Part shown: piece after piece, positions 1 to 49,536 of the stretch
Layout of the letters: every line of letters begins with the position of its first letter
Numbering within the stretch: position 1 is the stretch's first letter
Source of the DNA: a virus
Lineage: Duplodnaviria; Heunggongvirae; Uroviricota; Caudoviricetes
IMG/VR virus record: IMGVR_UViG_2534681701_000013
Coordinates: 1-49,536 of that record
DNA: 49,536 nucleotides
Strand: one strand, 5' to 3'
Made by a program: the position numbers and the translations under genes
The notes under the pieces: model-generated
Seen by the model: the letters and a program-made list of their open reading frames with translations, nothing else
Databases searched by the model: none
Told to the model about the DNA's origin: nothing

Positions 1-1164
1 TTACGCCTTCTTTATATCCTCCATAATTCCAGAGTGGGACATATTTGGGACATTATCACCAAAAATGTCGTCTATTTTCCTCGCATGCTCTGTCAAATGA
101 TTAGGCGCAAGGTGAGCATACCTACGAACCATTTCTATGGACTCCCATCCGCCCATTTCCTGAAGCACTGATAATGGGACGCCTGACTGAATCAGCCAGC
201 TTGCCCAGGTGTGTCTGAGGTCATGGAAACGGAAATCTTCAATTCCTGCACGACGACAAGCTGATAGCCATGATGTCTTGCTGTCGATGCGCATCTTCCT
301 GACCGCAGGCGTTGATGTTCCATCTGCTCGCTTAGCCGCCTTGGTATGTACAAACACCCATTTGTGATGCTTGCCTATTTGATCACGCAACACTTTACAG
401 GCGGTATCGTTCAGCGCCACACCAATGGCGCGGTTTGATTTGCTCTCTTCTGGATTCACCCAGGCAACTCGTCGCTGCATGTCGATTTGTTGCCATTCCA
501 GATTTATGATGTTCGACTTTCTCAGACCAGTTGCCAGCGCAAACTTGACGACAGATTTCAGTGGTTCGGGGCACTCATCAATAAGGCGTTTTGCTTCCTC
601 CTTTTCCAGCCATCTGACTCGCTTGTTTCTGACCGCTGGTATCTTGATGACAGGCGCTTTTTCCAGCCACTTCCAGTCGCGTTCTGCAGCACGGAGAATG
701 GCCTTTATCATGGCAAGATGCTTTGCCTTTGTCTGAGTTGATACTGGCTTTGGTTCATAAACAGGCAGTTCTTTACCTTTCCTGATGGCGGCCTGAACTT
801 TCTGTTTCCATATTTCTTTCGTCTTTCTGTTATGCATTCTGCTTACAGCAGAGTAAATCTTTGCCTCCGAGATATCTTTAAGCCTTATACCCTCAAAATG
901 TTCAAGCCAGAACTCAATCCGGCTTTTATCTGAATCGAGAGATTTTTTATCAGCTTTTTCCTCAAGCCATCTTAGGCAGGCCTCTTCAAAAGTGACATCA
1001 GGTAAATCCCCTAGCTTTTCTACTCGCCAGAGTTCTGCTTTTCGCTTGTCGTGCAACTCCTGAGCTTGCCGCTTGTCCTTTGTGCCAAGAGATTCCTTAA
1101 TTCGTTTCCCGCCCGGGAGCGAATACGAGGCATACCATATTTCATTTCTGCGGAAGAGTGACAT
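1..1164 (-). CDS. intD: Phage tyrosine integrase (DLP12 IntD / P22-HK022-type Int)
   Basis: 387-aa ORF; N-terminus [21 protein letters not shown] and C-terminal catalytic box [10 protein letters not shown]...VRRYAHL typical of tyrosine recombinases; recognised from memory as the DLP12-type integrase; its stop codon is the first 3 bases of the window. Confidence 0.93.
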
Positions 1165-1391
1165 TTTCTTTCCTCTGTTATGCCATCACCCGCGCTCACC
1201 TGGACAGTATGCAGCGGAGACTGAAGCGCCGCAATGCAGGCTTGCCGTGTTGTGAGGTAAGGAGATTTTGGCTTGGTTGGATCTTTACGTGTTGCCTGTA
1301 GGCGGCCTGTTCGTATCCAGTTGGTGGCGGTTGGTCTGGATATCTTAAGAAACTGACAGGCCTCATCGAGTGTGAGGCTGTATGATTCCAT
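1020..1391 (-). CDS. xis: Excisionase (Xis), HTH DNA-binding
   Basis: ORF directly upstream of int on the same strand, overlapping the int 5' end; helix-turn-helix-like segment [26 protein letters not shown]; ATG at 1389-1391 preceded by AGAGG; start and true length uncertain. Confidence 0.6.
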
Positions 1392-1641
1392 GGTTACCTC
1401 TGCTTTTTGAACGCATGTCACGTAACTTCTTAATGTGTTCTGCCGTTTCGATCTCTTCTGCTATCCGATCTGCATCAGCTTTATTCACAGGTTCAAAGTC
1501 ATGATTAAAGCGGAACATGCTGGCGATACATGTTCTGCCTTTTCGGATGTAGTGAACTTTGTTGTGGGTAGAACGCAGGATTTTGCAGGGAGTGCCGTGG
1601 TGGTCGACGTACCAGGTGTTAGGAAAAATGATTCTGAACAT
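1363..1641 (-). CDS. Hypothetical early-left protein (position of lambda Ea8.5)
   Basis: 92-aa ORF with ATG and GAGG RBS, co-oriented with the early-left operon; no family recognised. Confidence 0.45.
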   Translation of the reverse strand: MFRIIFPNTWYVDHHGTPCKILRSTHNKVHYIRKGRTCIASMFRFNHDFEPVNKADADRIAEEIETAEHIKKLRDMRSKSRGNHGIIQPHTR

Positions 1642-1688
1642 TTTTACACCTCAGTTGGACGATGTTGAAATTTGCTGCTTTGAGGCCA

Positions 1689-1907
1689 TCACAGTCCCCA
1701 TTGTTTGTTCTTAAGTTCGATCTCCTCCTGGCAACTTGCACAAGTCCGACAACCCTGAACAGCCAGGCGTCTTCGCTCATCTATCGGATCGCCACACTCA
1801 CAACAATGAGTTGCGGATACAGTCTGGTAGTTCAGACGACGCATTTTTATTGCTGTATTGCGCTGTAATTCTTCGATTTCTGATGCCGAATCAATGATGT
1901 CTGCCAT
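1689..1907 (-). CDS. TraR/DksA-family C4 zinc-finger protein (lambda Orf73-like)
   Basis: 72-aa ORF with CxxC...CxxC pattern (CCECGDPIDERRRLAVQGCRTCASC) characteristic of TraR/DksA zinc fingers. Confidence 0.8.
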   Translation of the reverse strand: MADIIDSASEIEELQRNTAIKMRRLNYQTVSATHCCECGDPIDERRRLAVQGCRTCASCQEEIELKNKQWGL

Positions 1908-2005
1908 CTTCCATTAATCCCTGAATTGTTGGTTAATACGCTTGAGGATGAATGCGAACAATAAAAAAGGAGCCTGTAGCTCCCTGATGATTTTGCTTTT
2001 CATGT

Positions 2006-2221
2006 TCACCGTTCCTTAAAGACGCCGTTTAACATGCCGATCGCCAGGCTTAAATGAGTCGGTGTGAATCCCATCAGCGTTACCGTTTCACGGTGCTTCT
2101 TCAGTACGCTACGGCAAATGTCATCGACGTTTTTATCCGGAAACTGCTGTCTGGCTTTTTTGATTTCAGAATTAGCCTGACGGGCAATGCTGCGAAGGGC
2201 GTTTTCCTGCTGAGGTGTCAT
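2006..2221 (-). CDS. Hypothetical early-left protein
   Basis: ORF in track (2006..2317); most plausible start is the internal ATG at 2219-2221 (MTPQQENALRS...) with upstream GGGA. Confidence 0.45.
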   Translation of the reverse strand: MTPQQENALRSIARQANSEIKKARQQFPDKNVDDICRSVLKKHRETVTLMGFTPTHLSLAIGMLNGVFKER

Positions 2222-2297
2222 TGAACAAGTCCCATGTCGGCAAGCATAAGCACACAGAATATGAAGCCCGCTGCCAGAAAAATGCATTCCGTGGCTG

Positions 2298-2489
2298 TCA
2301 TACCGGGTCTCTCTCATCTGCTTCTGCTTTCGCCACCATCATTTCCAGCTTTTGTGAAAGGGATGCGGCTAACGTATGAAATTCTTCGTCTGTTTCTACT
2401 GGTATTGGCACAAACCTGACTCCAATTTGAGCAAGGCTATGTGCCATCTCAATACTCGTTCTTAACTCAACAGGAGATGCTTTGTGCAT
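2298..2489 (-). CDS. Hypothetical early-left protein (lambda orf63 position and size)
   Basis: 63-aa ORF with ATG start, packed between neighbouring early-left ORFs. Confidence 0.5.
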   Translation of the reverse strand: MHKASPVELRTSIEMAHSLAQIGVRFVPIPVETDEEFHTLAASLSQKLEMMVAKAEADERDPV

Positions 2490-2650
2490 ACCGCCTCCCG
2501 TTTATTATTTATCTTCTCAGCCAGCCGCTGTGCTTTCAGTGGATTTCTGATAACAGAAAGGCCGGGAAATACCCAGCCTCGCTTTGTAACGGAGTAGACG
2601 AAAGTGATCGCGCCTACCCGGATATTATCGTGAGGATGCGTCATCGCCAT
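2462..2650 (-). CDS. Hypothetical early-left protein (lambda orf60a position)
   Basis: 62-aa ORF whose start region overlaps the exo stop (2641-2643), as orf60a does in lambda. Confidence 0.45.
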
Positions 2651-3321
2651 TGCTCCCCAAATACAAAACCAATTTCAGCCAGTGCCTCGTCCATTTTTTC
2701 GATGAACTCCGGCACCATCTCGTTAAAACTCGCCATGTACTTTTCATCCCGCTCAACCACGACATAATGCAGTCCTTCACGCTTCATACGCGGGTCATAG
2801 TTGGCAAAGTACCAGGCATCTTTTCGTGTCACCCACATGCTGTACTGCACCTGGGCCATGTAAGCCGATTTTATGGCCTCGAAACCACCGAGCCGGAACT
2901 TCATGAAATCCCGGGAGGTAAACGGGCATTTCAGTTCAAGGCCGTTGCCGTCACTGCATAAACCATCGGGAGAGCAGGCGGTGCGCATACTTTCGTCGCG
3001 ATAGATGATCGGGGATTCAGTAACATTCACGCCGGAAGTGAACTCAAAGAGGGCTCTGGCGTCGTTCTCGTACTGTTTTCCCCAGGCCAGCGCCTTAGCG
3101 TTAACTTCCGGAGCCACACCGGTGCAAACCTCGGCAAGCAGGGTGTGGAAGTAGGACATTTTCATGTCAGGCCATTTCTTTCCGGAGCGGGGTTTTGCTA
3201 TCACATTGTGAACCTCTGAAGCGGTGATGACGCCGAGCCGTAATTTGTGCCACGCATTATCCCCCTGTTCGACAGCTCTCACGTCGATCCCGGTACGCTG
3301 CAGTATAATGTCCGGTGTCAT
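2641..3321 (-). CDS. exo: Lambda-type 5'-3' exonuclease (Red-alpha, YqaJ family)
   Basis: 226-aa translation matches lambda Exo almost throughout ([21 protein letters not shown]...). Confidence 0.95.
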
Positions 3322-4103
3322 GCTGCCACCTTCTGCTCAGTGGCTTTCTGTTTCAGGAATCCAAGAGCTTTCACTGCTTCGGCCTGTGTCAGTTCTGACG
3401 ATGCGCGAATGTCGCGGCGAAATATCTGGGAACAGAGCGGCAATAAGTCGTCATCCCATGTTTTATCCAAGGCGATCAGCAGAGTGTTAATCTCCTGCAT
3501 GGTTTCATCGTTAACCGGAGTGATGTCGCGTTCCGGCTGACGTTCTGTAGTGTATGCGGTATTTTCGACAATGCGCTCGGCTTCATCCTTGTCATAGATA
3601 CCAGCAAATCCGAAGGCGAGACGGGCACACTGAATCATGGCTTTATGCCGTAACATCCGTTTGGGATGCGACTGCCACGGGCCGGTGATTTCTCTGCCTT
3701 CGCGGGTTTTGAATGGTTCGCGTCGGCATTCATCCATCCACTCGGTAACGCAGATCGGATGATTACGGTCCTTGCGGTAAATCCGGCATGTACAGGATTC
3801 ATTGTCCTGCTCAAAGTCCATGCCATCAAACTGCTGGTTTTCATTGATGATGCGGGACCATCCATCAACGCCCACCACCGGAACGATGCCGTTCTGCTTA
3901 TCAGGGAAGGCGTAAATTTCTTTCGTCCACGGATTAAGGCCGTACTGGTTGGCGACGATCAACAATGCGATGAACTGCGCATCGCTGGCATCGCCTTTAA
4001 ATGCTGTCTGGCGAAGAGTGGTGATCAGTTCCTGTGGGTCGACAGAATCCATGCCGACACGTTCAGCCAGCTTCCCTGCCAGCGTTGCGAGTGCTGTACT
4101 CAT
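3318..4103 (-). CDS. bet: Single-strand annealing protein Bet (Red-beta, RecT family)
   Basis: 261-aa translation matches lambda Bet; 4-bp overlap with exo as in lambda. Confidence 0.95.
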
Positions 4104-4108
4104 CCGTT

Positions 4109-4405
4109 TTATACCTCTGAATCAATATCAACCTGATGGTGAGCAATGGTTTCAACCATGTACCGGATGTGTTCTGCCATGCGCTCCTGAAAGTCAACAT
4201 CGTCATCAAACGCACGGGTAATGGCTTTTTTGCTGGCCCCGTGGCGTTGCAAATGATCGATACATAGCGATTCAAACAGGTGCTGGTGCAGGCCTTTTTC
4301 CATGTCGTCTGCCAGTTCTGCCTCTTTCTCTTCACGGGCGATCTGCTGGTAGTGACGCGCCCAGCTCTGAGCCTCAAGACGATCCTGAATGTAATAAGCG
4401 TTCAT
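4109..4405 (-). CDS. gam: RecBCD inhibitor Gam (short form)
   Basis: 98-aa translation [21 protein letters not shown]... matches lambda GamS; AGGAG RBS upstream. Confidence 0.95.
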
Positions 4406-4479
4406 GGCTGAACTCCTGAAATAGCTGTGAAAATATCGCCCGCGAAATGCCGGGCTGATTAGGTAAACAGGAAAGGGGA

Positions 4480-4770
4480 TTAGTGATTCAGACCGTTGCC
4501 GCGCCCGTCGAGAAAAACTTCCACGAGCAAGTCGCGGGTATAAGTGCGCTCGATGCCGCGATGCAGATAAAGCCGTCCGCGTAAATTAGCTGATGCAGTC
4601 CAGGTACCATCTTTGTGTTTGACCAGCATTCCTGGCATGACCGCACCGCGATTAACGGTCTGCGTTCCGTAATGTTGATGAACCATAAAAACTCCTGCCC
4701 GTAAGCTGGGCTGCTGAACATATAGAGACTTCTGCGCGTATTCAGGCGGTGGATGGCCGCCGGTTGTCAT
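4480..4770 (-). CDS. Hypothetical protein (first ORF of the leftward operon; not N, Kil or CIII by sequence)
   Basis: 96-aa ORF with ATG and GAGG-like RBS; G/H/R-rich, no arginine-rich motif, no family recognised; could be non-coding. Confidence 0.35.
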
Positions 4771-4949
4771 AACTAAGCCGCCTCGTTGAAGCGACTGAGG
4801 TATGAGGTGTTGAGTTGAGTTGATTTCAGCTGGTCACACCGACGTTCACGCGTCCGTTTCACCCCTCGCACTCCCCGGAGCCTGCCGAAATTCAAGCTGC
4901 GGATCTAAGCGGTCATCGCAACGGTGAATCAGGTGGTTGCCGTATCGTT

Positions 4950-5030
4950 GTGTTGTTGCGACATGGTAATAATAGCTATTGCTATTGGCGGTATCAATAC
5001 TTATAGCTATTGATTGATGTGTTTTGATAT
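4950..5030. promoter_or_regulatory. Candidate leftward operator/promoter region (OL/pL analogue)
   Basis: Repeated CTATTG/TAGCTATTG elements and TATTG...CAATA inverted repeats; the same CTATTG/CAATA half-site motifs recur in the cI-cro intergenic region. Confidence 0.3.
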
Positions 5031-5129
5031 TAACTGTTTGATAGCAAAAAGAATTAATTTTGTGACTTGCATCGCATAGCGATAACTGAAGGGAGGTTGT
5101 GGTGGTTTTTTGAACGGTGTGTGATGAGG

Positions 5130-5162
5130 GGAGGCAAAAGAAAACCCGGCACGACGGCCGGG
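5130..5162 (-). terminator. Rho-independent terminator downstream of the 287-aa gene
   Basis: Stem CCCGGC (5145-5150) / GCCGGG (5157-5162) with 6-nt loop, followed on the minus strand by TTTTCTTTTG; sits immediately after the stop at 5167-5169. Confidence 0.6.
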
Positions 5163-5166
5163 GAAA

Positions 5167-6030
5167 TCATTTCGCATCTACAATAAATAACCTGTTTATC
5201 TGGCCTTTTTTAACAGTAGCCTTTGCGGTTATAGTGAATACTGCAGATGGATCACCTTTGGTTGATATATATGCACTAAGAGCTCTAATATACGGGTTAT
5301 TCTTCTTTCCTGCAGCTGGATCGCTAATTTCAGCAGTGATTCTCTTTTTTGAGTCATCACCATCTAAAATTATTTTAGCTGTCATATTTTGTGCATCAAA
5401 TTCTGTAAGAAAAGCACGATACTCACGAAGACCGAGAACTTCATCATCATCAAGCCTATCAATTTCAGCTTTATCTCTCTCGTTAACTTTTAGAAGGCAG
5501 CCGTCAACATTTGTTGCAACACTTATCTGATCGCAAGTATTACCAATAGGTGATACTGCCTGCCTTACAGAGGGGCGAAGCTCTACAGCCATTCGGTCAA
5601 TCAAAGAGATCAACTTATCAATGGTTCCAGCATCCTTGTTTCCTAGTGCCTCTATGGCCTTTTCAAGTGACTGCTGCAAAGCTTTCATTTCATCTTTCTT
5701 GTTAGAATTTCTCGCAAAAATATATTGTAGTATTGCGCCAAGTATAGTTGCGGCGATCCCCGAGAACAACTGGTTCTGAGTGGCGAAGTTAAGAACTGCT
5801 TCAAGAGTAAAGCAGTTAGCTTTTGCTTCGCGTGCGTAAACCTTAACTTCCTGATAATTAATGTATTTACTATATTTTTGTGTAACAGAGAAAGAAGCTG
5901 CTGTTGAGAGAACTTTAGAAAAACCCTTTAGGGATTCTCCTAGGCAGTTCAAATCTATTTCATGATTTAAAGCATCTTTTCCGTCATACCTAAGAGAGAT
6001 TTTTATATCCTGTAAAGCGTCACAATCCAT
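5167..6030 (-). CDS. Hypothetical 287-aa protein in the rexAB slot (candidate superinfection-exclusion / abortive-infection gene)
   Basis: ORF with ATG start, co-oriented with and 66 bp downstream of the repressor gene; visibly AT-rich compared with its neighbours; one hydrophobic segment ([18 protein letters not shown]); no motif of any family I recognise; own terminator. Confidence 0.75.
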
Positions 6031-6096
6031 AAATCGCTCTCGTCTAATTCTAATTAAATTTACTATCCCCTAAACGACTCATCAGCACAGTACTGA

Positions 6097-6789
6097 TTAT
6101 CCATGTTTCCTGTACGTTTGGGGCATGCTCCCAATAACCTTACCGAAGATGAACACCCGGTTCATCTCGTCTTTCTCGATCGGGTCCCACGGTGAGTAGC
6201 TCTTGTTATCAGAGATAACCAGCAGCTTATCCTTCATCATTTGCAGGCGCTTTACATGGGCGGTGTCGTCGTACAGAAACGCATAGATGCCATCACCGTC
6301 GAAAGATTTAACCGTGATATCAACGAACAGCAGATCACCTGGTTCGATCGTTCCTGACATGCTGTCACCACGCACGTTAATGATGCGGATATTTTCTGCC
6401 TTCCTACCATCGAACATGTGACGAGCATCGTCAAACGAGTACTCAACCGAGCGTAGAACTTCTACAAACTCACGGTTGATGACTCCCGGCCCGGCACTCA
6501 CTTCTATATCAAGAACGTCAATCTTGAAGTATTTGGGATGGTTGGCAGTAGGCTTCCCTAATTGTTGACCGTCATTTCTCATCGGGCCTATGCCTGATGA
6601 GAGCCACTCTGTTCGAACACCCAATGCATTAGCTATTTCAACAATTTTTGTTGAGCCGCGCGCGTTGCCGCTTGTCAGTCTCCAGATTGTGGGTTGAGCT
6701 ACGCCAGACGCCTTTGCAAGAGCGCCTTGAGACATTCCAGATTGTTCCATCGCTAGGTTTAAGCGATCAGCAAGAGTTTCTTTTTTCAT
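6097..6789 (-). CDS. Phage repressor (CI analogue): N-terminal HTH, C-terminal LexA-like S24 autopeptidase
   Basis: HTH segment MSQGALAKASGVAQPTIWRL; C-terminal GDSM serine motif (VRGDSMSGTIEPGDLLFVD) and downstream lysine as in LexA/CI; track ORF extends to 6825 but ATG at 6787-6789 (MKKETLADRL...) is the likely start. Confidence 0.88.
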   Translation of the reverse strand: MKKETLADRLNLAMEQSGMSQGALAKASGVAQPTIWRLTSGNARGSTKIVEIANALGVRTEWLSSGIGPMRNDGQQLGKPTANHPKYFKIDVLDIEVSAGPGVINREFVEVLRSVEYSFDDARHMFDGRKAENIRIINVRGDSMSGTIEPGDLLFVDITVKSFDGDGIYAFLYDDTAHVKRLQMMKDKLLVISDNKSYSPWDPIEKDEMNRVFIFGKVIGSMPQTYRKHG

Positions 6790-6899
6790 AAGTTTTAATT
6801 TATACGCTTGCGTATTGATGGTCAAAACACGTTTTGCTATTGTTATGATTAATACGCATTGCTATTATTTATTCGTTGCAATACCAATAGGAATTGATA
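6790..6899. promoter_or_regulatory. Divergent repressor/cro control region (OR, pRM/pR analogue)
   Basis: 110-bp AT-rich gap between divergent repressor and cro-like genes; inverted repeat TACGCTTGCGTA and repeated TTGCTATTG/CAATA motifs. Confidence 0.5.
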
Positions 6900-7127
6900 A
6901 TGACAAATCAAACCATTCAACTCGCAATCAGTATTACAGGTAGTCAAAAACGACTGGCAGATCTATGCGGTGTAGCCCAACCCACTGTTTGGCGTTGGCT
7001 ACACGGTGGCGGAATTGATGCCCGCTATGTAATGAAAATTGTCTCAGCCACTGGTGGAAAGATTAAACCAGCAGATATTCGTCCCGACCTCGCACCATTG
7101 TTTAACGCGAGTAATTCTGCCGCCTAA
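6900..7127 (+). CDS. Cro-like HTH regulator
   Basis: Small ORF divergent from the repressor; HTH-like QKRLADLCGVAQPTVWRW; ATG at 6900 with AGGA RBS (track start 6894 is a TTG two codons upstream). Confidence 0.8.
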   Translation: MTNQTIQLAISITGSQKRLADLCGVAQPTVWRWLHGGGIDARYVMKIVSATGGKIKPADIRPDLAPLFNASNSAA

Positions 7128-7151
7128 ACTGCGGCGTTAACTGATAAGGCA

Positions 7152-7697
7152 ATGACTATGCAACCACTTACATACCAACAGACTAGCGGATTTAGCCCGA
7201 CTGCGGTGATAAATCGTTCTCAAACAAAACAAGCTCCAGGCCACGAAAAAATCCGTGATGCCGTCCGCGCCTGGTCGGCTGCAGATAATCAGGATGTTGT
7301 TGCCGCACTCATTGTGAATGAGTATCGGGAGCAGGGCGGCGGCACCATCGATTTCCCTGATGATGTCAGCCGTGCACGCCAGAAGCTGTTCCGCTTCCTC
7401 GATAACAAATTCGATTCTGAAAAATACCGAAATAACGTGCGTGAACTGACCCCGGCAATTCTGGCGGTACTACCGCTGGAATATCGCGGTTACCTGGTTG
7501 AGCAGGATAGCTTTATGGCTAGGTTGGCTGAAATGGAAAAGGAACTCAGTGAGGCAAAACAGGCTGTCATTCTCAACGCACCACGCCACCAGAAACTGAA
7601 GGAGATGAGTGAAGGCATTGTGTCGATGTTTCGAGTGGACCCGGATCTGGCTGGTCCATTGATGGCGATGGTCACCACCATGCTGGGGGCAATATGA
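7152..7697 (+). CDS. Regulatory protein in the cII position (possibly YdaT/CII-like); function uncertain
   Basis: 181-aa ORF starting 24 bp after the cro-like gene; not lambda CII by sequence. Confidence 0.55.
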   Translation: MTMQPLTYQQTSGFSPTAVINRSQTKQAPGHEKIRDAVRAWSAADNQDVVAALIVNEYREQGGGTIDFPDDVSRARQKLFRFLDNKFDSEKYRNNVRELTPAILAVLPLEYRGYLVEQDSFMARLAEMEKELSEAKQAVILNAPRHQKLKEMSEGIVSMFRVDPDLAGPLMAMVTTMLGAI

Positions 7698-7702
7698 CAG
7701 GT

Positions 7703-7745
7703 TCAAAAATGGCGAAAGTCGGTCTGCGGGAACAGAACCGACTTT
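7703..7745 (-). terminator. Rho-independent terminator reading leftward (oop-like)
   Basis: 12-bp stem AAAGTCGGTCTG / CAGAACCGACTTT (one bulge), 6-nt loop, followed on the minus strand by CGCCATTTTTG. Confidence 0.55.
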
Positions 7746-7774
7746 CAGGTGCAAATCGTAACACACTCATTGCG
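7703..7774 (-). ncRNA. Candidate oop-like antisense RNA (about 70 nt)
   Basis: Minus-strand sigma70-like promoter at the start of O (-35 TTGAAT = plus 7804-7809, 17-nt spacer, -10 CATAAT = plus 7781-7786) facing the terminator above; same architecture as lambda pO/oop. Confidence 0.4.
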
Positions 7775-7783
7775 GGAGGAATT

Positions 7784-8713
7784 ATGGCAAACACTGCTAA
7801 GATATTCAATTTTCCAGTGCCGGATGCGGCACAAAAGGAGCCGCGTGTGGCAGATCTCGATGATGGTTATACGCGCATTGCAAATGAGTTGCTGGAAGCT
7901 GTGATGCTGGCCGGATTAACACAGCACCAGCTTCTGGTCTTCCTGGCTGTCATGCGCAAAACATATGGCTTTAATAAAAAACTGGATTGGGTGAGCAACG
8001 AGCAACTTTCCGAGTTGACCGGGATATTGCCGCACAAGTGTTCTGCTGCAAAAAGTGTTCTGGTAAAGCGTGGGATTTTTATTCAGAGCGGGCGGAATAC
8101 CGGCATTAATAATGTGGTCAGTGAATGGTCAACATTACCCGAATCAGGTAAGAAAAATAAAGTTTACCTGAAAGAGGTAAATTTACCTGAATCAGGTAAA
8201 AAAAGTTTACCCAAATCAGGTAAAGGCGTTTACCCGAATCAGGTAAACACAAAAGACAAACTAACAAAAGACAATATAAAACCTTTTTCGTCCGAGAATT
8301 CTGGCGAATCCTCTGACCAACCAGAAAACGATCTTCCTGTGGTGAAACCGGATGCTGCAATTCAGAGCGGCAGCAAGTGGGGGACAGCAGAAGACCTGAC
8401 CGCCGCAGAGTGGATGTTTGACATGGTGAAGACCATCGCGCCATCAGCCAGAAAACCGAATTTTGCAGGGTGGGCTAACGATATCCGCCTGATGCGTGAA
8501 CGTGACGGACGTAACCACCGCGACATGTGCGTGCTGTTCCGCTGGGCATGCCAGGACAACTTCTGGTCCGGTAACGTGCTAAGTCCGGCCAAACTCCGCG
8601 ACAAGTGGACCCAGCTCGAAATCAACCGAAACAAGCAACAGGCTGGCGTGACAGCCGGCAAACCAAAACTCGACCTGACGAACACTGACTGGATTTACGG
8701 GGTGGAGCTATGA
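7784..8713 (+). CDS. O: Replication initiator O
   Basis: N-terminus MANTAKIFNFPVP...ADLDDGY and C-terminus resemble lambda O; contains iterons; ATG at 7784 with GGGAGGA RBS (track ORF starts upstream at 7694). Confidence 0.9.
   Translation: MANTAKIFNFPVPDAAQKEPRVADLDDGYTRIANELLEAVMLAGLTQHQLLVFLAVMRKTYGFNKKLDWVSNEQLSELTGILPHKCSAAKSVLVKRGIFIQSGRNTGINNVVSEWSTLPESGKKNKVYLKEVNLPESGKKSLPKSGKGVYPNQVNTKDKLTKDNIKPFSSENSGESSDQPENDLPVVKPDAAIQSGSKWGTAEDLTAAEWMFDMVKTIAPSARKPNFAGWANDIRLMRERDGRNHRDMCVLFRWACQDNFWSGNVLSPAKLRDKWTQLEINRNKQQAGVTAGKPKLDLTNTDWIYGVEL
8135..8248. repeat. Replication origin iterons inside O (ori-lambda-like)
   Basis: Four to five direct copies of about 18 bp (TTACCCGAATCAGGTAA-like) followed by an AT-rich stretch at 8249-8285. 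Confidence 0.8.
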
Positions 8714-9411
8714 AAAACATCGCCGCACAGATGGTTAACTTTGACTGTGAGCAGATGCGCCGGATCGCCAACAACATGCCGGAACAGTACGACGAAAAGC
8801 CACAGGTACAGCAGGTAGCGCAGATCATCAACGGTGTGTTCAGCCAGTTACTGGCAACTTTCCCGGCGAGCCTGGCTAACCGTGACCAGAATGAACTGAA
8901 CGAAATCCGCCGCCAGTGGGTTCTGGCTTTCCGGGAAAACGGGATCACCACAATGGAACAGGTTAACGCTGGAATGCGCGTAGCCCGTCGGCAGAATCGA
9001 CCATTCCTGCCATCACCCGGGCAGTTTGTCGCCTGGTGCCGGGAAGAAGCATCTGTTAACGCCGGGCTGCCAAACGTCAGCGAGCTGGTTGATATGGTTT
9101 ACGAGTATTGCCGGAAGCGTGGCCTGTATCCGGATGCAGAGTCTTATCCGTGGAAATCGAACGCGCATTACTGGTTGGTTACCAACTTGTACCAGAACAT
9201 GCGGGCCAATGCGCTGACTGACGCGGAATTACGGCGCAAGGCTGCCGATGAACTGTCCTGTATGACCGCGCGAATTAACCGTGGTGAGGCGATACCTGAA
9301 CCAGTAAAACAACTTCCTGTCATGGGCGGTAGACCTCTAAATCGTGCACAGGCTCTGGCGAAGATCGCAGAAATCAAAGCTAAGTTCGGACTGAAAGGAT
9401 CAAGTGTATGA
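8710..9411 (+). CDS. P: Replication protein P (DnaB helicase loader)
   Basis: 233-aa translation matches lambda P almost throughout; ATGA overlap with the O stop. Confidence 0.95.
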   Translation: MKNIAAQMVNFDCEQMRRIANNMPEQYDEKPQVQQVAQIINGVFSQLLATFPASLANRDQNELNEIRRQWVLAFRENGITTMEQVNAGMRVARRQNRPFLPSPGQFVAWCREEASVNAGLPNVSELVDMVYEYCRKRGLYPDAESYPWKSNAHYWLVTNLYQNMRANALTDAELRRKAADELSCMTARINRGEAIPEPVKQLPVMGGRPLNRAQALAKIAEIKAKFGLKGSSV

Positions 9412-9710
9412 CGGGCAAAGAGGCAATTATTCATTACCTGGGGACGCATAAGAGCTTCTGTGCACAGGACGTTGCCGCGGTAACAGGTGCAACCGTAACC
9501 AGCATAAATCAGGCTGCGGCTAAAATGGCGCGGGCAGGAATCCTGGTCGTTGATGGTAAGGTCTGGCGAACGGTGTATTACCGGTTCGCTACCAGAGAAG
9601 AACGGGAAGGAAAGGTGAGCACGAATCTGATTTTTAAGGAGTGTCGCCAGAGTGCCGCGATGAAACGGGTACTGAGGGTATATAAAAGAACATCAATGGG
9701 AACACAATGA
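9408..9710 (+). CDS. ren: Ren (Rex exclusion relief protein)
   Basis: Translation MTGKEAIIHYLGTHKSFCAQDVAAVTGATVTSINQAAAKMARAG... matches lambda Ren. Confidence 0.9.
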   Translation: MTGKEAIIHYLGTHKSFCAQDVAAVTGATVTSINQAAAKMARAGILVVDGKVWRTVYYRFATREEREGKVSTNLIFKECRQSAAMKRVLRVYKRTSMGTQ

Positions 9711-9727
9711 TGAAACAGGTGAGTTGA

Positions 9728-9762
9728 GTTCAAACTGTAGTACAATTCTCTCCAGTTTGAAC
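9728..9762. other. Perfect 10-bp inverted repeat immediately upstream of the emrE RBS
   Basis: GTTCAAACTG (9728-9737), 15-nt loop, CAGTTTGAAC (9753-9762); no T-run follows. Confidence 0.5.
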
Positions 9763-9777
9763 AGGAAAGAATATGCT

Positions 9778-10110
9778 ATGAACCCTTATATTTATCTTGG
9801 TGGTGCAATACTTGCAGAGGTCATTGGTACAACCTTAATGAAGTTTTCAGAAGGTTTTACACGGTTATGGCCATCTGTTGGTACAATTATTTGTTATTGT
9901 GCATCATTCTGGTTATTAGCTCAGACGCTGGCTTATATTCCTACAGGGATTGCTTATGGTATCTGGTCAGGAGTCGGTATTGTCCTGATTAGCTTACTGT
10001 CATGGGGATTTTTCGGCCAACGGCTGGACCTGCCAGCCATTATAGGCATGATGTTGCTTTGTGCCGGTGTGTTGGTTATTAATTTATTGTCACGAAGCAC
10101 ACCACATTAA
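9778..10110 (+). CDS. emrE: SMR-family multidrug efflux transporter EmrE
   Basis: 110-aa translation MNPYIYLGGAILAEVIGTTLMKFSEGF... matches E. coli EmrE; ATG at 9778 with AGGA RBS (track ORF starts at 9724). Confidence 0.9.
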   Translation: MNPYIYLGGAILAEVIGTTLMKFSEGFTRLWPSVGTIICYCASFWLLAQTLAYIPTGIAYGIWSGVGIVLISLLSWGFFGQRLDLPAIIGMMLLCAGVLVINLLSRSTPH

Positions 10111-10364
10111 AATAATTTGTTTCTAAACGACTAAAATATGGAGGTTCTTATATTTATATGAGCCTCGTTTTATGCTTTTTGTTAATGTCTTTATTTTTTA
10201 TGTATTCTTTTGTACTTTCAAGATTATGGCGTAAGAAAATTGCAATACGATTATTGTTGTATATTCAAGATAATGTGACCTTAATTGTCTTTTTAAATAA
10301 AAATTAAACAAAAATTATATCCCACCACTAAGGTTTATAAAAGCATACGTTAGCAGGTGTCACC

Positions 10365-11891
10365 ATGAAAAAAGCCATAGCATATATGCGATTTTCATCA
10401 CCAGGTCAGATGTCTGGCGACTCATTAAACCGACAGAGAAGACTTATTGCTGAATGGTTAAAGGTAAATAGTGATTATTATCTTGATACCATAACATATG
10501 AAGATTTAGGATTAAGTGCATTCAAAGGAAAGCATGCACAATCAGGAGCTTTTTCGGAATTTTTAGATGCTATAGAGCATGGTTATATATTGCCAGGAAC
10601 TACATTGTTAGTTGAAAGTCTGGACAGACTTTCAAGAGAAAAAGTCGGTGAAGCGATTGAACGTCTGAAATTGATTTTGAATCACGGTATTGATGTTATA
10701 ACTCTTTGCGACAATACAGTCTATAATATTGACTCTTTGAATGAGCCATATTCATTAATAAAAGCCATACTTATAGCACAAAGGGCAAATGAAGAAAGCG
10801 AGATAAAGTCAAGTCGGGTTAAATTATCATGGAAGAAAAAACGGCAGGATGCACTGGAATCAGGTACGATTATGACGGCGTCTTGTCCGAGATGGCTCTC
10901 CTTAGATGACAAAAGAACGGCTTTTGTTCCAGACCCCGACAGGGTGAAAACTATTGAGCTAATTTTTAAACTCAGGATGGAAAGGCGCTCATTGAATGCA
11001 ATAGCCAAGTATTTAAATGATCATGCTGTAAAGAATTTCTCAGGAAAAGAAAGTGTATGGGGACCTTCTGTAATTGAAAAATTATTAGCGAATAAAGCTC
11101 TGATAGGTATATGCGTACCTTCATATCGTGCAAGAGGGAAAGGGATAAGTGAAATCGCTGGCTATTATCCCAGAGTCATATCAGATGATTTGTTTTACGC
11201 TGTACAGGAAATTCGGTTGGCACCTTTTGGTATTAGCAATAGTAGCAAGAATCCTATGCTAATAAATCTACTTCGAACAGTTATGAAGTGTGAGGCTTGT
11301 GGTAATACCATGATTGTTCATGCGGTATCTGGAAGTTTGCATGGCTATTATGTTTGTCCGATGAGAAGATTACATCGATGTGACAGGCCATCAATAAAAA
11401 GAGATTTGGTTGATTATAATATCATTAATGAATTGCTTTTTAATTGTAGCAAAATTCAACCAGTTGAAAACAAGAAAGATGCTAATGAAACTTTAGAGTT
11501 AAAAATTATTGAGCTTCAGATGAAAATTAATAATTTAATCGTTGCATTGTCTGTCGCGCCTGAAGTTACCGCTATAGCAGAGAAAATAAGACTATTAGAT
11601 AAGGAATTACGAAGGGCTTCGGTATCATTGAAAACTTTGAAGAGTAAAGGTGTAAATTCATTCAGTGATTTTTATGCTATTGACTTAACCAGTAAAAATG
11701 GACGAGAGTTATGCCGTACACTTGCCTATAAAACATTCGAAAAAATCATAATTAATACGGATAATAAAACCTGTGATATCTATTTTATGAATGGCATTGT
11801 TTTTAAACACTATCCTTTAATGAAAGTAATATCCGCCCAGCAGGCGATAAGTGCTCTCAAATATATGGTTGATGGTGAGATTTATTTCTAA
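10365..11891 (+). CDS. ybcK: Large serine recombinase (DLP12 YbcK-like)
   Basis: 508 aa; N-terminal resolvase-type motif AYMRFSSPGQ, central recombinase region, cysteine cluster CEACGNT...YYVCPMRRLHRCD (zinc ribbon); AT-rich. Confidence 0.9.
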   Translation: MKKAIAYMRFSSPGQMSGDSLNRQRRLIAEWLKVNSDYYLDTITYEDLGLSAFKGKHAQSGAFSEFLDAIEHGYILPGTTLLVESLDRLSREKVGEAIERLKLILNHGIDVITLCDNTVYNIDSLNEPYSLIKAILIAQRANEESEIKSSRVKLSWKKKRQDALESGTIMTASCPRWLSLDDKRTAFVPDPDRVKTIELIFKLRMERRSLNAIAKYLNDHAVKNFSGKESVWGPSVIEKLLANKALIGICVPSYRARGKGISEIAGYYPRVISDDLFYAVQEIRLAPFGISNSSKNPMLINLLRTVMKCEACGNTMIVHAVSGSLHGYYVCPMRRLHRCDRPSIKRDLVDYNIINELLFNCSKIQPVENKKDANETLELKIIELQMKINNLIVALSVAPEVTAIAEKIRLLDKELRRASVSLKTLKSKGVNSFSDFYAIDLTSKNGRELCRTLAYKTFEKIIINTDNKTCDIYFMNGIVFKHYPLMKVISAQQAISALKYMVDGEIYF

Positions 11892-12355
11892 ATAATGATC
11901 TCGGATTTTAAGTTATGCTATGGTGATAAAGTGCAAGACAGAATTAATTATCTTTGACGAAACTTAATGGGTAATTACTTTGTTTGCTCCCACAAGCGAG
12001 TTTTGTACGGCTGTATTGGGGTAGTAAATGAGCTATACAATCTTAATCATTTGTTAGGTGAGAACTCTTGGTCGCAGATTCAAATACTGAAAATACGTGA
12101 CAAATTATTATGAGCAAAATGGTGTATGTCACGTATTTTGAATGGTAGGTTAAAAAATAACACCGACTTTCGTAGGTATTACTAATAATAAAGCAGAGTT
12201 TTTAGATAGTATCAATGTGCTTTGTGTATATTGTGGCAAATAATTGGGTTGGGGGTACAATTGTGATTGCTTTTGCATGAACATTGCGCCTTTATGCATA
12301 ATGAGATAAAGGAATATCAAATAAAATAACGATAGGTCATAACAAAGAGGTTTTT

Positions 12356-12823
12356 ATGAAAACACTTATCGTTTCAACTGTATTGGCATTCATAACATTT
12401 TCTGCGCAGGCTGCAGCATTTCAGGTCACTAGTAATGAAATAAAAACAGGAGAGCAACTTACAACGTCTCATGTCTTTTCTGGATTTGGGTGTGAAGGTG
12501 GTAATACATCGCCCTCATTAACCTGGTCTGGTGTTCCTGAAGGTACCAAAAGCTTTGCCGTAACTGTATATGATCCAGATGCACCTACAGGCAGTGGTTG
12601 GTGGCATTGGACTGTTGTTAATATTCCAGCAACAGTAACATATTTGCCCGTTGATGCAGGGAGACGTGATGGAACAAAACTGCCGACTGGTGCTGTTCAA
12701 GGCCGAAATGATTTTGGCTATGCTGGGTTTGGTGGCGCATGTCCTCCTAAAGGAGATAAACCACATCATTACCAGTTTAAAGTATGGGCTCTAAAAACTG
12801 AAAAGATTCCTGTAGATTCTTAG
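12356..12823 (+). pseudogene. ybcL: ybcL (periplasmic PEBP/RKIP-family protein), 5' part, interrupted by IS2 after codon 155
   Basis: Signal peptide MKTLIVSTVLAFITFSAQA then PEBP-like sequence; reading frame runs into the IS2 end at 12821. Confidence 0.85.
12816..12820. repeat. IS2 target-site duplication, left copy (ATTCT)
   Basis: 5-bp ATTCT directly abutting the IS2 left end; identical copy at 14152-14156. Confidence 0.85.
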
Positions 12824-12911
12824 ACTGCCCCCCTGAATCTCCAGACAACCAGTATCACTTAAATAAGTGATAGTCTTAATACTAGTTTTTAGACTAGTCA
12901 TTGGAGAACAG

Positions 12912-13277
12912 ATGATTGATGTCTTAGGGCCGGAGAAACGCAGACGGCGTACCACACAGGAAAAGATCGCAATTGTTCAGCAGAGCTTTGAACCGGGGAT
13001 GACGGTCTCCCTCGTTGCCCGGCAACATGGTGTAGCAGCCAGCCAGTTATTTCTCTGGCGTAAGCAATACCAGGAAGGAAGTCTTACTGCTGTCGCCGCC
13101 GGAGAACAGGTTGTTCCTGCCTCTGAACTTGCTGCCGCCATGAAGCAGATTAAAGAACTCCAGCGCCTGCTCGGCAAGAAAACGATGGAAAATGAACTCC
13201 TCAAAGAAGCCGTTGAATATGGACGGGCAAAAAAGTGGATAGCGCACGCGCCCTTATTGCCCGGGGATGGGGAGTAA
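12912..13277 (+). CDS. insC: IS2 OrfA (InsC, HTH transposase subunit)
   Basis: [26 protein letters not shown]... matches IS2 InsC. Confidence 0.9.
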
Positions 13278-14140
13278 GCTTAGTCAGCCGTTGTCTCCGG
13301 GTGTCGCGTGCGCAGTTGCACGTCATTCTCAGACGAACCGATGACTGGATGGATGGCCGCCGCAGTCGTCACACTGATGATACGGATGTGCTTCTCCGTA
13401 TACACCATGTTATCGGAGAGCTGCCCACGTATGGTTATCGTCGGGTATGGGCGCTGCTTCGCAGACAGGCAGAACTTGATGGTATGCCTGCGATCAATGC
13501 CAAACGTGTTTACCGGATCATGCGCCAGAATGCGCTGTTGCTTGAGCGAAAACCTGCTGTACCGCCATCGAAACGGGCACATACAGGCAGAGTGGCCGTG
13601 AAAGAAAGCAATCAGCGATGGTGCTCTGACGGGTTCGAGTTCTGCTGTGATAACGGAGAGAGACTGCGTGTCACGTTCGCGCTGGACTGCTGTGATCGTG
13701 AGGCACTGCACTGGGCGGTCACTACCGGCGGCTTCAACAGTGAAACAGTACAGGACGTCATGCTGGGAGCGGTGGAACGCCGCTTCGGCAACGATCTTCC
13801 GTCGTCTCCAGTGGAGTGGCTGACGGATAATGGTTCATGCTACCGGGCTAATGAAACACGCCAGTTCGCCCGGATGTTGGGACTTGAACCGAAGAACACG
13901 GCGGTGCGGAGTCCGGAGAGTAACGGAATAGCAGAGAGCTTCGTGAAAACGATAAAGCGTGACTACATCAGTATCATGCCCAAACCAGACGGGTTAACGG
14001 CAGCAAAGAACCTTGCAGAGGCGTTCGAGCATTATAACGAATGGCATCCGCATAGTGCGCTGGGTTATCGCTCGCCACGGGAATATCTGCGGCAGCGGGC
14101 TTGTAATGGGTTAAGTGATAACAGATGTCTGGAAATATAG
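13235..14140 (+). CDS. insD: IS2 OrfB (InsD, DDE transposase; expressed as OrfAB by -1 frameshift)
   Basis: 301-aa ORF overlapping insC; translation matches IS2 InsD. Confidence 0.9.
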
Positions 14141-14151
14141 GGGGAAATCCA

Positions 14152-14156
14152 ATTCT
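14152..14156. repeat. IS2 target-site duplication, right copy (ATTCT)
   Basis: Identical to 12816-12820. Confidence 0.85.
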
Positions 14157-14243
14157 AACTCCAGCGGAGCGTTAGTTGGTTATATGCTTAATGCTAATAA
14201 AATCGCAACCGCTGAGATAACACCAGTTTATGAGATAAAGTAG
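14157..14243 (+). pseudogene. ybcL: ybcL 3' fragment displaced by IS2
   Basis: In frame with the 5' part once IS2 and one ATTCT copy are removed: NSSGALVGYMLNANKIATAEITPVYEIK then stop, giving a 183-aa product. Confidence 0.8.
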
Positions 14244-14252
14244 GGTGAGAGT

Positions 14253-15050
14253 ATGCTGGCAAGAGGTAAGACTAACTTAAAGATCGAAGAAATACGGATG
14301 CATAAACATCATGAGATTCATAGGGTTAAGCCTCTTATGCCAGCTTTGTGTCGTATCCGTCAGGGAAAGAAAGTTATCAATTGGGAGACGCATACTTTAA
14401 CTGTTGATAATAATCAAATAATATTATTTCCTTGTGGTTATGAATTTTATATTGAGAATTATCCTGAAGCAGGGCTTTATCTTGCAGAAATGCTTTACTT
14501 ACCCATTGATTTAATTGAGAGTTTCCAAAAACTTTATACGGTAACTGATCAAATACGTAACAAAACAAGTTTCTTTTTACCTCAGAATCCTGAGTTAATA
14601 TATTGTTGGGAGCAACTAAAAACATCTGTTTCCCGAGGCTTCTCAACTAAAATTCAGGAGCACTTAGCAATGGGCGTTCTACTTTCGTTAGGAGTGAATC
14701 ATGTTAATCATTTACTTTTATCATATAGTAAACAATCATTGATAAGTCGTTGTTATAACCTGCTGCTATCCGAACCCGGCACAAAATGGACAGCAAACAA
14801 GGTTGCTCGATATCTCTACATTTCTGTTTCTACATTACATCGCCGTCTAGCAAGCGAGGGGGTAAGTTTCCAAAGTATACTGGACGATGTGAGGTTAAAT
14901 AATGCGTTGTCTGCTATACAAACGACGGTAAAACCTATAAGCGAGATTGCCAGAGAAAATGGTTATAAGTGTCCTTCTCGTTTTACTGAAAGATTTCATA
15001 ATCGTTTTAATATAACACCAAGAGAGATAAGAAAAGCTTCCAGAGAGTAA
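14253..15050 (+). CDS. ybcM: AraC-family transcriptional regulator (DLP12 YbcM-like)
   Basis: 265 aa; C-terminal AraC-type HTH region ([21 protein letters not shown]...[20 protein letters not shown]); AT-rich. Confidence 0.85.
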
Positions 15051-15114
15051 AAGTGTTTTAAGAAGGAGCAATTCTATCGATTTTGATTTTGGGAAATCAA
15101 CACGGCATAATTAT

Positions 15115-15143
15115 GTCACCGGAGCCTGAACAACTCCGGTGAC
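15115..15143. other. Perfect 10-bp stem hairpin between ybcM and ybcN
   Basis: GTCACCGGAG, 9-nt loop, CTCCGGTGAC; no adjacent T-run. Confidence 0.5.
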
Positions 15144-15264
15144 TTCTGCGCTAAACGGGGACGTTTATGCGCACATACAATCCAAACTCTCTTCTCCCTT
15201 CACAGATGCAGAAATGCACCTGCAATTCTTTGCATCTAGCGTTTGACCTCTGCGGAGGTGAAGC

Positions 15265-15720
15265 GTGAACCTCTCACAAGACGGCATCAAATTACATCGC
15301 GGCAACTTCACCGCTATCGGTCGGCAGATCCAGCCTTATCTGGAGGAGGGCAAATGCTTTCGCATGGTGCTTAAACCGTGGCGTGAGAAACGCAGTCTTT
15401 CCCAGAATGCACTCAGCCACATGTGGTACAGCGAAATCAGTGAATACCTCATCAGCAGGGGTAAAACGTTCGCCACTCCAGCTTGGGTAAAAGATGCTCT
15501 CAAACACACATATCTCGGTTATGAAACCAAAGACCTGGTTGATGTCGTAACCGGTGATATCACCACTATCCAGTCGTTACGCCATACCTCCGACCTTGAT
15601 ACCGGAGAGATGTATGTCTTCCTGTGTAAGGTTGAAGCCTGGGCGATGAATATTGGCTGCCACCTGACTATTCCGCAGAGCTGCGAGTTCCAGCTGCTGC
15701 GTGATAAGCAGGAGGCGTAA
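15265..15720 (+). CDS. ybcN: NinB-like recombination protein (DLP12 YbcN)
   Basis: 151 aa, GTG start with GGAGGTG RBS; translation recognised as YbcN/NinB family. Confidence 0.85.
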
Positions 15721-15890
15721 TGGCTACACCGCTTATTCGTGTCATGAACGGACACATCTACAAAGTACCAAATCGTCGTAAGCGTAAGCCTGAGCTGAAA
15801 CCATCCGAAATACCAACACTGCTCGGATATACCGCCAGCCTGGTTGATAAAAAATGGTTGCGACTGGCAGCAAGGAGGAATCATGGCTGA
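15720..15890 (+). CDS. ninE: NinE
   Basis: 56-aa ORF not in the track (<60 aa): [56 protein letters not shown]; start overlaps the ybcN stop (TAATG). Confidence 0.75.
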   Translation: MATPLIRVMNGHIYKVPNRRKRKPELKPSEIPTLLGYTASLVDKKWLRLAARRNHG

Positions 15891-16173
15891 TTTGAGAAAA
15901 GCAGCGCGTGGTCGGGAATGCCAGGTAAGAATCCCTGGCGTATGTAATGGCAATCCTGAAACGTCTGTACTGGCACATATCCGGCTGGCTGGATTGTGCG
16001 GTACCGGTATCAAACCGCCAGACCTGATTGCCACCATTGCATGTTCTGCCTGTCACGACGAGATCGACCGTCGCACGCATTTTGTTGACGCTGGATATGC
16101 AAAAGAATGCGCGCTGGAAGGTATGGCGAGAACGCAGGTTATCTGGCTGAAAGAGGGGGTAATTAAGGCGTGA
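15883..16173 (+). CDS. ybcO: YbcO (nin-region putative nuclease, cysteine-rich)
   Basis: 96 aa from [29 protein letters not shown]...; ATG overlaps the ninE 3' end. Confidence 0.85.
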
Positions 16174-16532
16174 ATACCTACAATATCACATTACCCTGGC
16201 CGCCGAGCAATAATCGCTATTACCGCCATAATCGCGGGCGCACGCACATCAGCGCAGAGGGGCAGGCATACCGCGAAAACGTCGCCCGAATCATTAAAAA
16301 CGCAATGCTGGATATCGGCCTGGCTATGCCTGTGAAAATCCGCATTGAGTGTCACATGCCGGATCGCCGTCGCCGTGACCTGGATAATCTACAAAAGGCC
16401 GCTTTTGACGCACTCACCAAAGCAGGTTTCTGGCTGGATGATGCTCAGGTCGTTGATTACCGCGTTGTGAAGATGCCGGTTGTCAAAGGTGGAAAGCTGG
16501 AACTGACCATCACTGAACAGGGAGATGAATGA
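16170..16532 (+). CDS. rusA: Holliday-junction resolvase RusA
   Basis: 120-aa translation [24 protein letters not shown]... matches RusA; GTG start overlapping the ybcO stop. Confidence 0.95.
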
Positions 16533-16669
16533 TGTTTGAGTTTTATATGGCAGAACTTCTTCGCCACCGCTGGATGCGCCTGCGCTTATATCGTTTCCCC
16601 GGTTCTGTTTTGACCGATTACCGAATACTGAAGAATTACGCCAAAACACTGACAGGAGCAGGAGTATGA
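16529..16669 (+). CDS. ylcG: YlcG small protein
   Basis: 46-aa [49 protein letters not shown] overlapping the rusA stop; below track size cutoff. Confidence 0.6.
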
Positions 16670-16754
16670 AGTCAGAGATAACAATCAACTAATACTGTTT
16701 TGTTGATTTTTGCTTGTAATTGGCGTTCTGGTCTGAGTTTTGTGGAGTAAGTTG

Positions 16755-17138
16755 ATGCGTGATATTCAGATGGTTCTTGAGCGTTGGGGAGCGTGGGCGG
16801 CTAATAATCATGAAGATGTGACCTGGTCGTCCATTGCCGCCGGTTTTAAGGGATTAATTCCTTCAAAAGTAAAATCTCGCCCACAATGTTGTGACGATGA
16901 CGCGATGATCATTTGCGGGTGCATGGCCCGTCTGAAAAAGAACAACAGCGATTTGCATGATTTATTAGTAGATTATTATGTAGTCGGTATGACATTCATG
17001 TCACTGGCAGGTAAGCATTGCTGCTCTGATGGTTATATCGGGAAAAGGTTACAGAAGGCTGAGGGCATAATTGAAGGGATGTTAATGGCATTAGATATCC
17101 GGTTAGAGATGGATATCGTTGTTAATAACTCTAATTAA
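16755..17138 (+). CDS. quuD: Late-gene antiterminator Q (DLP12 QuuD-type)
   Basis: 127 aa from [22 protein letters not shown]...; cysteine-rich centre; last gene before the lysis/late region. Confidence 0.85.
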
Positions 17139-17171
17139 TATGCCAATTGTTTACTAAAAATTATTAAAAAT

Positions 17172-17189
17172 GGGGCGTTGAGACGCCCC
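17172..17189 (-). terminator. Probable rho-independent terminator (minus strand) in the Q-porin intergenic region
   Basis: Stem GGGGCGT / ACGCCCC with TGAG loop; T-rich on the minus strand (ATTTTTAATAATTTTT); three more stem-loops follow at about 17232-17300. Confidence 0.45.
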
Positions 17190-17327
17190 CAAAAATAAAG
17201 GGTAATATATAACAGAAGGTTTATATAGTTAGAAGCAAGGTTGTGCTTCTAAAGGAAGTGGCTTGAGGGAGCCACTTATATGTTGGGGAGGCAAAGCCTC
17301 CCGCAACATATCTTTTTCGTAATCAGA

Positions 17328-18410
17328 TTAGAACTGATACACCAGACCTACAGCGACGATGTCGTCGGTATCAATACCAGCTGTTTTGGTAAACTTACTA
17401 TCGTCAATTAAGTTGATTTTGTAATCAACAAAAGTGGACATGTTTTTATTAAAGTAGTAAGTAGCACCGACATCGACATACTTGACTAAGTCTCGGTCAC
17501 CATGAACACCAAGGTCTTTACCTTTTGACTGAAGGTAAGCAACAGATGGTCGCAGACCGAAGTCAAACTGATATTGTGCTACTGCTTCAAAGTTTTGTGC
17601 TTTGTTTGCAATATGGTTATTACCAAAAACGGTCATATTCTGAGTTTCAGAATATGTGGTAGCCAGATAGATATTGTTCGCATCATATTTCAGGCCTGCA
17701 GCCCATACTTCCGCATTTTTGCCGGAGGCATTGAATTTGCTCTTACCATAGGCGACCTGACCGTCAGTGCGATCTGATTTAGCATAGGTTGCACCCACGC
17801 CGAATCCTTCATACTCATAAGTAGTGGAGAAACCGAAACCATCACCATTGGCTTCAGTTACGTCAGTGCGGTCATTTTTACCCTGATACTGAGCAGCAAA
17901 GTTCAGGCCATCGACCAGACCAAAGAAGTCGTTGTTACGATAGGTTGCAACACCAGTGGTGCGACCAGTCATGAACACATCTGTTTGGGTCCAGGTATCG
18001 CCACCGAATTCTGGCAGAACGTCAGTCCACGCACCGATGTCGTATGCTACACCGTAGTTACGGCCGTAATCGATTGAGCCGTAGTCACCGAATTTCAGGC
18101 CTGCAAATGCAAGACGGGTTTTGTCTTTGGAGGAACCTTGAGATTCAGCGCGGTTGCCTTTGAATTCATATTCCCACTGACCGAAACCAGTCAGTTGATC
18201 GTTGATTTGGGTTTCACCTTTGAAGCCAAGACGGGCATAAGTAGTATCACCATCATCTGCATCGTTAGAGGAAAAGTAGTGCTTGGCATTAACTTTCCCG
18301 TACAGATCCAGCTTGTTACTGTCTTTATTATAAATTTCAGCTGCCTGAGCAGACATCGCCATCAGTACTGATGCAGCTACAGCAGAAATTGCCACTGTTA
18401 ATTTTTTCAT
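17328..18410 (-). CDS. nmpC: Outer-membrane general porin (NmpC / Lc / OmpC-OmpF family), apparently intact
   Basis: 360 aa; signal peptide [23 protein letters not shown], porin-like beta-strand pattern, C-terminal ...VGLVYQF. Confidence 0.9.
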
Positions 18411-18998
18411 CGTGAGCCCTTTTTTTTGAACTATTATTAAAAAATGATGTCACTGCGCGATAAATATTCATCTAATCAATGTGATTATTTCAAGATGTAA
18501 GTTTTAGTTTCTCATTTAATTTGTGAAGTAGATCTCTATTTTTATCTGAACTTTTTCTATCGAAACCTATTTATGGCTCTTATTTGAACAAAAATAAACC
18601 TATTAGCTAATTTATATTAATGGCTGTTATTTATGGGGGTTCTATAATTCGGTGGTTTAATTTAAATCAACTAAAAATAACGCCGGAAATTATTTATTGG
18701 TTATTTGTTGAGGTTTTCTTATATATTTGTGGTGGTGTTTTGAACACTCGGTAGCATTCTCATAAATATCATTCAGTGGTTTACGTACGTAAAAAATTGG
18801 TTATGCTGTTAAGAGTGGTTAGTTCGTCACACAGCTTAAACCCGCCGTCGAGCTGGTTTTTCCATTTTTTGAGTCTCGATATTAGCTGATAACTCAATAC
18901 CTGAGTTATTCACTGACTCCGAGTCTGTTACTTTTCTGCTTTTTTGCGATACGTTGTATTCCCTCAATTTACACCCGCTTTGTCTGCGAGGTGGGGTT

Positions 18999-19214
18999 AT
19001 GAAATCCATGGATAAGTTAACAACGGGTGTCGCCTATGGCACCTCAGCAGGTAGTGCCGGTTACTGGTTTTTACAGCTGCTCGATAAAGTCACGCCCTCA
19101 CAGTGGGCAGCAATAGGTGTGCTGGGTAGCCTGGTATTTGGCCTGCTGACGTACCTGACAAACCTTTATTTCAAGATTAAAGAAGATAAGCGCAAGGCTG
19201 CGAGAGGTGAATAA
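18999..19214 (+). CDS. essD: Holin, phage-21 S-type pinholin (EssD) with dual-start motif
   Basis: 71 aa [28 protein letters not shown]...; Met1-Lys2-Ser3-Met4 dual start; two hydrophobic segments. Confidence 0.9.
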
Positions 19215-19711
19215 TGCCTCCATCATTACGAAAAGCCGTTGCTGCTGCTATTGGTGGCGGAGCAATTGCTATAGCATCAGTGTTAATCACTGGCCCAAGT
19301 GGTAACGATGGTCTGGAAGGTGTCAGCTACATACCATACAAAGATATTGTTGGTGTATGGACTGTATGTCACGGGCATACAGGAAAAGACATCATGCTCG
19401 GTAAAACGTATACCAAAGCAGAATGCAAAGCCCTCCTGAATAAAGACCTTGCCACGGTCGCCAGACAAATTAACCCGTACATAAAAGTTGATATACCGGA
19501 AACAACGCGCGGCGCTCTTTACTCGTTCGTTTACAACGTGGGCGCTGGCAATTTCAGAACATCGACGCTTCTTCGCAAAATAAACCAGGGCGATATCAAA
19601 GGCGCATGTGATCAGCTACGTCGCTGGACATATGCTGGCGGTAAGCAATGGAAAGGTCTCATGACTCGTCGTGAGATTGAGCGTGAAATCTGTTTGTGGG
19701 GTCAGCAATGA
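19214..19711 (+). CDS. rrrD: SAR endolysin (T4-lysozyme-like GH24; phage-21 R / RrrD type)
   Basis: 165 aa; N-terminal weakly hydrophobic Gly/Ala-rich signal-anchor-release segment [20 protein letters not shown] followed by lysozyme-like core; TAATG overlap with holin. Confidence 0.9.
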
Positions 19712-20169
19712 ACAGAGTAACCGCGATTATCTCCGCTCTGGTTATCTGCATCATCGTCTGCCTGTCATGGGCTGTTAATCATTACCGTGATAACGCCATT
19801 ACCTACAAAGCCCAGCGCGACAAAAATGCCAGAGAACTGAAGCTGGCGAACGCGGCAATTACTGACATGCAGATGCGCCAGCGTGATGTTGCTGCACTGG
19901 ATGAAAAATACACGAAGGAGTTAGCTAATGCGAAAGCTGAAAATGATGCTCTGCGTGATGATGTTGCCGCTGGTCGTCGTCGGTTGCACATCAAAGCAGT
20001 CTGTCAGTCAGTGCGTGAAGCCACCACCGCCTCCGGCGTGGATAATGCAGCCTCCCCCCGACTGGCAGACACCGCTGAACGGGATTATTTCACCCTCAGA
20101 GAGAGGCTGATCACTATGCAAAAACAACTGGAAGGAACCCAGAAGTATATTAATGAGCAGTGCAGATAG
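19708..20169 (+). CDS. rzpD: Rz i-spanin
   Basis: 153 aa from [23 protein letters not shown]... (N-terminal TM, coiled-coil rest); ATG at 19708 overlaps endolysin stop. Confidence 0.85.
19928..20110 (+). CDS. rzoD: Rz1 o-spanin lipoprotein, embedded in +1 frame of Rz
   Basis: 60 aa [23 protein letters not shown]... with lipobox VVGC and proline-rich stretch [15 protein letters not shown]. Confidence 0.8.
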
Positions 20170-20200
20170 AGCTGCCCATATCGATGGGCAACTCATGCAA

Positions 20201-20494
20201 TTATTGTGAGCAATACACACGCGCTTCCAGCGGAGTATAAATGCCTAAAGTAATAAAACCGAGCAATCCATTTACGAATGTTTGCTGGGTTTCTGTTTTA
20301 ACAACATTTTCTGCGCCGCCACAAATTTTGGCTGCATCAACAGTTTTCTCCTGTCCAATTCCCGAAACGAAGAAGTGATGGGTGATGGTTTCCTTTGGTG
20401 TTACTGCTGTCGGTTTGTTTCCAACAGTAAACGTCTGTTGAGCACATCCTGTAATAAGCATTGCCAGAGCGGCAGAAAACAACATTTTTTTCAT
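20201..20494 (-). CDS. borD: Bor lipoprotein (serum-resistance, Bor/Iss family)
   Basis: 97 aa from MKKMLFSAALAMLITGCAQQ... (lipobox ITGC); ATG at 20492-20494 with AGGA RBS. Confidence 0.85.
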   Translation of the reverse strand: MKKMLFSAALAMLITGCAQQTFTVGNKPTAVTPKETITHHFFVSGIGQEKTVDAAKICGGAENVVKTETQQTFVNGLLGFITLGIYTPLEARVYCSQ

Positions 20495-20503
20495 CTTATT
20501 ATC

Positions 20504-20511
20504 CTGCATTG
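20504..20511. repeat. IS66-family target-site duplication, left copy (CTGCATTG)
   Basis: 8-bp CTGCATTG abutting the element end; identical copy at 23213-23220. Confidence 0.7.
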
Positions 20512-20541
20512 GTAAGCGGCTCGTCAGAACCGTATTGATAT

Positions 20542-22113
20542 TTACTGAGAGCTCAGATCAACTTTCCAGGGCAACAGATCGCGTACCCGGTTTGCCGGCC
20601 AGTCCTGGATATGTTCAATGACGTAGCGCAGCCACTTTTCTGGCTCCACATTGTTCAGACGGCATGTGCCGATCAGCGAGTACAACACCGCCGCATGTTC
20701 ACCACCGCTGTCGGAACCCGCGAACATCCAGTTTTTCCGGCCTACGGCCACTCCCCGTAAGGCGTTCTCTGCGATGTTGTTGTCGATTTCCACCCAGCCA
20801 TTACTGCAGTACACGTTCAGTGCATCCCACTGTTTCAGCAGGTATGCGAACGCTTTTGCCGTATCTGAGTGACGCGACAGTGTTTTCATCTGTTGCTGTA
20901 TCCAGCCATACAGTGACTGCATCAGTGGCGCGGCTCTGATTTTTCTTGCCGCCAGACGCTGTTCTGCTGAACAGCCCCGGACCTCTGCCTCGATGGCATA
21001 CAGTTCACCGATACGCTGCAGGGCTTCCGTGGTGATGTCGGTGGGCGCTCTTGCATGCACATCGTGGATTTTTCTCCGGGCATGAGCCATACACGCGGCT
21101 TCCGTTATTCTGCCGGATTCGTATAACGCCCGGTAACCACCGTAAGCATCGGCCTGAAGCACACCGCTGTAACCGGCCAGGTGATTTTGTGGATGGATAC
21201 CTTTCCGGTCCGGACTGTACGCGAACCAGACCGCCGCAGGCATCTGTGAACCGGCGTTACGGTCATCACGGACGTAGACCCACAGCCGGGCTGTCCGGGT
21301 TTTACCGCTGCCCGGCTCCTGGACCGGGACGGGGATATCATCAGCATGGACTTTACCGGGCATCAGCACATACTGGCGCAGGACGTCATACAGCGGCTCC
21401 AGCAGTTCAGCAACAGCCCCTGTCCAGCGCCCCAGTGTGGCACGGCTCAGCTCCACTCCCTGACGACGGTATATTTCTGACTGGCGGTATAACGGCAGAT
21501 GGTCTGCATATTTCCCGGTGACAACATGGGCCAGAAGCCCCGCTCCGGCATAACTGCGTGCAATGGGTTTTGAAGGCACCGGTGCCTGCACGATATGGTC
21601 GCACCGGCAACAGGCCTGTTTCGGACGTTGTGTTTCGATAACCTTAAAGGCACTGCTGATAAGCTCCAGTTGCTCTGACACATCACATCCCAGTGGACTG
21701 AGTTCACCACCACAGGCCGGACAGCATTCCTCTTCCGGCCGGATGACCCGGGTTTCACGGGGAAGTGAAGCCGGTAACGGTTTACGGGCTGAAGACTGGC
21801 GCAGGGCGGATGGCAGTACCGGGTCATATTGCTCACCCAGCGTTTCTGCCATTTCTTCCTGAAGTGCGCTGATTCGCTCCTGTGCTTCCTGTATCTGCCG
21901 TTCGGTTTTTGCACGAAGTTTTTCTGAGCTTTTACCGAACTGCATACGTTGCAGTTTCGCAACCAGCGCCTTCAGCCGGTTGATTTCGGAAGCATAAGCC
22001 GCCACCCGCTGTGAGAGCAGGCGGTTGTATTCAGCCATCTGGCGGATGGTGTCCTGTTGCGTCTGCAACAGTGCCCGCAGGCGGGCGTTCTCATGAGCAA
22101 GTGAGGTGTCCAT
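20542..22113 (-). CDS. tnpC: IS66-family transposase TnpC (orf3)
   Basis: 523 aa with N-terminal leucine zipper-like region, CPACGGEL zinc motif and central DDE-like region. Confidence 0.9.
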
Positions 22114-22132
22114 ATCCTCACTTTACAACGGG

Positions 22133-22480
22133 TTATATACGGATGCCAGTGCGTTCCGTTCGTTTCGGGTGCTTCCAGTTGATACCTTCAAGAAGCATGG
22201 ATAACTGAGCCGGAGTAAGGTGAACCTTTCCATCGCGGGTGACCGGCCAGACGAAGCGGCCCCGCTCCAGGCGTTTGGTGAAGAGGCACAGTCCGTCACT
22301 GTCAGCCCACAGCACTTTTATCTGGTCACCCCGGCGTCCGCGGAAGATGAACAGATGCCCGGAGAACGGGTCATCCTTCAGGACGTTCTGAACTTTTGAT
22401 GCCAGGCCGTTAAAACCATTTCGCATGTCGGTGATACCGGCAACCAGCCAGATACGCGAACCGGCAGGGAGAGATATCAT
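22133..22480 (-). CDS. tnpB: IS66-family TnpB (orf2)
   Basis: 115-aa ORF MISLPAGSRIWLVAGITDMRNGFNGL... typical of IS66 orf2. Confidence 0.85.
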   Translation of the reverse strand: MISLPAGSRIWLVAGITDMRNGFNGLASKVQNVLKDDPFSGHLFIFRGRRGDQIKVLWADSDGLCLFTKRLERGRFVWPVTRDGKVHLTPAQLSMLLEGINWKHPKRTERTGIRI

Positions 22481-23127
22481 CAGTGGCTGCTCCCTTTCAT
22501 TTCGCGGATAAGTGACTGTAATAACGCCGGTGTCAGTTCACCTTTCAGCCTGAGAGTTCCGGCCGGCAGAACCAGCTCGCAGCACAGACTGTCGGTCGGT
22601 GTATTTATCTGCTCAACCTGCACGGGGTCCGGGATTTTATTATTCGGCTCCGGCGTTAACGTCACGGGAAGTAGCGATGTTTCATGTTCGCCGGGCGGCT
22701 GCAGGCCGCCGTTACGCCAGAGATGCCGCCAGTTAAAGAGCAGGTTATCGTTGATTCCATTCTCACGAGCTATTTGTGCGACACAGGCACCGGGTAAAAG
22801 AGTTTGCTGAACAAGTCTCCATTTAAACTCCGGTGAAAATCGGTTCCGACGGGGTTTCTCTGCTTTCACAGGCTGAGTCACGGTCGGGGCTGAAGGGTAT
22901 CGCCCCGGGAAAAGAGCCCGGGCCAGTTGCCCGCAGGAATATTTACCGGAAAGAGGCCAGTCAGTGAATACCTGGTGAAATCGCCTCACCAGAGAAAAAA
23001 TGGCGGTTTTGCTGACACCAGTCTGCGCAGAAATGCGCGGGTACGACAGTGACTCGTCAAATCTCAGCTGTAGCACACGCAGGATCAATTCCGGATTATC
23101 TGCCAGTACCGCCTTTCGTGCATTCAT
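22480..23127 (-). CDS. tnpA: IS66-family TnpA (orf1)
   Basis: 215-aa ORF whose stop overlaps the tnpB start; position and size as IS66 orf1. Confidence 0.8.
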   Translation of the reverse strand: MNARKAVLADNPELILRVLQLRFDESLSYPRISAQTGVSKTAIFSLVRRFHQVFTDWPLSGKYSCGQLARALFPGRYPSAPTVTQPVKAEKPRRNRFSPEFKWRLVQQTLLPGACVAQIARENGINDNLLFNWRHLWRNGGLQPPGEHETSLLPVTLTPEPNNKIPDPVQVEQINTPTDSLCCELVLPAGTLRLKGELTPALLQSLIREMKGSSH

Positions 23128-23212
23128 CTTAAATGTCCTTTTACTGCGAAAATGGACATTAGTATCGGAAACAGGAAAGGAAGGCGAAAGACGGTTTAAA
23201 TGATGCGCTTAC

Positions 23213-23220
23213 CTGCATTG
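23213..23220. repeat. IS66-family target-site duplication, right copy (CTGCATTG)
   Basis: Identical to 20504-20511. Confidence 0.7.
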
Positions 23221-23563
23221 TTAAAAACGGCAGAATCCTATGTGACAACAATTAAACGATAGTTAAATGGATTGATGAAAATTAAAACTATATAGGTGGA
23301 TGCTCAGCCTATTGGAGGAGGGGGGGCACTCAGAATCCTGTGGAATGAAATAAACCGCTCTTTCTGTCCATTACCCTTTTAGCTGCGCTGTATCGTCGCC
23401 GTATTCCCGCATTAACCATGACCGTAGCCCGACGGGGAATTCCTTCTGCGTGAGTGTGCGGGAATAATCAAAAACGATGCACACCGGGTTTTACTGTGCT
23501 GACAGACGCAGGGTTACCCTCATAGTCGCTTTTCCGGTGCGATGGTGGAAGAAACCGGGATGT

Positions 23564-23758
23564 TTATTCATCATCACTCTGGATTGATGTATATGCTCTC
23601 TTTTCTGACGTTAGTCTCCGACGGCAGGCTTCAATGACCCAGGCTGAGAAATTCCCAGACCCTTTTTGCTCAAGAGCGATGTTAATTTGTTCAATCATTT
23701 GGTTAGGAAAGCGGATGTTGCGGGTTGTTGTTCTGCGGGTTCTGTTCTTAGTTGACAT
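23564..23758 (-). CDS. Hypothetical small basic protein near cos (possible ribbon-helix-helix DNA binder)
   Basis: 64-aa ORF with ATG start; basic N-terminus and RNIRFP...helix pattern; lies in sequence I recognise as the lambda right end. Confidence 0.4.
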   Translation of the reverse strand: MSTKNRTRRTTTRNIRFPNQMIEQINIALEQKGSGNFSAWVIEACRRRLTSEKRAYTSIQSDDE

Positions 23759-23929
23759 GAGGTTGCCCCGTATTCAGTGTCGCTGATTTGTATTGTCTGA
23801 AGTTGTTTTTACGTTAAGTTGATGCAGATCAATTAATACGATACCTGCGTCATAATTGATTATTTGACGTGGTTTGATGGCGTAGATGCACGTTGTGACA
23901 TGTAGATGATAATTATTATCATTTTGCGG

Positions 23930-24120
23930 GTCCTTTCCGGCGATCCGACAGGTTACGGGGCGGCGACCTCGCGGGTTTTCGCTATTTATGAAAATTTTCC
24001 GGTTTAAGGCATTTCCGTTCTTCTTCGTCGTAACTTAATGTTTTTATTTAAAATACCCCCTGAAAAGAAAGGAAACGACAGGTGCTGAAAACGAGCTTTT
24101 GGGCCTCTGTCGTTTCCTTT
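23930..24120 (+). other. cos site (cosQ-cosN-cosB); cosN 12-nt cohesive end GGGCGGCGACCT at 23958-23969
   Basis: ...TCCGACAGGTTACG/GGGCGGCGACCTCGCGGGTTTTCGCTATTTATGAAAATTTTCCGGTTTAAGG matches the junction of lambda right and left ends as I recall it. Confidence 0.9.
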
Positions 24121-24146
24121 CTCTGTTTTTGGCCGTGGAATGAACA

Positions 24147-24666
24147 ATGGAAGTCAACAAAAAGCAGCTGGCTGACATTTTCGGTGCGAGTATCCGTACC
24201 ATTCAGAACTGGCAGGAACAGGGAATGCCCGTTCTGCGAGGCGGTGGCAAGGGTAATGAGGTGCTTTATGACTCTGCCGCCGTTATAAGATGGTATGCCG
24301 AAAGGGATGCTGAAATTGAGAACGAAAAGCTGCGCCGGGAAGTTGAAGAACTGCGGCAGGCCAGCGAGACAGATCTCCAGCCAGGGACTATTGAGTACGA
24401 ACGCCATCGACTTACGCGTGCGCAGGCCGACGCACAGGAGCTGAAAAATGCCAGAGACTCCGCAGAAGTGGTGGAAACCGCATTCTGTACTTTCGTGCTG
24501 TCACGGATCGCAGGTGAAATTGCCAGTATTCTTGACGGGATCCCTCTCTCGGTACAGCGGCGTTTTCCGGAACTGGAAAACCGACATGTTGATTTCCTGA
24601 AACGGGATATCATCAAAGCCATGAACAAAGCAGCCGCGCTGGATGAACTGATACCGGGGTTGCTGA

Positions 24667-24692
<26 letters not shown>
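24147..24692 (+). CDS. nu1: Terminase small subunit Nu1
   Basis: 181-aa translation MEVNKKQLADIFGASIRTIQNWQEQGMPV... matches lambda Nu1. Confidence 0.95.
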
Positions 24693-28373
<3,681 letters not shown>

Positions 28374-28393
<20 letters not shown>

Positions 28394-29693
28394 TCTCCCG
28401 CATATTGCCAGCATGGCTTTTAATGAGCCGCTGATGCTTGAACCCGCCTATGCGCGGGTTTTCTTTTGTGCGCTTGCAGGCCAGCTTGGGATCAGCCGCC
28501 TGACGGATGCAGTATCCGGCGACAGCCTGACTGCCGGAGAGGCACCCGCGGCGCTGGCGTTATCCGGTGATGATGACGGACCACGACAGGCCCGCAGTTA
28601 TCAGGTCATGAACGGCATCGCCGTGCTGCCGGTGTCCGGTACGCTGGTCAGCCGGACGCGGGCGCTGCAGCCGTATTCGGGAATGACCGGTTACAACGGC
28701 ATTATCGCCCGTCTGCAACAGGCTGCCAGCGATCCGATGGTGGACGGCATTCTGCTGGATATGGACACACCGGGCGGGATGGTGGCGGGAGCATTTGACT
28801 GTGCTGACATCATCGCCCGTGTGCGAGACATAAAACCGGTATGGGCGCTGGCCAACGACATGAACTGCAGTGCAGGTCAGCTGCTTGCCAGCGCCGCCTC
28901 CCGGCGTCTGGTCACGCAGACCGCCCGGACAGGCTCCATCGGCGTCATGATGGCTCACAGTAATTACGGTGCTGCGCTGGAGAAACAGGGCGTGGAAATC
29001 ACGCTGATTTACAGCGGCAGCCATAAGGTGGATGGCAACCCCTACAGCCATCTACCGGATGATGTCCGGGAAACACTGCAGTCCCGGATGGATGCAACCC
29101 GCCGAATGTTTGCACAGAAGGTGTCGACATATACCGGCCTGTCCGTGCAGGCTGTGCTGGATACCGAGGCTGCAGTGTACAGCGGTCAGGAGGCCATTGA
29201 TGCCGGACTGGCTGATGAACTTGTGAACAGTACCGATGCGATCACCGTCATGCGTGATGCACTGGATGCACGTAAATCCCGTCTCTCAGGAGGGCGAATG
29301 ACCAAAGAGACTCAATCAACAACTGTTTCAGCCACTGCTTCGCAGGCTGACGTTACTGGCGTGGTGCAAGCGACGGAGGGCGAGAACGCCAGCGCTGCGC
29401 AGCCGGACGTGAACGCGCAGATCACCGCAGCGGTTGCGGCAGAAAACAGTCGCATTATGGGGATCCTCAACTGTGAGGAGGCTCACGGACGCGAAGAACA
29501 GGCATGCGTGCTGGCCGAAACCCCCGGTATGACCGTGGAAACGGCCCGCCGTATTCTGGCCGCAGCACCACAGAGTGCACAGGCGCGCAGTGACACTGCG
29601 CTGGATCGTCTGATGCAGGGGGCACCGGCACCGCTGGCTGCAGGTAACCCGGCATCTGATGCCGTTAACGATTTGCTGAACACACCAGTGTAA
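28374..29693 (+). CDS. C: Head maturation protease / scaffold C (ClpP-like S49)
   Basis: 439 aa from GTG at 28374 (MTAELRNLPHIASMAFNEP...) with GAGGAGGAG RBS; track ORF begins upstream at 28239 inside B. Confidence 0.9.
29088..29693 (+). CDS. nu3: Scaffolding protein Nu3 (in-frame internal start within C)
   Basis: Internal ATG at 29088 (MDATRRMFAQKV...) in the C frame, as in lambda. Confidence 0.7.
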   Translation: MDATRRMFAQKVSTYTGLSVQAVLDTEAAVYSGQEAIDAGLADELVNSTDAITVMRDALDARKSRLSGGRMTKETQSTTVSATASQADVTGVVQATEGENASAAQPDVNAQITAAVAAENSRIMGILNCEEAHGREEQACVLAETPGMTVETARRILAAAPQSAQARSDTALDRLMQGAPAPLAAGNPASDAVNDLLNTPV

Positions 29694-29702
29694 GGGATGT
29701 TT

Positions 29703-30035
29703 ATGACGAGCAAAGAAACCTTTACCCATTACCAGCCGCTGGGCAACAGTGACCCGGCTCATACCGCAACCGCGCCCGGCGGATTGAGTGCGAAAGCGCC
29801 TGCAATGACCCCGCTGATGCTGGACACCTCCACCCGTAAGCTGGTTGCGTGGGATGGCACCACCGACGGTGCTGCCGTTGGCATTCTTGCAGTTGCTGCT
29901 GACCAGACCAGCACCACACTGACGTTCTACAAGTCCGGCACGTTCCGTTATGAGGATGTGCTCTGGCCGGAGGCTGCCAGCGACGAGACGAAAAAACGGA
30001 CCGCGTTTGCCGGAACGGCAATCAGCATCGTTTAA
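29703..30035 (+). CDS. D: Head decoration protein D
   Basis: 110 aa from [12 protein letters not shown]...; matches lambda gpD. Confidence 0.95.
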
Positions 30036-30089
30036 CTTTACCCTTCATCACTAAAGGCCGCCTGTGCGGCTTTTTTACGGGATTTTTTT

Positions 30090-31115
30090 ATGTCGATGTA
30101 CACAACCGCCCAGCTGCTGGCGGCAAATGAGCAGAAATTTAAGTTTGATCCGCTGTTTCTGCGTCTCTTTTTCCGTGAGAGCTATCCCTTCACCACGGAG
30201 AAAGTCTATCTCTCACAAATTCCGGGACTGGTAAACATGGCGCTGTACGTTTCGCCGATTGTTTCCGGTGAGGTTATCCGTTCCCGTGGCGGCTCCACCT
30301 CTGAATTTACGCCGGGATATGTCAAACCCAAGCATGAAGTGAATCCGCAGATGACCCTGCGTCGCCTGCCGGATGAAGATCCGCAGAATCTGGCGGACCC
30401 GGCTTACCGCCGCCGTCGCATCATCATGCAGAACATGCGTGACGAAGAGCTGGCCATTGCTCAGGTCGAAGAGATGCAGGCAGTTTCTGCCGTGCTCAAG
30501 GGCAAATACACCATGACCGGTGAAGCCTTCGATCCGGTTGAGGTGGATATGGGCCGCAGTGCGGCGAACAACATCACGCAGTCCGGCGGCACGGAGTGGA
30601 GCAAGCGTGACAAGTCCACGTATGACCCGACCGACGATATCGAAGCCTACGCGCTGAACGCCAGCGGCGTGGTGAATATCATCGTGTTTGACCCGAAAGG
30701 CTGGGCGCTGTTCCGTTCCTTCAAAGCCGTCAGGGAGAAGCTGGATACCCGTCGCGGCTCTCATTCCGAACTGGAGACAGCGGTAAAAGACCTGGGCAAA
30801 GCGGTGTCTTATAAGGGAATGTATGGCGATGTGGCCATCGTCGTGTATTCCGGACAGTACGTGGAAAACGGCGTCAAAAAGAACTTCCTGCCGGACAACA
30901 CGATGGTGCTGGGTAACACTCATGCACGCGGTCTGCGCACCTATGGCTGTATTCAGGATGCGGATGCATTGAGTGAGGGTATTAATGCGTCTCCCCGTTA
31001 TCCGAAAAACTGGAAGACATCCGGCGATCCGGCGCGAGAGTTCACCATGATTCAGTCAGCACCGCTGATGCTGCTGGCTGATCCTGATGAGTTCGTGTCC
31101 GTTCAACTGGCGTAA
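30090..31115 (+). CDS. E: Major capsid protein E
   Basis: 341-aa translation MSMYTTAQLLAANEQKFKFDPLF... matches lambda gpE. Confidence 0.95.
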   Translation: MSMYTTAQLLAANEQKFKFDPLFLRLFFRESYPFTTEKVYLSQIPGLVNMALYVSPIVSGEVIRSRGGSTSEFTPGYVKPKHEVNPQMTLRRLPDEDPQNLADPAYRRRRIIMQNMRDEELAIAQVEEMQAVSAVLKGKYTMTGEAFDPVEVDMGRSAANNITQSGGTEWSKRDKSTYDPTDDIEAYALNASGVVNIIVFDPKGWALFRSFKAVREKLDTRRGSHSELETAVKDLGKAVSYKGMYGDVAIVVYSGQYVENGVKKNFLPDNTMVLGNTHARGLRTYGCIQDADALSEGINASPRYPKNWKTSGDPAREFTMIQSAPLMLLADPDEFVSVQLA

Positions 31116-31156
31116 TCATGGCCCTTAGGGGCCATTTTCTCTCTGTGGAGGAGTCC

Positions 31157-31552
31157 ATGACGAAAGATGAACTGATTGCCCGTCTCCGGTCGCTGGGTGA
31201 GCAACTGAACCGTGATGTCAGCCTGACGGGGACGAAAGAAGAACTGGCGCTCCGTGTGGCAGAGCTGGAAGAGGAGCTTGATGACACGGATGACGCAGCC
31301 GGTCAGGACTCGTCTGTCAGCCCGGAAAATGCGCTGACCGGACATGAAAATGAGGTGGTATCAGCACAGACGGATACCGTGACTGATACGGCTGCTCTGG
31401 TCACGGTTGTGGCACTGGTGACGCTGCATACCGATGCACTTCACGCCACGCGGGATGAACCTGTGGCATTTGTGCTGCCGGGAACGGCGTTCCGTGTCTC
31501 TGCCGGTGTGGCAGCCGAAATGACAGAACGTGGCCTGGCCAGAATGCAATAA
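31157..31552 (+). CDS. FI: DNA packaging protein FI
   Basis: From MTKDELIARLRSLGEQLNRDVS...; lambda gpFI-like with some central divergence; ATG 31157 with GGAGGAG RBS. Confidence 0.9.
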   Translation: MTKDELIARLRSLGEQLNRDVSLTGTKEELALRVAELEEELDDTDDAAGQDSSVSPENALTGHENEVVSAQTDTVTDTAALVTVVALVTLHTDALHATRDEPVAFVLPGTAFRVSAGVAAEMTERGLARMQ

Positions 31553-31563
31553 CGGGAGGCGCT

Positions 31564-31917
31564 GTGGCTGATTTCGATAACCTGTTCGATGCTGCCATTG
31601 CCCGCGCTGATGAAACGATACGCGGGTACATGGGAACGTCAGCCACCATGACATCCGGTGAGCAGTCCGGTGCTGTGATACGTGGTGTTTTTGATGACCC
31701 TGAAAATATCAGCTATGCCGGACAGGGCGTGCGCGTTGAAGGCTCCAGCCCGTCCCTGTTTGTCCGGACTGATGAGGTGCGGCAGCTGCGGCGTGGAGAC
31801 ACGCTGACCATCGGTGAGGAAAACTTCTGGATAGACCGGGTTTCGCCGGATGATGGCGGAAGCTGTCATCTCTGGCTTGGGCGTGGCGTGCCGCCTGCCG
31901 TTAACCGTCGCCGCTGA
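31564..31917 (+). CDS. FII: Head-tail connector FII
   Basis: 117-aa translation matches lambda gpFII. Confidence 0.95.
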   Translation: MADFDNLFDAAIARADETIRGYMGTSATMTSGEQSGAVIRGVFDDPENISYAGQGVRVEGSSPSLFVRTDEVRQLRRGDTLTIGEENFWIDRVSPDDGGSCHLWLGRGVPPAVNRRR

Positions 31918-31928
31918 AAGGGGGATGT

Positions 31929-32507
31929 ATGGCCATAAAAGGTCTTGAGCAGGCCGTTGAAAACCTCAGCCGTATCAGCAGAACGGCGGTGCCTGGTGCC
32001 GCCGCAATGGCCATTAACCGCGTTGCGTCATCCGCGATATCGCAGTCTGCGTCACAGGTTGCCCGTGAGACAAAGGTACGCCGGAAACTGGTAAAGGAAA
32101 GGGCCAGGCTGAAAAGGGCCACGGTCAAAAATCCGCAGGCCAGAATCAGGGTTAACCGGGGGGATTTGCCCGTAATAAAGCTGGGTAACGCGCGGATTGT
32201 CCTGTCCCGACGCAGGCGTCGTAAAAAGGGGCAGCGTTCAGCCCTGAAAGGTGGCGGCAGCGTGCTTGTGGTGGGAAACCGTCGTATTCCCGGCGCGTTT
32301 ATTCAGCAACTGAAAAATGGGCGGTGGCATGTCATGCAGCGTGTGGCCGGGAAAAACCGTTACCCCATTGATGTGGTGAAAATCCCGATGGCGGTGCCGC
32401 TTACCACGGCGTTTAAACAGAATATTGAACGGATACGGCGTGAACGTCTTCCGAAAGAGCTGGGCTATGCGCTGCAGCATCAACTGAGAATGGTAATAAA
32501 GCGATGA
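31929..32507 (+). CDS. Z: Tail completion protein Z
   Basis: 192-aa translation matches lambda gpZ. Confidence 0.95.
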   Translation: MAIKGLEQAVENLSRISRTAVPGAAAMAINRVASSAISQSASQVARETKVRRKLVKERARLKRATVKNPQARIRVNRGDLPVIKLGNARIVLSRRRRRKKGQRSALKGGGSVLVVGNRRIPGAFIQQLKNGRWHVMQRVAGKNRYPIDVVKIPMAVPLTTAFKQNIERIRRERLPKELGYALQHQLRMVIKR

Positions 32508-32899
32508 AACATACTGAACTCCGTGCAGCCGTACTGGATGCACTGGAGAAGCATGACACCGGGGCGACGCTTTTTGATGGTCGCCCCGCTGTTTTTGATG
32601 AGGCGGATTTTCCGGCAATTGCCGTTTATCTCACCGGCGCTGAATACACGGGCGAAGAGCTGGACAGCGATACCTGGCAGGCGGAGCTGCATATTGAAGT
32701 TTTCCTGCCTGCTCAGGTGCCGGATTCAGAGCTGGATGCGTGGATGGAGTCCCGGATTTATCCGGTGATGAGCGATATCCCGGCACTGTCAGATTTGATC
32801 ACCAGTATGGTGGCCAGTGGCTATGACTACCGACGCGACGATGATGCGGGCCTGTGGAGTTCAGCCGATCTGACTTATGTCATTACCTATGAAATGTGA
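32504..32899 (+). CDS. U: Tail terminator U
   Basis: 131-aa translation matches lambda gpU. Confidence 0.95.
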
Positions 32900-32906
32900 G
32901 GACGCT

Positions 32907-33647
32907 ATGCCTGTACCAAATCCAGTAATGCCGGTGAAAGGGGCCGGGACCACACTGTGGGTTTATAAGGGGAACGGTGACCCTTATGCGAACCCGCTTT
33001 CAGACGTTGACTGGTCGCGTCTGGCTAAAGTTAAAGACCTGACGCCCGGCGAACTGACCGCTGAGTCCTATGACGACAGCTATCTCGATGATGAGGATGC
33101 GGACTGGACTGCGACCGGGCAGGGGCAGAAATCTGCCGGAGATACCAGCTTCACGCTGGCGTGGATGCCCGGAGAGCAGGGGCAGCAGGCGCTGCTGGCG
33201 TGGTTTAATGAAGGCGATACCCGTGCCTATAAAATCCGCTTCCCGAACGGCACGGTCGATGTGTTCCGTGGCTGGGTCAGCAGTATCGGTAAGGCGGTGA
33301 CGGCGAAGGAAGTGATCACCCGCACGGTGAAAGTCACCAATGTGGGACGTCCGTCGATGGCAGAAGATCGCAGCATGGTAACAGCGGCAACCGGCATGAC
33401 CGTGACGCCTGCCAGCACCTCGGTGGTGAAAGGGCAGAGCACCACGCTGACCGTGGCCTTCCAGCCGGAGGGCGTAACCGACAAGAGCTTTCGTGCGGTG
33501 TCTGCGGATAAAACAAAAGCCACCGTGTCGGTCAGTGGTATGACCATCACTGTGAAAGGCGTCGCTGCAGGTAAGGTCAACATTCCGGTTGTATCCGGTA
33601 ATGGTGAACTTGCTGCGGTTGCAGAAATCAACGTCACCGCCAGTTAA
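32907..33647 (+). CDS. V: Major tail tube protein V
   Basis: From [22 protein letters not shown]...; matches lambda gpV; ATG at 32907 with GAGGA RBS. Confidence 0.95.
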
Positions 33648-33662
33648 TCCGGAGAGTCAGCG

Positions 33663-34085
33663 ATGTTCCTGAAAACCGAATCATTTGAACATAACGGTGT
33701 GACCGTCACGCTTTCTGAACTGTCAGCCCTGCAGCGTATTGAGCATCTTGCCTGGTTGAAAGAGCAGGAAAAAAAGGCTGAATCCAGTGGCAACCTGCAG
33801 GTGTCTGTAGAGGATCTTATCAGAGGCGGGGCGTTTCTGGTGGCGATGTCTCTGTGGCATAACCATCCGCAGAAGACAAAGCTGCCGTCCATGAATGAAG
33901 CCATTACGCAGATTGAGCAGGAAGTGCTTACCACCTGGCCCACGGAGGCAATTGCTCAGGCTGAAAACGTGGTGTTACGTCTGTCCGGAATGTCTGAGTT
34001 TGTGGTGAATAATTCCCCTGAACAGGCAGAGGATGCCGGGCCTGCAGAGCCTGTTTCTGCGGGAAAGTGTTCGACGGTGAGCTGA
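33663..34085 (+). CDS. G: Tail assembly chaperone G
   Basis: 140-aa translation matches lambda gpG. Confidence 0.95.
   Translation: MFLKTESFEHNGVTVTLSELSALQRIEHLAWLKEQEKKAESSGNLQVSVEDLIRGGAFLVAMSLWHNHPQKTKLPSMNEAITQIEQEVLTTWPTEAIAQAENVVLRLSGMSEFVVNNSPEQAEDAGPAEPVSAGKCSTVS
34061..34067 (+). other. Programmed -1 ribosomal frameshift slippery heptamer (G GGA AAG) producing the G-T fusion
   Basis: GGGAAAG located 6 codons before the G stop; T frame (-1) is open from here to 34501. Confidence 0.85.
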
Positions 34086-34501
34086 GTTTTGCCCTGAAAC
34101 TGGCGCGCGAGATGGGGCGACCCGACTGGTGCGCCATGCTTGCCGGGATGTCATCCACGGAGTATGCCGACTGGCACCGCTTTTACAGTACCCATTATTT
34201 TCATGATGTTCTGCTGGATATGCACTTTTCCGGGCTGACGTACACCGTGCTCAGCCTGTTTTTCAGCGATCCGGATATGCATCCGCTGGATTTCAGTCTG
34301 CTGAACCGGCGCGAGGCTGACGAAGAGCCTGAAGATGATGTGCTGATGCAGAAAGCGGCAGGGCTTGCCGGAGGTGTCCGCTTTGGCCCGGACGGGAATG
34401 AAGTTATCCCTACTTCCCCGGATGTGGCGGACATGACGGAGGATGACGTAATGCTGATGACAGTATCAGAAGGGATCGCAGGAGGAGTCCGGTATGGCTG
34501 A
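34067..34501 (+). CDS. T: T portion of tail assembly chaperone GT (made only by frameshifting from G)
   Basis: Open frame VFDGELSFALKLAREMGRPDWCAML... matches lambda gpT; no independent start expected. Confidence 0.9.
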   Translation: MFDGELSFALKLAREMGRPDWCAMLAGMSSTEYADWHRFYSTHYFHDVLLDMHFSGLTYTVLSLFFSDPDMHPLDFSLLNRREADEEPEDDVLMQKAAGLAGGVRFGPDGNEVIPTSPDVADMTEDDVMLMTVSEGIAGGVRYG

Positions 34502-37055
34502 ACCGGTAGGCGATCTGGTCGTTGATTTGAGTCTGGATGCGGCCAGATTTGACGAGCAGATGGCCAGAGTCAGGCGTCATTTTTCCGGTACGGAAAGTGA
34601 TGCGAAAAAAACAGCGGCAGTCGTTGAACAGTCGCTGAGCCGACAGGCGCTGGCTGCACAGAAAGCGGGGATTTCCGTCGGGCAGTATAAAGCCGCCATG
34701 CGTATGCTGCCTGCACAGTTCACCGACGTGGCCACGCAGCTTGCAGGCGGGCAAAGTCCGTGGCTGATCCTGCTGCAACAGGGGGGGCAGGTGAAGGACT
34801 CCTTCGGCGGGATGATCCCCATGTTCAGGGGGCTTGCCGGTGCGATCACCCTGCCGATGGTGGGGGCCACCTCGCTGGCGGTGGCGACCGGTGCGCTGGC
34901 GTATGCCTGGTATCAGGGCAACTCAACCCTGTCCGATTTCAACAAAACGCTGGTCCTTTCCGGCAATCAGGCGGGACTGACGGCAGATCGTATGCTGGTC
35001 CTGTCCAGAGCCGGGCAGGCGGCAGGGCTGACGTTTAACCAGACCAGCGAGTCACTCAGCGCACTGGTTAAGGCGGGGGTAAGCGGTGAGGCTCAGATTG
35101 CGTCCATCAGCCAGAGTGTGGCGCGTTTCTCCTCTGCATCCGGCGTGGAGGTGGACAAGGTCGCTGAAGCCTTCGGGAAGCTGACCACAGACCCGACGTC
35201 GGGGCTGACGGCGATGGCACGCCAGTTCCATAACGTGACGACGGAGCAGATTGCGTATGTTGCTCAGTTGCAGCGTTCCGGCGATGAAGCCGGGGCATTG
35301 CAGGCGGCGAACGAGGCCGCAACGAAAGGGTTTGATGACCAGACCCGCCGCCTGAAAGAGAACATGGGCACGCTGGAGACCTGGGCAGACAGGACTGCGC
35401 GGGCATTCAAATCCATGTGGGATGCGGTGCTGGATATTGGTCGTCCTGATACCGCGCAGGAGATGCTGATTAAGGCAGAGGCTGCGTTTAAGAAAGCAGA
35501 CGACATCTGGAATCTGCGCAAGGATGATTATTTTGTTAACGATGAAGCGCGGGCGCGTTACTGGGATGATCGTGAAAAGGCCCGTCTTGCGCTTGAAGCC
35601 GCCCGAAAGAAGGCTGAGCAGCAGACTCAACAGGACAAAAATGCGCAGCAGCAGAGCGATACCGAAGCGTCACGGCTGAAATATACCGAAGAGGCGCAGA
35701 AGGCTTACGAACGGCTGCAGACGCCGCTGGAGAAATATACCGCCCGTCAGGAAGAACTGAACAAGGCACTGAAAGACGGGAAAATCCTGCAGGCGGATTA
35801 CAACACGCTGATGGCGGCGGCGAAAAAGGATTATGAAGCGACGCTGAAAAAGCCGAAACAGTCCGGCGTGAAGGTGTCTGCGGGCGATCGTCAGGAAGAC
35901 AGTGCTCATGCTGCCCTGCTGACGCTTCAGGCAGAACTCCGGACGCTGGAGAAGCATGCCGGAGCAAATGAGAAAATCAGCCAGCAGCGCCGGGATTTGT
36001 GGAAGGCGGAGAGTCAGTTCGCGGTACTGGAGGAGGCGGCGCAACGTCGCCAGCTGTCTGCACAGGAGAAATCCCTGCTGGCGCATAAAGATGAGACGCT
36101 GGAGTACAAACGCCAGCTGGCTGCACTTGGCGACAAGGTTACGTATCAGGAGCGCCTGAACGCGCTGGCGCAGCAGGCGGATAAATTCGCACAGCAGCAA
36201 CGGGCAAAACGGGCCGCCATTGATGCGAAAAGCCGGGGGCTGACTGACCGGCAGGCAGAACGGGAAGCCACGGAACAGCGCCTGAAGGAACAGTATGGCG
36301 ATAATCCGCTGGCGCTGAATAACGTCATGTCAGAGCAGAAAAAGACCTGGGCGGCTGAAGACCAGCTTCGCGGGAACTGGATGGCAGGCCTGAAGTCCGG
36401 CTGGAGTGAGTGGGAAGAGAGCGCCACGGACAGTATGTCGCAGGTAAAAAGTGCAGCCACGCAGACCTTTGATGGTATTGCACAGAATATGGCGGCGATG
36501 CTGACCGGCAGTGAGCAGAACTGGCGCAGCTTCACCCGTTCCGTGCTGTCCATGATGACAGAAATTCTGCTTAAGCAGGCAATGGTGGGGATTGTCGGGA
36601 GTATCGGCAGCGCTATTGGCGGGGCTGTTGGTGGCGGCGCATCCGCGTCAGGCGGTACAGCCATTCAGGCCGCTGCGGCGAAACTCCATTTTGCAACCGG
36701 AGGATTTACGGGAACCGGCGGCAAATATGAGCCAGCGGGGATTGTTCACCGTGGTGAATTTGTCTTCACGAAGGAGGCAACCAGCCGGATTGGCGTGGGA
36801 AATCTCTACCGGCTGATGCGCGGCTATGCCACCGGCGGTTATGTCGGTGGCACCGGAAGTCCGGCGCAAATGCGGCGTTCAGAGGGTATCAGGTTTGAGC
36901 AGAACAACAACGTGGTGATTCAGAACGACGGTACGAATGGTCTGCCAGGTCCACAGATGATGAAGGCGGTGTATGACATGGCCCGCAAGGGTGCCCGTGA
37001 TGAAATCCAGGCACAGATGCGCGATGGTGGCCTGTTCTCCGGAGGTGGACGATGA
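34494..37055 (+). CDS. H: Tail tape-measure protein H
   Basis: 853-aa translation matches lambda gpH. Confidence 0.95.
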   Translation: MAEPVGDLVVDLSLDAARFDEQMARVRRHFSGTESDAKKTAAVVEQSLSRQALAAQKAGISVGQYKAAMRMLPAQFTDVATQLAGGQSPWLILLQQGGQVKDSFGGMIPMFRGLAGAITLPMVGATSLAVATGALAYAWYQGNSTLSDFNKTLVLSGNQAGLTADRMLVLSRAGQAAGLTFNQTSESLSALVKAGVSGEAQIASISQSVARFSSASGVEVDKVAEAFGKLTTDPTSGLTAMARQFHNVTTEQIAYVAQLQRSGDEAGALQAANEAATKGFDDQTRRLKENMGTLETWADRTARAFKSMWDAVLDIGRPDTAQEMLIKAEAAFKKADDIWNLRKDDYFVNDEARARYWDDREKARLALEAARKKAEQQTQQDKNAQQQSDTEASRLKYTEEAQKAYERLQTPLEKYTARQEELNKALKDGKILQADYNTLMAAAKKDYEATLKKPKQSGVKVSAGDRQEDSAHAALLTLQAELRTLEKHAGANEKISQQRRDLWKAESQFAVLEEAAQRRQLSAQEKSLLAHKDETLEYKRQLAALGDKVTYQERLNALAQQADKFAQQQRAKRAAIDAKSRGLTDRQAEREATEQRLKEQYGDNPLALNNVMSEQKKTWAAEDQLRGNWMAGLKSGWSEWEESATDSMSQVKSAATQTFDGIAQNMAAMLTGSEQNWRSFTRSVLSMMTEILLKQAMVGIVGSIGSAIGGAVGGGASASGGTAIQAAAAKLHFATGGFTGTGGKYEPAGIVHRGEFVFTKEATSRIGVGNLYRLMRGYATGGYVGGTGSPAQMRRSEGIRFEQNNNVVIQNDGTNGLPGPQMMKAVYDMARKGARDEIQAQMRDGGLFSGGGR

Positions 37056-37381
37056 AAACCTTCCGCTGGAAAGTGAAACCCGGTATGGATGTGGCTTCGG
37101 CCCCTTCTGTAAGAAAGGTGCGCTTTGGTGATGGCTATTCCCAGCGAGCGCCTGCCGGGCTGAATGCCAACCTGAAAACGTACAGCGTGACGCTTTCTGT
37201 CCCCCGTGAGGAGGCCACGGTACTGGAGTCGTTTCTGGAAGAGCACGGGGGCTGGAAATCCTTTCTGTGGACGCCGCCTTATGAGTGGCGGCAGATAAAG
37301 GTGACCTGCGCAAAATGGTCGTCGCGGGTCAGTATGCTGCGTGTTGAGTTCAGCGCAGAGTTTGAACAGGTGGTGAACTGA
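37052..37381 (+). CDS. M: Tail tip protein M
   Basis: 109-aa translation matches lambda gpM. Confidence 0.95.
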   Translation: MKTFRWKVKPGMDVASAPSVRKVRFGDGYSQRAPAGLNANLKTYSVTLSVPREEATVLESFLEEHGGWKSFLWTPPYEWRQIKVTCAKWSSRVSMLRVEFSAEFEQVVN

Positions 37382-38079
37382 TGCAGGATATCCGGCAGGA
37401 AACACTGAATGAATGCACCCGTGCGGAGCAGTCGGCCAGCGTGGTGCTCTGGGAAATCGACCTGACAGAGGTCGGTGGAGAACGTTATTTTTTCTGTAAT
37501 GAGCAGAACGAAAAAGGTGAGCCGGTCACCTGGCAGGGGCGACAGTATCAGCCGTATCCCATTCAGGGGAGTGGTTTTGAACTGAATGGCAAAGGCACCA
37601 GTACGCGCCCCACGCTGACGGTTTCTAACCTGTACGGTATGGTCACCGGGATGGCGGAAGATCTGCAGAGTCTGGTCGGCGGAACGGTGGTCCGGCGTAA
37701 GGTTTACGCCCGTTTTCTGGATGCGGTGAACTTCGTCAACGGAAACAGTGACGCCGATCCGGAGCAGGAGGTGATCAGCCGCTGGCGCATCGAGCAGTGC
37801 AGCGAACTGAGCGCGGTGAGTGCCTCCTTTGTACTGTCCACGCCGACGGAAACGGATGGCGCTGTTTTTCCGGGACGTATCATGCTGGCCAACACCTGCA
37901 CCTGGACCTATCGCGGTGATGAGTGCGGTTATCACGGTCCGGCAGTCGCGGATGAATATGACCAGCCGACGTCCGATATCACGAAGGATAAATGCAGCAA
38001 ATGCCTGAGCGGCTGTAAGTTTCGCAATAACGTCGGCAATTTTGGCGGCTTCCTTTCCATTAACAAACTTTCGCAGTAA
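37381..38079 (+). CDS. L: Tail tip protein L
   Basis: 232-aa translation matches lambda gpL. Confidence 0.95.
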   Translation: MQDIRQETLNECTRAEQSASVVLWEIDLTEVGGERYFFCNEQNEKGEPVTWQGRQYQPYPIQGSGFELNGKGTSTRPTLTVSNLYGMVTGMAEDLQSLVGGTVVRRKVYARFLDAVNFVNGNSDADPEQEVISRWRIEQCSELSAVSASFVLSTPTETDGAVFPGRIMLANTCTWTYRGDECGYHGPAVADEYDQPTSDITKDKCSKCLSGCKFRNNVGNFGGFLSINKLSQ

Positions 38080-38084
38080 ATCCC

Positions 38085-38828
38085 ATGACACAGACAGAAT
38101 CAGCGATTCTGGCGCACGCCCGGCGATGTGCGCCAGCGGAGTCGTGCGGCTTCGTGGTAAGCACGCCGGAGGGGGAAAGATATTTCCCCTGCGTGAATAT
38201 CTCCGGTGAGCCGGAGGCGTATTTCCGTATGTCGCCGGAAGACTGGCTGCAGGCAGAAATGCAGGGTGAGATTGTGGCGCTGGTCCACAGCCACCCCGGT
38301 GGTCTGCCCTGGCTGAGTGAGGCCGACCGGCGGCTGCAGGTGCAGAGTGATTTGCCGTGGTGGCTGGTCTGCCGGGGGGCGATTCACAAGTTCCGCTGTG
38401 TGCCGCATCTTACCGGGCGGTGCTTTGAGCACGGGGTGACGGACTGTTACACGCTGTTCCGGGATGCTTATCATCTGGCGGGGATTGAGATGCCGGACTT
38501 TCATCGTGAGGATGACTGGTGGCGTCACGGCCAGAATCTCTATCTGGATAATCTGGAGGCGACGGGGCTGTATCAGGTGCCGTTGTCAGCGGCACAGCCG
38601 GGCGATGTGCTGCTGTGCTGTTTTGGTTCATCGGTGCCGAATCACGCCGCAATTTACTGCGGCGACGGCGAGCTGCTGCACCATATTCCTGAACAACTGA
38701 GCAAACGAGAGAGGTACACCGACAAATGGCAGCGACGCACACACTCCCTCTGGCGTCACCGGGCATGGCGCGCATCTGCCTTTACGGGGATTTACAACGA
38801 TTTGGTCGCCGCATCGACCTTCGTGTGA
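38085..38828 (+). CDS. K: Tail tip assembly protein K (JAB/MPN + NlpC/P60-like)
   Basis: 247-aa translation matches lambda gpK; HSHPGG metalloprotease-like motif. Confidence 0.95.
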   Translation: MTQTESAILAHARRCAPAESCGFVVSTPEGERYFPCVNISGEPEAYFRMSPEDWLQAEMQGEIVALVHSHPGGLPWLSEADRRLQVQSDLPWWLVCRGAIHKFRCVPHLTGRCFEHGVTDCYTLFRDAYHLAGIEMPDFHREDDWWRHGQNLYLDNLEATGLYQVPLSAAQPGDVLLCCFGSSVPNHAAIYCGDGELLHHIPEQLSKRERYTDKWQRRTHSLWRHRAWRASAFTGIYNDLVAASTFV

Positions 38829-39397
38829 AAACGGGGGCTGAAGCCATCCGGGCACTGGCCACACAGCTCCCGGCGTTTCGTCAGAAACTGAGCGACGGCT
38901 GGTATCAGGTACGGATTGCCGGGCGGGACGTCAGCACGTCCGGGTTAACGGCGCAGTTACATGAGACTCTGCCTGATGGCGCTGTGATTCATATTGTTCC
39001 CAGAGTCGCCGGGGCCAAGTCAGGGGGCGTATTCCAGATTGTCCTGGGGGCTGCCGCCATTGCCGGATCATTCTTTACCGCCGGAGCCACCCTTGCAGCA
39101 TGGGGGGCAGCCATTGGGGCCGGTGGTATGACCGGCATCCTGTTTTCTCTCGGTGCCAGTATGGTGCTCGGTGGTGTGGCGCAGATGCTGGCACCGAAAG
39201 CCAGAACTCCCCGTACACAGACAACGGATAACGGCAAACAGAACACCTATTTCTCCTCCCTGGATAACATGGTTGCCCAGAGCAATGTTCTGCCCGTTCT
39301 GTACGGTGAAATGCGCGTGGGGTCACGGGTGGTTTCTCAGGAGATCAGCACGGCAGACGAAGGGGACGGTGGTCAGGTTGTGGTGATTGGTCGCTGA
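38726..39397 (+). CDS. I: Tail assembly protein I
   Basis: 223-aa translation matches lambda gpI; overlaps K 3' end. Confidence 0.95.
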   Translation: MAATHTLPLASPGMARICLYGDLQRFGRRIDLRVKTGAEAIRALATQLPAFRQKLSDGWYQVRIAGRDVSTSGLTAQLHETLPDGAVIHIVPRVAGAKSGGVFQIVLGAAAIAGSFFTAGATLAAWGAAIGAGGMTGILFSLGASMVLGGVAQMLAPKARTPRTQTTDNGKQNTYFSSLDNMVAQSNVLPVLYGEMRVGSRVVSQEISTADEGDGGQVVVIGR

Positions 39398-39454
39398 TGC
39401 AAAATGTTTTATGTGAAACCGCCTGCGGGCGGTTTTGTCGTTTATGGAGCGTGA

Positions 39455-42856
<3,402 letters not shown>

Positions 42857-42874
42857 ATTTTATAACCCAGAACG

Positions 42875-42898
42875 GGCGTCAGAAATGACGCCTTTTTT
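42875..42898 (+). terminator. Rho-independent terminator after J
   Basis: Stem GGCGTC / GACGCC with AGAAAT loop followed by TTTTTT. Confidence 0.7.
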
Positions 42899-42922
42899 AT
42901 TGCAGAAAAGCGAGAGGTAATT

Positions 42923-43522
42923 ATGCGTAAACTTTATGCCGCCATTTTGTCCGCAGCCATTTGTCTGGCCGTATCCGGTGCGCCTGCATGGGCGTCTGAA
43001 CATCAGTCCACGCTGAGCGCTGGGTATCTTCATGCCCGGACGAACGTTCCCGGCAGTGATGATCTGAACGGGATTAACGTGAAATACCGTTATGAGTTTA
43101 CGGACACACTGGGGCTGGTTACGTCATTCAGCTATGCAGGAGACAAGAATCGCCAGCTGACCCATTACAGCGATACCCGCTGGCATGAAGATTCAGTGCG
43201 TAACCGCTGGTTCAGCGTGATGGCGGGGCCGTCTGTACGCGTGAATGAATGGTTCAGCGCGTATGCGATGGCAGGCGTGGCTTACAGCCGTGTGTCGACT
43301 TTCTCCGGGGATTATCTCCGCGTAACTGACAACAAGGGGAAAACGCACGATGTGCTGACCGGAAGTGATGACGGTTGCCACAGCAACACGTCTCTGGCGT
43401 GGGGGGCTGGCGTGCAGTTTAACCCGACCGAATCCGTGGCCATTGATATTGCTTATGAAGGCTCCGGCAGTGGCGACTGGCGCACTGACGGTTTCATCGT
43501 GGGTGTCGGTTATAAGTTCTGA
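42923..43522 (+). CDS. lom: Outer-membrane protein Lom (Ail/Lom family)
   Basis: 199 aa with signal peptide MRKLYAAILSAAICLAVSGAPAWA; matches lambda Lom. Confidence 0.9.
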   Translation: MRKLYAAILSAAICLAVSGAPAWASEHQSTLSAGYLHARTNVPGSDDLNGINVKYRYEFTDTLGLVTSFSYAGDKNRQLTHYSDTRWHEDSVRNRWFSVMAGPSVRVNEWFSAYAMAGVAYSRVSTFSGDYLRVTDNKGKTHDVLTGSDDGCHSNTSLAWGAGVQFNPTESVAIDIAYEGSGSGDWRTDGFIVGVGYKF

Positions 43523-43548
43523 TTAGCCAGGTAACACAGTGTTATGAC

Positions 43549-43575
43549 AGCCCGCCGGTTCAGGCGGGCTTTTTT
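43549..43575 (+). terminator. Rho-independent terminator after lom
   Basis: Stem AGCCCGCC / GGCGGGCT with GGTTCA loop followed by TTTTTT. Confidence 0.75.
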
Positions 43576-43580
43576 GTGGG

Positions 43581-46500
43581 GTGAATATGGCAGTAAAGAT
43601 TTCAGGTGTACTGAAAGACGGCACAGGAAAACCGGTACAGAACTGCACAATCCAGCTGAAAGCAAAACGTAACAGCACCACGGTGGTGGTGAACACGCTG
43701 GCCTCAGAAAATTCGGATGAAGCCGGGCGTTACAGCATGGACGTTGAGTACGGTCAGTACAGCGTTATTCTGTTGGTGGAAGGATTCCCGCCGTCACATG
43801 CCGGGACCATCACCGTGTATGAAGATTCCCGACCCGGTACGCTGAATGATTTTCTCGGTGCCATGACGGAGGATGATGCCCGTCCGGAGGCTCTGCGCCG
43901 TTTTGAACTGATGGTGGAAGAGGTGGCGCGTAACGCGTCCGCGGTGGCACAGAACACGGCAGCCGCGAAGAAGTCAGCCAGTGATGCCGGCACATCTGCC
44001 CGTGAGGCGGCAACCCATGCGACTGATGCTGCAGGCTCAGCGCGTGCAGCCAGCACGTCAGCCGGACAGGCCGCGACTTCGGCTCAGGAGGCGTCTTCCA
44101 GCGCAGGAACGGCATCAACAAAGGCCACTGAAGCATCAAAAAGTGCTGCCGCTGCAGAGTCCTCAAAAAGCGCGGCGGCCACCAGTGCCGGTGCGGCGAA
44201 AACGTCAGAAACGAATGCTGCAGCGTCACAAAAATCAGCAGCCACTTCTGCATCCACTGCGACGACGAAAGCGTCAGAAGCCGCCACTTCAGCCAGAGAT
44301 GCGGCGGCCTCCAAAGAGGCGGCAAAATCATCAGAAACGAACGCCTCCACAAGCGCCAGCAGTGCAGCCTCCTCGGCAACGGCGGCAGGAAATTCCGTGA
44401 AGGCGGCAAAAACGTCCGAGACGAATGCCAGGTCTTCTGAAACGGCAGCGGAACAGAGCGCCTCAGCTGCGGCAGACTCTGAGACAGCAGCTGCATCATC
44501 GGCCCGTGAGGCGTCCATTAAGGCAGAGGAGGCAGCAGTCAGTGCCACCGCCGCCGGAAAATCGGCAGAAAGCGCCGCATCATCCGCTTCAACAGCCACA
44601 ACGAAGGCTGGCGAAGCCACTGAACAGGCCACTGCAGCAGCGAGGGCTGCTTCCGCAGCGAAGACATCCGAAACGAACGCGAAAGCGTCGGAAACCAGCG
44701 CAGAATCCTCAAAAACGGCTGCCGCATCGTCCGCCAGTTCGGCGGCGTCATCGGCATCATCTGCGTCTGCTTCAAAAGATGAGGCGACCAGACAGGCGTC
44801 AGCAGCGAAGGGCAGCGCCACGACGGCATCCACGAAGGCGACAGAGGCAGCTGGTAGTGCGACAGCGGCAGCACAGAGCAAAAGTACGGCAGAATCCGCA
44901 GCAACGCGCGCTGAGACAGCGGCAAAACGTGCAGAGGATATTGCATCCGCCGTGGCGCTTGAGGATGCGAGCACGACGAAAAAGGGGGTAGTACAGCTCA
45001 GCAGTGCGACCAACAGCACGTCTGAAACGCTGGCGGCAACGCCAAAGGCAGTAAAAGCAGCCTATGACAATGCAGAGAAACGTCTGCAGAAAGACCAGAA
45101 CGGTGCTGATATTCCCGACAAGGACCGCTTCCTGAGTAACATTAATGTTTACAGCAAAGGTGAAGTGGATCAGAAAAAGGGGATGCGATACGTTGTGGTA
45201 AATGCCCCGGCGGGTGTCCAGGAAGGTAAATATTATCCGTTAGTGATAAAAAGGAATGACAGCCATCGGGCATCCCGCGTTGTCATTTCAACGCCAAGTC
45301 GCTCAGCTAATCACAGAATGAATAATTGTGAGTTTAATGGTTTTGTTTGCGCAGGCGGCTGGACGGACCGGGGTAGCTATGCCTGTGGTATGTTCTGGGC
45401 TTATTCATCATCGGAACGCGCTATTCATTCCATTCTGATGAGTAATAAAGGCGATACCGTAGACAGCGTATTCTATATAGAAGGTGGGGCATTTCCCGTA
45501 GAGGTCTTTTTAGAAGAAGGTCTCTCCGTTACTGCACCTGCTTCTGATTATATTGTTGCTGAAACGACTTATAAATTTGGCGCAACTGATCCTTATTCTG
45601 AATCAGTTGCGGTAAATTTAATTTTAGATTTTAAACAAGGTAATGGATTTTATAGTTCGTATCCTGTTTTGAGTAAGTCAGACATTAGCGGGAATAAGAT
45701 TTACGCTAATGATGAAGTTATTGTCCGTAGTCAGAACGCGTTAAGGATGATTGCAGGTGATTACGGTGTCATATGGCGAAATGATGGAGCAAATACTTAC
45801 TTGCTCATGACTGATAAAGGCGACCAGTACGGTGGCTGGAACGGTCTTCGACCATTTGCAGTAAATAACGCAACAGGTGAAGTGACGATCAATACACCAC
45901 TTAATTCTCCTAAGGGGATTAAGGGAAATTCTGATACAGCTACGAAACTTCAGACAGCAATAAAAATATCTGGTGTTTCGTTTGATGGTTCTACTGATAT
46001 CACTTTAACCGCTGCGCATGTTGCTGCTTTTGCCAGAAGAGCAACGGATACGTATGCCGATGCGGATGGGGGCGTTCCCTGGAATGCCGAATCAGGCGCT
46101 TACAATGTCACTCGCTCTGGCGACAGCTATATTCTGGTTAACTTCTATACCGGAGTCGGAAGTTGCCGGACCTTGCAGATGAAGGCGCATTACAGAAATG
46201 GTGGTCTGTTCTACCGTTCTTCAAGAGACGGTTATGGTTTTGAGGATGACTGGGCAGAAGTTTATACCTCGAAAAATCTTCCACCAGAAAGCTACCCAGT
46301 CGGCGCACCAATCCCGTGGCCATCAGATACCGTTCCGTCTGGTTATGCCCTGATGCAGGGGCAGACTTTTGACAAATCTGCTTACCCGAAACTTGCAGCT
46401 GCTTATCCGTCAGGCGTGATCCCTGATATGCGTGGCTGGATGATTAAGGGCAAGCCCGCCAGTGATCGAGCCGTATTGTCTCAGGAACAGGACGGCATTA

Positions 46501-46934
46501 AATCACACACCCACAGCGCCAGCGTATCCAGTACGGATTTGGGGACGAAAACCACATCGTCGTTTGATTACGGCACTAAATCCACGAATAACACTGGTGC
46601 GCATACCCATAGTGTTAGCGGTACGGCTGCTTCAGCCGGTGCACATACCCATTCGATGACATTTGTTTCAGGTGGTTCCAGTGGTGCTCCGGGAAGTGGA
46701 TCACCTGATTATTCTAAATACAGTGTTAACACTTCTTCTGCAGGCGCTCATACGCACTCTGTATCGGGTACTGCTGCAAGCGCAGGTGCACACGCGCATA
46801 CTGTCGGTATTGGTGCTCATACGCACTCCGTTGCGATTGGTTCACATGGACACACCATCACCGTTAACGCTGCTGGTAACGCGGAAAACACCGTCAAAAA
46901 CATCGCATTTAACTATATTGTGAGGCTTGCATAA
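43581..46934 (+). CDS. stf: Side tail fibre Stf (1117 aa), mosaic
   Basis: N-terminus [28 protein letters not shown] and C-terminal His-rich GAHTHS repeats ending ...[22 protein letters not shown] match lambda Stf; long Ala/Ser/Thr-rich region and a non-lambda central block. Confidence 0.9.
43950..45000 (+). repeat. Low-complexity Ala/Ser/Thr-rich coding repeats within stf
   Basis: Reiterated SAAxxAAxxSETNA-like units; responsible for long artefactual ORFs in other frames on both strands. Confidence 0.8.
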
Positions 46935-47518
46935 TGGCATTCAGAATGAGTGAACAACCACGGGCCATAAAAATTTATAATCTGCTGGCCGGAACTAATG
47001 AATTTATTGGTGAAGGTGATGCATATATTCCGCCTCATACAGGTCTGCCAGCAAACAGTACCGATATTGCACCGCCAGATATTCCGGCTGGCTTCGTGGC
47101 TGTTTTCAACAGTGATGAGTCATCGTGGCATCTCGTTGAAGATCATCGGGGTAAAACGGTTTATGACGTGGCTTCCGGCGACGCGTTATTTATTTCTGAA
47201 CTCGGTCCGTTACCGGAAAATGTTACCTGGTTATCGCCGGAAGGGGAGTTTCAGAAGTGGAACGGCACAGCCTGGGTGAAGGATACGGAAGCAGAAAAAC
47301 TGTTCCGGATCCGGGAGGCGGAAGAAACAAAAAACAACCTGATGCAGGTAGCCAGTGAGCATATTGCGCCGCTTCAGGATGCTGCAGATCTGGAAATTGC
47401 AACGGAGGAAGAAATCTCGTTGCTGGAAGCATGGAAAAAGTATCGGGTATTGCTGAACCGTGTTGATACATCAACTGCACCTGATATTGAGTGGCCTACG
47501 AACCCTGTCAGGGAGTAA
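46934..47518 (+). CDS. tfa: Tail fibre assembly chaperone Tfa
   Basis: 194-aa translation [24 protein letters not shown]... matches lambda Tfa. Confidence 0.95.
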
Positions 47519-47567
47519 TCATTGGGATTATGCCGCAGCACGTCTTAAGCAAGAACGTGCTGCGGTT
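47362..47567 (+). repeat. Direct repeat copy 1 (tfa 3' end plus downstream hairpin)
   Basis: About 206 bp nearly identical to 48411-48617. Confidence 0.85.
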
Positions 47568-47572
47568 GGATG

Positions 47573-48238
47573 CTATTTTTTCCCTGAAGCGGAAAACATT
47601 ACTACAGTACCTTGAACCTTGGTTTTAACATTCTCGAAATGCTCTGAGAGTATATGTGTTAAGCCTTCTTCGGAATCTTTTGTGTTTGAAAAGATGCCTT
47701 TCTGATTGTAAATGCGCATCAGTTTTTGACCGAAGCTATTGTGCACAACTCCATCGCCAAGAATTGTGGCTCCGTATAGAGTTCCATCGTCAGTTAAGGC
47801 CTGCGCCGCATTGCGTATTACACAGCTTTTTGTAGATATATTTCCAGGCAGGCAGTGAAGAAGGTAAAACATGGAAATGGAATCAAATTGACCATGTAAC
47901 GCCGCGGGATAAGGTTCAAAAACATCATGGCTAATTTTATGTTTAATTTTTGATTCCCCAGCCCTTGTAGATGCCGCGTTCAGGCTAGCTTCGTTCAAAT
48001 CCATTAAAGATATCAGACTACTCTCAGGTACGTGAGTAAGGTAAAACCCAGTTCCAACGCCAATATCCAGATGGTTGTTACCTAAATGTTCCAGAAAGTG
48101 TGGAAGAAGGTGTTCCTTTGTAGGACATCCCCATGCAAGCCGATTTGATACTCCCAAAACCCACCAGTCATAAAGCTTTAGGGTAAGTGGTGTGTAAATT
48201 TTAGCCCCATCATCTGTGTTTTTTTTCATTAGTTTCAC
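47573..48238 (-). CDS. ybcY: Class I SAM-dependent methyltransferase (DLP12 YbcY-like)
   Basis: 221 aa; glycine-rich SAM-binding motif LDIGVGTGFY; AT-rich; opposite orientation to the tail genes. Confidence 0.85.
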   Translation of the reverse strand: MKLMKKNTDDGAKIYTPLTLKLYDWWVLGVSNRLAWGCPTKEHLLPHFLEHLGNNHLDIGVGTGFYLTHVPESSLISLMDLNEASLNAASTRAGESKIKHKISHDVFEPYPAALHGQFDSISMFYLLHCLPGNISTKSCVIRNAAQALTDDGTLYGATILGDGVVHNSFGQKLMRIYNQKGIFSNTKDSEEGLTHILSEHFENVKTKVQGTVVMFSASGKK

Positions 48239-48297
48239 CGTGTTATAGTTTTATTTGTGAATTAAATCAATTATGGCGATGAATTACAAGGGGTTAA

Positions 48298-48567
48298 ATG
48301 CTGCCGCAGCATAGCGATATTGAAATAGCCTGGTATGCTTCGATACAGCAGGAGCCGAATGGCTGGAAGACCGTCACCACACAGTTCTATATCCAGGAAT
48401 TCAGTGAGTATATTGCGCCACTGCAGGATGCTGTAGATCTGGAAATCGCAACGGAGGAAGAAAGATCGTTGCTGGAGGCATGGAATAAATATCGGGTATT
48501 GTTGAATCGTGTTGATACATCAACTGCACCTGATATTGAGTGGCCTGCAAATCCTGTCAGGGAGTAA
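48298..48567 (+). pseudogene. Tail fibre assembly gene fragment (Tfa C-terminal remnant, tfaX-like)
   Basis: 89-aa ORF whose last 50 residues ([18 protein letters not shown]...[15 protein letters not shown]) duplicate the Tfa C-terminus; N-terminal part unrelated. Confidence 0.6.
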
Positions 48568-48617
48568 TCATTGGGATTATGCCGCAGACACGTCGTATGC
48601 AGGAACGTGCTGCGGTT
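48411..48617 (+). repeat. Direct repeat copy 2 (tfa 3' end plus hairpin)
   Basis: Near-identical to 47362-47567 with a few substitutions and a 1-bp indel in the hairpin. Confidence 0.85.
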
Positions 48618-48681
48618 AGTTTGTGAGCTTTCGATAGTGGTTGTTATTTTTGCCCTTATTTGTTCCGGAGGCCATGGTTCA

Positions 48682-48852
48682 ATGGTCCGTCTGCCCCCTG
48701 TGGTGATGTCAGCAAAATCAGCCACTGCGCGAACCACAATAGCCCGGGAAGATGCTGAAGATCACCTGGTAAAGCTGTCAGCGCAGAAACTGGAAGAACT
48801 GCTCGCATCAATGGTTAAGGATGAGGTTGATCGCAATGATGGGATTTATTGA
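48682..48852 (+). CDS. Hypothetical small protein (56 aa)
   Basis: ATG at 48682 with GGAG 11 nt upstream; track ORF 48571..48852 in the same frame; no family recognised. Confidence 0.3.
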   Translation: MVRLPPVVMSAKSATARTTIAREDAEDHLVKLSAQKLEELLASMVKDEVDRNDGIY

Positions 48853-48978
48853 CGTCAGCGAGAGCAGAAGGAAGAACTGAATAACCTGAATGATTTACGC
48901 TCAATCAGAGCGATGGCGATTAGCGGCAATCACGCTCGATAAAATTAACCCCGGTGATCATCCGGGGTTTTGCATTCA

Positions 48979-49536
48979 TTAAAACCGCATCAACCTTTCC
49001 ACCAATTGTTCTTTACGGGCAACGATCCACCCATGTTGCTCCAGATAAAATTTAAACCGTTCCAGAGTGCATACCATCGCATCGGCGGGGACTTTTTCTG
49101 TGAACTCGACCTGACCGTGTTTATCGAAGTGGATCAGTAATGCGCAGCCATTATTTGGGGCGGGGGAGTTTTGTGCTGCAGGAGGACGTTTGTGGAGTTC
49201 TTCTTCCATTGCGTTAAATTTTTCAATGTAAGCTTCTTTTAGTCTGGCTGCTTTTTTGCCAGTAAATCCCATTACGAGGAACATGAAGCCGTCTTTTGTG
49301 ATCAGGTAGCATCGTGATTCACGTTCTGCGCCGTTGCCAATTTCGACAGTCTGAACATCGGCCGAAAAGTTGGCTGATGTAAATTCGGGAGAGCAGTCGA
49401 GTGTGTCAATCTTAGCTAAAACGTGTTTATGTTGTTTATCGAAGTAGTCGGCAACAGCTTGAGAGGTGGTAACCAGGCGACCATCTTTGAAAAAGACTTT
49501 TGGTGACTCGTTAGAAAAAGTTATAGCTGTATTCAT
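48979..49536 (-). CDS. Rha-family phage regulatory protein
   Basis: 185 aa; N-terminal pRha-like region (LVTTSQAVADYFDKQHKHVLAKIDTL); ATG start lies on the last 3 bases of the window. Confidence 0.7.
   Translation of the reverse strand: MNTAITFSNESPKVFFKDGRLVTTSQAVADYFDKQHKHVLAKIDTLDCSPEFTSANFSADVQTVEIGNGAERESRCYLITKDGFMFLVMGFTGKKAARLKEAYIEKFNAMEEELHKRPPAAQNSPAPNNGCALLIHFDKHGQVEFTEKVPADAMVCTLERFKFYLEQHGWIVARKEQLVERLMRF

Follow-up and report, generated by a model that had tools for sequence, protein, structure and literature searches.

The window analyzed here, the whole stretch of 49,536 nucleotides, contains a complete DLP12-type lambdoid prophage of E. coli, located at argU and adjoining tRNA-Arg. 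Its nearest phage relatives are 4A7 and Perceval of the genus Bievrevirus, with an early left arm that is 96-97% identical. The genes are arranged in the order intD, xis, exo, bet, gam, kil, immunity region, O, P and ren, followed by the emrE-ybcK morons, the nin genes, quuD, the lysis genes and lambda-like head and tail genes. Beyond the late genes lie appY/ompT/envY/nfrA. The immunity genes are of the cI-like/YdaS/YdaT type. The leftward operon runs from PL through an untranslated leader into kil, gam, bet and exo and onward to xis/int. The features of the early region are as follows.

1967 to 1985, minus strand: strong site resembling an intrinsic terminator within the leftward operon, preceding a traR-like gene, DUF4222, xis and int
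2580 to 2558, minus strand: further predicted leftward terminator-like site
4109 to 4405, minus strand: gam (98 aa; Pfam Gam, E=1e-63), with bet and exo downstream
4438 to 4455, minus strand: predicted weak terminator-like hairpin between kil and gam, in DNA common to lambda
4480 to 4686, minus strand: kil, KilR-type FtsZ inhibitor of 68 aa (profile matches), with the Shine-Dalgarno sequence AGGAG at ~4697-4693
4745 to 4804, minus strand: conserved two-hairpin element, consisting of CATACC, hairpin hp1 (4795-4777), UUAUGACAACC and hairpin hp2 (GGCGG-CCAUCCA-CCGCC, 4761-4745)
4773 to 4895, minus strand: Arg-rich 40-aa ORF (MNFGRLRGVRGVKRTRERRCDQ...), judged to be non-coding and a by-product of the G+C-rich helices of element X
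4806 to 4819, minus strand: C-rich, G-poor linker with CAACT repeats, at the place where relatives have genes and an intrinsic terminator
4820 to 4914, minus strand: element X, a two-domain structured RNA of 95 nt, +49 to +143 of the PL transcript
4915 to 4962, minus strand: 5' leader hairpin P0 (UCGCAAC...GUUGCGA), C-rich and abutting X, from sequence and alignment
4969 to 4997, minus strand: predicted PL (TTGATA-17-TATTAT; 10/12 consensus matches), start near 4962
4970 to 5011: OL operator repeats of 17-nt units with inverted arms at 4971-4987 and 4995-5011
5145 to 5162, minus strand: predicted terminator for the transcription unit of the cI-moron (rex position), closely upstream of PL
6900 to 7127 and 7152 or 7158 to 7697, plus strand: cro (YdaS-type) and the cII analogue (YdaT-type) of a compact, phi80-like right operon

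Several further loci were noted in the window. The gene in rex position (5167-6030, minus strand) encodes a 287-aa DUF7946+DUF7947 protein. In relatives this position is occupied by a SIR2 protein (L013), an ASCH-domain protein (4A7) or a transmembrane protein (Perceval), and it has the appearance of a variable site for morons or defence genes. The distal end of the leftward operon, behind the strong terminator-like site at 1985..1967, holds the gene for a 72-aa zinc-finger protein of the TraR/DksA family (1689-1907, minus strand). A moron block composed of emrE, ylcJ, ybcK, ybcL and ybcM (9724-13700, plus strand) is located between ren and the nin genes. A Rho-dependent terminator, tybcK, is documented in the ybcK leader of DLP12 (PMC4150792). 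Unless suppressed, it would stop readthrough from PR to Q. Outside the prophage, near envY/ompT, lies a full-length match to the Rfam IS009 RNA (47277-47475, plus strand; 223.6 bits).

PL overlaps operator repeats that recur at OR: the sequence TAATAGCTATTGCTATT at 4970 is found again at 6850, which pairs OL 4970-4986 with OR 6850-6866. From the predicted start at ~4962 to the ATG of kil, the leader comprises ~276 nt. The initial annotation had described about 360 bp of non-coding DNA with operator-like repeats in front of a 96-aa ORF; the repeats and the non-coding character hold, the length has to be corrected to the ~276 nt of the untranslated stretch. The first part of the leader, hairpin P0, is replaced by other sequence in some immunity types.

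The 96-aa ORF (4480..4770, minus strand) is present and, as described initially, lacks an arginine-rich motif. It is not an orphan. The protein is a Kil/KilR homologue, matching PHROG_294 over its full length (residues 1-68, E=1.3e-37) and NCBIfam PRK11354 over model positions 1-70 of 73 (E=1.8e-17), the latter with 63 bits and thus under the curated cut-off of 92 bits of that model. RefSeq/PGAP annotates kil with 68 aa from the ATG at 4686, preceded by AGGAG. In 97 unique relatives, polymorphism in these 68 codons occurs almost wholly at third positions, and the 28-codon N-terminal extension carries frameshifting deletions of 1 nt and 2 nt. The nucleotides of the extension are conserved in phi80 and HK639, but in other reading frames. 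From the third-position polymorphism, the frameshifted extension and the conservation in other frames it follows that the leader of ~276 nt between PL and kil is untranslated. By these profile matches the product of the 96-aa ORF is Kil, which rules it out as an N analogue. Nor is it the only ORF in this region, as had been stated; a 40-aa ORF starting with TTG and containing KRTRERR, judged to be non-coding, was overlooked. A second open frame of 77 aa (4488-4721, minus strand) overlaps kil in a different reading frame.

No N family was matched in the prophage by protein-family profile searches, and stop codons interrupt the sole Arg-rich ORF in diverged homologues. No Arg-rich N-like protein is found just downstream of PL. 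For boxA, 7 matches were obtained in the whole window against 5.5 expected, none of them in the PL or PR leader, and boxA plus boxB in both transcripts, as in lambda, was not found. PL leader and PR operon have no repeat of 11 nt or more in common and share only a 10-mer at chance level. The initial claim that N and nut sites are missing is thereby borne out, including for boxA- and nut-like sequences in both early leaders.

A second line of evidence for this claim had been the tight junction of 24 bp between cro, which ends at 7127, and the next gene. The junction itself is confirmed (24 bp, or 30 bp with the PGAP start), and the next gene is the YdaT-type cII. However, phi80, for which N and nutL but no nutR are annotated, has an identical cro-cII junction of 30 bp, so the junction says nothing about N. 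The right operon consists of cro, ydaT-cII, O, P and ren without intergenic room, and no plus-strand terminator-like site was predicted between 6868 and 14462. Because of this compact layout and the lack of a predicted intrinsic terminator, the rightward operon would need no antitermination signal for the replication genes.

For the detection of put RNAs we used a covariance model (R1) built from seven putL sequences and the putR of HK022. It recovered all putL sequences at 89-100 bits and three putR sequences not used for training at 45-48 bits. In the early region (4000-17000), scanned with filters off, the best score was 10.7 bits; in the whole window no score was higher than 11.6 bits. A put-like RNA in the strict sense, suggested initially as a possible source of antitermination, is therefore not found: true put sites reach 45-100 bits, the early region no more than 10.7. 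Rfam 15 revealed nothing relevant, neither with gathering thresholds on the window nor with E<=10 on 4300-5200, where the only notable match was a sub-threshold ALIL that is the reverse complement of the two-hairpin element. Rfam 15 has no put family, and the putL region of HK639 (L005 5050-5320) likewise gives no match. Taken together, within the reach of sequence tests, these results support an early region of phi80 type that lacks N, nut and put.

The central part of the leader is formed by element X. Its strands GACCGCUUAGA, GAGUGCGAGGGGUG and GUGACCA are nearly invariant, while the stems and loops of two hairpins vary and covary. The family can be described as GACCGCUUAGA...GAGUGCGAG(G)GGUG...GUGACCA with two covarying hairpins, located directly after a PL-type promoter, and the copy in the window fits this description. 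It scores 121 bits with the covariance model of X (R2) and is the only copy in the window. The PR operon yielded no further copy with R2, and each locus has a single one. In domain 1, a CGC/GCG closing helix encloses a long hairpin, and in domain 2 a GGU/ACC helix encloses the second one. RNAalifold analysis of 26 close variants gave these two domains with 4 compensatory pairs. Among 17 distinct sequences from diverged prophages, both partners have changed in a compensatory manner at 15 of the 22 base pairs, a count inflated by the fact that this alignment (A5) was fitted to the model. In the same sequences, 95% of the cells pair, compared with 28-42% when the partners are slid by 1-3 columns, and the covariation score is 0.52 compared with at most 0.09. 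When folded individually, four diverged members adopt this same architecture. By folding energy, the sequences do not stand out from shuffled ones (z from +0.1 to -1.4), and these energies are uninformative as evidence of structure. The hairpin loops differ between the types (CGUGAA, UGAGAG and AAUGGAGA). Judged by its covariation, X is a real structured RNA.

The leader containing X is found in 2231 of 5426 complete E. coli genomes (~41%). Within E. coli, X follows at least three different PL/operator types, and at least six in all. X is also present in prophages of other genera. Scans of public collections revealed type-2 and type-3 X in Enterobacter-type prophages, and about 10 further diverged types were found in prophages of 42-64% GC via the bipartite motif GACCGCTTAGA...GAGTGCGAG. 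In metagenomes, a first search pattern gave nothing and a second one returned type-2 and type-3 copies only. Locus L163, which matched R2 with 15 bits, was treated as a chance match and rejected as a member. Where the context was examined, X follows a strong PL-like promoter just downstream of a cI-type repressor gene, and no conserved ORF accompanies it. Like P0 in the window, a hairpin AUCGAG...CUCGAU abuts the 5' end of X in many distant members (e.g., L198 5337-5362), the 3' strand ending in CGAU in both cases; type-2 and type-3 X have no such hairpin. X is absent from Rfam 15, which says little about its novelty because Rfam lacks put as well. No description of X was found in the literature covered by our search, to which King 2011 (HK639) did not belong. 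By its distribution behind different promoters, X is a portable cassette.

The window type departs from the other types in the stretch that separates X from the two-hairpin element. The two-hairpin element consists of CATACC, hp1 (GTCGCTTC-AAC-GAGGCGGC), TTAGTTATGACAACC and hp2 (GGCGG-CCATCCA-CCGCC). The stem of hp1 covaries across loci and is found in six or more compensating versions. The two-hairpin element directly follows the T-run of an intrinsic terminator (tL1A in phi80) in over 30 further prophage loci of Enterobacteriaceae, and all type-2 and type-3 loci from which the element could be extracted have such a T-run in front of it. The T-run is absent only in the type of the window (type 1), which has lost the genes and the terminator of tL1A type that elsewhere separate X from the element; here the C-rich linker joins the two directly. 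The tract 4835-4795 is rich in C and poor in G, with a C/G ratio of 5-7.5 (98.5th percentile). A 5-nt insertion of a CAACT repeat (4819-4823, minus strand) is seen in only 6 of 97 unique relatives and separates the 40-aa ORF from the kil frame here. In HK639, hp2 and a U-run are annotated as a terminator; hp2 of the window has no U-tract. The stretch 4406-4486 is 97.5% identical to lambda.

Comparison of related phages revealed that X occupies the position of known antitermination signals. In otherwise homologous operons, a slot with identical flanks is filled by putL in HK639, by a boxA-containing segment in ENT1 and by X in the loci L151, L154 and L189. In the alignment of HK639 putL, ENT1 boxA and L151 X, the left flank ends in ...GCCAGCGGCG and the right flank is UUUACCAGCAGCUCUUUGCGAGGGGCUGACGG. 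In L151, both flanks match those of HK639 putL and the centre matches the family of the window; L154 has 91-92% identity with HK639 and ENT1 downstream of the cassette. In CobraSix the left flank alone, the PL-proximal part of the leader, is shared, and putL follows it. phi80 and HK225 share the PL-proximal leader, followed by a boxA-type nutL. X, put and boxA-nut are mutually exclusive in every locus examined, and model scans detected neither put in loci with X nor X in loci with put or nut. The equivalence of X with putL and nutL is guilt by position, as the slot could take any function of a PL leader. The genes downstream of X vary and include kil, a 63-aa ORF, a 208-aa ORF and a homologue of HK639_45. 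Terminators are found downstream of X in relatives; in L189, where the operators are of HK022 type, X is followed by two strong intrinsic terminators before kil-gam-recT is reached. Signals on the left side only are usual in this group of phages: CobraSix carries putL, and no putR was detectable within 4 kb to the right of PL, and for phi80 only nutL is annotated.

Since X fills the exact slot of putL and nutL in related phages, it is a strong candidate for an antiterminator RNA of a second kind. From its anatomy, its conservation and covariation, the equivalence of the slot and the terminators in relatives, we infer that X is probably, though by a narrow measure of confidence, a cis-acting element which modifies elongation in the PL operon, either autonomously or with the help of factors. 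The nascent X RNA would fold just after promoter escape, and the folded RNA would make the PL elongation complex, possibly by contact with RNA polymerase, resistant to downstream terminators. It may act alone, as put does, or together with host factors or unrecognised phage factors. The narrower proposal, that X represents a second class of nascent-RNA antiterminator, unrelated to put and without a dedicated phage protein, is more tentative and should be taken as one possibility. The initial annotation offered three options, namely N-independent early transcription, an RNA element or an unrecognised protein; of these, the RNA element gains support by the finding of X in the putL/nutL slot.

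The main rival is that the operon has no need for antitermination and that X serves another function of the leader. X could govern the stability or the processing of the kil-operon mRNA as an RNase III or RNase E site, act as a protein-binding riboregulator, or cause promoter-proximal pausing or attenuation. Under the same reading, the C-rich untranslated leader could invite Rho-dependent silencing of the toxic kil in lysogens. X is indeed less obviously needed in the window because the tL1A-type terminator is missing downstream of it and the nearest leftward site, 4455..4438, is weak. Stronger leftward terminator-like sites remain beyond it at 2580 and 1985. The right operon is free of predicted plus-strand terminators up to 14.4 kb, the tract 4835-4795 is C-rich and G-poor, and Rho-dependent silencing is documented for rac kil, as is the tybcK terminator of DLP12 (PMC4150792). 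Against this stand the precise exchange of X with two known antitermination signals and the strong terminators downstream of X in relatives. Gene-specific translational control by X is also unlikely, as the downstream genes differ between phages. Overall, another leader function appears unlikely, but it is the alternative that has to be taken most seriously.

It is less probable still that X is a nut-like recruitment site that depends on a protein partner instead of acting on RNA polymerase by itself; the partner would be host Nus factors or a phage protein that is encoded at another place and has escaped recognition. The conserved 5' motif GACCGCUUAGA, which is single-stranded, and the hairpin after it bear a loose resemblance to boxA and boxB. 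N proteins can escape detection by HMMs; in phi80, the protein annotated as N belongs to a PHROG without assigned function. However, X contains no boxA consensus and its hairpin loops are not conserved between types. No common ORF adjoins X, with type 1 having none between PL and kil, and stop codons break up the Arg-rich ORF in types 2 and 3.

That this Arg-rich 40-aa ORF encodes a miniature N-like peptide is very improbable. The ORF has possible starts at TTG 4895 or GTG 4862 (MKRTRERRCDQ...). The arginine-rich motif of lambda N is TRRRERR, to which KRTRERR of the ORF is similar. A Shine-Dalgarno-like GGGGAG is located 8 nt ahead of GTG 4862, and this codon is ATG in 14 of 97 variants. However, the frame is closed by UGA after 3 codons in type-2 X and by UAA after 1 codon in type-3 X, while the pairing of the RNA is kept in both, and a 5-nt CAACT indel rewrites the C-terminus in 91 of 97 unique relatives. 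In phage genomes and 5.8 billion proteins, the only homologues were 3 fusion ORFs caused by prophage deletions, and the PR operon has no partner hairpin. The ORF is ruled out as an N analogue by the stops in diverged homologues, the C-terminal indel and the dearth of homologues; on this comparative evidence it is not a gene, and the reading as a small N is already contradicted. A diverged member of the HK022 put family in the PL leader can practically be discounted. X matches put in position and two-stem-loop layout, but the R1 scores of the early region are far below those of true put sites and no conserved put residues align.

As a cis-acting element that would modify elongation, X can be compared with three known systems. 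HK022-type put RNAs act in cis without phage proteins, via the zinc-binding domain of the beta' subunit, and are a key model for the control of elongation by nascent RNA. To our knowledge, no RNA other than put has been described in lambdoid phages that alone confers terminator resistance on bacterial RNA polymerase. The put RNAs of HK022 and HK639 (putL and putR) have been described as cis-acting antiterminator RNAs which bind RNA polymerase (PMC9378689). Like put, X is promoter-proximal in the PL transcript, is shorter than 100 nt, consists of two stem-loop domains and has no evident phage protein beside it; it also occupies the identical cassette slot with the same flanks, with terminators downstream in relatives. 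Unlike put, X is found at PL only and never at PR, and its antitermination is proposed. X has no similarity to put in sequence or in covariance models, and its conserved motifs (GACCGCUUAGA, GAGUGCGAGGGGUG and GUGACCA) differ.

The second system is the lambda-type N/nut system as found in phi80, which has N and a nutL with boxA and core. X is located in the same slot of the PL leader as the boxA segment of phi80, HK225 and ENT1, and the right operon has the 30-bp cro-cII junction of phi80. In contrast to N/nut systems, the prophage has no conserved N-like ORF, no boxA and no pair of nutL and nutR. The third system is the kilR region of Rac. Kil is a homologue of KilR, kil lies downstream of a leftward early promoter, and the immunity genes are of the cI-like/YdaS/YdaT type in both. 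We know of no N gene in Rac. The kil gene of Rac is silenced by Rho-dependent termination, with the Rho terminator located within racR (PMC4150792), in which respect Rac differs from the window.

Should X turn out to serve a different function, it would still be an abundant and well-supported family of RNAs that is absent from Rfam. If X acts as an antiterminator, a second, unrelated RNA in the same slot as put would be an independent solution for structural and mechanistic comparison, and one with a much wider distribution than put. It would also account for the expression of the recombination, excision and kil genes in the very common N-less prophages of E. coli, a group of the DLP12, 4A7 and Perceval types which includes prophages of EHEC and AIEC strains.

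Follow-up and report, generated by a model that had tools for sequence, protein, structure and literature searches.

Exclusion proteins such as P22 SieA, SieB of lambda and P22, HK97 gp15 and lactococcal Sie2009 are encoded by prophages, are expressed in the lysogen and contain a hydrophobic segment, and their genes often lie in the lysogeny module. A mosaic hotspot with high transcription in lysogens is known downstream of cI and holds the abortive infection (Abi) systems RexAB and BstA (PMC8585504). BstA (BTP1) is a single-gene, lysogen-expressed Abi protein encoded directly downstream of the repressor, with synteny conserved in many prophages and a terminator after the gene; its action takes place where phages replicate, and it has a self-immunity DNA element, aba (PMC8585504). 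Lysogens of phi80 'do not plate T4': they 'completely prevent T4 development' and lower the titre of P1 10-fold, effects that were not attributed to a gene (PMC2885432).

The window, i.e., the whole stretch of 49,536 nucleotides that was analysed, holds a DLP12-site, Bievrevirus-type lambdoid prophage. A single 287-aa ORF with an ATG start was confirmed in the rexAB-type position that the original prediction, made from the DNA letters alone, had given it. OL-type operator repeats and a pL-like promoter were located beyond this ORF, which places it between the repressor and OL/pL, like rexAB in lambda. Its co-orientation with the repressor gene and the gap of 66 bp between the two (repressor ORF end at 6097, ATG at 6030) were also as predicted. 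The same is true of its AT-richness: the ORF had a GC content of 0.384 and a GC3 of 0.295, against about 0.52 and about 0.58 in the flanks (0.47-0.54 and 0.51-0.62, respectively, across exo, bet, gam, kil, cI, O and P). The features of the locus are listed in Table 1.

Table 1. Features of the repressor operon and its surroundings in the window.
Feature	Position	Strand	Basis
OL-type operator repeats overlapping pL-like promoter	4964..5012	-	repeats D4, D5 and I4 related to the OR repeats; promoter matches at 10/12 positions
Backbone segment, terminator plus downstream	5100..5164	.	common to 558/5,426 E. coli genomes and to the Bievrevirus phages Perceval and 4A7
Intrinsic terminator (tIMM-like) at the end of the repressor operon; constant right-hand border of the slot	5135..5162	-	scan, fold, conservation in 558 genomes whatever the cargo
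Swappable cargo cassette, wholly different between prophages with common flanks	5163..6096	.	junction alignments of eight cargo types, cargo counts
287-aa ORF, DUF7946+DUF7947 protein, phi80 protein 40A homologue	5167..6030	-	ORF, Pfam, PHROG, tblastn
DUF7947 domain, residues 201-287: predicted OB-like five-stranded beta-barrel	5170..5430	-	
DUF7946 domain, residues 11-191: hydrophobic helix and amphipathic helical bundle	5458..6000	-	Pfam, model, alignment
Conserved hydrophobic helix, residues 88-106; borderline transmembrane or latent membrane-inserting	5713..5769	-	KD19, model
66-bp spacer, repressor stop to cargo ATG; weak Shine-Dalgarno GAGAG, 6 nt before the ATG	6031..6096	-	sequence, scan, SD duplex -3.0 kcal/mol
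cI-type repressor (HTH_3 + Peptidase_S24)	6097..6825	-	ORF and Pfam; RefSeq homologue starts at ATG 6789 (230 aa)
OR operator repeats (6826-6871) with divergent promoter-like sites	6797..6871	.	repeat and promoter scans
cro-like gene (YdaS/P22_Cro HTH), divergent from the repressor	6894..7127	+	Pfam

The OL-type repeats resembled the OR repeats, and the pL-like promoter (4997..4969, minus strand) consisted of a -35 element TTGATA at 4997-4992 and a -10 element TATTAT at 4974-4969. A pR-like site was present at 6840..6868 on the plus strand. The pRM-like site (6825..6797, minus strand) ended 7 nt before the cI ATG, which implies a leaderless cI mRNA, as is well established for the transcript from lambda pRM. 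The coding strand of the 66-bp spacer was scanned and contained neither a terminator-like nor a promoter-like site, and an Rfam search of the locus of the 287-aa gene for regulatory RNAs gave nothing relevant. In the minus-strand terminator, an all-GC stem of 6 bp (5162..5145) precedes TTTTCTTTTG; its folding energy was -17.7 kcal/mol (z = -3.3) and none of 200 shuffled sequences folded as well. The clean terminator that had been credited to the gene is thus present, but it is not the gene's own: as a piece of backbone sequence it is conserved in 558 genomes regardless of the cargo, in prophages that carry other genes in this place. The proposed transcriptional isolation was not supported either. 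From the co-orientation, the short gap and the lack of an intervening terminator we infer that the gene is expressed in the lysogen. It would be co-transcribed with the repressor from pRM, so that the protein would be made while the prophage is silent.

Comparison of prophages with the same flanks revealed at least eight alternative cargoes between them. In junction alignments, the homology between eight cargo types ended at the repressor stop codon and restarted at the terminator stem in seven of the eight; the C4 cassette retained just the 3' half of the hairpin. The slot flank was found in 558 of 5,426 E. coli genomes, and about 10% of complete E. coli genomes thus have the slot; 517 of the 558 were accounted for by five cargo types (284, 98, 77, 43 and 15 genomes). 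The 287-aa gene is the cargo in 77 genomes, and in the window prophage it is the one gene of the cassette. PADLOC defence or candidate models were matched by three of six slot cargoes tested, and the alternative occupants included a PD-T4-6/mad6/Stk2-like kinase with PP2C, PDC-M63A/B and PDC-M66A/B; four cargo types had no match in PADLOC or Pfam. The PD-T4-6/Stk2-type cassette occupies exactly the same position in sister prophages, from the repressor stop to the terminator, but encodes wholly different proteins, a Ser/Thr kinase and a PP2C phosphatase, with an enzymatic mechanism. The sharp cassette junctions seen across the eight cargo types, the deviant GC3, the absence of a terminator-like site after cI and the repeated association with repressors strongly support the view that the 287-aa gene was acquired horizontally and is cargo (a moron) of the repressor operon, in line with the original prediction. 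That it is a self-contained cargo cassette of this operon and a homologue of phi80 40A we regard as practically certain.

The label 'undescribed' had to be dropped, since the gene is already catalogued in Pfam, as PHROG 5147 and as phi80 gene 40A in the X13065 record. Residues 11-191 matched the complete PF25678 (DUF7946) profile (positions 1-183 of 183) with 187.2 bits (cut-off 27, E = 3.8e-55), and C-terminal to this domain residues 201-287 matched PF25679 (DUF7947) with 67.1 bits (cut-off 27, E = 1.4e-18). The match to PHROG 5147 (1.5e-178) extended over residues 1-287 of 287. By tblastn, phi80 40A was 62.1% identical to the window protein over 99% of the query (E = 2e-114). The phi80 gene (PHI80_46, AFV29182; split into '40A/40B' in X13065) encodes the same two-domain architecture and likewise lies between cI and OL/pL on the cI strand, where it is the sole gene of the phi80 cI operon; phage backbone and immunity differ, and the gap to cI is 136 bp instead of the 66 bp in the window. 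The 'acetate kinase superfamily domain' noted for 40A in GenBank was not reproduced by Pfam and NCBIfam scans of the window protein. At 50% identity the DUF7946/DUF7947 family formed 499 clusters; its architecture is fixed, and surface residues are conserved. Family-wide residue and hydrophobicity statistics were obtained from 98 diverse members, 97 of which had both domains, and a set of 19 homologues served for close comparisons. A literature search for DUF7946, DUF7947, PDC-S42 and gene 40A retrieved nothing. An internal start at Met115, which would yield a short product comparable to 'gene 40B' and analogous to SieB/Esc, was considered and rejected, as 12 out of 12 homologues were without a Shine-Dalgarno-like signal. 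Met115 was invariant among close homologues; since the position is Met in just 48 of the 98 diverse members, the internal start is unsupported.

Three families of about 290-300 aa, PDC-S42, LAPAL_fam and PHROG 3243, are sister families of the DUF7946 family. They have the N-terminal part of DUF7946 including its hydrophobic helix in common with it, the matches being partial and the C-terminal domains unaligned. PDC-S42, a PADLOC candidate with a 302-position profile, aligned with residues 9-127 at profile positions 4-113 (1.5e-4, 19.3 bits) and was matched by 23 of the 98 family members (best 3.2e-8). LAPAL_fam (NCBIfam NF053583) matched residues 11-121 through its N-terminal 116 positions only (4.7e-6; 26.2 bits against a curated cut-off of 60 bits) and was touched by 68 of the 98 (best 1e-10), and phrog_3243 matched residues 9-188 (2.4e-7).

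PADLOC-DB v2, searched at E values up to 10, yielded no match to a model of a validated system, and the partial, weak match to PDC-S42 was the only one. In hhalign comparisons with the 19-sequence profile, lambda RexA reached a probability of 0.2% (E = 0.35), lambda RexB 0.2% and lambda SieB 0.07%; the protein is therefore, as had been stated from its sequence, unlike all three (below 1% each). RexAB occupies the same slot (cI, cargo, terminator, OL/pL) and is co-oriented with cI, a likeness of position only. Rex consists of two proteins, of which RexB is a multi-pass membrane protein, whereas the window protein is one polypeptide with one borderline hydrophobic helix. BstA is likewise encoded by a single gene in the same position behind the repressor, but the two proteins are unrelated, PDC-S42 being the sole PADLOC model matched at E values up to 10.

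The architecture of the protein was investigated by family statistics and structure modelling. The DUF7946 domain carries the conserved motif Y15-x-G17..A20..H23..L30..S33..G36, and its residues 1-12 and 56-84 were poorly modelled. The hydrophobic segment at residues 88-106 had a KD19 of 1.85, was modelled as a helix (pLDDT 73-88) and kept its position in 19 of 19 close homologues (KD19 1.5-2.5), in which R/K-N-x-x-K-K follows it. The segment noticed in the original prediction is thus conserved, but its possible membrane-spanning nature could not be extended to a clear span: the median KD19 of the 98 diverse members was 1.58 and 49% of them reached 1.6. The C-terminal half had been described as charged and partly coiled-coil-like; instead, the last 90 residues were modelled as a confident beta-barrel. 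Conserved residues of this OB-like domain are Y204, K219, R230, D237-P238, N245, Y247, K270 and R280, and a conserved K/R/Y patch is present on the barrel. General nucleic-acid binding was considered for it and is unlikely, because the domain is acidic in most family members (median net charge -2). In Pfam the protein matched the two DUFs alone and no kinase, nuclease, protease or P-loop family, which agrees with the lack of such motifs noted earlier, and neither family nor structure comparison revealed an enzymatic fold or catalytic signature. No relatives of solved structure were found by sequence at E < 0.01. A catalytic signature in the form of an invariant His, Cys, Glu or Lys was sought across the 98 diverse members and was absent: H23 was 85% conserved, C73 alternated between Cys and Ser, and C166 between Cys and Ala.

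The hydrophobic helix also raises the possibility of superinfection exclusion, in which an inner-membrane protein would block incoming DNA in the manner of P22 SieA, HK97 gp15 and Sie2009, so that the genome never enters and the cell survives. Such a protein would follow the same positional logic as an abortive-infection protein and be expressed with the repressor, and the one conserved helix has a positive-inside-type flank, with 1.2 K+R upstream and 2.9 downstream among the 98 diverse members. The total failure of T4 to plate on phi80 lysogens would fit an early block (PMC2885432). However, the hydrophobicity of the helix is marginal across the family, and an N-out orientation would probably need the export of a charged N-terminal domain of 87 residues (10 K/R, 11 D/E) that has no signal peptide. 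About 180 residues would remain in the cytoplasm, among them a conserved OB barrel of the ligand type, a feature more often expected in a sensor than in an entry block. PADLOC and Pfam gave no match to the known membrane-anchored Sie proteins, which are unrelated, and the window protein exceeds them in size and has a large soluble part, helical and OB, besides a putative anchor. We consider a DNA-entry block unlikely, although it comes closest of the alternatives discussed here.

How often homologues adjoin phage repressors had been left as a question by the original prediction. In IMG/VR viral contigs, a cI/S24-type repressor gene was located just upstream on the same strand in 69 of 77 loci. 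The repressors of these 69 loci formed 21 clusters at 70% identity and 8 at 40%, in 24 repressor-by-cargo combinations, and partner repressors also included non-S24 types. Repressor-adjacent cases checked by hand came from E. coli (two immunity types), Klebsiella, Morganella (2), Proteus (2), Vitreoscilla and Neisseria and included a 36%-identical member; the association with the slot was seen again and again in both Gamma- and Betaproteobacteria, in many habitats. The family occurs in clinically relevant Enterobacterales, namely Klebsiella, Enterobacter, Serratia, Proteus and Morganella. Elsewhere, family members adjoined an AbiD gene (4.8e-55), this copy lying outside prophage immunity regions, and a gene for a SIR2/ThsA-like PDC-S25 protein (2e-142), and in Neisseria a family member was adjoined by HigBA.

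Lambda RexA has reportedly been proposed to act in the lysis-lysogeny switch or in induction. A comparable role in the phage's own life cycle, as an accessory of the switch or of induction or as a modulator of host physiology during lysogeny, could account for the apparent co-expression with the repressor in nearly every context, and the predicted OB-like domain could bind DNA or a protein partner. Phi80 also shows unusual induction behaviour (PMC2885432). The pairing of the gene with 21 different repressor types, non-S24 ones among them, nevertheless makes a specific interaction with switch proteins unlikely. Moreover, the same backbone freely exchanges the gene for unrelated cargo, including kinases and defence candidates, and the AbiD-adjacent copy shows that the gene also exists outside prophage immunity regions; we judge this explanation improbable.

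About 10% of the loci lay in head modules after the portal gene or in the late region beside genes for virion-protein-like products. Proteins such as Tab, Tai and satellite interference proteins poison the assembly of competing phages, and the window protein might act similarly from the lysogen, being derived from, or mimicking, a head-morphogenesis accessory protein. The family gene directly after the portal gene in two loci (L102, L103) and beside virion-protein-like genes in two others (L105, L106), the name 'putative phage structural protein' that NCBIfam gives to the sister family LAPAL_fam, and the lack of enzymatic features in the protein would all suit this idea. In L102, however, the gene was part of a low-GC insertion of three genes that also contained an anti-repressor-like gene, in a phage with its own protease and major head protein, and relatives with the L102-type neighbouring gene were without any DUF7946 homologue. 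The portal-adjacent copies therefore represent accessory insertions rather than core structural genes, and a core structural or scaffolding role of the family was rejected on these grounds. As no similarity to scaffold, portal or tail proteins was found by sequence or fold, assembly interference is very unlikely.

Lambdoid morons include genes unrelated to defence, such as bor and lom, and the cargo could correspondingly be a lysogenic-conversion factor for envelope stress, virulence or colonisation, or a neutral passenger. BstA itself was first tied to virulence phenotypes (PMC8585504). The gene is present in just 77 of the 5,426 E. coli genomes, and in one genome an IS1 insertion has disrupted it, which points to its dispensability. 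On the other hand, the strong association with the slot recurs in Gamma- and Betaproteobacteria of many habitats, the alternatives in the cassette are of defence type, and AbiD, SIR2 and toxin-antitoxin genes co-occur with the family. The 499 clusters with their fixed architecture and conserved surface residues argue against neutrality. A role without any connection to phages has, in our view, a very small chance of being correct.

The best reading of these data is that the 287-aa gene encodes a non-enzymatic, lysogen-expressed phage-exclusion or abortive-infection protein, to which we assign a probability of about 0.6. An anti-phage function of some kind is favoured to the same degree. It is supported only indirectly, by the defence-type slot occupants, the AbiD and SIR2 neighbours, the position shared with RexAB and BstA and the T4 block of phi80 lysogens. 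That the window gene in particular is an anti-phage gene expressed in the lysogen is slightly better than an even bet, and its product probably represents a novel kind of phage-exclusion protein. For phi80, we infer that 40A may lie behind the T4 resistance of the lysogens; PHI80_63, PHI80_65, dinL and pinL are other candidate lysogen-expressed genes for this phenotype.

In the mechanism that we propose, a lysogen would be protected from other phages, most plausibly T4-like ones, to the benefit of host and prophage alike. The C-terminal OB-like barrel would recognise a phage-derived ligand via its conserved basic and aromatic patch, upon which the DUF7946 domain would act at the inner membrane. 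The hydrophobic helix, packed among the amphipathic helices, would be released and would collapse membrane integrity or potential, so that the infection is aborted. The protein would thereby be a non-enzymatic, one-polypeptide functional analogue of RexA, the sensor, and RexB, the membrane effector. RexAB is co-transcribed with the repressor in the lysogen and combines a non-enzymatic sensor with a membrane effector, and by analogy the same may be proposed for the window protein; Rex acts on T4-type phages (rII mutants), to which the proposed T4 activity may be likened. Membrane-acting abortive infection specifically is a tentative proposal with the odds against it. Equally doubtful is the wider one that DUF7946/DUF7947 proteins are a new, widespread, single-protein family of non-enzymatic anti-phage factors, with an OB-like sensor and a latent membrane-inserting helix, that would explain the phi80 T4 block.

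Should the gene serve in defence, 40A, an orphan gene of the classic phage phi80, would gain a function, and the published T4 resistance of phi80 lysogens, frequent contaminants in laboratories, would be explained. A protein architecture not found in the defence systems known so far would be added as well. The DUF7946/DUF7947 proteins form a compact, uniform family, tied to the prophage promoter with the highest expression, and could affect the host range of phages used in therapy. Apart from the 287-aa gene, the sharply bounded slot is a simple place to mine for new defence candidates.

The 287-aa gene lies in the early region of a lambdoid prophage, between the repressor and the OL-type repeats with the pL-like promoter. 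This is the position of rexAB in lambda (between cI and OL/pL), as the original prediction had proposed. The ORF start follows the repressor stop codon on the same strand at a measured gap of 66 bp, and the expected AT-richness was borne out, with a GC of 0.384 and a GC3 of 0.295 versus ∼0.47-0.54 and ∼0.51-0.62 in the neighbouring genes. On the 3' side of the ORF stop codon an all-GC six-pair stem (5162..5145) is followed by TTTTCTTTTG, and this terminator folds at -17.7 kcal/mol (z = -3.3). Operator-like repeats at 4964-5012, similar to those at 6826-6871, overlap the pL-like promoter (match at 10/12 positions). The repressor ATG (6789) lies 7 nt beyond the end of a pRM-like promoter (6825..6797). 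In lambda the cI mRNA made from pRM is leaderless, and the location of the pRM-like site suggests the same for the cI mRNA of the window. The interval from the pL-like promoter to kil (4770-4964) holds only a 40-aa TTG ORF and no N-type antiterminator gene, whereas phi80 and lambda carry N between pL and kil. In strain MB06173 the same prophage adjoins intD, tRNA-Arg and fimZ and is therefore a DLP12-type prophage; its immunity region is intact, unlike, presumably, that of the DLP12 of K-12.

Features of the window around the 287-aa gene and at two other sites
Feature	Coordinates	Strand	Remarks
exo	2641-3321	minus	lambdoid early region
bet	3318-4103	minus	lambdoid early region
gam	4109-4405	minus	lambdoid early region
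kil	4480-4770	minus	lambdoid early region
287-aa ORF	5167-6030	minus	between kil and repressor
cI-type repressor	6097-6825	minus	HTH_3 and Peptidase_S24 domains
YdaS/Cro-type gene	6894-7127	plus	
YdaT/CII-position gene, O-like and P-like replication genes		plus	lambdoid early region
SMR-family (EmrE-like) transporter (4e-34) and 508-aa large serine recombinase (Resolvase, Recombinase, Zn_ribbon)	9724-10110 and 10365-11891		low-GC region, ∼9600-12000
Rfam IS009 RNA family match	47277-47475	plus	223.6 bits, full length; near right end

The BstA paper (PMC8585504) describes the region following cI as a known hotspot for mosaic diversity. The 287-aa gene was present in 77 of 5,426 complete E. coli genomes, and a further group, which shares only window 5100-5164 (the terminator and the sequence beyond), brought the total to 558. 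Flanked by near-identical repressors on one side and a common kil-gam-bet-exo backbone on the other, eight cargoes were found: a HipA-family kinase with a DUF3037 protein (source YD786, 284/5,426 genomes), a DUF6932 protein with a 310-aa protein (JA0266, 98), the 287-aa gene of the window, a 340-aa and 168-aa pair (E9 and phage Perceval, 43), a Ser/Thr kinase with a PP2C phosphatase (P470, 15), a 337-aa protein (S21EC), an 89-aa and 146-aa pair (C4) and a 353-aa and 125-aa pair (phage 4A7). In junction alignments the likeness between cargo types ended at the repressor stop codon. Seven of the eight regained it with the stem CCCGGCC..GCCGGGTTTTCTTTTG of the terminator; the C4 cassette retained just the T-tract and the hairpin's 3' half. 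By these alignments the variable cassette is window 5163-6096. The intrinsic hairpin from which a transcriptional isolation of the gene had been proposed is real, but it is not the gene's own; it belongs to the backbone of the slot as the fixed end of the repressor operon, and the claim of isolation is not supported. Directly after the repressor stop, ∼25 nt (TCAGTACTGTGCTGATGAG...) are common to the window (6073-6096) and the C4-type locus L010 (3074-3097) and may be a trace of recombination history; the other cargo types diverge exactly at the stop codon.

A PADLOC scan of six alternative cargo types matched three of them to defence or candidate models: the kinase cargo to PD-T4-6, mad6 and Stk2 (1e-27 to 1e-39), and two others to PDC-M63A/B (1e-42) and PDC-M66A/B (1e-15). 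The PDC-M66A/B candidates are the HipA-family kinase and DUF3037 protein of the commonest cargo (locus L003 3392-4965; YD786 and 283 other genomes), which was at least 99% identical in 282 of its 284 carriers. The 340-aa and 168-aa pair is the same in E. coli E9 (L002 3443-4993) and Perceval (L027 1944-3494), whose annotation calls the second product a 'transmembrane protein'. Neither protein matched Pfam or PADLOC; the pair resembles rexA and rexB in size and layout and is therefore a putative two-gene candidate. The 287-aa gene occurred in E. coli with two different immunity types, and one copy was broken by IS1. This IS1A copy (L011 2714-3411, E. coli VG1046-3E9) interrupts the DUF7946 gene in its 5' part, so that a C-terminal ORF of 173 aa remains; P0053, a protein of 167 aa labelled 'partial' and represented by 59 member sequences, may be the truncation product. 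The same backbone varies at another position too: behind exo/DUF1317, a sister prophage carries a DGQHR-domain pseudogene (L010 6657-7721, E. coli C4) that contains an internal stop.

Beyond E. coli, inspection by hand placed homologues directly behind a co-oriented repressor in a metagenomic prophage (36% identity), in the Betaproteobacteria Vitreoscilla and Neisseria (49%), in two prophages each of Proteus (54-55%) and Morganella (53%; the Morganella pair differ in their replication modules) and in Klebsiella (90%). How often homologues sit beside phage repressors, a question raised with the original prediction, was scored in 79 IMG/VR loci (39-100% identity) by an HMM from 11 repressors. 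In 69 of the 77 loci with enough flank, a co-oriented cI/S24-like gene ended ≤1,500 nt upstream, mostly at <250 nt. Dereplication left 24 repressor-by-cargo combinations among the 69 loci, whose repressors formed 21 clusters at 70% identity and 8 at 40%. Judged from these loci, the association is with the position, that is with expression alongside a repressor, and not with one particular repressor; a role of the protein in the prophage's own switch is rather improbable.

The exceptions were a Serratia AlpA island in which the gene adjoins AbiD (4.8e-55), a homologue in a Helicobacter prophage, and copies after portal genes or beside virion-protein-like genes. In IMG/VR contig 3300007357_000057 (L102) a low-GC three-gene insertion at 1177-3514, between the portal and the protease/major-head genes, consists of a DUF7946 homologue, an ORF of 137 aa and a gene resembling anti-repressors; accessory genes are not usually met within a phage head module. 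Phages with the same neighbouring gene as loci L105 and L106 lacked any DUF7946 homologue. Given the L102 insertion and these homologue-free relatives, the head- or virion-adjacent copies are therefore accessory too. That the protein disturbs virion assembly is given little credence. In Vitreoscilla sp. C1 (L016 6661-8274) the next gene of the same leftward block encodes a 537-aa SIR2_2 protein matching PADLOC models PDC-S25 (2e-142) and ThsA (1e-16), which suggests that defence cargo is stacked behind this repressor, and in Neisseria a HigBA pair directly follows the homologue. The slot-mates and neighbours of the 287-aa gene are of defence type; a non-phage conversion factor or a passenger is considered improbable.

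The 287-aa protein matched Pfam DUF7946 (residues 11-191, 3.8e-55) and DUF7947 (residues 201-287, 1.4e-18), and PHROG 5147 across its full length. A translated search of phage genomes returned phi80 'protein 40A' (62% identity, 99% of length, E = 2e-114), encoded co-directionally with cI in the interval that separates cI from the OL/pL operators of phi80; the old early-region record X13065 splits the gene into '40A' and '40B'. The gene, held to be undescribed by the original prediction, is thus already catalogued. A literature search for DUF7946, DUF7947, PDC-S42 and gene 40A found no paper. In an exhaustive profile search the family comprised 499 clusters (50% identity) at E ≤ 1e-3 and 346 at E ≤ 1e-10, nearly all of 270-300 aa with both domains. 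Among 98 diverse members, DUF7946 was found in all and DUF7947 in 97, and none bridged to a named functional family. The N-terminal part showed distant kinship to PADLOC candidate PDC-S42, NCBIfam LAPAL_fam and PHROG 3243, all function-unknown families. Profile comparisons with lambda RexA, RexB and SieB were negative, as anticipated.

Near-invariant residues in the 98 members were G17, S33, G36, P161, D237, P238 and Y247; H23 was conserved in 85%, C73 alternated with Ser and C166 with Ala. This conservation held no catalytic-type signature and Pfam matched only DUFs, in keeping with the earlier view that motifs of known enzyme families are missing; the protein is without enzymatic features. 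The AlphaFold model (mean pLDDT 74.8; poor at residues 1-12 and 56-84, good from 100 onward) has helices at 27-50, 92-108, 112-128 and 134-150, a beta hairpin and, C-terminally, a barrel. Foldseek against the PDB returned OB folds only, every match weak; BFVD matches were uncharacterised viral proteins only, and the PDB sequence search was empty. Most members have an acidic OB-like domain (median net charge -2), in which Y204, K219, R230, Y247, K270 and R280 form a conserved patch. The hydrophobic segment noticed earlier is a helix of conserved position followed by basic residues, but as a predicted membrane span it is only borderline (hydrophobicity score over ∼19 residues, KD19, of 1.85 in the window protein, family median 1.58, at least 1.6 in 49% of members).

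Lysogens of phi80 (Lula) 'do not plate T4' and 'completely prevent T4 development', the P1 titre is down 10-fold on them, and lambda, imm21 and imm434 phages plate normally (Rotman, Amado, Kuzminov; PMC2885432). That paper assigned no gene to the T4 and P1 phenotypes, and our literature search found no later paper doing so. In the phi80 annotation, 40A is the sole gene of the cI operon; a lysogen may also express the accessory genes cor (FhuA-dependent exclusion), dinL, pinL, morF, PHI80_63 and PHI80_65. For the 287-aa protein itself, exclusion by blocking entry is unlikely.

The 287-aa gene is a cassette of the repressor operon, in conserved synteny with many repressors, and we assign it a putative anti-phage function with a probability of about 0.6. 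In a lysogen it would be co-transcribed with cI. More tentatively, its OB-like barrel may sense a phage-derived ligand, upon which the DUF7946 helical domain would act on the inner membrane through the hydrophobic helix and abort infection. The general idea of the original prediction is reasonable and the finding real, with the gene catalogued and the slot a known hotspot. Its value is raised by a large, uniform family, by an architecture absent from known defence systems, and by the gene's diagnostic position in phi80, a classical phage whose anti-T4 phenotype is unexplained.

Follow-up and report, generated by a model that had tools for sequence, protein, structure and literature searches.

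The closest described counterpart of the locus analyzed here is found in DLP12 of Escherichia coli K-12, a prophage integrated at argU (PMC6379469), in which emrE, ylcJ, ybcK, ybcL and ybcM (the b0543-b0546 region) lie between ren and ybcN in the same order as in our sequence. Studies in K-12 have described Rho/NusG-dependent termination upstream of ybcK (PMC4150792) and, by ChIP-exo, binding of YbcM upstream of ybcLM and autoregulation (PMC8464067). Lambdoid morons and the hot spots of the nin region are distinguished by deviant base composition, presence or absence among collinear phages and junctions at gene boundaries, and they bring their own promoters or terminators together with efflux, regulatory or defense (BstA) cargo. 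The composition, the presence-or-absence pattern, the gene-boundary junctions and the kinds of cargo are likewise seen in the block described below, which departs from typical morons in having a full-length large serine recombinase among its products. Recombinases embedded in another mobile element beside resistance or accessory cargo are also known from Tn4451 (TnpX), Tn5397 (TndX) and SCCmec (Ccr), and the Pin/Gin/Hin invertible segments of cryptic prophages provide further cases of a serine recombinase within a prophage.

The window studied here is the whole of a 49,536-nucleotide viral sequence (IMGVR_UViG_2534681701_000013). The original prediction, made from the sequence alone, placed an AT-rich accessory block at 9711-15264, between ren (9408-9710) and the NinB-like gene ybcN, and this was borne out, with 36% G+C in the block, IS2 left aside, against ~50% in its flanks (more exactly 36.3%, compared to 51% for O-P-ren and 48% for the right-hand backbone). 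The genes it had listed, emrE, ybcK, an IS2-split ybcL and ybcM, are all present. The ybcK segment is 99.7-99.9% identical to the DLP12 regions of K-12, BL21 and other E. coli annotated with emrE, ylcJ, ybcK, ybcL and ybcM, and in K-12-derived strains the identity is 99.7% over 2,078 bp with identical annotated genes. Judged by sequence and gene order, the block can be recognized as the already known emrE-ybcK-ybcL-ybcM accessory cluster of DLP12-type lambda-like E. coli prophages. Compared with DLP12 of K-12, the prophage is nearly complete (O, P, ren and nmpC intact, structural genes present), and it is ybcL that has been split here, by IS2, whereas K-12 has a disrupted ren instead. That YbcK is a second recombinase, unrelated to the integrase of the phage itself, also holds true: a tyrosine integrase is encoded at window 1-1164, ybcK occurs in viable phages already equipped with tyrosine Int/Xis, and phage 4A7 encodes Int, Xis and YbcK together.

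Modular organization of the ren-ninB interval

The comparison set comprised 5,426 genomes of E. coli together with 88 related loci. Comparison with lambdoid prophages lacking the block, as had been proposed, defined junctions at ~9684-9702 and ~15081 and supports the view that the ren-ninB interval has received an AT-rich accessory insert through horizontal exchange. The left junction (9684-9702) falls inside ren, within ~27 nt of its 3' end: homology to phages that lack emrE is lost at 9670-9683, and the match to a chromosomal emrE islet at fliE begins at 9702. On the right, every cargo class joins the backbone at one promoter-like site (15081-15084). As in other hot spots, the map position is fixed and identical flanks enclose differing contents, and phages exist that share the O-P-ren and ybcN flanks with very different genes between them.

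Past the left junction lies emrE (9778-10110, + strand), a small multidrug resistance (SMR) efflux transporter gene (PF00893, E 2.6e-34; emrE in RefSeq annotations), followed by ylcJ (10158-10307, +), ybcK (10365-11891, +) and a conserved 65-nt tail (11892-11956, +) that ends in ...TTAAYTATC. The ylcJ gene, annotated as such and encoding a 49-aa hydrophobic small protein (PF23688 YlcJ, E 2.4e-35), had been overlooked in the original prediction; it is located where the Rho-dependent terminator leader of ybcK has been reported. Together emrE, ylcJ and ybcK form a fixed trio in ~1,400 genomes: emrE and ylcJ always occur together, in 1,401 genomes, and phage-type emrE without ylcJ-ybcK was found in none of the 5,426. 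The ybcK gene itself is present in 1,427/5,426 genomes (median 1 copy, maximum 2), and its context is constant in E. coli.

All cargo classes share the end of the tail as their left junction (alignment of types A, B and E; cargo survey), and the slot beyond it holds at least eight alternative classes in 84 loci, including ybcLM (31), an alpha/beta hydrolase (12), an HNH-like protein (8) and a BstA abortive-infection homolog (3). The ybcLM-type cargo of our window begins with a segment confined to this type (segment X, 11957-12195), which carries, at 12090-12139, a perfect inverted repeat of 13 bp that folds as RNA at -18.9 kcal/mol (z -4.0). This repeat, unlisted in the original prediction, is likely to be a terminator or operator between ybcK and ybcLM. 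The gene for the PEBP/RKIP-like periplasmic protein YbcL (12356-14243, +; PF01161) consists of two parts, 12356-12820 and 14157-14243, separated by an IS2 insertion (12821-14151, +) with terminal inverted repeats and a 5-bp target duplication (ATTCT), and removing IS2 and its duplication restores a 183-aa reading frame. The last gene, ybcM (14253-15050, +), encodes an AraC-family regulator (PF12833 and PF00165). Promoter-like matches are not enriched (17 versus 15.8 in shuffles).

The block does not behave as a unit, with ybcLM swapped for at least seven other cargos beside ybcK, and emrE-ybcLM occurring without ybcK in 2,628 genomes. The fliE islet is the sole ybcK-less arrangement; it is a ~9% diverged, deletion-ridden prophage fossil, and is therefore uninformative on whether ybcK was inserted or lost. 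The block is a mosaic of at least three independently assorting modules, not as a single element.

We consider it probable that this mosaic is a moron cluster of the hypervariable ren-ninB interval, made up of separately exchangeable modules that are shuffled by ordinary lambdoid recombination, with YbcK acting elsewhere. The first module is the fixed unit emrE-ylcJ-ybcK (~9684-11956), and the second the cargo slot (11957-15080), which is filled here by ybcL-ybcM, with IS2 inserted later, and by other genes in sister phages. The patterns suggest that lambdoid phages, co-infecting or resident, trade modules through homologous recombination within conserved flanking DNA (O-P-ren to the left, promoter-hairpin-ylcH-ybcN to the right); illegitimate recombination, selected at gene boundaries, could provide an additional route. 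YbcK would not be the mover of these modules. We suggest that it is a functional large serine recombinase maintained by selection, whose gene would be silenced in the lysogen through Rho-dependent termination in the leader. Its production would presumably follow induction, when N-antiterminated early-right transcription would read through, and YbcK would act in trans on a site away from the block borders. A purely passive-cargo model leaves an intact, strongly selected recombinase without an assigned substrate unexplained, and the fact that all classes of cargo begin at the same nucleotide directly behind ybcK would likewise be compatible with a recombination site at that point.

Searches for a mobile or invertible element

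The presence of a second recombinase had been taken to suggest a nested integrative or invertible element, or else a recombinase-controlled cargo module. The first proposal was not sustained, the modules assorting independently and the comparison set providing no att-like repeats, empty site or inversion, and nothing found in the sequences would point to the second. Large serine recombinases use att sites of ~40-50 bp whose dyad symmetry is centered on a 2-bp crossover. Short direct repeats or attL/attR-like sequences, expected at the boundaries of such an element, did not exceed shuffled controls: none of 20 junction-pair comparisons, by direct and inverted local alignment against shuffles, was significant (minimum p ~0.06), a result of limited power because such att sites share merely the 2-bp core and weak dyad symmetry. 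Att-like sites were found at none of the five junctions, and the only strong dyad nearby (12090-12139) is missing from most ybcK loci; the sites may be situated elsewhere. The join of ybcK tail to backbone that would represent an empty site occurs in 0/5,426 genomes, and minus-strand matches, indicative of an inverted variant, in 0 among 84 cargos and 88 loci. Unlike Tn4451, Tn5397 and SCCmec, the block has no terminal repeats, circular-form evidence or multiple E. coli insertion sites; compared with Pin/Gin/Hin, YbcK is a large and not a small recombinase, inverted crossover sites are lacking on the flanks, and inverted alleles are absent from the 88 loci.

YbcK and its homologs

The 508-aa YbcK protein combines Resolvase, Recombinase and Zn_ribbon_recom domains (Pfam). 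The resolvase catalytic domain (PF00239, E 5.6e-19) contains Y7-x-R9-x-S11...Q15 and D87-R88-L-S-R91, unchanged in 18 homologs, as are C309, C312, C331 and C339 of a protein that also matches Recombinase PF07508 and zinc-ribbon PF13408. In the AF2 model (pLDDT 79.6) a helix at 128-166 is succeeded by RD (191-282) and ZD (307-364), and a coiled coil is predicted at 373-427 (helices 373-397 and 402-427); in Foldseek searches this model matched serine integrase, PhiC31 and Bxb1 complexes over its full length (E 4e-18 to 3e-14). The phage large serine integrases (phiC31, Bxb1, A118/LI, SPbeta SprA) resemble YbcK in the NTD-alphaE-RD-ZD order, the coiled coil and the catalytic Ser/Arg set, but identity is ~15-18% with no sequence-level PDB match, and YbcK, unlike these integrases, is encoded apart from the att site of its prophage and is distinct from the integrase of its phage. 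Copies are intact in 87/88 cases, with a median dN/dS of 0.077. From its sequence, YbcK can be described as a complete recombinase with intact catalytic residues, under strong purifying selection. It is at the same time an orphan recombinase: the analysis yielded neither attP/attB sites nor a recombination directionality factor (RDF), and a literature search found no published assay of its recombination activity.

Homologs of 40-60% identity are spread across the Enterobacterales, and homologs occur in the nin region (L011, L017, L032), after the tail fibers by a tmRNA/tRNA fragment (L007, L009, L020, L021, L026), on plasmids (L025, L027) and adjoining a tyrosine integrase (L028). Three homolog pairs from different contexts have only the gene and short flanks in common, at 76-94% identity, and at many loci the ybcK-type gene is AT-richer than its flanks. 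These observations, as well as an intact recombinase under purifying selection and an AATAAT(T/A) border of the ybcK indel relative to the fliE islet, would suit a small self-mobile integrative cassette, consisting of the ybcK unit alone or with emrE-ylcJ, excised as a circle by YbcK and inserted into phage or plasmid DNA. We nevertheless regard this as unlikely. In 1,401-1,427 E. coli genomes the unit is single-copy and in one context, the 5,426 genomes provided no empty site, the inside ends are not mutual inverted repeats, and the ybcK-less islet that supplies the indel is the deletion-ridden fossil mentioned above. Furthermore, exchange among the homologs appears gene-sized: homology between contexts in other genera ends no more than ~56 nt past the stop codon and, at the other end, 67-222 nt before the start, and therefore leaves little room for terminal att sites; in two of the homolog pairs it breaks off at the stop codon or a few nt from it, so that there is no room for a right-end att half-site.

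A broader proposal, also to be viewed as doubtful, is that YbcK-type recombinases constitute a distinct class of solitary gene-sized modules, which temperate phages and plasmids would retain for some role distinct from integrating their carrier. If so, the role could be that of a minimal self-mobile cassette, or of a lytic-growth recombinase acting on a site in host or competitor DNA, and one in four E. coli genomes, among them K-12 and BL21, would carry an uncharacterized site-specific recombination system.

The full integrase architecture of the YbcK model raises the question of a second whole-phage integrase, or a phage or plasmid multimer resolvase, with an attP- or res-like site near the gene. 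The 50-bp dyad at 12090-12139 is a candidate, its strong 13-bp inverted repeat lying 200 bp downstream of ybcK, a frequent attP position; in Atlantibacter the YbcK homolog is the final gene ahead of an intact tmRNA gene, and some homologs are plasmid-borne. This is very unlikely given that the inverted repeat is confined to ybcLM-type loci while ybcK is present in all types, that the prophage map is permuted at ybcK in 0/88 loci, and that all phages examined have a tyrosine Int.

The common start of the eight or more cargo classes after ybcK and their common backbone end, with fast-turnover defense and moron genes among the cargos, could also be read as the work of a cargo-capture or exchange recombinase, loosely integron-like, with the end of the 65-nt tail as the attachment site for circular cargo. 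This seems highly improbable: no terminal motif is common to the cargos, their left and right junctions are unrelated in both orientations (p 0.36 and 0.51), the interval is equally variable in phages without ybcK, and most non-ybcLM types share a 107-aa ORF after ybcK, the variable part starting only past it and at differing points (coordinates 417-486). Lastly, the decay of ybcK into a functionless relic of an earlier integrative element, to which the missing partner genes and identifiable sites and the Rho silencing in K-12 might be ascribed, can hardly be maintained for a gene carried by viable phages, intact in nearly every copy at the dN/dS given above, with catalytic and zinc-binding residues invariant across genera.

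Hairpins and the right-hand backbone

Perfect hairpins had been proposed to bound the block on both sides. The 10-bp stems are perfect and neither hairpin has a T-run 3' of it, but they do not mark the junctions: with these at ~9684-9702 and ~15081 by comparison, the left hairpin lies inside the block and the right one 34 nt outside it. Their sequences are unrelated, and the left one belongs to the emrE module, the right one to a backbone also present in block-less phages.

The left hairpin (9728-9762, +) has a 15-nt loop and sits 16 nt ahead of the emrE ATG, within the 5' leader. It folds at -11.9 kcal/mol (z -5.2), matches no family in an Rfam search, and accompanies emrE in both the phage and the fliE-islet contexts. 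It is nearly invariant, with single disruptive changes only and no covariation. The right hairpin (15115-15143, 9-nt loop, -17.1 kcal/mol, z -5.8) is preceded by a sigma-70-like TTGATT-17-CATAAT, the two forming a backbone element (15083-15143, +) found in ~2,959/5,426 genomes, including phages without the block. Its variants are C-to-T changes confined to the 5' arm, still G.U-compatible in + strand RNA. The left hairpin is part of the emrE leader, and the right one is an RNA-level feature conserved in the phage backbone. The backbone continues with ylcH (15167-15268, +; 33 aa) and the NinB/Orf-like gene ybcN (15265-15720, +), the right flanking gene. The window as a whole contains 10 perfect hairpins whose stems reach 10 bp or more, against ~1.5 in simulated sequence, and four of them, the repeat at 12090-12139 included, lie within the block.

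The accessory block in a DLP12-type prophage

An E. coli lambdoid prophage of the DLP12 type, close to complete, makes up the window. Its phage genes comprise a tyrosine integrase (1-1164), O (7694-8713), P (8710-9411), ren (9408-9710), exo/bet, cI/cro, ybcN/ninE/ybcO/rusA/Q, a complete structural module, the lysis genes and a porin gene of nmpC type. The interval from ren to ybcN holds emrE (9778-10110), ylcJ (10158-10307), ybcK (10365-11891), ybcL, split into two parts (12356-12820 and 14157-14243) by an IS2 copy with a duplicated ATTCT (12821-14151), and ybcM (14253-15050). With IS2 left out, this block has a G+C content of 36.3%, as against 51% to its left and 48% to its right. The original prediction was thus correct as an observation: the genes, the AT-rich composition and both perfect 10-bp-stem hairpins are all present.

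The block is the already known DLP12 accessory cluster annotated in K-12. Many E. coli, K-12 and BL21 among them, match the ybcK segment at 99.7-99.9% identity in regions annotated emrE, ylcJ, ybcK, ybcL and ybcM; as a genome feature the block is an ordinary, textbook prophage accessory region. The segment is also carried by viable sequenced phages (PhiR34_1, 4A7, 3W and others), and 4A7 encodes a lambda-type integrase and an excisionase besides YbcK. DLP12 itself integrates at argU via its own integrase (PMC6379469).

Elsewhere in the window, the nmpC-type porin gene (17328-18410, 360 aa) is intact, while nmpC of K-12 is disrupted by IS5, a difference that fits a prophage far less decayed than the K-12 DLP12. 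Three ORFs of 215, 115 and 523 aa, all on the minus strand, occupy 20542-23127 between bor and the terminase genes, presumably an IS66-family insertion given the TnpB-like appearance of the 115-aa ORF. A full-length match to Rfam IS009 (223.6 bits, gathering score 117) lies at 47277-47475, in the region of the tail-fibre assembly gene.

Modular composition and the cargo slot

The make-up of the block is best explained by a hot spot of lambdoid phages in which modules would be exchanged by homologous recombination in conserved flanks as well as by illegitimate recombination at gene boundaries, with the IS2 insertion into ybcL presumably following in the prophage of the window. On the left, similarity to emrE-less phages stops at 9670-9683, within the last ~27 nt of ren, and on the right homology restarts at ~15081-15084 in all phages compared. 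Within these limits emrE, ylcJ and ybcK form a fixed trio: emrE and ylcJ always occur together (1,401 genomes), and ybcK is present in 1,427 of 5,426 genomes at a median of one and a maximum of two copies. The 65 nt after ybcK, up to 11956, are a conserved tail, beyond which content varies between phages.

We surveyed this cargo slot from the ybcK tail to the backbone promoter (11957-15080 in the window) in the comparison loci L098-L177 and L002-L016, and at least eight classes were evident among 84 loci. The ybcLM type of the window accounts for 31, a 118-aa protein for 13, an alpha/beta hydrolase encoded on the other strand for 12, an HNH-like 260-aa protein for eight, a near-empty version of 341 nt for a further eight, a 169-aa protein for five and a homologue of the abortive-infection protein BstA (phrog_6287, E 2e-136) for three; the remaining classes include several proteins of unknown function. 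In most non-ybcLM types, an ORF of 107 aa with a P22_AR_C (anti-repressor C-terminal) domain lies directly 3' of ybcK, and phages with the same flanks that have neither emrE nor ybcK hold still other small genes in the ren-ybcN interval. Such variation between the same flanks indicates that the block is a composite in a hypervariable interval and not one unit. In DLP12-type phages, the ren-ninB interval is a fast-turnover cargo slot, one able to hold an anti-phage gene such as the BstA homologue and useful for defence-system mining; PADLOC defence-system models gave no match for YbcK, YbcL, YbcM or EmrE.

The presence of a second recombinase had led to the proposal of a nested integrative or invertible element, and three possible roles for YbcK were weighed. 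That the YbcK unit is a self-mobile cassette has a low probability, even though an apparent empty site exists: emrE, ybcL and ybcM, without ylcJ-ybcK, lie together between fliE and yedK in 2,628 of the 5,426 genomes (about half), in an islet ~90% identical to the phage copy (L001, 8001-10153; L095, 4001-6667; L096). Compared with the phage arrangement, this islet would place a 2.08-kb ybcK insertion at 10118-12195 with AATAAT(T/A) at its flanks. However, the islet runs on into the start of ylcH/ybcN and is continued, after a gap, by 3'-terminal sequence of Q and 5' sequence of nmpC; these remnants mark it as a DLP12-like prophage fossil that has undergone several deletions and become fixed in the E. 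coli chromosome. The missing ybcK is perhaps simply another deletion, and we rejected the islet as evidence for an empty site. No phage-type emrE without ylcJ-ybcK was found, and the single ylcJ-only match is an IS1 deletion.

Action of YbcK at a cargo-capture site, next to which the varying contents begin, is likewise improbable. At five junction regions (ren/emrE, emrE/ylcJ, ybcK tail/cargo, segment 11957-12195/ybcL, and cargo/backbone) neither direct nor inverted repeats, nor attL/attR-like sequences at the block boundaries, rose above shuffled controls; the repeat search returned chance-level pairs only, and comparison of all junction pairs in both orientations against shuffles gave p ~0.06 as the best of 20 tests. 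A synthetic empty site, in which the ybcK tail is joined to the backbone, matched none of the genomes. A role of YbcK as a second integrase or resolvase, for which its domain structure speaks, is also unlikely: no locus has a prophage map broken at ybcK. No island segment or cargo is inverted in 88 loci. With a composite block and no att-like repeats, empty site or inversion, the nested or invertible element is unsupported, and modular exchange is the reading that we retain.

Hairpins and inverted repeats

The window contains ten hairpins with perfect stems of at least 10 bp, where ~1.5 are expected, and four of these lie inside the block. The two hairpins that had been proposed to bound one element fold far better than shuffled sequences (z -5.2 for the left, -5.8 for the right), but they have no sequence in common and belong to different modules, the right one being present in block-less phages too, and they were rejected as element ends. 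The left hairpin (9728-9762), 16 nt ahead of the emrE start codon, accompanies emrE even into non-phage chromosomal context; it is almost invariant, so that covariation speaks neither for nor against a structure. The right hairpin (15115-15143) lies outside the block in the conserved backbone, where a sigma-70-like site (TTGATT-17-CATAAT), the hairpin (together 15083-15143), ylcH and ybcN follow one another in a unit that is found in ~2,959 genomes and adjoins every cargo class. Its natural variants are C-to-T changes in the 5' arm only, which keep G.U pairing in the plus-strand RNA and suggest a role at the RNA level; the stretch 15083-15143 may be a promoter whose transcript would carry, at its 5' end, a stem-loop for stabilisation or regulation. 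An Rfam search assigned neither hairpin to a family.

Two further repeats within the block were considered. At 12090-12139, a perfect inverted repeat with 13-bp arms and a 24-nt spacer lies between an A-tract and a T-tract (RNA -18.9 kcal/mol, z -4.0). It was rejected as attP, being limited to ybcLM-type loci and having extra two-mismatch copies in the window at chance level. YbcM has been reported to bind upstream of ybcLM (PMC8464067), and together with the A-tract/stem/T-tract form this makes a bidirectional terminator or an operator, placed between ybcK and ybcLM and upstream of the latter, the likelier reading of the repeat. The 24-bp perfect palindrome at 10612-10635 in ybcK is a codon by-product of the catalytic ESLDRLS motif, invariant in E. 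coli copies and not retained in homologues. The strongest hairpin of the window (24066-24122, a 16-bp perfect stem with a 25-nt loop) lies closely upstream of the small terminase gene and is possibly a terminator, or linked to cos or terminase expression.

YbcK and its homologues

All three Pfam domains typical of large serine recombinases are found in YbcK, and the catalytic residues R9, S11, D87, R88 and R91 as well as four zinc-ribbon cysteines are invariant across 18 homologues of 42-61% identity. Its AlphaFold model (pLDDT 79.6) comprises a long alphaE helix, recombinase domain, zinc ribbon and coiled coil, and a fold search matched it to full-length serine integrase complexes (E 4e-18 to 3e-14), while a sequence search of the PDB gave no hit at E 0.001. 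Of 88 copies in E. coli phages, 87 are intact, with a median dN/dS of 0.077, a pattern that marks ybcK as a selected, working gene. Transcription of ybcK in K-12 is kept low by a Rho/NusG-dependent terminator in the leader (PMC4150792); given its place in the early-right operon, we infer expression when N-modified polymerase reads through after induction. The ybcK literature that we found consists of annotation, expression and tolerance screens, with no study of recombination. YbcK is an orphan, a conserved, selected and complete predicted serine integrase of the best-studied bacterium; discovery of a target would reveal a serine-integrase system native to E. coli and could account for a second recombinase in lambdoid phages.

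Relatives occur in Atlantibacter, Yersinia, Ewingella, Citrobacter, Pantoea, Erwinia, Lonsdalea and others. Their positions are diverse: the nin region of lambdoid prophages (L011, L017, L032), 3' of tail-fibre genes at a prophage end beside a tmRNA gene or tRNA fragment (L007, L009, L020, L021, L026), plasmids (L025, L027), and beside a tyrosine integrase (L028). No partner gene (RDF or system component) is common across these loci. Genes of the umuD/umuC-like (ImpB/MucB) or SRAP (YedK-like) families directly adjoin the homologue in five loci (L007, 9337-9684; L018, 8992-13291; L019, 9107-9745; L020 and L021, 8148-9865), an SOS/damage-tolerance cargo that is not general among homologues.

In three pairs of related copies from differing contexts, homology covers only the gene and short flanks, from -222 to +56 (94%), -126 to +4 (83%) and -67 to 0 (76%). 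Such gene-sized exchange could hint at self-mobility. However, where homology stops at the stop codon or a few nucleotides from it, a terminal att half-site would not fit, and the exchanged segments do not have inverted repeats at their inside ends; from these sequence comparisons we read the exchange as probably the usual mosaic swapping of a gene under selection. At 32% identity, a more distant large serine recombinase (L078, 9310-11632) lies directly 3' of a truncated ComM/ChlI-like gene; this arrangement, unlike those around YbcK, resembles a true insertion into comM by a recombinase.

Follow-up and report, generated by a model that had tools for sequence, protein, structure and literature searches.

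An intact nmpC allele of a DLP12-type prophage located between the antiterminator gene Q and a predicted late promoter that points away from it

In the usual layout of phage lambda, the gene for the late antiterminator Q is followed by the late promoter PR', the terminator tR', cargo genes and the holin gene S. A porin gene that occupies the Q-to-S interval on the opposite strand raises the question of whether Q-dependent late transcription has to read through it in antisense, as was claimed in an initial annotation of the prophage described here, and whether its product is made in the lysogen. The DNA concerned is a stretch of 49,536 nucleotides of viral origin (IMG/VR record IMGVR_UViG_2534681701_000013), hereafter called the window. 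The reading that we hold with high confidence is that the porin gene is intact nmpC cargo, which has its own promoter and is located between Q and PR', with late transcription running away from it. The locus is composed of the following elements.

16755-17138, plus strand: quuD, encoding the late antiterminator Q of 127 amino acids (PF06530); the mechanically called reading frame starts at a TTG at 16740
17171-17317, strand not assigned: four strong tandem hairpins in the spacer between Q and the porin gene (17171-17189, 17229-17252, 17256-17277 and 17278-17311)
17328-18410, minus strand: nmpC-type general porin gene, intact, 360 amino acids (Pfam, NCBIfam, PDB alignments and identity to the protein of ATCC 8739)
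18411-18778, minus strand: AT-rich putative regulatory region of the porin gene, delimited by composition (27-29% GC)
18428-18460, plus strand: position corresponding to the published K-12 essDp, as placed from PMC7918800, with the sigma-E-like element GAACTA (18428-18433), 16 nt, TCACT (18450-18454) and +1 at approximately 18460
18780-18807, plus strand: predicted PR' of this Q family, with -35 TTTACG (18780-18785), a 16-nt spacer and -10 TATGCT (18802-18807); predicted start at A18814
18810-18861, plus strand: predicted initial transcribed region of PR', with TAAGAGTGGTTA, the 'Q-utilization' box and a tR'-like hairpin (18838-18859) with a U-run (18857-18861)
18999-20169, plus strand: lysis cassette, with the holin gene essD (18999-19214), the lysozyme gene rrrD (19214-19711), rzpD (19708-20169) and, embedded in the latter, rzoD (19928-20110)

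Upon re-translation, the porin reading frame has an ATG start and 360 codons and contains neither internal stop codons nor frameshifts, truncations or insertion sequences. The Pfam family Porin_1 (PF00267) covers it fully (profile positions 1-337 of 337, E 1.9e-151), and the best match among solved structures is OmpC (2xe2), whose residues 1-343 align with residues 24-360 of the porin (E 5.8e-137). Full-length alignments were also obtained with the solved OmpC, OmpK36, PhoE and OmpF chains (E 1e-137 to 1e-111). That the mature OmpC chains align from residue 24 onward fits with a signal peptide of 23 residues (MKK...SAQA, followed by AEIYNK in the mature part), which ends in AQA and is encoded by 18342-18410. 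Both the loop-3 constriction motif PEFGGDT and a C-terminal Phe (VYQF) are present. The protein passes the cutoff of the NCBIfam subfamily 'porin OmpC' (521 bits vs. a cutoff of 484), whilst it misses the equivalog cutoffs for PhoE (504 vs. 599) and OmpF (482 vs. 583). Thus, re-translation, the Porin_1 match and the OmpC alignments agree with the initial description of a complete OmpC/OmpF-like porin of the nmpC type, 360 residues long with a signal peptide. By analogy, the product would be exported via this signal peptide and form an OmpC/OmpF-like 16-strand trimeric channel; the formation of trimeric channels by NmpC is known from bilayer work (Hindahl, 1984, as cited in PMC8144880). Host OmpC, like OmpF, PhoE and OmpD of Salmonella, belongs to the same fold family, but it is encoded at the ompC locus, whereas the gene in the window is prophage-borne.

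The placement of the gene in the Q-to-S interval and on the opposite strand was also correctly recognized. To its left, quuD matches Phage_antitermQ (PF06530, E 9.7e-54) and the Q21 chains in the PDB (6p18 and 6jnx, E 7.6e-8) and is a member of the Q21 family, resembling Q21 and the Q proteins of Stx phages. The protein is 100% identical to Q of phage Kati and 79-82% to Stx-phage Q, and its DNA is 99.2% identical to that of K-12 quuD. To the right, essD encodes a phage-21-type holin (Phage_holin_2_1, PF04971, E 2e-35), followed by rrrD (Phage_lysozyme, E 1.3e-45). The gene order in the window is ybcK, ybcL, ybcM, ybcN, ninE, ybcO, rusA, ylcG, quuD, porin (minus strand), essD, rrrD, rzpD/rzoD and bor; the order from ybcM to bor, including that of the lysis genes, is shared with DLP12 of K-12 and with ATCC 8739. 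Compared with DLP12 of K-12, the prophage in the window is a fuller member of this type, since it keeps the head, tail and early genes, and it has an integrase, recombination genes, an S24 repressor, O, P and a nin region. No Rfam families or tRNAs were detected by Rfam and tRNA scans in the porin region; the sole Rfam match in the whole window is IS009 at 47277-47475 (223.6 bits).

Several other features of the neighborhood were observed. An IS3-family element is located just upstream of ybcM (12830-14240), with an orfA-like frame (12867-13277) and an orfB with rve domains (13235-14140). The ybcL frame has 155 codons, as compared to 183 in K-12, and appears truncated. Between bor/iss and the terminase genes, three minus-strand reading frames of 523, 115, and 215 amino acids are found (20542-23127). 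This segment looks like an insertion of the IS66 family, as a related record shows an 'IS66-like element ISCro1 family transposase' under a 25-kb match, and it has no counterpart at the same position in K-12 or ATCC 8739.

The nmpC gene of the K-12 prophage DLP12 (qsr') is found at the same locus and in the same orientation, with the same neighbors, quuD on the left and essD on the right. The K-12 gene, however, carries an IS5 insertion close to its 3' end and encodes 365 residues when rebuilt without the element, whereas the copy in the window is intact with 360 residues. The two proteins are 90.7% identical (84% for the DNA). Residues 1-148 are identical, and the differences, which include deletions of three and two residues, cluster in short variable segments beyond residue 148; by comparison with OmpC, these segments are probably surface loops. 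At the DNA level, identity to K-12 is 99% for Q, the spacer, and essD but 84% for the porin gene, and, hence, the locus is a mosaic. In windows of 60 nt, the 3' half of the porin gene (17328-17867) was observed to be 67-82% identical to K-12. The pattern of identity implies recombination breakpoints at the 3' end of the gene and inside it.

Other relatives are closer. In E. coli B strains and in ATCC 8739, the module is 99.8-99.9% identical to the window at the DNA level. In ATCC 8739 (99.9%, a value shared by many isolates), the porin is the identical protein (WP_000737271.1). In the B-lineage laboratory strains BLR(DE3) and AS19, nmpC is interrupted by IS1, unlike the copy in the window. When 5426 complete E. 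coli genomes were searched with the 1862-bp interval from Q to essD, 3265 had a match, which spanned 80% or more of the interval in 2466 genomes, and 138 records reached at least 99% identity; many natural isolates encode the identical protein. The module is also present in 36 sequenced phages with 92-97% identity. The free lambdoid phages ev207, 4A7, mEp332, and Turner have the same layout of Q, porin on the minus strand, PR' and holin, but these phages are infectious, whereas the window represents a resident prophage with two IS insertions. The gene is named NmpC in the mEp332 record. Its location between Q and the holin gene on the opposite strand, together with its high identity to the reference NmpC, places the porin in the NmpC/Lc group; the lc gene of phage PA-2 is presumably the historical equivalent of such phage-borne porin genes, judging by the title of Blasband (1986), which is cited in PMC11677980. 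Thus, comparison of the sequences identifies the gene at 17328-18410 as an intact allele of nmpC, the porin gene of the DLP12 prophage family, a locus that is already known, characterized and very common. PGAP names the gene 'porin OmpC', a label that masks its identity as the prophage-borne nmpC.

A partial copy was noticed in E. coli O111:H8 strain 08-4455, where positions 4001-4326 of the retrieved stretch are 84% identical to the 5' end of the porin gene and 285 bp upstream of it (window positions 18370-18695). The porin gene itself is absent there. The neighbor of the partial copy is an emrE-ybcL-ybcM remnant adjacent to fliE, and the whole resembles a second DLP12-like module that has decayed. 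Several similar genomes among the matches listed share this type of remnant.

The intergenic region upstream of the porin gene (18411-18998) measures 588 bp. It had been described as a 590-bp, very AT-rich region with repeated TTTATGG-like elements and as the likely promoter region of the porin gene. The length is right, but only a segment of ~370 bp (18375-18750) is very AT-rich (27-29% GC), and the remaining ~220 bp at the right end, with 38-46% GC, constitute the late promoter and the leader of the lysis operon rather than porin regulatory DNA. The motif TTTATGG occurs in two exact copies (18570 and 18630), as compared to 10 copies in the entire window where 6.3 are expected. Neither copy is preserved in K-12, whose allele reads TATTCATGG and TATTTATAAG instead, and therefore they are probably chance occurrences in AT-rich DNA.

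That part of this region serves as the gene's own promoter is supported by work on K-12, where PnmpC is active, maps to the 199 bp preceding the ATG and is strong enough to drive the IS5 transposase downstream of it (PMC11677980). In the window, a stock promoter scan of 17139-18998 found no promoter. A relaxed scan yielded a weak candidate for PnmpC on the minus strand (8/12), with -35 TTGAAA (18493-18488), an 18-nt spacer, and -10 GAATAT (18469-18464), which may mark the position of the promoter. CRP-like half-matches are found at 18480-18495 (7/10) and 18522-18537 (8/10), with one 8/10 site being a weak signal against an expectation of 0.26. In the divergent cassette of the ETEC strain L3_E36, homology ends at 18496; thus, conservation reaches 86 bp beyond the ATG on the upstream side and takes in the candidate promoter. 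On the plus strand, a perfect TATAAT is present at 18643-18648, with a weak -35 (ATGGCT) at a spacing of 17 nt; it is kept in K-12 and may be due to chance. Porin transcription would run leftward from a sigma-70 promoter of its own within the first ~100-200 bp of the AT-rich region, and such a promoter would allow for expression of the porin in the lysogen independently of phage development.

Where late transcription starts was addressed by homology. A 156-bp query (18745-18900) retrieved 358 phage records. In ~300 Stx-converting and related phages, the DNA just after Q or overlapping its end aligns with 18779-18861 (75-95% identity), and in VT2-Sakai the homologous segment is annotated as 'putative late promoter', 'putative Q-utilization', and 'rho-independent terminator'. 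Near-invariant is the initial transcribed stretch, TAAGAGTGGTTA..CACACAGCTTAAACCCGCC, which is followed by a hairpin and five U residues. For the Sakai prophage Sp5, dRNA-seq gave the start of the PR' transcript and Term-seq its 3' end, with 258 nt between the two (Sy et al., PMC7547250). In the Sakai sequence, this distance of 258 nt is matched exactly by the interval from an A seven bases past the -10 element TATCAT to the last U of the run that follows the second terminator hairpin (646 to 903 of the Sakai stretch). This spacing fixes the start of PR' within the conserved block; its counterpart in the window is A18814, with the ATG of essD following 185 nt further on. The segment 18780-18861 thus contains the homologues of all elements of the mapped PR', i.e., the promoter, the initial transcribed region and the hairpin with U-run. 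Across six DLP12-type copies, the block is 98% conserved vs. 90% for the adjoining AT-rich DNA. The 12-mer TAAGAGTGGTTA is found once in the window and once per related locus; hence, there is no second PR' cassette next to Q. Judged by this homology, the porin cassette lies between Q and PR', upstream of the late promoter.

The use of this promoter by QuuD in the present strain is presumed; the pairing of Q and PR' derives from Stx-phage relatives whose Q proteins are 79-82% identical. PMC7918800 cites Rueggeberg (2013) for the control of the DLP12 lysis operon by Q. In phage ev087, no PR' block was found in spite of a related Q, which is identical to that of the window over its first ~76 residues and then divergent in its C-terminal half, i.e., a mosaic (3501-3878 of the retrieved stretch). 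There, Q is followed by a blc lipocalin gene on the minus strand and a ybgA-like gene.

A second start has been reported for K-12. PMC7918800 describes amplification of the 'regulatory region from -121 to +650', with numbering taken from Rueggeberg (2015). When placed on K-12, the primers given there delimit a product of 771 bp, which puts the +1 of essDp at approximately window position 18460. By this placement, essDp would be located ~350 nt upstream of the homology-defined PR', and its start would be 50 nt away from the ATG of the porin gene, with the two promoters arranged back to back. Since both starts, at ~18814 and at ~18460, are to the right of the porin ATG, lysis transcription leads away from the porin gene in either case, rightward into essD-rrrD-rzpD.

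The hairpin at 18838-18859 may function as tR', although the homologous hairpin of Sp5 is read through in the 258-nt transcript. Its predicted stability is -5.8 kcal/mol in the window vs. -12.0 kcal/mol in K-12, due to a G-to-T substitution at 18854 (GAGCGGG to GAGCTGG). ATCC 8739 and the phages Turner and ev207 share the variant, while the stronger stem is that of K-12 and mEp332; the substitution could affect the basal expression of the lysis cassette. Another substitution, C to G at 18822 (TTAC to TTAG), is located inside the 'Q-utilization' box of VT2-Sakai and is absent from the five other DLP12-type copies aligned. A hairpin after Q in ev087 and in Stx2 II (GCCAGCCTCCCC..GGCTGG-T8) was considered as a tR' next to Q and rejected, as it corresponds to the terminator 258 nt downstream of the start, the PR' of the Stx phages overlapping the end of Q. 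The -35 and -10 elements annotated in the Stx2 II record were disregarded, since they do not constitute a credible promoter.

The arrangement resembles that of the Stx cargo of 933W/Sp5-type phages, which have a related Q (79-82%), a homologous PR' and cargo between Q and the lysis genes. However, stx is located downstream of PR' and tR', co-oriented with them and Q-dependent, whereas the porin gene is upstream of PR', on the opposite strand and with its own promoter. Furthermore, PR' overlaps the end of Q in the Stx phages with a related Q, while a 1.64-kb cassette separates the two in the window. This cassette (17139-18778), between the stop codon of Q and PR', would consist of the hairpin array, the porin gene and the AT-rich regulatory DNA.

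The 189-bp spacer between Q and the porin gene has a strong tendency to fold, giving the four tandem hairpins on either strand, with -52.3 kcal/mol on the plus strand and -54.2 kcal/mol on the minus strand (z = -6.7 and -8.2, respectively; none of 200 shuffled sequences was as stable). On the plus strand, the last hairpin, nearest the porin gene, is followed by CUUUUU (17312-17317). The minus strand has AUUUUU after GGGGCGTCTCAACGCCCC (17189-17172), which is the hairpin closest to Q, and this minus-strand site is detected by a terminator scan. The spacer is 99.5% identical to that of K-12 and ~80% conserved in ETEC L3_E36. The array presumably terminates transcription from both sides, and the four hairpins, with U-runs in both directions, would probably end the porin mRNA as well as stop ordinary read-through from the Q transcript.

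The antisense conflict originally proposed would exist if PR' immediately followed Q as it does in lambda, in which case Q-modified polymerase would have to cross the porin gene on its way to the lysis genes and, during lytic growth, silence it or collide with its transcription. We consider this very improbable and largely refuted. It matches the usual lambda layout, and the spacer does contain -10-like hexamers (TAATAT at 17203-17208 and TATAGT at 17224-17229) and hairpins, as well as a TAACAG motif that aligns with DNA downstream of Q in ev087 and Stx2 II. Yet no acceptable -35 element is found in the spacer at a distance of 16-18 nt, the stock scan was negative there, and the look-alikes in ev087 and Stx2 II sit downstream of their own PR' start, in a long PR' leader. 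The PR' block is single in the window, at 18779-18861, and the DLP12 lysis start derived from PMC7918800 is to the right of the porin gene as well. The porin gene could also be crossed by early transcription. N-type antitermination is processive in lambdoid phages, and the prophage possesses an S24 repressor, O, P, and a nin region, with Q co-oriented with the early genes and convergent with the porin gene. Antiterminated polymerases from the early rightward promoter might therefore pass Q and the hairpins and traverse the porin gene in antisense during lytic growth. This seems unlikely, although appreciably less so than a PR' next to Q: four strong hairpins, one of them with a U-run on the plus strand, are in the path, and the early promoter is repressed in the lysogen, so that porin expression in the lysogen would not be affected.

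Finally, the gene could be quiescent in this strain as in K-12 and E. coli B, i.e., an intact reading frame without a phenotype. The disruption of the K-12 copy by IS5 and of B-strain copies by IS1 is in agreement with this, as such recurrent inactivation in laboratory lineages suggests that the gene is dispensable or costly, and increased sensitivity to colicins and phages is mentioned for nmpC (PMC11677980). We nevertheless regard quiescence as improbable. The copy in the window has no insertion sequence, frameshift or stop codon, the 86 bp that precede the ATG are kept even in the divergent ETEC cassette, and the identical protein is found in many natural isolates (138 records with at least 99% identity). 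Moreover, in the K-12 strain NCM3722, where nmpC is intact, the gene is strongly expressed and NmpC is a major porin, making up ~2% of the proteome (PMC8144880). Its synthesis is induced by carbon limitation, rather than by high osmolarity as contrasted with the host porins, and it complements OmpC (PMC8144880). The suggestion that an intact copy could alter the outer membrane is, therefore, documented already, and the experiments proposed in the initial annotation have largely been done for the K-12-type allele. Expression of the 360-residue allele in the window would follow by analogy with the 365-residue K-12-type allele. In Salmonella, ompD has been regarded as the counterpart of E. coli nmpC (PMC3333887).

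The value of this locus as a discovery is small. The gene has been under study since the 1980s and is found in most E. coli genomes, and its expression, its response to carbon limitation and the activity of its promoter have been published. Of more general relevance may be the position of the cassette. A moron of the late operon would be located inside the Q-dependent PR' unit, and the classical moron slot is downstream of tR'; the porin gene is outside this unit, with the PR' block to its right and pointing away from it, and, therefore, no antisense conflict with late transcription is left to be explained. In ETEC L3_E36, Q, the porin gene on the minus strand and the PR' block are found in the same order, followed by other late genes (a methyltransferase gene and tRNAs). 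In SfII and cdtI, minus-strand genes are located directly upstream of the PR' block, their placement being defined relative to this block alone. Tentatively, the interval between the stop codon of Q and PR' may thus constitute a recurrent cargo slot, in which minus-strand genes would be expressed in the lysogen while being insulated from both early and late transcription, and the variant at 18854 may, in addition, raise the basal expression of the lysis genes.

Follow-up and report, generated by a model that had tools for sequence, protein, structure and literature searches.

An ISCro1-like insertion sequence upstream of bor in a lambda-like Escherichia coli prophage: predicted separation of the gene from its promoter and putative expression by read-through

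Introduction

When an insertion sequence lands directly in front of a phage gene, it has to be asked whether the gene keeps its promoter and, if it does not, what could still transcribe it. This question is raised by the bor gene of the window, meaning the whole stretch of 49,536 nucleotides analysed here, which is a DLP12/lambda-like prophage in prophage order, running from int to the tail fibres, and whose sequence is found unchanged within contig AQET01000029.1 of the draft assembly GCA_000356165.2, the source genome. A close relative, the inducible phage PhiR34_1, shares its gene order at 94–99% identity; this collinearity is broken by two insertions and in the immunity region, in parts of J and the side-tail-fibre region, and at the right end past tfa.

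The bor gene (20494-20201, minus strand) is intact and encodes a Bor/Iss-type outer-membrane lipoprotein of 97 amino acids (PF06291 Lambda_Bor, 106.7 bits), sharing 92% identity with its lambda counterpart and 99% with that of PhiR34_1. Its domain, the cysteine of its lipobox (LITGC) and its position after Rz on the opposite strand all fit the Bor/Iss lipoprotein family, and it occupies the same slot as borD of the cryptic prophage DLP12 and bor of lambda, PhoP-regulon lipoprotein genes that lysogens express, that is, after Rz, on the opposite strand and before cos and nu1. In the window, cosN (GGGCGGCGACCT) is located at 23958-23969, 746 bp from the insertion sequence, and nu1 starts at 24147.

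Structure of the element

The insertion sequence (IS) has 2,701 bp and extends from 20512 to 23212 on the minus strand; its first letters, at 20512, read GTAAGCGGCTCG..., and its last, at 23212, read ...GATGCGCTTAC. Imperfect terminal inverted repeats of about 20–30 bp, beginning with GTAAGCG, are a trait of the IS66 family. Here, the repeat at the tnpC end (IRR, 20512-20536, GTAAGCGGCTCGTCAGAACCGTATT) faces bor, while the one at the tnpA end (IRL, 23188-23212, reverse complement GTAAGCGCATCATTTAAACCGTCTT) faces the bor promoter. Both were located with a repeat finder, which paired imperfect arms of 26 nt (20511-20536 and 23188-23213) with 73% complementarity. Both arms begin with GTAAGCG, and copies of the element at other loci have identical ends.

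Three full-length reading frames are found on the minus strand, all scoring far above the curated NCBIfam and Pfam cut-offs: tnpA (23127-22480), for an IS66-like accessory protein of 215 amino acids with a helix-turn-helix (NF038385, 281.8 bits for a cut-off of 150; PF01527); tnpB (22480-22133), for an IS66 accessory protein of 115 amino acids (NF033819, 128.9 bits for a cut-off of 50; PF05717); and tnpC (22113-20542), for a DDE transposase of 523 amino acids (NF033517, 473.1 bits for a cut-off of 180; PF03050), in which the Pfam domains LZ_Tnp_IS66, zf-IS66, DDE_Tnp_IS66 and DDE_Tnp_IS66_C are present. The tnpA stop and the tnpB start overlap (ATGA), and 19 nt separate tnpB from tnpC. The tnpA-tnpB-tnpC layout, the inverted repeats and an 8-bp duplication of the target, described below, are all present and place the element in the IS66 family.

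Regarding RNA structure, a long stem predicted in the transcript of the left end of the IS would enclose the ribosome-binding site and start codon of tnpA, with a folding energy no better than that of shuffled sequences (z ~ -1). A scan of 20000-24200 against Rfam gave no RNA family, only chance-level miRNA matches.

Identity as ISCro1 and recent activity

ISCro1 was first named in Citrobacter rodentium and occurs widely in E. coli, on chromosomes as well as plasmids. No other IS of C. rodentium has expanded as much (PMC3072379), and ISCro1 has been described as an IS66-family element of 2,699 bp producing 8-bp duplications (PMC12115866). The TnpC of the present element is identical to WP_000381395.1, which PGAP names 'IS66-like element ISCro1 family transposase', at 518 of 523 positions (99%), and the whole IS shares 96–98% DNA identity with copies annotated as ISCro1 family by NCBI's pipeline, which labels the closest copies just 'IS66 family transposase'. 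The tnpA-tnpB-tnpC layout and the 8-bp duplication are those of ISCro1, and the length of 2,701 bp compares with published values of 2,699–2,704 bp; the difference lies in a few percent of sequence divergence. On these grounds, the element is taken to be, and is here called, an ISCro1 isoform, an assignment made through PGAP-named copies and the published length. IS679 and the IS66-family elements of E. coli, in the account of Han et al. from 2001 (J Bacteriol 183:4296), are reportedly of about 2.7 kb and have the genes tnpA-tnpB-tnpC, inverted repeats that are imperfect and some 25 bp long, and an 8-bp duplication; a relationship of the present element to IS679 would be a candidate only.

Full-length copies, covering at least 80% of the element, are present in 1,472 of the 5,426 complete E. 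coli genomes. The source genome carries four, three of them 100% identical and one with a 1-bp indel that splits tnpA, each in a different gene and flanked by its own 8-bp duplication (CAATGCAG, TTATATCC, CTTTCCCG and GTTAAAAG). The duplications seen overall at other copies are TTATATCC, CTTTCCCG, GTTAAAAG, CGGGAAAG and CCCGAAAC. With four copies in one genome, three of them identical and with distinct duplications, the element has recently been active.

The insertion site and its distribution

The IS is flanked by the same octamer, CTGCATTG, at 20504-20511 next to bor and at 23213-23220 on the side of the promoter, a match of 8/8 letters expected by chance at about 1.5e-5. Phage PhiR34_1 preserves the uninterrupted site, reading ...TTATTATCCTGCATTGTTAAAAACGG..., with both junctions aligned and the sequence joined across the insertion point as ...CATCTTATTATCCTGCATTGTTAAAAACGGCAG...; because the octamer occurs there only once, its two copies in the window represent a true target-site duplication. 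Moreover, the flanks of the IS are 96–99% identical to lambdoid phages without it.

These observations bear on an earlier note, made from the letters of the window, which had described an IS66-family tnpA-tnpB-tnpC element with GTAAGCG-terminal inverted repeats, flanked by an 8-bp direct repeat and placed by a genuine transposition event 17 bp upstream of bor. The NCBIfam and Pfam matches agree with the family and gene layout, both repeat arms were recovered in the sequence, the flanking repeats were found again on re-inspection, and transposition is borne out by the empty site of PhiR34_1 and by further copies with duplications of their own; the distance of 17 bp is also correct. The span of 20495-23220 that it gave does contain the element, and only its limits can be drawn tighter, as they take in, besides the IS proper, the distal duplication and the 17 nt of bor leader.

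On the bor side, 17 nt of the leader (20495-20511, minus strand), as defined by the empty-site alignment, are still joined to the gene, whose ATG at 20494 is 17 nt from the IS end. The Shine-Dalgarno sequence AGGA (20502-20505, minus strand) overlaps the proximal target duplication and is regenerated by it. Whether or not the IS is present, the RNA around the bor ribosome-binding site is predicted to fold in the same way, and no new sequestration of this site by the IS end was found by RNA folding. The IS and bor are on the same strand, with bor starting 47 nt past the tnpC stop; this co-orientation is a point missing from the earlier note.

The bor-IS junction (100% identity over 600 bp) was found in one of the 5,426 complete E. 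coli genomes, that of strain 510016, plus the draft source genome, and exact-match scans of GTDB species-representative genomes and IMG/VR viral contigs returned none. In strain 510016, the tnpA of the IS in the bor leader has later been truncated by ISEc62 and IS1, and the prophage has decayed to a DLP12-like remnant. Independent ISCro1-like insertions, both co-oriented with bor, are found in ETEC1746, inside bor and with the duplication CCCGAAAC, and in strain 98206, about 750 bp upstream of bor. Three nearby events are too few to claim a hotspot or an orientation bias. The insertion is a real but ordinary polymorphism, of a known IS and of a typical, already known kind, and it leaves current understanding unchallenged.

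Position of the bor promoter

In K-12, borD belongs to the PhoP regulon (PMC5740661), and a genome-wide study has mapped its transcription start site to position 578144 of NC_000913.2, which precedes the ATG by 28 nt (Kim et al. 2012, PMC3415461, supplementary file 2). The promoter sequence of the K-12 gene is given as ...TGTTTAGGGTTTGTTTAATTTTCTACACATACGATTCTGCGA, and the sequence upstream of it reads TCAACTCATTGTTTAGGGTTTGTTTAATTTTCTACACATACGATTCTGCGA (PMC3415461). In the latter, a PhoP box without mismatches, TGTTTA-GGGTT-TGTTTA, spans -41 to -25 and the -10 hexamer TACGAT is at -12 to -7, and lambda is identical to K-12 across this stretch. From the PhoP-box region up to and including TCTGC, the allele shared by the window and PhiR34_1 shows a gap-free alignment to K-12/lambda (CATTTAACTATCGTTTAATTGTTGTCACATAGGATTCTGCCG).

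Based on this gap-free alignment and on the mapped K-12 start, the displaced native promoter of bor would be located at 23228-23269 on the minus strand, with its predicted start at 23228 (G), the -10 element TAGGAT at 23235-23240 and a PhoP-box-like repeat, CATTTAACTATCGTTTA, at 23253-23269. By homology with the K-12 allele, transcription in the uninterrupted phage would start approximately 25 nt upstream of the ATG. Counted from the ATG, the duplicated octamer lies at -17 to -10, corresponding to about +9 to +16 of such a transcript. Since the predicted start lies beyond the insertion point, the comparison supports an IS placed inside the bor 5'UTR, which would separate the gene from its promoter, and the stretch of 17 nt from the IS end to the ATG is too short to contain a promoter. 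The separation of bor from its promoter had been asserted in the earlier note, and the comparison with the uninterrupted lambda upstream region that it had proposed places the promoter beyond the insertion point; no native promoter lies on the gene's side, where just 17 nt remain.

K-12 borD and lambda bor have the same promoter core, CACATA(C/G)GATTCTGC, with the same spacing. The window allele differs from these in its degenerate half-sites, in a leader of 25 nt instead of 28 nt and in the IS within that leader. Its half-sites, CATTTA and CGTTTA, are degenerate, while the spacing and the -10 hexamer TAGGAT are kept. The borD-type pattern of PhoP activation was defined as (T/G)GTTTA-N5-(T/G)GTTTA overlapping the -35 region, followed after 12 nt by a -10 hexamer and having a mapped start, and a strict search for the PhoP box in this pattern gave no match in the bor promoter of the window allele. 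PhoP control of this allele is therefore a candidate only.

Expression of bor after the insertion

The following course of events would account for the arrangement. An ISCro1 isoform transposed into the 5' leader of bor in a DLP12/lambda-like E. coli prophage, with the usual 8-bp duplication, cutting between the predicted start of transcription, about 25 nt upstream of the ATG, and the ribosome-binding site, which the duplication rebuilt. The coding sequence and translation signals of bor have in this way stayed intact, with the predicted promoter now 2.7 kb away. The displaced promoter would start transcription 16 nt outside the tnpA-proximal end of the IS and fire into tnpA-tnpB-tnpC and then bor, and the IS's own tnp transcription would likewise head toward bor.

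With moderate confidence, bor is suggested to be expressed only as the distal part of such read-through transcripts, from its own promoter (Pbor), the tnp promoter or both, and at a reduced level. The read-through, its level and the start site in this allele are all predictions from sequence. Because the IS is co-oriented with bor, the native promoter can read through tnpABC into it. A consensus scan of the minus strand from the tnpC stop to the bor ATG gave no terminator-like site, and one weak terminator-like hairpin was found inside tnpA (22933-22919, minus strand). The tight packing of the tnp reading frames suggests that Rho-dependent polarity would be limited.

As the main alternative, it is possible, if doubtful, that the insertion is polar and that bor is effectively silenced, as a neutral or slightly deleterious loss of conversion-gene expression. 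The gene is cut off from its promoter, the hairpin within tnpA lies on the bor strand, and the further decay of the prophage in strain 510016 agrees with a locus that selection does not maintain. The one published parallel comes from E. coli ST131, in whose afa/dr regulatory region ISCro1, an IS of the same type, separates a promoter region from a virulence-associated gene and lowered the promoter activity and the downstream afaA transcript, the latter by about 2.5 log2 (PMC8764528); by this example, bor may be nearly silent. That case concerns another locus, with the IS 440 bp upstream and not in the leader, and no orientation is given for it (PMC8764528). The co-orientation of the IS with bor and the lack of terminator-like sites between tnpC and bor in the scan argue against silencing, as do the bor reading frame and Shine-Dalgarno sequence, intact in both insertion-bearing genomes. 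For so recent an insertion, decay is not informative.

Returning to read-through, a more specific form of it would join the genes into a single Pbor-tnpA-tnpB-tnpC-bor operon, in which a bor promoter responding to PhoP and low Mg2+ drives the transposase and bor is the fourth gene. This arrangement is rather improbable.

That bor is driven by a newly formed promoter at the end of the IS, hybrid or outward, is very unlikely. The match in question (20527-20498, minus strand) combines a -35 CTGACG in the inverted repeat, an 18-nt spacer and a -10 GATAAT in the bor leader; it agrees with the consensus at 9/12 positions on the bor strand and is the sole outward promoter-like match, and IS1 and further ISs are known to form promoters of this kind, as discussed in PMC8764528. 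However, the region holds two promoter-like matches for a mean of 2.9 in shuffled sequences, the spacer of 18 nt is accompanied by a weak -35, and the -10 ends 3 nt before the ATG. A transcript begun some 7 nt past GATAAT would have its first nucleotide within or beyond the start codon, and the Shine-Dalgarno sequence would be missing from it. CTGACG-18-GATAAT was consequently judged unlikely as a useful bor promoter.

Finally, the window comes from a draft assembly, where repeated ISs often cause misjoins, but an artefactual or chimeric junction is refuted by the perfect 8-bp duplication with its exactly matching empty site, by the presence of both junctions on one 261-kb contig of the source assembly and by the identical bor-IS junction in the independent complete genome NZ_CP025851.1.

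Consequences for the phage

Lambda can dispense with the stretch from Rz to cos, and its Q-modified polymerase resists terminators. The earlier note's statement that the insertion spares all essential phage functions is plausible, given that no structural, lysis or replication reading frame in the window is broken by this IS, but it requires the qualification that the IS sits in the late transcription unit. It lies antisense within the single unit read from pR', between Rz and nu1, a position that obliges the Q-antiterminated late transcription to traverse 2.7 kb of antisense IS. As such a polymerase ignores terminators, this transcription is expected to be tolerated.

Biological significance

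With three identical copies and a fourth that departs from them by just a 1-bp indel, the element is currently mobile in the source genome, which matters for annotation and genome stability in its lineage. If the Pbor-driven operon were real, transposase expression, and with it ISCro1 transposition, would be environmentally regulated, and the phage could also ferry the IS to new hosts; such carriage is possible since, apart from the insertion, the prophage seems complete and has inducible relatives. As bor/iss is a lysogenic-conversion gene that contributes to serum resistance, the locus would add one more case of rewiring by an IS, of small practical importance. In addition, the matched empty-site phages would offer a natural test of polarity versus read-through versus an outward promoter for the IS66 family.

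The bor leader and its upstream region

The target duplication left by the IS66-family element (an ISCro1 isoform carrying tnpA-tnpB-tnpC) contains an ATG in frame with the lipoprotein gene bor (window 20509-20507, minus strand), which would lengthen Bor by five residues, giving MQDNK-MKKML.... The empty-site allele has this upstream in-frame ATG as well. Because all reference annotations begin Bor at MKKML, the upstream codon is probably unused.

RNA folding of the left end of the element (window 23095-23212, minus strand) predicts a long stem, ACCGUCUUUCG...CGAAAGGCGGU, enclosing both the Shine-Dalgarno sequence and the start codon of tnpA. Such a stem might possibly guard against the translation of read-through transcripts; its folding energy is no better than that of shuffled sequences (z about -1).

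Regarding the region beyond the element, seven consecutive G residues (C when read along bor) occupy window 23320-23326, approximately 90 nt upstream of the start predicted for bor, and this run is one base shorter in the related phage PhiR34_1, indicating a homopolymer length polymorphism. When the whole window was searched with the strict PhoP-box pattern, a single match was obtained, TGTTTAATTTTTATTTA (10294-10310, minus strand), where 0.06 would be expected by chance; it lies just upstream of, and on the strand opposite to, a ybcK-like recombinase gene.

Insertion sequences in the prophage and the source genome

The second insertion sequence of the prophage is an IS2 of 1,331 bp (window 12821-14151), flanked by the 5-bp target duplication ATTCT (12816-12820 and 14152-14156). 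This IS2, which PhiR34_1 lacks, breaks a ybcL-like kinase-inhibitor gene, of which 155 of 183 profile positions are kept.

The source genome, E. coli assembly GCA_000356165.2, holds three more copies of the bor-leader element, on contigs AQET01000055, 37 and 68 (L011, L012 and L013, respectively). Two of the three are identical to the window copy, while the remaining one has its tnpA split by a 1-bp indel. Between them, these copies interrupt a DUF445 gene and a gene of the Lipoprotein_9 family; one copy adjoins a dynamin-family gene cluster.

Insertions near bor in other E. coli

Independent ISCro1-like insertions near bor were found in two other E. coli prophages (L005, 5158-7861; L006, 6011-8709), one of them within bor, with the duplication CCCGAAAC, and the other upstream of iss/bor, at a distance of about 750 bp; each has the same orientation as bor. 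In E. coli 510016 (L004, NZ_CP025851.1 3885171-3888280), the junction between bor and the element is the same as in the window. There, the element is cut within tnpA by ISEc62, an IS21-family element, and IS1A, and only a prophage remnant is left, beside appY and ompT. The 510016 locus looks like the same bor insertion at a later stage of decay.

What the first reader, a model, noticed from the sequence alone, without database searches (positions are those of the whole stretch)
43950..46260. Mosaic side tail fibre: lambda-type ends around a foreign central module and a long low-complexity tract
Stf is 1117 aa here. The N-terminal region and the C-terminal His-rich GAHTHS repeat domain are lambda-like. 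The centre (roughly 45100-46260, lower GC) is a different sequence (…[24 protein letters not shown]…[37 protein letters not shown]) that I do not recognise as lambda. An exchanged receptor-recognition or depolymerase-like module would change host range. The preceding Ala/Ser/Thr-rich repeats create several long spurious ORFs on both strands.
Basis: partly seen in the sequence, partly recalled or inferred. Interest (0 to 1): 0.45.

Follow-up and report, generated by a model that had tools for sequence, protein, structure and literature searches.

The report
Rac StfR-type lambdoid side tail fibre
This is an intact copy of a long side tail fibre gene already known from the E. coli K-12 Rac prophage (StfR type) and many other E. 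coli prophages. Its middle differs from phage lambda's because it is built from shaft modules shared with phages Mu, T4 and others, so the finding is ordinary.

Summary
The ORF is real: 43581..46934 (+), 1117 aa from GTG, more likely 1115 aa from ATG 43587. It lies in the lambda order J-lom-stf-tfa.

The N-terminus and C-terminal tip match lambda Stf, and residues 495-905 match no frame of lambda stf (best E 0.85).

It is not an unusual mosaic:
- The protein is colinear end to end with K-12 Rac StfR (83.7% aa) and phage Turner's fibre (94.5%).
- The exact 1115-aa sequence is already in NCBI/UniRef.
- 140 complete E. coli genomes carry the gene over at least 80% of its length.

The "low-complexity tract" is an unbroken run of 49 Ala-core heptads, the proximal coiled-coil shaft (about 34 heptads in lambda).

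The centre is a chain of fibre modules: a Mu gpS-like segment, a beta-sandwich knob shared with other phages' tail fibres, a T4 gp34 beta-helix/P4-prism segment, and a second Mu gpS-like segment. I found no depolymerase signature.

The receptor-binding part, by homology, is the C-terminal T4 gp37-like tip with seven HxH motifs. Its head-equivalent block (aa 1026-1052) is a second variable cassette and lies outside the finding's coordinates.

Verdict: already known, low interest.

The parts
43581..46934 (+). stf, the side tail fibre gene. 1117 aa from GTG 43581; probable true start ATG 43587, giving 1115 aa. Stop codon included.
   Evidence: ORF list. Full-length colinear alignment to K-12 StfR (83.7%) and phage Turner (94.5%). 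The exact 1115-aa protein is in NCBI/UniRef. Start-site sequence and PGAP annotation of the ET474 homologue.
43587..43868 (+). N-terminal tail-attachment (collar) domain, aa 3-96.
   Evidence: Pfam PF08400 phage_tail_N covers 3-136, E 5e-71. PDB 9e7m/9mgh, the Ur-lambda Stf collar domain, matches 3-96 at E 2.5e-50. The role of gpStfN 1-91 is described in PMC12617516.
43935..44963 (+). Proximal coiled-coil shaft: 49 uninterrupted heptads, aa 119-461, with Ala at a and d and Ser at g. It is the source of the overlapping stop-free ORFs on both strands.
   Evidence: Self-identity peaks at lags 7, 14, 21 and onward to 56 (0.35-0.39 against about 0.15-0.2 elsewhere). Register table: d = Ala in 47 of 49, a = Ala in 34 of 50, g = Ser in 35 of 49. 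Same length in StfR and Turner; about 34 heptads in lambda. Ur-lambda's 'proximal coiled-coil domain' is described in PMC12617516. Overlapping ORFs and lambda orf206b.
44964..45152 (+). Junction segment, aa 462-524 (…[26 protein letters not shown]…QNGADIPDK…), Mu gpS-like. Lambda homology ends inside it, at about nt 45060.
   Evidence: PDB 5yvq/8ju3 (Mu tail fibre S) residues 91-173 match aa 443-524. Lambda orf-401 alignment ends at aa 501.
45117..45995 (+). Central variable cassette as defined against K-12 stfR. Nucleotide identity is 0.43-0.67 here and 0.9-1.0 on either side. GC3 is low. It contains the two modules listed next.
   Evidence: Windowed nucleotide identity and amino-acid identity. 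GC3 0.35-0.36. Allele classes at about 78, 74, 70, 62 and 50% identity in E. coli proteins.
45177..45680 (+). Beta-sandwich 'knob' domain, aa 533-700 ([24 protein letters not shown]…). Function unassigned. It recurs as an internal module in long tail fibres of unrelated phages.
45687..45962 (+). T4 gp34-like segment, aa 703-794: triple beta-helix plus P4 beta-prism.
   Evidence: Pfam PF21446 Gp34_trimer covers 657-760, E 3.6e-30. PDB 4uxe, 5nxf and 9x3r: gp34 residues 1034-1119 match aa 703-794, E about 1e-18. About 55% identity to T-even gp34. Domain map of gp34 from PMC5537660.
46020..46283 (+). Second Mu gpS-like segment, aa 814-901 (…[37 protein letters not shown]). It is 92-100% identical to K-12 StfR.
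   Evidence: PDB 8ju3 residues 322-415 match aa 814-908. Identity to StfR.
46284..46931 (+). Receptor-binding tip, aa 902-1117. It is T4 gp37 tip-like and has a collar domain and seven HxH motifs (the GAHTHS repeats).
   Evidence: PDB 2xgf (gp37 tip) at E 5.4e-86. Pfam Collar 908-955 and Phage_fiber. Identity: 68% T4 gp37, 76% lambda, 88% StfR and Turner, 100% E. coli ET474. HxH positions.
46656..46736 (+). Tip hypervariable block, aa 1026-1052 ([27 protein letters not shown]). It aligns to T4 gp37 residues 932-961, the distal head domain, and is the likeliest specificity determinant.
   Evidence: Multiple alignment. Coordinate mapping. Nucleotide identity to stfR 0.52-0.68 over 46626-46793. 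T4 host-range mutations at gp37 938-955 lie in the head domain (PMC5221442).
46934..47518 (+). tfa, the tail fibre assembly chaperone, 194 aa. Its start overlaps the stf stop codon.
   Evidence: Pfam PF02413 Caudo_TAP, E 3.8e-44. 97% identical to TfaR and 94% to lambda Tfa.
42923..43522 (+). lom, an Ail/Lom outer-membrane protein gene. It lies between J and stf as in lambda and is bracketed by terminator-like hairpins at 42874-42893 and 43549-43570.
   Evidence: Pfam PF06316, E 1e-120. Terminator scan. Sequence.

Best explanation
The gene encodes a Rac StfR-type side tail fibre of an apparently complete lambda-like E. coli prophage.

Proposed mechanism (inferred from homologues, not tested here):
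- Three chains trimerise with help from the Tfa chaperone encoded immediately downstream.
- The N-terminal domain (aa 3-96) docks the fibre on the tail, as the equivalent domain does in Ur-lambda's collar of four fibre trimers.
- A 49-heptad alanine-core coiled coil (aa 119-461, about 50 nm) forms the proximal shaft, 15 heptads longer than lambda's.
- The 'foreign centre' (aa about 495-903) extends the distal shaft. It is a string of trimeric fibre modules also found in Mu gpS, T4 gp34 and T5-like, rV5-like and Aeromonas T4-like phage fibres.
- The C-terminal T4 gp37-like needle, held by seven HxH metal sites, presents a small head block (aa 1026-1052) that contacts the receptor. For lambda Stf and T4 gp37 that receptor is OmpC and/or the LPS core.

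Within the StfR family two cassettes vary and assort independently: the central block (nt 45117-45995) and the tip head block (nt 46626-46793).

What is shown: gene structure, colinearity, module homologies, the heptad register, cassette boundaries and database occurrence. What is inferred: trimerisation, fibre length, metal binding, receptor identity, and the structural (non-binding) role of the centre.
For: - Gene order J-lom-stf-tfa, in a window with lambda-sized structural ORFs.
- Full-length colinear alignment to K-12 StfR (83.7%) and Turner (94.5%).
- 140 complete E. coli genomes carry at least 80% of the gene, best 97.7% nucleotide identity; phages Turner and PhiR30_1 are about 96%.
- The exact protein is in NCBI/UniRef on 17 contigs.
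- Heptad register and the published Ur-lambda fibre anatomy.
- PDB and Pfam module assignments, with the gp34 segment mapped to beta-helix plus P4 prism.
- The beta-sandwich module occurs inside other phages' fibres.
- Tip alignment to gp37 with seven HxH motifs. The variable block coincides with the gp37 head, where host-range mutations map.
- Independent assortment: Turner and PhiR30_1 share the centre (about 100%) but have tips only 85% and 71% identical. ET474 shares both.
- Tfa is 94-97% identical to lambda Tfa and TfaR.
Against: - Nothing here tests function. The receptor is unknown, and the tip head block differs from those of lambda, T4 and StfR.
- The central cassette is strongly diversified between alleles (40-68% aa identity) while its flanks are 95-100% identical. 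That pattern is more typical of host-interacting surfaces than of inert shaft.
- The monomer AF2 model of the whole centre was poor (pLDDT 45). The trimeric architecture of the centre rests on sequence homology only.
- In the Vibrio phage phi 3 fibre the homologous beta-sandwich sits fairly distally (aa 1029-1182 of 1484).
Confidence: 0.85

Rival explanations
1. The central cassette, in particular the beta-sandwich knob at aa 533-700, is a second lateral adhesin that binds a surface glycan (O-antigen or LPS core). Exchange of the centre would then change host range.
For: - Sharp cassette boundaries with 40-68% aa identity to StfR between 95-100% flanks, and several allele classes in E. coli.
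- Distinct GC3, indicating import.
- Weak fold resemblance to galectin, CBM32 and GH32 C-terminal beta-sandwiches.
- A homologous domain lies distally in the phi 3 fibre and in Aeromonas phiAS4 gp37.
Against: - In FV3 the domain sits mid-fibre (aa 594-798 of 1266), far from the distal end.
- The adjoining half of the cassette is gp34 shaft.
- A complete gp37-type receptor-binding tip is present at the C-terminus, with its own variable block.
Confidence: 0.12
2. The centre is a depolymerase or tailspike-like enzymatic module.
Against: - No Pfam enzyme family was found. The only Pfam hits are phage_tail_N, Gp34_trimer, Collar and Phage_fiber.
- No right-handed beta-helix in either model; the domain is a 160-residue beta-sandwich.
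- PHROG hits are all 'tail fiber protein' or unknown.
- About 400 aa, split into four short modules, leaves no room for a typical catalytic beta-helix.
Confidence: 0.02
3. The gene is an inert relic of a defective prophage, as stfR is in cryptic Rac, and makes no functional fibre.
For: - K-12 stfR sits in a cryptic prophage.
- Lambda PaPa shows that stf is dispensable and easily lost.
- The tfa-distal region shows rearrangement scars.
Against: - The ORF is intact over 3.3 kb despite a recombination-prone repeat tract.
- Tfa is intact and the genes overlap at the stop and start codons.
- The window carries ORFs of lambda-like sizes in lambda order from integrase to tfa.
- The plaque-forming phages Turner and PhiR30_1 carry 94-96% identical genes.
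Confidence: 0.08

Closest known systems
StfR, the side tail fibre homologue of the E. coli K-12 Rac prophage (b1372, NP_415890.2, 1120 aa)
   Same: - Colinear over the full length at 83.7% aa identity.
- Same N-terminal domain, the same 49-heptad coiled coil and the same module order.
- The same second Mu-S-like segment and gp37-like tip.
- A Tfa that is 97% identical.
   Different: - Two blocks are divergent alleles: the central cassette at nt 45117-45995 (40-68% aa identity) and the tip head block at nt 46626-46793.
- Rac has pinR downstream. Here a methyltransferase gene and a tfa fragment follow instead.
Tail fibre proteins of Escherichia phages Turner (PP925837.1) and PhiR30_1 (PV340558.1), and WP_370605902.1 of E. 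coli ET474
   Same: - Turner: 94.5% aa overall, and 90-100% in the windows spanning the central cassette.
- PhiR30_1: centre 99.6% identical.
- ET474: 97.9% overall, with an identical centre and tip and the same downstream genes.
   Different: - The Turner and PhiR30_1 tips are only 85% and 71% identical, so they carry a different head block.
- Every ET474 difference lies between aa 45 and 470, mostly in the coiled coil.
Ur-lambda Stf (774 aa; split into orf-401 and orf-314 in lambda PaPa)
   Same: - Position after J and lom.
- N-terminal collar domain, Ala-rich proximal coiled coil, gp37-like His-rich tip, and the Tfa chaperone.
   Different: - Lambda has about 34 heptads rather than 49.
- Lambda's centre, about 130 aa, is unrelated to the roughly 400-aa centre here.
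- Lambda's tip carries extra insertions.
T4 long tail fibre proteins gp37 (distal tip, PDB 2xgf) and gp34 (proximal, PDB 4uxe and 5nxh)
   Same: - The tip at aa 902-1117 is 68% identical to the gp37 tip and keeps the spacing of the seven HxH motifs.
- aa 703-794 is about 55% identical to gp34 1034-1119, the beta-helix plus P4 prism.
   Different: - Only modules are shared.
- In T4 they belong to two separate proteins of a jointed fibre on a contractile-tail baseplate. Here they are fused into one polypeptide on a siphovirus tail.
Phage Mu tail fibre gpS (PDB 5yvq, 8ju3)
   Same: Two segments are homologous: aa 443-524 to S 91-173, and aa 814-908 to S 322-415.
   Different: - Mu's fibre gene has an invertible C-terminal part, with Gin and the G segment (from general knowledge).
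- Here no invertase ORF was seen, and no inverted repeats were found in 46900-48900.
- The N-terminal attachment domain and the tip both differ.

Membership tests
Lambdoid side tail fibre, Stf/StfR family | N-terminal 'prophage tail fibre N-terminal' domain (PF08400), the collar and attachment domain of lambda Stf | tested here: met
   PF08400 covers 3-136, E 5e-71, 237 bits against a cut-off of 26.6. PDB 9e7m matches 3-96 at E 2.5e-50.
Lambdoid side tail fibre, Stf/StfR family | Gene position downstream of J and lom, immediately followed by a Caudo_TAP (Tfa) chaperone gene | tested here: met
   J 39458-42856, lom 42923-43522, stf 43581-46934, tfa 46934-47518.
Lambdoid side tail fibre, Stf/StfR family | Long Ala-rich heptad coiled-coil shaft after the N-terminal domain | tested here: met
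   49 uninterrupted heptads at aa 119-461. Lambda has about 34. Published anatomy of the Ur-lambda fibre.
Lambdoid side tail fibre, Stf/StfR family | C-terminal gp37-like tip with collar domain and HxH repeats | tested here: met
   PDB 2xgf at E 5.4e-86; Pfam Collar and Phage_fiber; seven HxH motifs.
Lambdoid side tail fibre, Stf/StfR family | Colinearity with StfR across the centre (the StfR subtype as opposed to the lambda subtype) | tested here: met
   One alignment covers aa 3-1117 against StfR 1-1120 with a handful of gaps. The centre is homologous at 40-68% identity.
Lambdoid side tail fibre, Stf/StfR family | Assembly into four trimeric fibres on the virion, and acceleration of adsorption | not testable with these tools
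   Needs electron microscopy and adsorption assays.
Tailspike or depolymerase receptor-destroying proteins | Catalytic domain, typically a right-handed parallel beta-helix, or a recognised glycanase, lyase or esterase family | tested here: not met
Invertible (shufflon-type) tail fibre loci: Mu G, P1 C, e14 P | Adjacent Gin/Pin/Cin-family invertase, inverted crossover sites, and an alternative, oppositely oriented fibre C-terminus plus tfa | tested here: not met
   Downstream ORFs are a SAM methyltransferase, a same-strand tfa fragment and a Rha-family gene. No inverted repeats of 20 nt or more in 46900-48900. Turner and Rac do carry an invertase downstream.
T4 gp34 (long tail fibre proximal subunit) | Full gp34 architecture: N-terminal baseplate attachment, P1-P5 domains, about 1289 aa | tested here: not met
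   Only gp34 residues 1034-1119 are matched. A module is shared; this is not family membership.

The most novel reading that the evidence does not exclude
The StfR-type fibre may be a two-site adhesin. The central cassette (beta-sandwich knob plus gp34-like prism, nt 45117-45995) would bind a surface glycan independently of the gp37-like tip. The two cassettes would then recombine separately to produce combinatorial host ranges among E. coli lambdoid prophages.

The evidence does not exclude this: sharp cassette boundaries, several allele classes, a different GC3, and independent assortment from the tip. It does not show binding either.
Probability: 0.12. Interest if true: 0.45.

Novelty: already known. 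Interest (0 to 1): 0.12.

Why it matters
It matters little beyond correct annotation.
- The gene should be labelled an StfR-type side tail fibre, not a lambda Stf with an unusual insert.
- The overlapping ORFs in the Ala-rich tract should not be called as genes.
- For phage engineering or host-range prediction, homology places the primary specificity determinant in the small head block of the gp37-like tip (46656-46736), not in the centre.
- The StfR family offers two naturally exchangeable cassettes with sharp boundaries (45117/45995 and 46626/46793).
- The function of the beta-sandwich knob, shared by several unrelated phage groups, remains open but is a modest question.

Tried and rejected
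- AF2 monomer model of the whole centre (aa 501-905): mean pLDDT 45, unusable except for one domain. Foldseek on it returned gp34 and Mu S at TM about 0.13, which adds nothing beyond the sequence hits.
- Tandem Repeats Finder on the gene: no DNA-level tandem array explains the tract. The periodicity is at protein level.
- Literature: a search for StfR plus 'side tail fiber' returned three papers, and the one I read uses stfR as a recombination target rather than studying its function. A search for the PhiR30/ECOR phage source paper found nothing useful. Bartual et al. 2010 (PMC2996694) is not held, so the head-domain mapping relies on PMC5221442.
- Invertible-segment idea: rejected. There is no invertase and there are no inverted repeats.
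- 'Low GC is only a composition effect of the Ala tract': rejected, because GC3 also drops to 0.35.
- Not run: the large representative-protein search, the metagenome and genome contig scans, and the RNA tools. They were not needed for the question.
Full report
OBSERVATION

The window carries an ORF at 43581..46934 (+) that reads as 1117 aa from a GTG. It is preceded by J (39458-42856) and lom (42923-43522) and followed by tfa (46934-47518). Pfam confirms Ail/Lom for lom and Caudo_TAP for tfa.

The rest of the window has ORFs of lambda-like sizes in lambda order, from an integrase-side end to the tail genes. The context is therefore a lambda-like prophage.

The true start is probably the ATG at 43587:
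- Lambda Stf, StfR and Turner all begin MAVKISG.
- PGAP starts the ET474 homologue at that codon.
- A purine-rich GTGGGGTGAAT precedes it.

That gives 1115 aa.

- N-terminus: aa 3-383 is 75.6% identical to lambda orf-401.
- C-terminus: aa 904-1117 is 66% identical by BLAST to orf-314, 76% over aligned columns.
- Centre: aa 495-905 finds nothing in any frame of the lambda stf region, best E 0.85.
- GC falls to 0.38-0.48 in the centre.
- Six ORFs of 100-311 aa overlap the Ala-rich tract on both strands.

The lambda record annotates an ORF of the same kind, orf206b, on the minus strand inside orf-401.

WHAT IT IS

The protein aligns over its whole length to K-12 StfR (1120 aa) at 83.7% identity and to the fibre of the plaque-forming phage Turner at 94.5%.

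In 40-residue windows, identity to StfR is mostly 93-100%, with three exceptions:
- a dip to 0.72 at aa 281-320, inside the coiled coil;
- aa 521-797, at 40-68%;
- aa 998-1072, at 62-68%.

At nucleotide level the boundaries of the last two blocks are sharp, at 45117/45995 and 46626/46793.

Turner is 90-100% identical across the central block, and PhiR30_1 is 99.6% identical there.

The gene is common in public data:
- 140 complete E. coli genomes hold at least 80% of it, best 97.7% nucleotide identity.
- The centre has 1292 database relatives, including 100%-identical E. coli proteins.
- The exact 1115-aa protein is already in NCBI/UniRef (for example HAH9702863.1 and UPI0003EDCE64) on 17 contigs.

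ANATOMY

(i) aa 3-96 is the tail-attachment domain: PF08400 and PDB 9e7m/9mgh, the Ur-lambda side-fibre collar.

(ii) aa 119-461, the 'low-complexity tract', is a perfect heptad repeat.
- Self-identity peaks at every multiple of 7.
- In a single register over 49 heptads, position d is Ala in 47 of 49, a is Ala in 34 of 50, and g is Ser in 35 of 49.
- This corresponds to the 'proximal coiled-coil domain' described for Ur-lambda gpStf (PMC12617516).
- StfR and Turner also have 49 heptads. Lambda has about 34.
- Alanine GCN codons explain the 0.6 GC (GC2 = 0.77). I infer that they also explain the stop-free alternative frames.

(iii) aa 443-524 matches Mu gpS residues 91-173. It contains the [19 protein letters not shown] motif at which lambda homology ends.

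(iv) aa 533-700 is an all-beta domain.
- Modelled alone, it reaches pLDDT 77 and pTM 0.80.
- It has 27-40% identical counterparts inside long fibres of the T5-like Vibrio phage phi 3 (aa 1029-1182 of 1484), rV5-like FV3 (about aa 594-798 of 1266), Salmonella Stp1, Aeromonas phages and Campylobacter phages.
- It matches predicted tail-fibre structures in BFVD at TM 0.67-0.80.

(v) aa 703-794 matches T4 gp34 residues 1034-1119 (about 55% identity). By the published domain map this is triple beta-helix plus the P4 beta-prism, which is shaft (PMC5537660).

(vi) aa 814-908 matches Mu gpS 322-415.

(vii) aa 902-1117 matches the T4 gp37 receptor-binding tip (PDB 2xgf, E 5.4e-86).
- It has seven HxH motifs.
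- It is 68% identical to gp37, 76% to lambda, 88% to StfR and Turner, and 100% to ET474.

COMPOSITION AND CASSETTES

GC3 is 0.35-0.36 in modules (iv) and (v). It is 0.52-0.59 upstream and 0.44-0.46 downstream. The central cassette therefore has a genuinely different composition, consistent with import from an AT-richer phage gene pool.

The cassette exists as several allele classes in E. coli, at about 78, 74, 70, 62 and 50% identity.

The second variable block, aa 1026-1052, aligns to gp37 932-961. This is the distal head domain, where the T4 host-range and adsorption mutations G938V, T939I, V941E, G943S, Y953 and A955E lie (PMC5221442).

Centre and tip alleles assort independently. Turner and PhiR30_1 share the centre but not the tip, while ET474 shares both.

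MECHANISM

This section is inference from homologues. The fibre is a Tfa-assisted trimer, attached through its N-terminal domain. It is extended by a coiled coil of about 50 nm and then by a beta-structured distal shaft with knobs. It ends in a metal-stabilised needle whose head block binds the receptor.

For lambda Stf and T4 gp37 the receptor is OmpC and/or the LPS core. For this head-block allele the receptor is unknown. By analogy with Ur-lambda, the fibre would speed up reversible adsorption before J engages its receptor.

'Mosaic relative to lambda' is right. 'Exchanged receptor-recognition or depolymerase-like module' is not supported.
- No enzyme family or beta-helix was found.
- Most of the centre that can be assigned is shaft or internal-fibre homology.
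- A complete gp37-type tip is present.

A residual possibility is that the beta-sandwich knob is a lateral glycan-binding site. The cassette's diversification keeps that alive, and I put it at about 0.12.

NOVELTY

The finding is already known. The architecture is that of StfR, the exact sequence is deposited, and near-identical genes sit in cultured phages. Interest is low.

NOT DONE

I ran no trimer modelling and no functional tests. Bartual et al. 2010 could not be read.

Noticed in passing
window 47342-48617 (repeat copies at 47342-47567 and 48391-48617): Two adjacent direct repeats, 197 nt and 29 nt (about 226 nt together, about 90% identical), cover the 3' end of tfa. They bracket a roughly 1-kb segment carrying a minus-strand class I SAM-dependent methyltransferase gene (47573-48238). 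The second copy is a same-strand Tfa C-terminal fragment (48298-48567, Caudo_TAP positions 75-130). It looks like a cargo gene inserted by recombination between tfa 3' ends. The same arrangement is present in E. coli ET474.
   Followed up: partly
window 46626-46793 (aa 1016-1071; core block 46656-46736): A second sharply bounded variable cassette lies inside the gp37-like tip, outside the finding's coordinates. It aligns to the T4 gp37 head domain, where host-range mutations map. It is more likely than the centre to set receptor specificity.
   Followed up: yes
window 43581 vs 43587: The mechanical ORF starts at a GTG, which gives 1117 aa. Homologues and PGAP start two codons later at an ATG, which gives 1115 aa and the N-terminus MAVKISG.
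   Followed up: yes
window 42874-42893 and 43549-43570: Terminator-like hairpins followed by T-runs flank lom on both sides, so lom sits as a self-contained unit between J and stf. If these terminators work, late transcription into stf would have to read through them. This rests on a consensus scan only, and the total number of hits was not above the shuffled expectation.
   Followed up: no
database cluster of the stf product: Several public copies of this protein or its fragments are named 'short-chain fatty acid transporter'. Fused or mis-called entries are named 'phage portal protein', 'terminase large subunit' or 'ClpP'. These are evident annotation errors. Many of the listed entries are marked partial, which suggests assemblies often break within this gene.
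   Followed up: no
window 43713-44990 (aa 45-470), compared with locus L005 (E. coli ET474): All 23 internal amino-acid differences from the closest complete-genome homologue fall in the N-terminal and coiled-coil part, between aa 45 and 470. Eleven of them cluster between aa 299 and 320. StfR and Turner also drop to 0.72 identity at aa 281-320. This looks like patchy gene conversion within the heptad repeats.
   Followed up: partly
window 48979-49536 (-): A Rha-family phage regulatory protein gene (PF09669) runs to the right-hand end of the window, beyond the tail-fibre region. In ET474 appY, ompT and envY follow the tfa fragment instead. The right-hand neighbourhood therefore differs between hosts.
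   Followed up: no

Follow-up and report, generated by a model that had tools for sequence, protein, structure and literature searches.

The ybcY methyltransferase gene of a lambda-like prophage as a probable moron at a mosaic joint of tail fibre assembly genes

The window, the whole 49,536-nucleotide stretch of DNA analysed here, represents a lambda-like prophage integrated at ompW, in which an intact, minus-strand methyltransferase gene, ybcY, lies between two direct repeats of the 3' end of the tail fibre assembly gene tfa. The locus raises the question of how the gene came to be bracketed in this way, and to which class of methyltransferase its product belongs. We propose that the region is probably an ordinary ybcY moron sitting at a known tfa mosaic joint, with repeats that derive from two tfa alleles and an enzyme of the small-molecule type. 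The features on which the argument draws are the following.

43581..46934, plus strand: stf, side tail fibre gene, 1117 residues (ORF list; 'prophage tail fiber N-terminal domain-containing protein' in the PGAP annotation of the cassette-bearing genome L001)
46934..47518, plus strand: tfa, intact tail fibre assembly gene, 194 residues (Caudo_TAP PF02413, E = 3.8e-44)
47277..47475, plus strand: match to Rfam IS009 (RF02111) within the tfa coding sequence (223.6 bits against a gathering score of 117)
47355..47568, no strand: left direct repeat, comprising the last 164 bp of tfa, the stop codon and a hairpin (alignment)
47532..47566, no strand: hairpin, L type, between the convergent tfa and ybcY (fold; 32 of 32 positions identical to CssrB 149-180)
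47573..48229, minus strand: ybcY, class I SAM-dependent methyltransferase, 218 residues from the ATG at 48229 (Methyltransf_12 match)
48242..48270, minus strand: promoter-like site of ybcY, TTGATT-17-TATAAC (sole exact match in the window)
48298..48567, plus strand: tfaX-type ORF, 89 residues (Caudo_TAP positions 75-130 only)
48404..48618, no strand: right direct repeat (alignment)
48508..48522, no strand: inferred homologous crossover within the right repeat (variant pattern)
48581..48617, no strand: hairpin, R type, bulged by an extra A (fold)
48664..48942, plus strand: DUF4376 or tail-fibre-like gene fragment with an internal stop (PGAP in L001, offset-mapped; phrog_1141, phrog_7703)

The intact tfa covers positions 1-130 of the 131 in the Caudo_TAP profile, and is thus full-length, including the fibre-specific N-terminal domain, while the DUF4376 fragment is a further relic of a tail-fibre module. 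No tRNA genes were found between 46000 and 49536.

The preliminary description of this DNA held that about 206 bp of the tfa 3' end had been duplicated almost exactly. The direct repeats are real, but they are about 214 bp long and only 91% identical: in a global alignment 47355-47568 and 48404-48618 agree at 195 of 215 positions (90.7%) with a single 1-nt indel. Comparison of the window with itself returned the repeats as two pairs, 47342-47538 with 48391-48587 (197 nt, 90%) and 47539-47567 with 48589-48617 (29 nt, 90%), the second offset from the first by one base; the indel is an A added to the 5' arm of the hairpin in the right repeat. The likeness is far beyond chance, with a local alignment score of 179 compared with 9.9 +/- 1.3 (maximum 16) in 500 shuffles, and the longest stretches free of mismatches measure 39 and 35 bp. 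Strong similarity begins at 47355/48404 and a weak extension reaches back to 47342/48391. Within the coding part the copies differ at 8 synonymous and 5 non-synonymous codons, and the right repeat is composite, its 5' part being 98.9% identical to tfaX of unrelated phages and its 3' part matching the resident allele. As judged from this sequence pattern, the repeats appear to stem from two distinct tfa alleles, of which each represents the 3' end, rather than from the outcome of duplication in place.

The composite nature of the right repeat locates a recombination event. The last tfaX-specific variant lies at 48507, the tfaX genes of PhiR26_1, Turner and 2G7b diverge from tfa after 48522, and past that point the right repeat is identical to two alleles from prophages that lack the cassette (L006 and L008), through the R hairpin and into the flank. 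The right repeat is therefore a homologous recombinant between a DLP12-type tfaX and a resident tfa 3' end, with the crossover probably placed between 48508 and 48522. A double crossover from a DLP12-like donor was considered and rejected: the right junction fits, but the left is only bracketed, to 47170-47415, and the left copy carries three private variants (47415 T, 47419 G and 47449 A) present neither in the sampled donors nor in the cassette-less alleles. Because these variants are private, the true donor should lie outside the sample, and for both reasons we claim the right crossover alone. At what would be an older junction, 48391-48404, similarity fades gradually.

Breakpoints at the same places recur in other phages. 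Among 80 viral contigs bearing ybcY, 38 left boundaries fall at the left repeat, 21 within it and 17 at the tfa stop codon or the start of the hairpin; on the right, 29 of the 42 boundaries that could be scored lie inside the right repeat, and 8 just past the R hairpin. In the boundary counts the 3' end of stf (~46737) is also a frequent start of homology between the cassette block and other phages. The ybcY block occurs downstream of at least five different contexts, namely a lambda-type stf-tfa pair, the tail-fibre genes of Nesevirus 2G7b, a Peptidase_S74 tail spike, an opposed tfa pair resembling an invertible segment, and an ipaH-like NEL effector adjoining a DUF4376 gene.

The cargo is very common. 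Its 835 bp (47569-48403) are present at 95% identity or more in 3844 of 5426 complete E. coli genomes (71%), and the exact arrangement of the window in 376 of the 5426; synthetic junction queries, in which the tfa end and hairpin are joined directly to 48618 onward, recovered 20 genomes with the same ompW-site prophage but no cassette. L001 and one of these, L006, share the ompW site and are 99.16% identical over 5.57 kb to the left and 97.7% identical to the right, and L006 lacks exactly the cassette. The survey of related prophages for alternative cargo, which the preliminary description had proposed, found ea47 (in lambda), a DinI-like gene, sitABCD, and ompT with a hydrolase or appY at the same site. 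The suggestion that cargo is exchanged by recombination at tail fibre assembly genes is thus supported, by the 376 genomes with and 20 without the cassette, by the recombinant right repeat and by the clustered breakpoints.

It could be argued that the cassette-less prophages are instead deletion products, generated by RecA- or Red-mediated crossover between the repeats from an ancestral cassette-bearing state. The perfect runs of 39 and 35 bp suffice for homologous recombination, so that the deletion envisaged in the preliminary description is feasible; moreover, single-copy alleles resemble the left copy towards their 5' end and the right copy towards their 3' end, and the switch comes at different places in L006 (47459-47497) and L007 (47504-47537), namely in the two longest identical runs. 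An ancestral, resident single-copy tfa, however, predicts the same hybrid pattern. Furthermore, at 47415, 47419 and 47449 the bases of L006 and L007 are not those of the left copy but the common tfa variants; over the final ~300 bp of tfa L006 has 10 mismatches with L001, compared with only 2 over the 2.5 kb before it; none of the 20 cassette-less alleles is more than 97.5% identical to the predicted deletion product; and the three that were fetched include at least two stf types. These three alleles were considered as recent hybrids and rejected as such, since at the diagnostic sites they are not simple left/right combinations but resemble independent or ancestral tfa alleles; thus no recent deletion derivative was found among them. 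Recent deletion by recombination is possible, but that deletion accounts for the cassette-less prophages as a group we consider doubtful. Far less credible is the proposal that a mobile element inserted ybcY with target duplication, the tfa 3' end being tandemly duplicated in place. A compositionally distinct gene between direct repeats would invite that explanation, but repeats of 214 bp that have diverged by 9% are unlike a target-site duplication, there are no inverted repeats between 44000 and 49536, the five ORFs scanned in 46934-49536 (tfa, ybcY, tfaX, a 93-residue ORF and a Rha-family gene) contain no match to a transposase or integrase family, and the right copy is a mosaic of tfaX-like and resident parts. 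We therefore rank insertion of this kind as the least probable of the explanations considered.

The cargo itself is compositionally foreign to its surroundings. Its GC content, and that of ybcY, is 41%, falling to 29% in the spacer at 48239-48297, compared with 48-52% in tfa and stf and 51% in the window as a whole. The ybcY reading frame remains open upstream of its ATG to a GTG at 48238. The promoter-like site has one exact match in the window, where none is expected, and its predicted -10 element leaves a leader of only ~6 nt ahead of the ATG at 48229. The same hexamers have been listed for K-12 ybcY, and the spacer flagged as H-NS-bound by genomic SELEX (PMC3946193).

The preliminary description remarked that the methyltransferase has no visible restriction partner, and so implied a DNA methylase. 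That YbcY is an orphan DNA methyltransferase, with an anti-restriction or epigenetic role, could be argued from its being a phage-borne SAM-dependent enzyme and from a weak match to the PADLOC mad2 model (E = 0.0033, 14 bits), beyond which the defence-system models returned nothing. The protein, however, contains neither [DNS]PP[YFWH] nor PC[QH], a lone ENV at residue 199 being unaccompanied by PCQ; motif IV of the DPPY type or PCQ is thus absent, and at 218 residues YbcY is too short to hold a target-recognition domain. The motif analysis that had been suggested as a means of assigning the substrate class accordingly found no DNA-methyltransferase motifs. Its Pfam and NCBIfam matches are to small-molecule families: PF08242 (37.6 bits, cut-off 30), PF13489 (28.8, cut-off 27), PF13649 (27.7, cut-off 27) and PF08241 (24.6, cut-off 21.2), with no NCBIfam family reaching its cut-off (CpaM and RquA score 17 bits, compared with cut-offs of 175-180). 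Motif I, LDIGVGTG (residues 54-61), and D77 are invariant among 30 homologues, as are 57 columns in total, at identities down to 56%. The AF2 model (pLDDT 91.8) displays a seven-stranded Rossmann-like fold, which Foldseek matches best to a bacterial phosphatidylethanolamine N-methyltransferase (8ys9). Enzymes that methylate small molecules, lipids or tRNA make up the listed structural neighbours, with no DNA methyltransferase among them. Like YbcY, 8ys9, JHAMT (7ec0), MM_2633 (3dtn) and BelI (9fce) combine the Rossmann-type seven-strand fold with an N-terminal helical cap, and the compact single-domain matches (about 207-213 residues) are similar in size; identity to the solved structures is, however, only 10-21%, such that a substrate is not transferable from them. 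Its homologues of 56-70% identity occur singly on the chromosomes of Salmonella, Enterobacter, Yersinia, Erwinia and Klebsiella, in varied, unrelated, non-phage contexts and without conserved neighbours across the five genera. An association with alpha/beta hydrolases in phages, Enterobacter and Erwinia was also considered, but the hydrolases belong to different families (the two compared directly, one from phage and one from Erwinia, are unrelated, BLASTP E = 0.82), and the link was treated as coincidence. YbcY is thus predicted, from sequence and model, to be a SAM methyltransferase of the small-molecule and not the DNA type. As its homologues are likewise solitary, the missing restriction partner is to be expected rather than puzzling, the remark about it was misleading, and a DNA-modifying role is very improbable.

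Whether the repeated segment has been retained for a reason of its own must also be weighed. The second repeat copy was correctly described as closing a chimeric tfa fragment: the 89-residue tfaX ORF begins with 30 residues that are unrelated to Tfa and match another phage family (phrog_3893), and continues as the last third of a Tfa, residues 31-86 aligning only with Caudo_TAP positions 75-130, and hence not full-length. The hairpin, described as a duplicated 11-bp stem at 47533-47565, is present in both repeats, but the left copy (47532-47566) has a 12-bp stem (about -24 kcal/mol, z = -4.0) and the right (~48581-48617) is weakened by its bulge. Wherever a sampled locus has a hairpin copy on this side, the L hairpin accompanies ybcY, whereas the R hairpin is linked to the DUF4376 flank in cassette-bearing and cassette-less prophages alike. 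The L hairpin follows the ybcY stop codon; no canonical U-tract is present on either strand in this window, and a U-rich tail occurs only in some contexts, such as L022.

It could be contended that this segment is under selection, either as a free-standing protein comprising the Tfa C-terminal domain or as an IS009 small RNA gene. Indeed tfaX has a phage family of its own (phrog_2341, E = 4e-61), which it matches from end to end, and most of its copies are intact and fall into clusters of 200-500 members. For K-12, the literature reports a site bound by RNA polymerase and a predicted promoter of tfaX. Both repeats match IS009 (the right copy, 48321-48524, at 112.8 bits, just under the gathering score of 117), and the hairpin agrees at 32 of 32 positions with the stem-loop that closes the Shigella sRNA CssrB at its 3' end. 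Against this, the tfaX C-terminus varies with the right-hand junction (82-, 89- and 101-residue forms, several frameshifted), PGAP calls the gene in L001 a partial pseudogene ('incomplete; missing N-terminus'), and the predicted -10 hexamer runs into the start codon. All tfaX copies are at least 95% identical, and for that reason their intactness is weak evidence of selection. The IS009 model is poor in base pairs, and its better match, although above threshold, lies within the protein-coding frame of intact tfa; as only the last 32 of 180 positions of CssrB (RF02799) are matched, at 36 bits compared with a threshold of 76, the window does not contain that RNA. We consider selection on this segment unlikely. 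A function for tfaX may be conceivable, given that most copies are intact, but the gene is probably a non-functional, decaying remnant. It is similarly improbable, in our estimation, that the ybcY block is a selected lysogenic-conversion module, whose expressed product methylates an envelope lipid or a xenobiotic and thereby alters host physiology. Were this so, some 70% of E. coli would express YbcY from the prophage or a DLP12 remnant, and tfaX would be kept as homology for transfer of the module between phages. The literature located on ybcY and tfaX consists of expression tables, promoter lists and the context of ompT, with no functional study found.

Our preferred reading, that of a moron at a tfa joint, would account for the locus in two steps. 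The region would be the place where the late operon of a lambda-like ompW prophage ends in variable cargo, and to it ybcY would have come as a self-contained, opposite-strand moron from enterobacterial chromosomes, with its own predicted AT-rich promoter region and a stem-loop shared with the convergent tfa. In the older step, the upstream region of ybcY would have been joined to the middle of a tfa, creating a DLP12-type block of tfa 3' end, hairpin, ybcY and tfaX, the last being an internal piece of tfa that ends at ~48522. In the second, which the variant pattern shows, a homologous crossover within the 39-bp run in the ompW-prophage lineage joined tfaX to the resident tfa end, hairpin and flank, extending the repeat from ~130 to ~214 bp. 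The part of tfa encoding the C-terminal domain, together with the hairpin, may thus act as a shared patch of homology at which lambdoid phages and cryptic prophages cross over, and crossovers at this patch would therefore carry the ybcY block to phages with different tail-fibre modules.

Morons at the ends of late operons and mosaic joints in tfa are established concepts, and in this respect little here is new. The analysis does, however, correct the implied reading of ybcY as an orphan DNA methylase, and documents the conserved tfa 3' end with its hairpin as the joint between a very common cargo block and different phages. The YbcY methyltransferase family is, moreover, widely distributed.

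The moron concept is reportedly due to Hendrix and co-workers. Like other morons, ybcY is independent, opposite-strand cargo downstream of tail-fibre genes, with a distinct base composition and a presence (L001) or absence (L006, L007 and L008) that varies between otherwise collinear phages. Lambda-like prophages at ompW are known to carry 'exchangeable effector loci' (EELs), which share these properties, at their very end (PMC8112680). The EELs described there, however, carry a type III effector, whereas the cargo here is a methyltransferase. In some viral contigs an ipaH-like NEL effector adjoins ybcY.

Mosaic tail-fibre and tfa modules, including invertible segments, have reportedly been described in lambda, P2, Mu, P1 and e14 by Sandmeier and by Haggard-Ljungquist. 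As in the window, the conserved C-terminal part of tfa serves there as the recombination joint and fragments are left behind. In contrast with invertible segments, the window lacks an invertase and its tfa copies are direct rather than inverted; matches to the invertase crossover motif in the window are at chance level, with one near-match (47614-47625) inside ybcY. Some ybcY-bearing contigs do have an invertase or opposed tfa pairs, and phage Turner has an invertase at this position.

The closest known relative is the DLP12 remnant of K-12 MG1655, to which 47080-48544 is 96.6% identical. The arrangement is not new: DLP12 carries the annotated tfaD-ybcY-tfaX (b0561-b0563), which agrees with the window in the identity, order and orientation of the three genes and in the ybcY promoter hexamers, although ybcY is a pseudogene in K-12 and intact in the window. 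In K-12 and other DLP12-type elements tfaX departs from tfa homology at ~48522-48544, with appY or a hydrolase next and ompT beyond. In the window, by contrast, tfaX has recombined with the resident tfa end, which is why the repeat covers the stop codon and hairpin, and the DUF4376 fragment and the Rha-family gene lie downstream.

The locus belongs to a lambda-like prophage whose genes run J, lom, stf, tfa; near-identical copies of this prophage adjoin a truncated ompW followed by yciE and trpA. Its features are as follows.

Features of the tfa-ybcY-tfaX locus
46934-47518: tfa, intact, 194 aa, full Caudo_TAP match
47355-47568: left repeat, comprising the last 164 bp of tfa and a hairpin at 47532-47566
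Between the repeat copies, minus strand: ybcY
48298-48567: tfaX, the ORF ending in the second repeat copy (48404-48618), 89 aa, Tfa-like at residues 31-86 only

The GC content of ybcY is 41% and that of the spacer upstream of it 29%, compared with 51% for the window. Between tfaX and a Rha-family gene there is a DUF4376/tail-fibre-like pseudogene fragment with an internal stop (48664-48942), and a minus-strand terminator-like hairpin (48969-48947) follows the Rha-family gene. A repeat search of 44000-49536 returned a single long family, a direct repeat of 197 nt (47342-47538 against 48391-48587, 90% identity) that resumes with a one-base offset for 29 nt (47539-47567 against 48589-48617, 90%). 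Several families of imperfect direct repeats of 22-29 nt also occur in the N-terminal half of stf (44100-44950), where the coding sequence is Ala/Ser/Thr-rich. Global alignment of the left repeat with the right gave 195 identical columns out of 215 (90.7%), with one indel and longest perfect runs of 39 and 35 bp. The local alignment score of the pair, 179 against 9.9 ± 1.3 in 500 shuffles, establishes that the repeats noticed in the preliminary description are real, but they are about 214 bp long rather than 206 and, at 91% identity, are not near-exact copies.

A multiple alignment of left, right and single copies of the tfa 3' end revealed that the window has a mosaic right copy. Its variants as far as 48507 are those characteristic of DLP12-type tfaX, and 48349-48522 is 98.9% identical to phages PhiR26_1 and Turner, in both of which tfa homology ends at 48522. 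Beyond this point the window is identical to L006 and L008, two alleles of the same ompW-site prophage that lack the ybcY-bearing block (the cassette), and this identity spans TN-to-AN codon changes, an R-type hairpin with an extra A and the downstream DUF4376 fragment. The tfaX variants to 48507 and the divergence from the donors at 48522 thus place the junction within 48508-48522, inside the 39-bp perfect run. Such a pattern is what marks homologous crossing-over, here of a DLP12-type tfaX fragment with the full-length tfa resident in the prophage. The crossover extended the repeat from about 130 to about 214 bp and accounts for the duplicated hairpin in the window. We infer an older junction, the one that made tfaX, near 48391-48404, where tfa similarity decays; the first 30 residues of tfaX match another phage family, phrog_3893. 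The E. coli protein P0194 starts with an ORF spanning the right hairpin and its flank (MGLCRRHVV...MSAKSA; window 48571-48720) and then runs into another tfa C-terminal piece, which begins, like tfaX, at the EYIAPLQD point; this fusion indicates a further round of tfa-fragment stacking in some genomes.

It could be argued that tfaX keeps a function, as it has a PHROG of its own and is intact in most copies. These copies, however, are at least 95% identical, so their intactness weighs little, and we consider a retained function improbable. The C-terminus of tfaX varies with each right-hand junction (82-, 89- and 101-aa forms), frameshifted variants occur, PGAP annotates the ORF as a partial pseudogene and a predicted -10 element overlaps its start codon. 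On these grounds tfaX is treated as a remnant.

The end points of homology to the window were mapped in 80 contigs of IMG/VR that code for the same YbcY. The left boundary fell inside the left repeat in 21 (recurrently at 47387, 47398 and 47421), at the tfa stop or hairpin start (47527, 47533) in 17 and further left, in tfa or stf, in 42. The right boundary could be scored, the contig end not being its cause, in 42 contigs, and lay at about 48522 (12), about 48545 (17), about 48639, just past the right hairpin (8), about 48915 (4) or ahead of the right repeat, at 48283 (1). The upstream partners of the block vary between phages and contigs.

Upstream partners of the ybcY block
Lambda-type stf-tfa
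Nesevirus 2G7b tail-fibre genes
A 914-aa fibre carrying a Peptidase_S74 chaperone domain
Opposed tfa genes beside a gp37-like fragment, an arrangement similar to an invertible segment
An ipaH-like NEL effector adjoining a DUF4376 gene
A DNA invertase, in phage Turner

The ipaH-like type III effector, with LRR and NEL E3 ligase domains (3973-5616 of L022, IMG/VR contig 2872152978_000001), is in this contig class the immediate neighbour of the hairpin and ybcY and shares the ybcY strand, with the DUF4376 gene beyond. In Turner (L004) the left repeat is interrupted: tfa homology halts at window 47496, returns at the hairpin (47533) and runs through ybcY and tfaX, and the 1.75-kb insert (L004 1243-3001) holds the minus-strand invertase gene (L004 1354-1944) and small ORFs. 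Other prophages carry different minus-strand cargo after the same tfa-plus-hairpin end, namely ea47 (lambda), a DinI-like gene and sitABCD, in agreement with the variability already known at this end of lambda-like prophages; ompW prophages have been described as having exchangeable effector loci at their extreme end (PMC8112680). The mosaic right copy and the clustering of boundaries at the repeats and hairpin in the 80 contigs support the earlier proposal that cargo is exchanged by recombination at tfa sequences.

Deletion of the cassette through the repeats, also proposed, is feasible, but no evidence for it was found. The sister prophages L001, which bears the cassette, and L006, which lacks it, share 99.16% identity across 5.57 kb of left flank and 97.7% across 5.5 kb of right flank; only two mismatches separate them in the 2.5 kb leading up to L001 position 6271 (window 47170), and ten in the 300 bp of tfa that follow. 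At 47415, 47419 and 47449 single-copy alleles have common tfa variants, whereas the left copies of the window and L001 have private ones. It follows that the cassette-less alleles did not arise recently by deletion from the cassette-bearing alleles sampled. The left copy of the window had no exact match among the sampled donors. The three cassette-less alleles fetched represent at least two different stf types, which weakly favours the cassette-less arrangement as the older state.

The hairpin (47532-47566) folds at about -24 kcal/mol (z = -4.0), and a post-tfa stem-loop is conserved in lambda (L016 3634-3669), Rac-type tfaR and an O104:H4 prophage, with a copy at about 3883-3919 of locus L015. 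The lambda/Rac variant replaces CACGT/ACGTG with AACGTT/AACGTT, the compensatory exchange of C-G for A-T in the stem. The L-type hairpin of the window is identical at 32/32 positions (149-180) to the 3'-terminal stem-loop of CssrB (RF02799), a Shigella sRNA family in Rfam, which suggests that transcripts of the tfa strand may end here. On the ybcY strand a U-rich tail follows the hairpin in some contexts (for example L022); none does in the window. The hairpin may thus be a 3'-end or terminator element common to two convergent genes. Rfam IS009 (RF02111; gathering score 117) matches the left copy at 47277-47475 (223.6 bits) and the right at 48321-48524 (112.8 bits). As the stronger match sits within the intact tfa reading frame, the family may represent conserved coding sequence and not an RNA gene.

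YbcY homologues are mostly 217-225 aa long, most often 218, so ybcY probably starts at the ATG at 48229. The predicted promoter hexamers lie at 48270-48242 (TTGATT-17-TATAAC); a genomic SELEX study gives these hexamers for K-12 ybcY and marks the ybcY/tfaX spacer as H-NS-bound (PMC3946193). Across thirty homologues, with identities as low as 56%, 57 columns are invariant, motif I (DIGVGTG) and D77 among them. AF2 gave a model of high confidence (pLDDT 91.8), and its best Foldseek match is the bacterial phosphatidylethanolamine N-methyltransferase 8ys9 (E = 5e-12), with JHAMT, SgvM and phosphoethanolamine methyltransferases as further neighbours. Homologues are solitary, in unrelated chromosomal contexts, in Salmonella, Enterobacter, Yersinia, Erwinia and Klebsiella. 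From motifs, modelled fold and homologue context, phage ybcY thus appears to be a small-molecule methyltransferase gene captured from a chromosome. A DNA methylase cassette was rejected given these small-molecule and lipid fold neighbours, the solitary homologues and a YbcY sequence with no DPPY-type or PCQ motif; the lack of a visible restriction partner, remarked on previously, therefore has no significance.

The 835-bp cargo (47569-48403) is present at 95% identity or more in 3844 of 5426 complete E. coli genomes (71%), the whole segment 46900-49000 in 376, and tfa plus hairpin fused straight to the downstream flank of the same prophage in 20. The block also occurs in the inducible phages PhiR26_1, PhiR29/30, 2G7b, ev243, Turner and Kati. 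In three of these, PhiR26_1, 2G7b and Turner, a 464-494-aa alpha/beta hydrolase follows ybcY-tfaX and precedes ompT (L002 4888-6372, L003 4383-5777), the PhiR26_1 protein having an Abhydrolase_1 domain and a TAP-like C-terminal domain; in K-12 appY takes this position. The tfa-ybcY-tfaX arrangement is already annotated in a reference genome: the K-12 cryptic prophage DLP12 has tfaD-ybcY-tfaX in the same order and is 96.6% identical to window 47080-48544. The K-12 version has a pseudogene in place of an intact ybcY and is followed by appY and ompT. The arrangement fits what is established about morons and about the mosaicism of tail-fibre modules.
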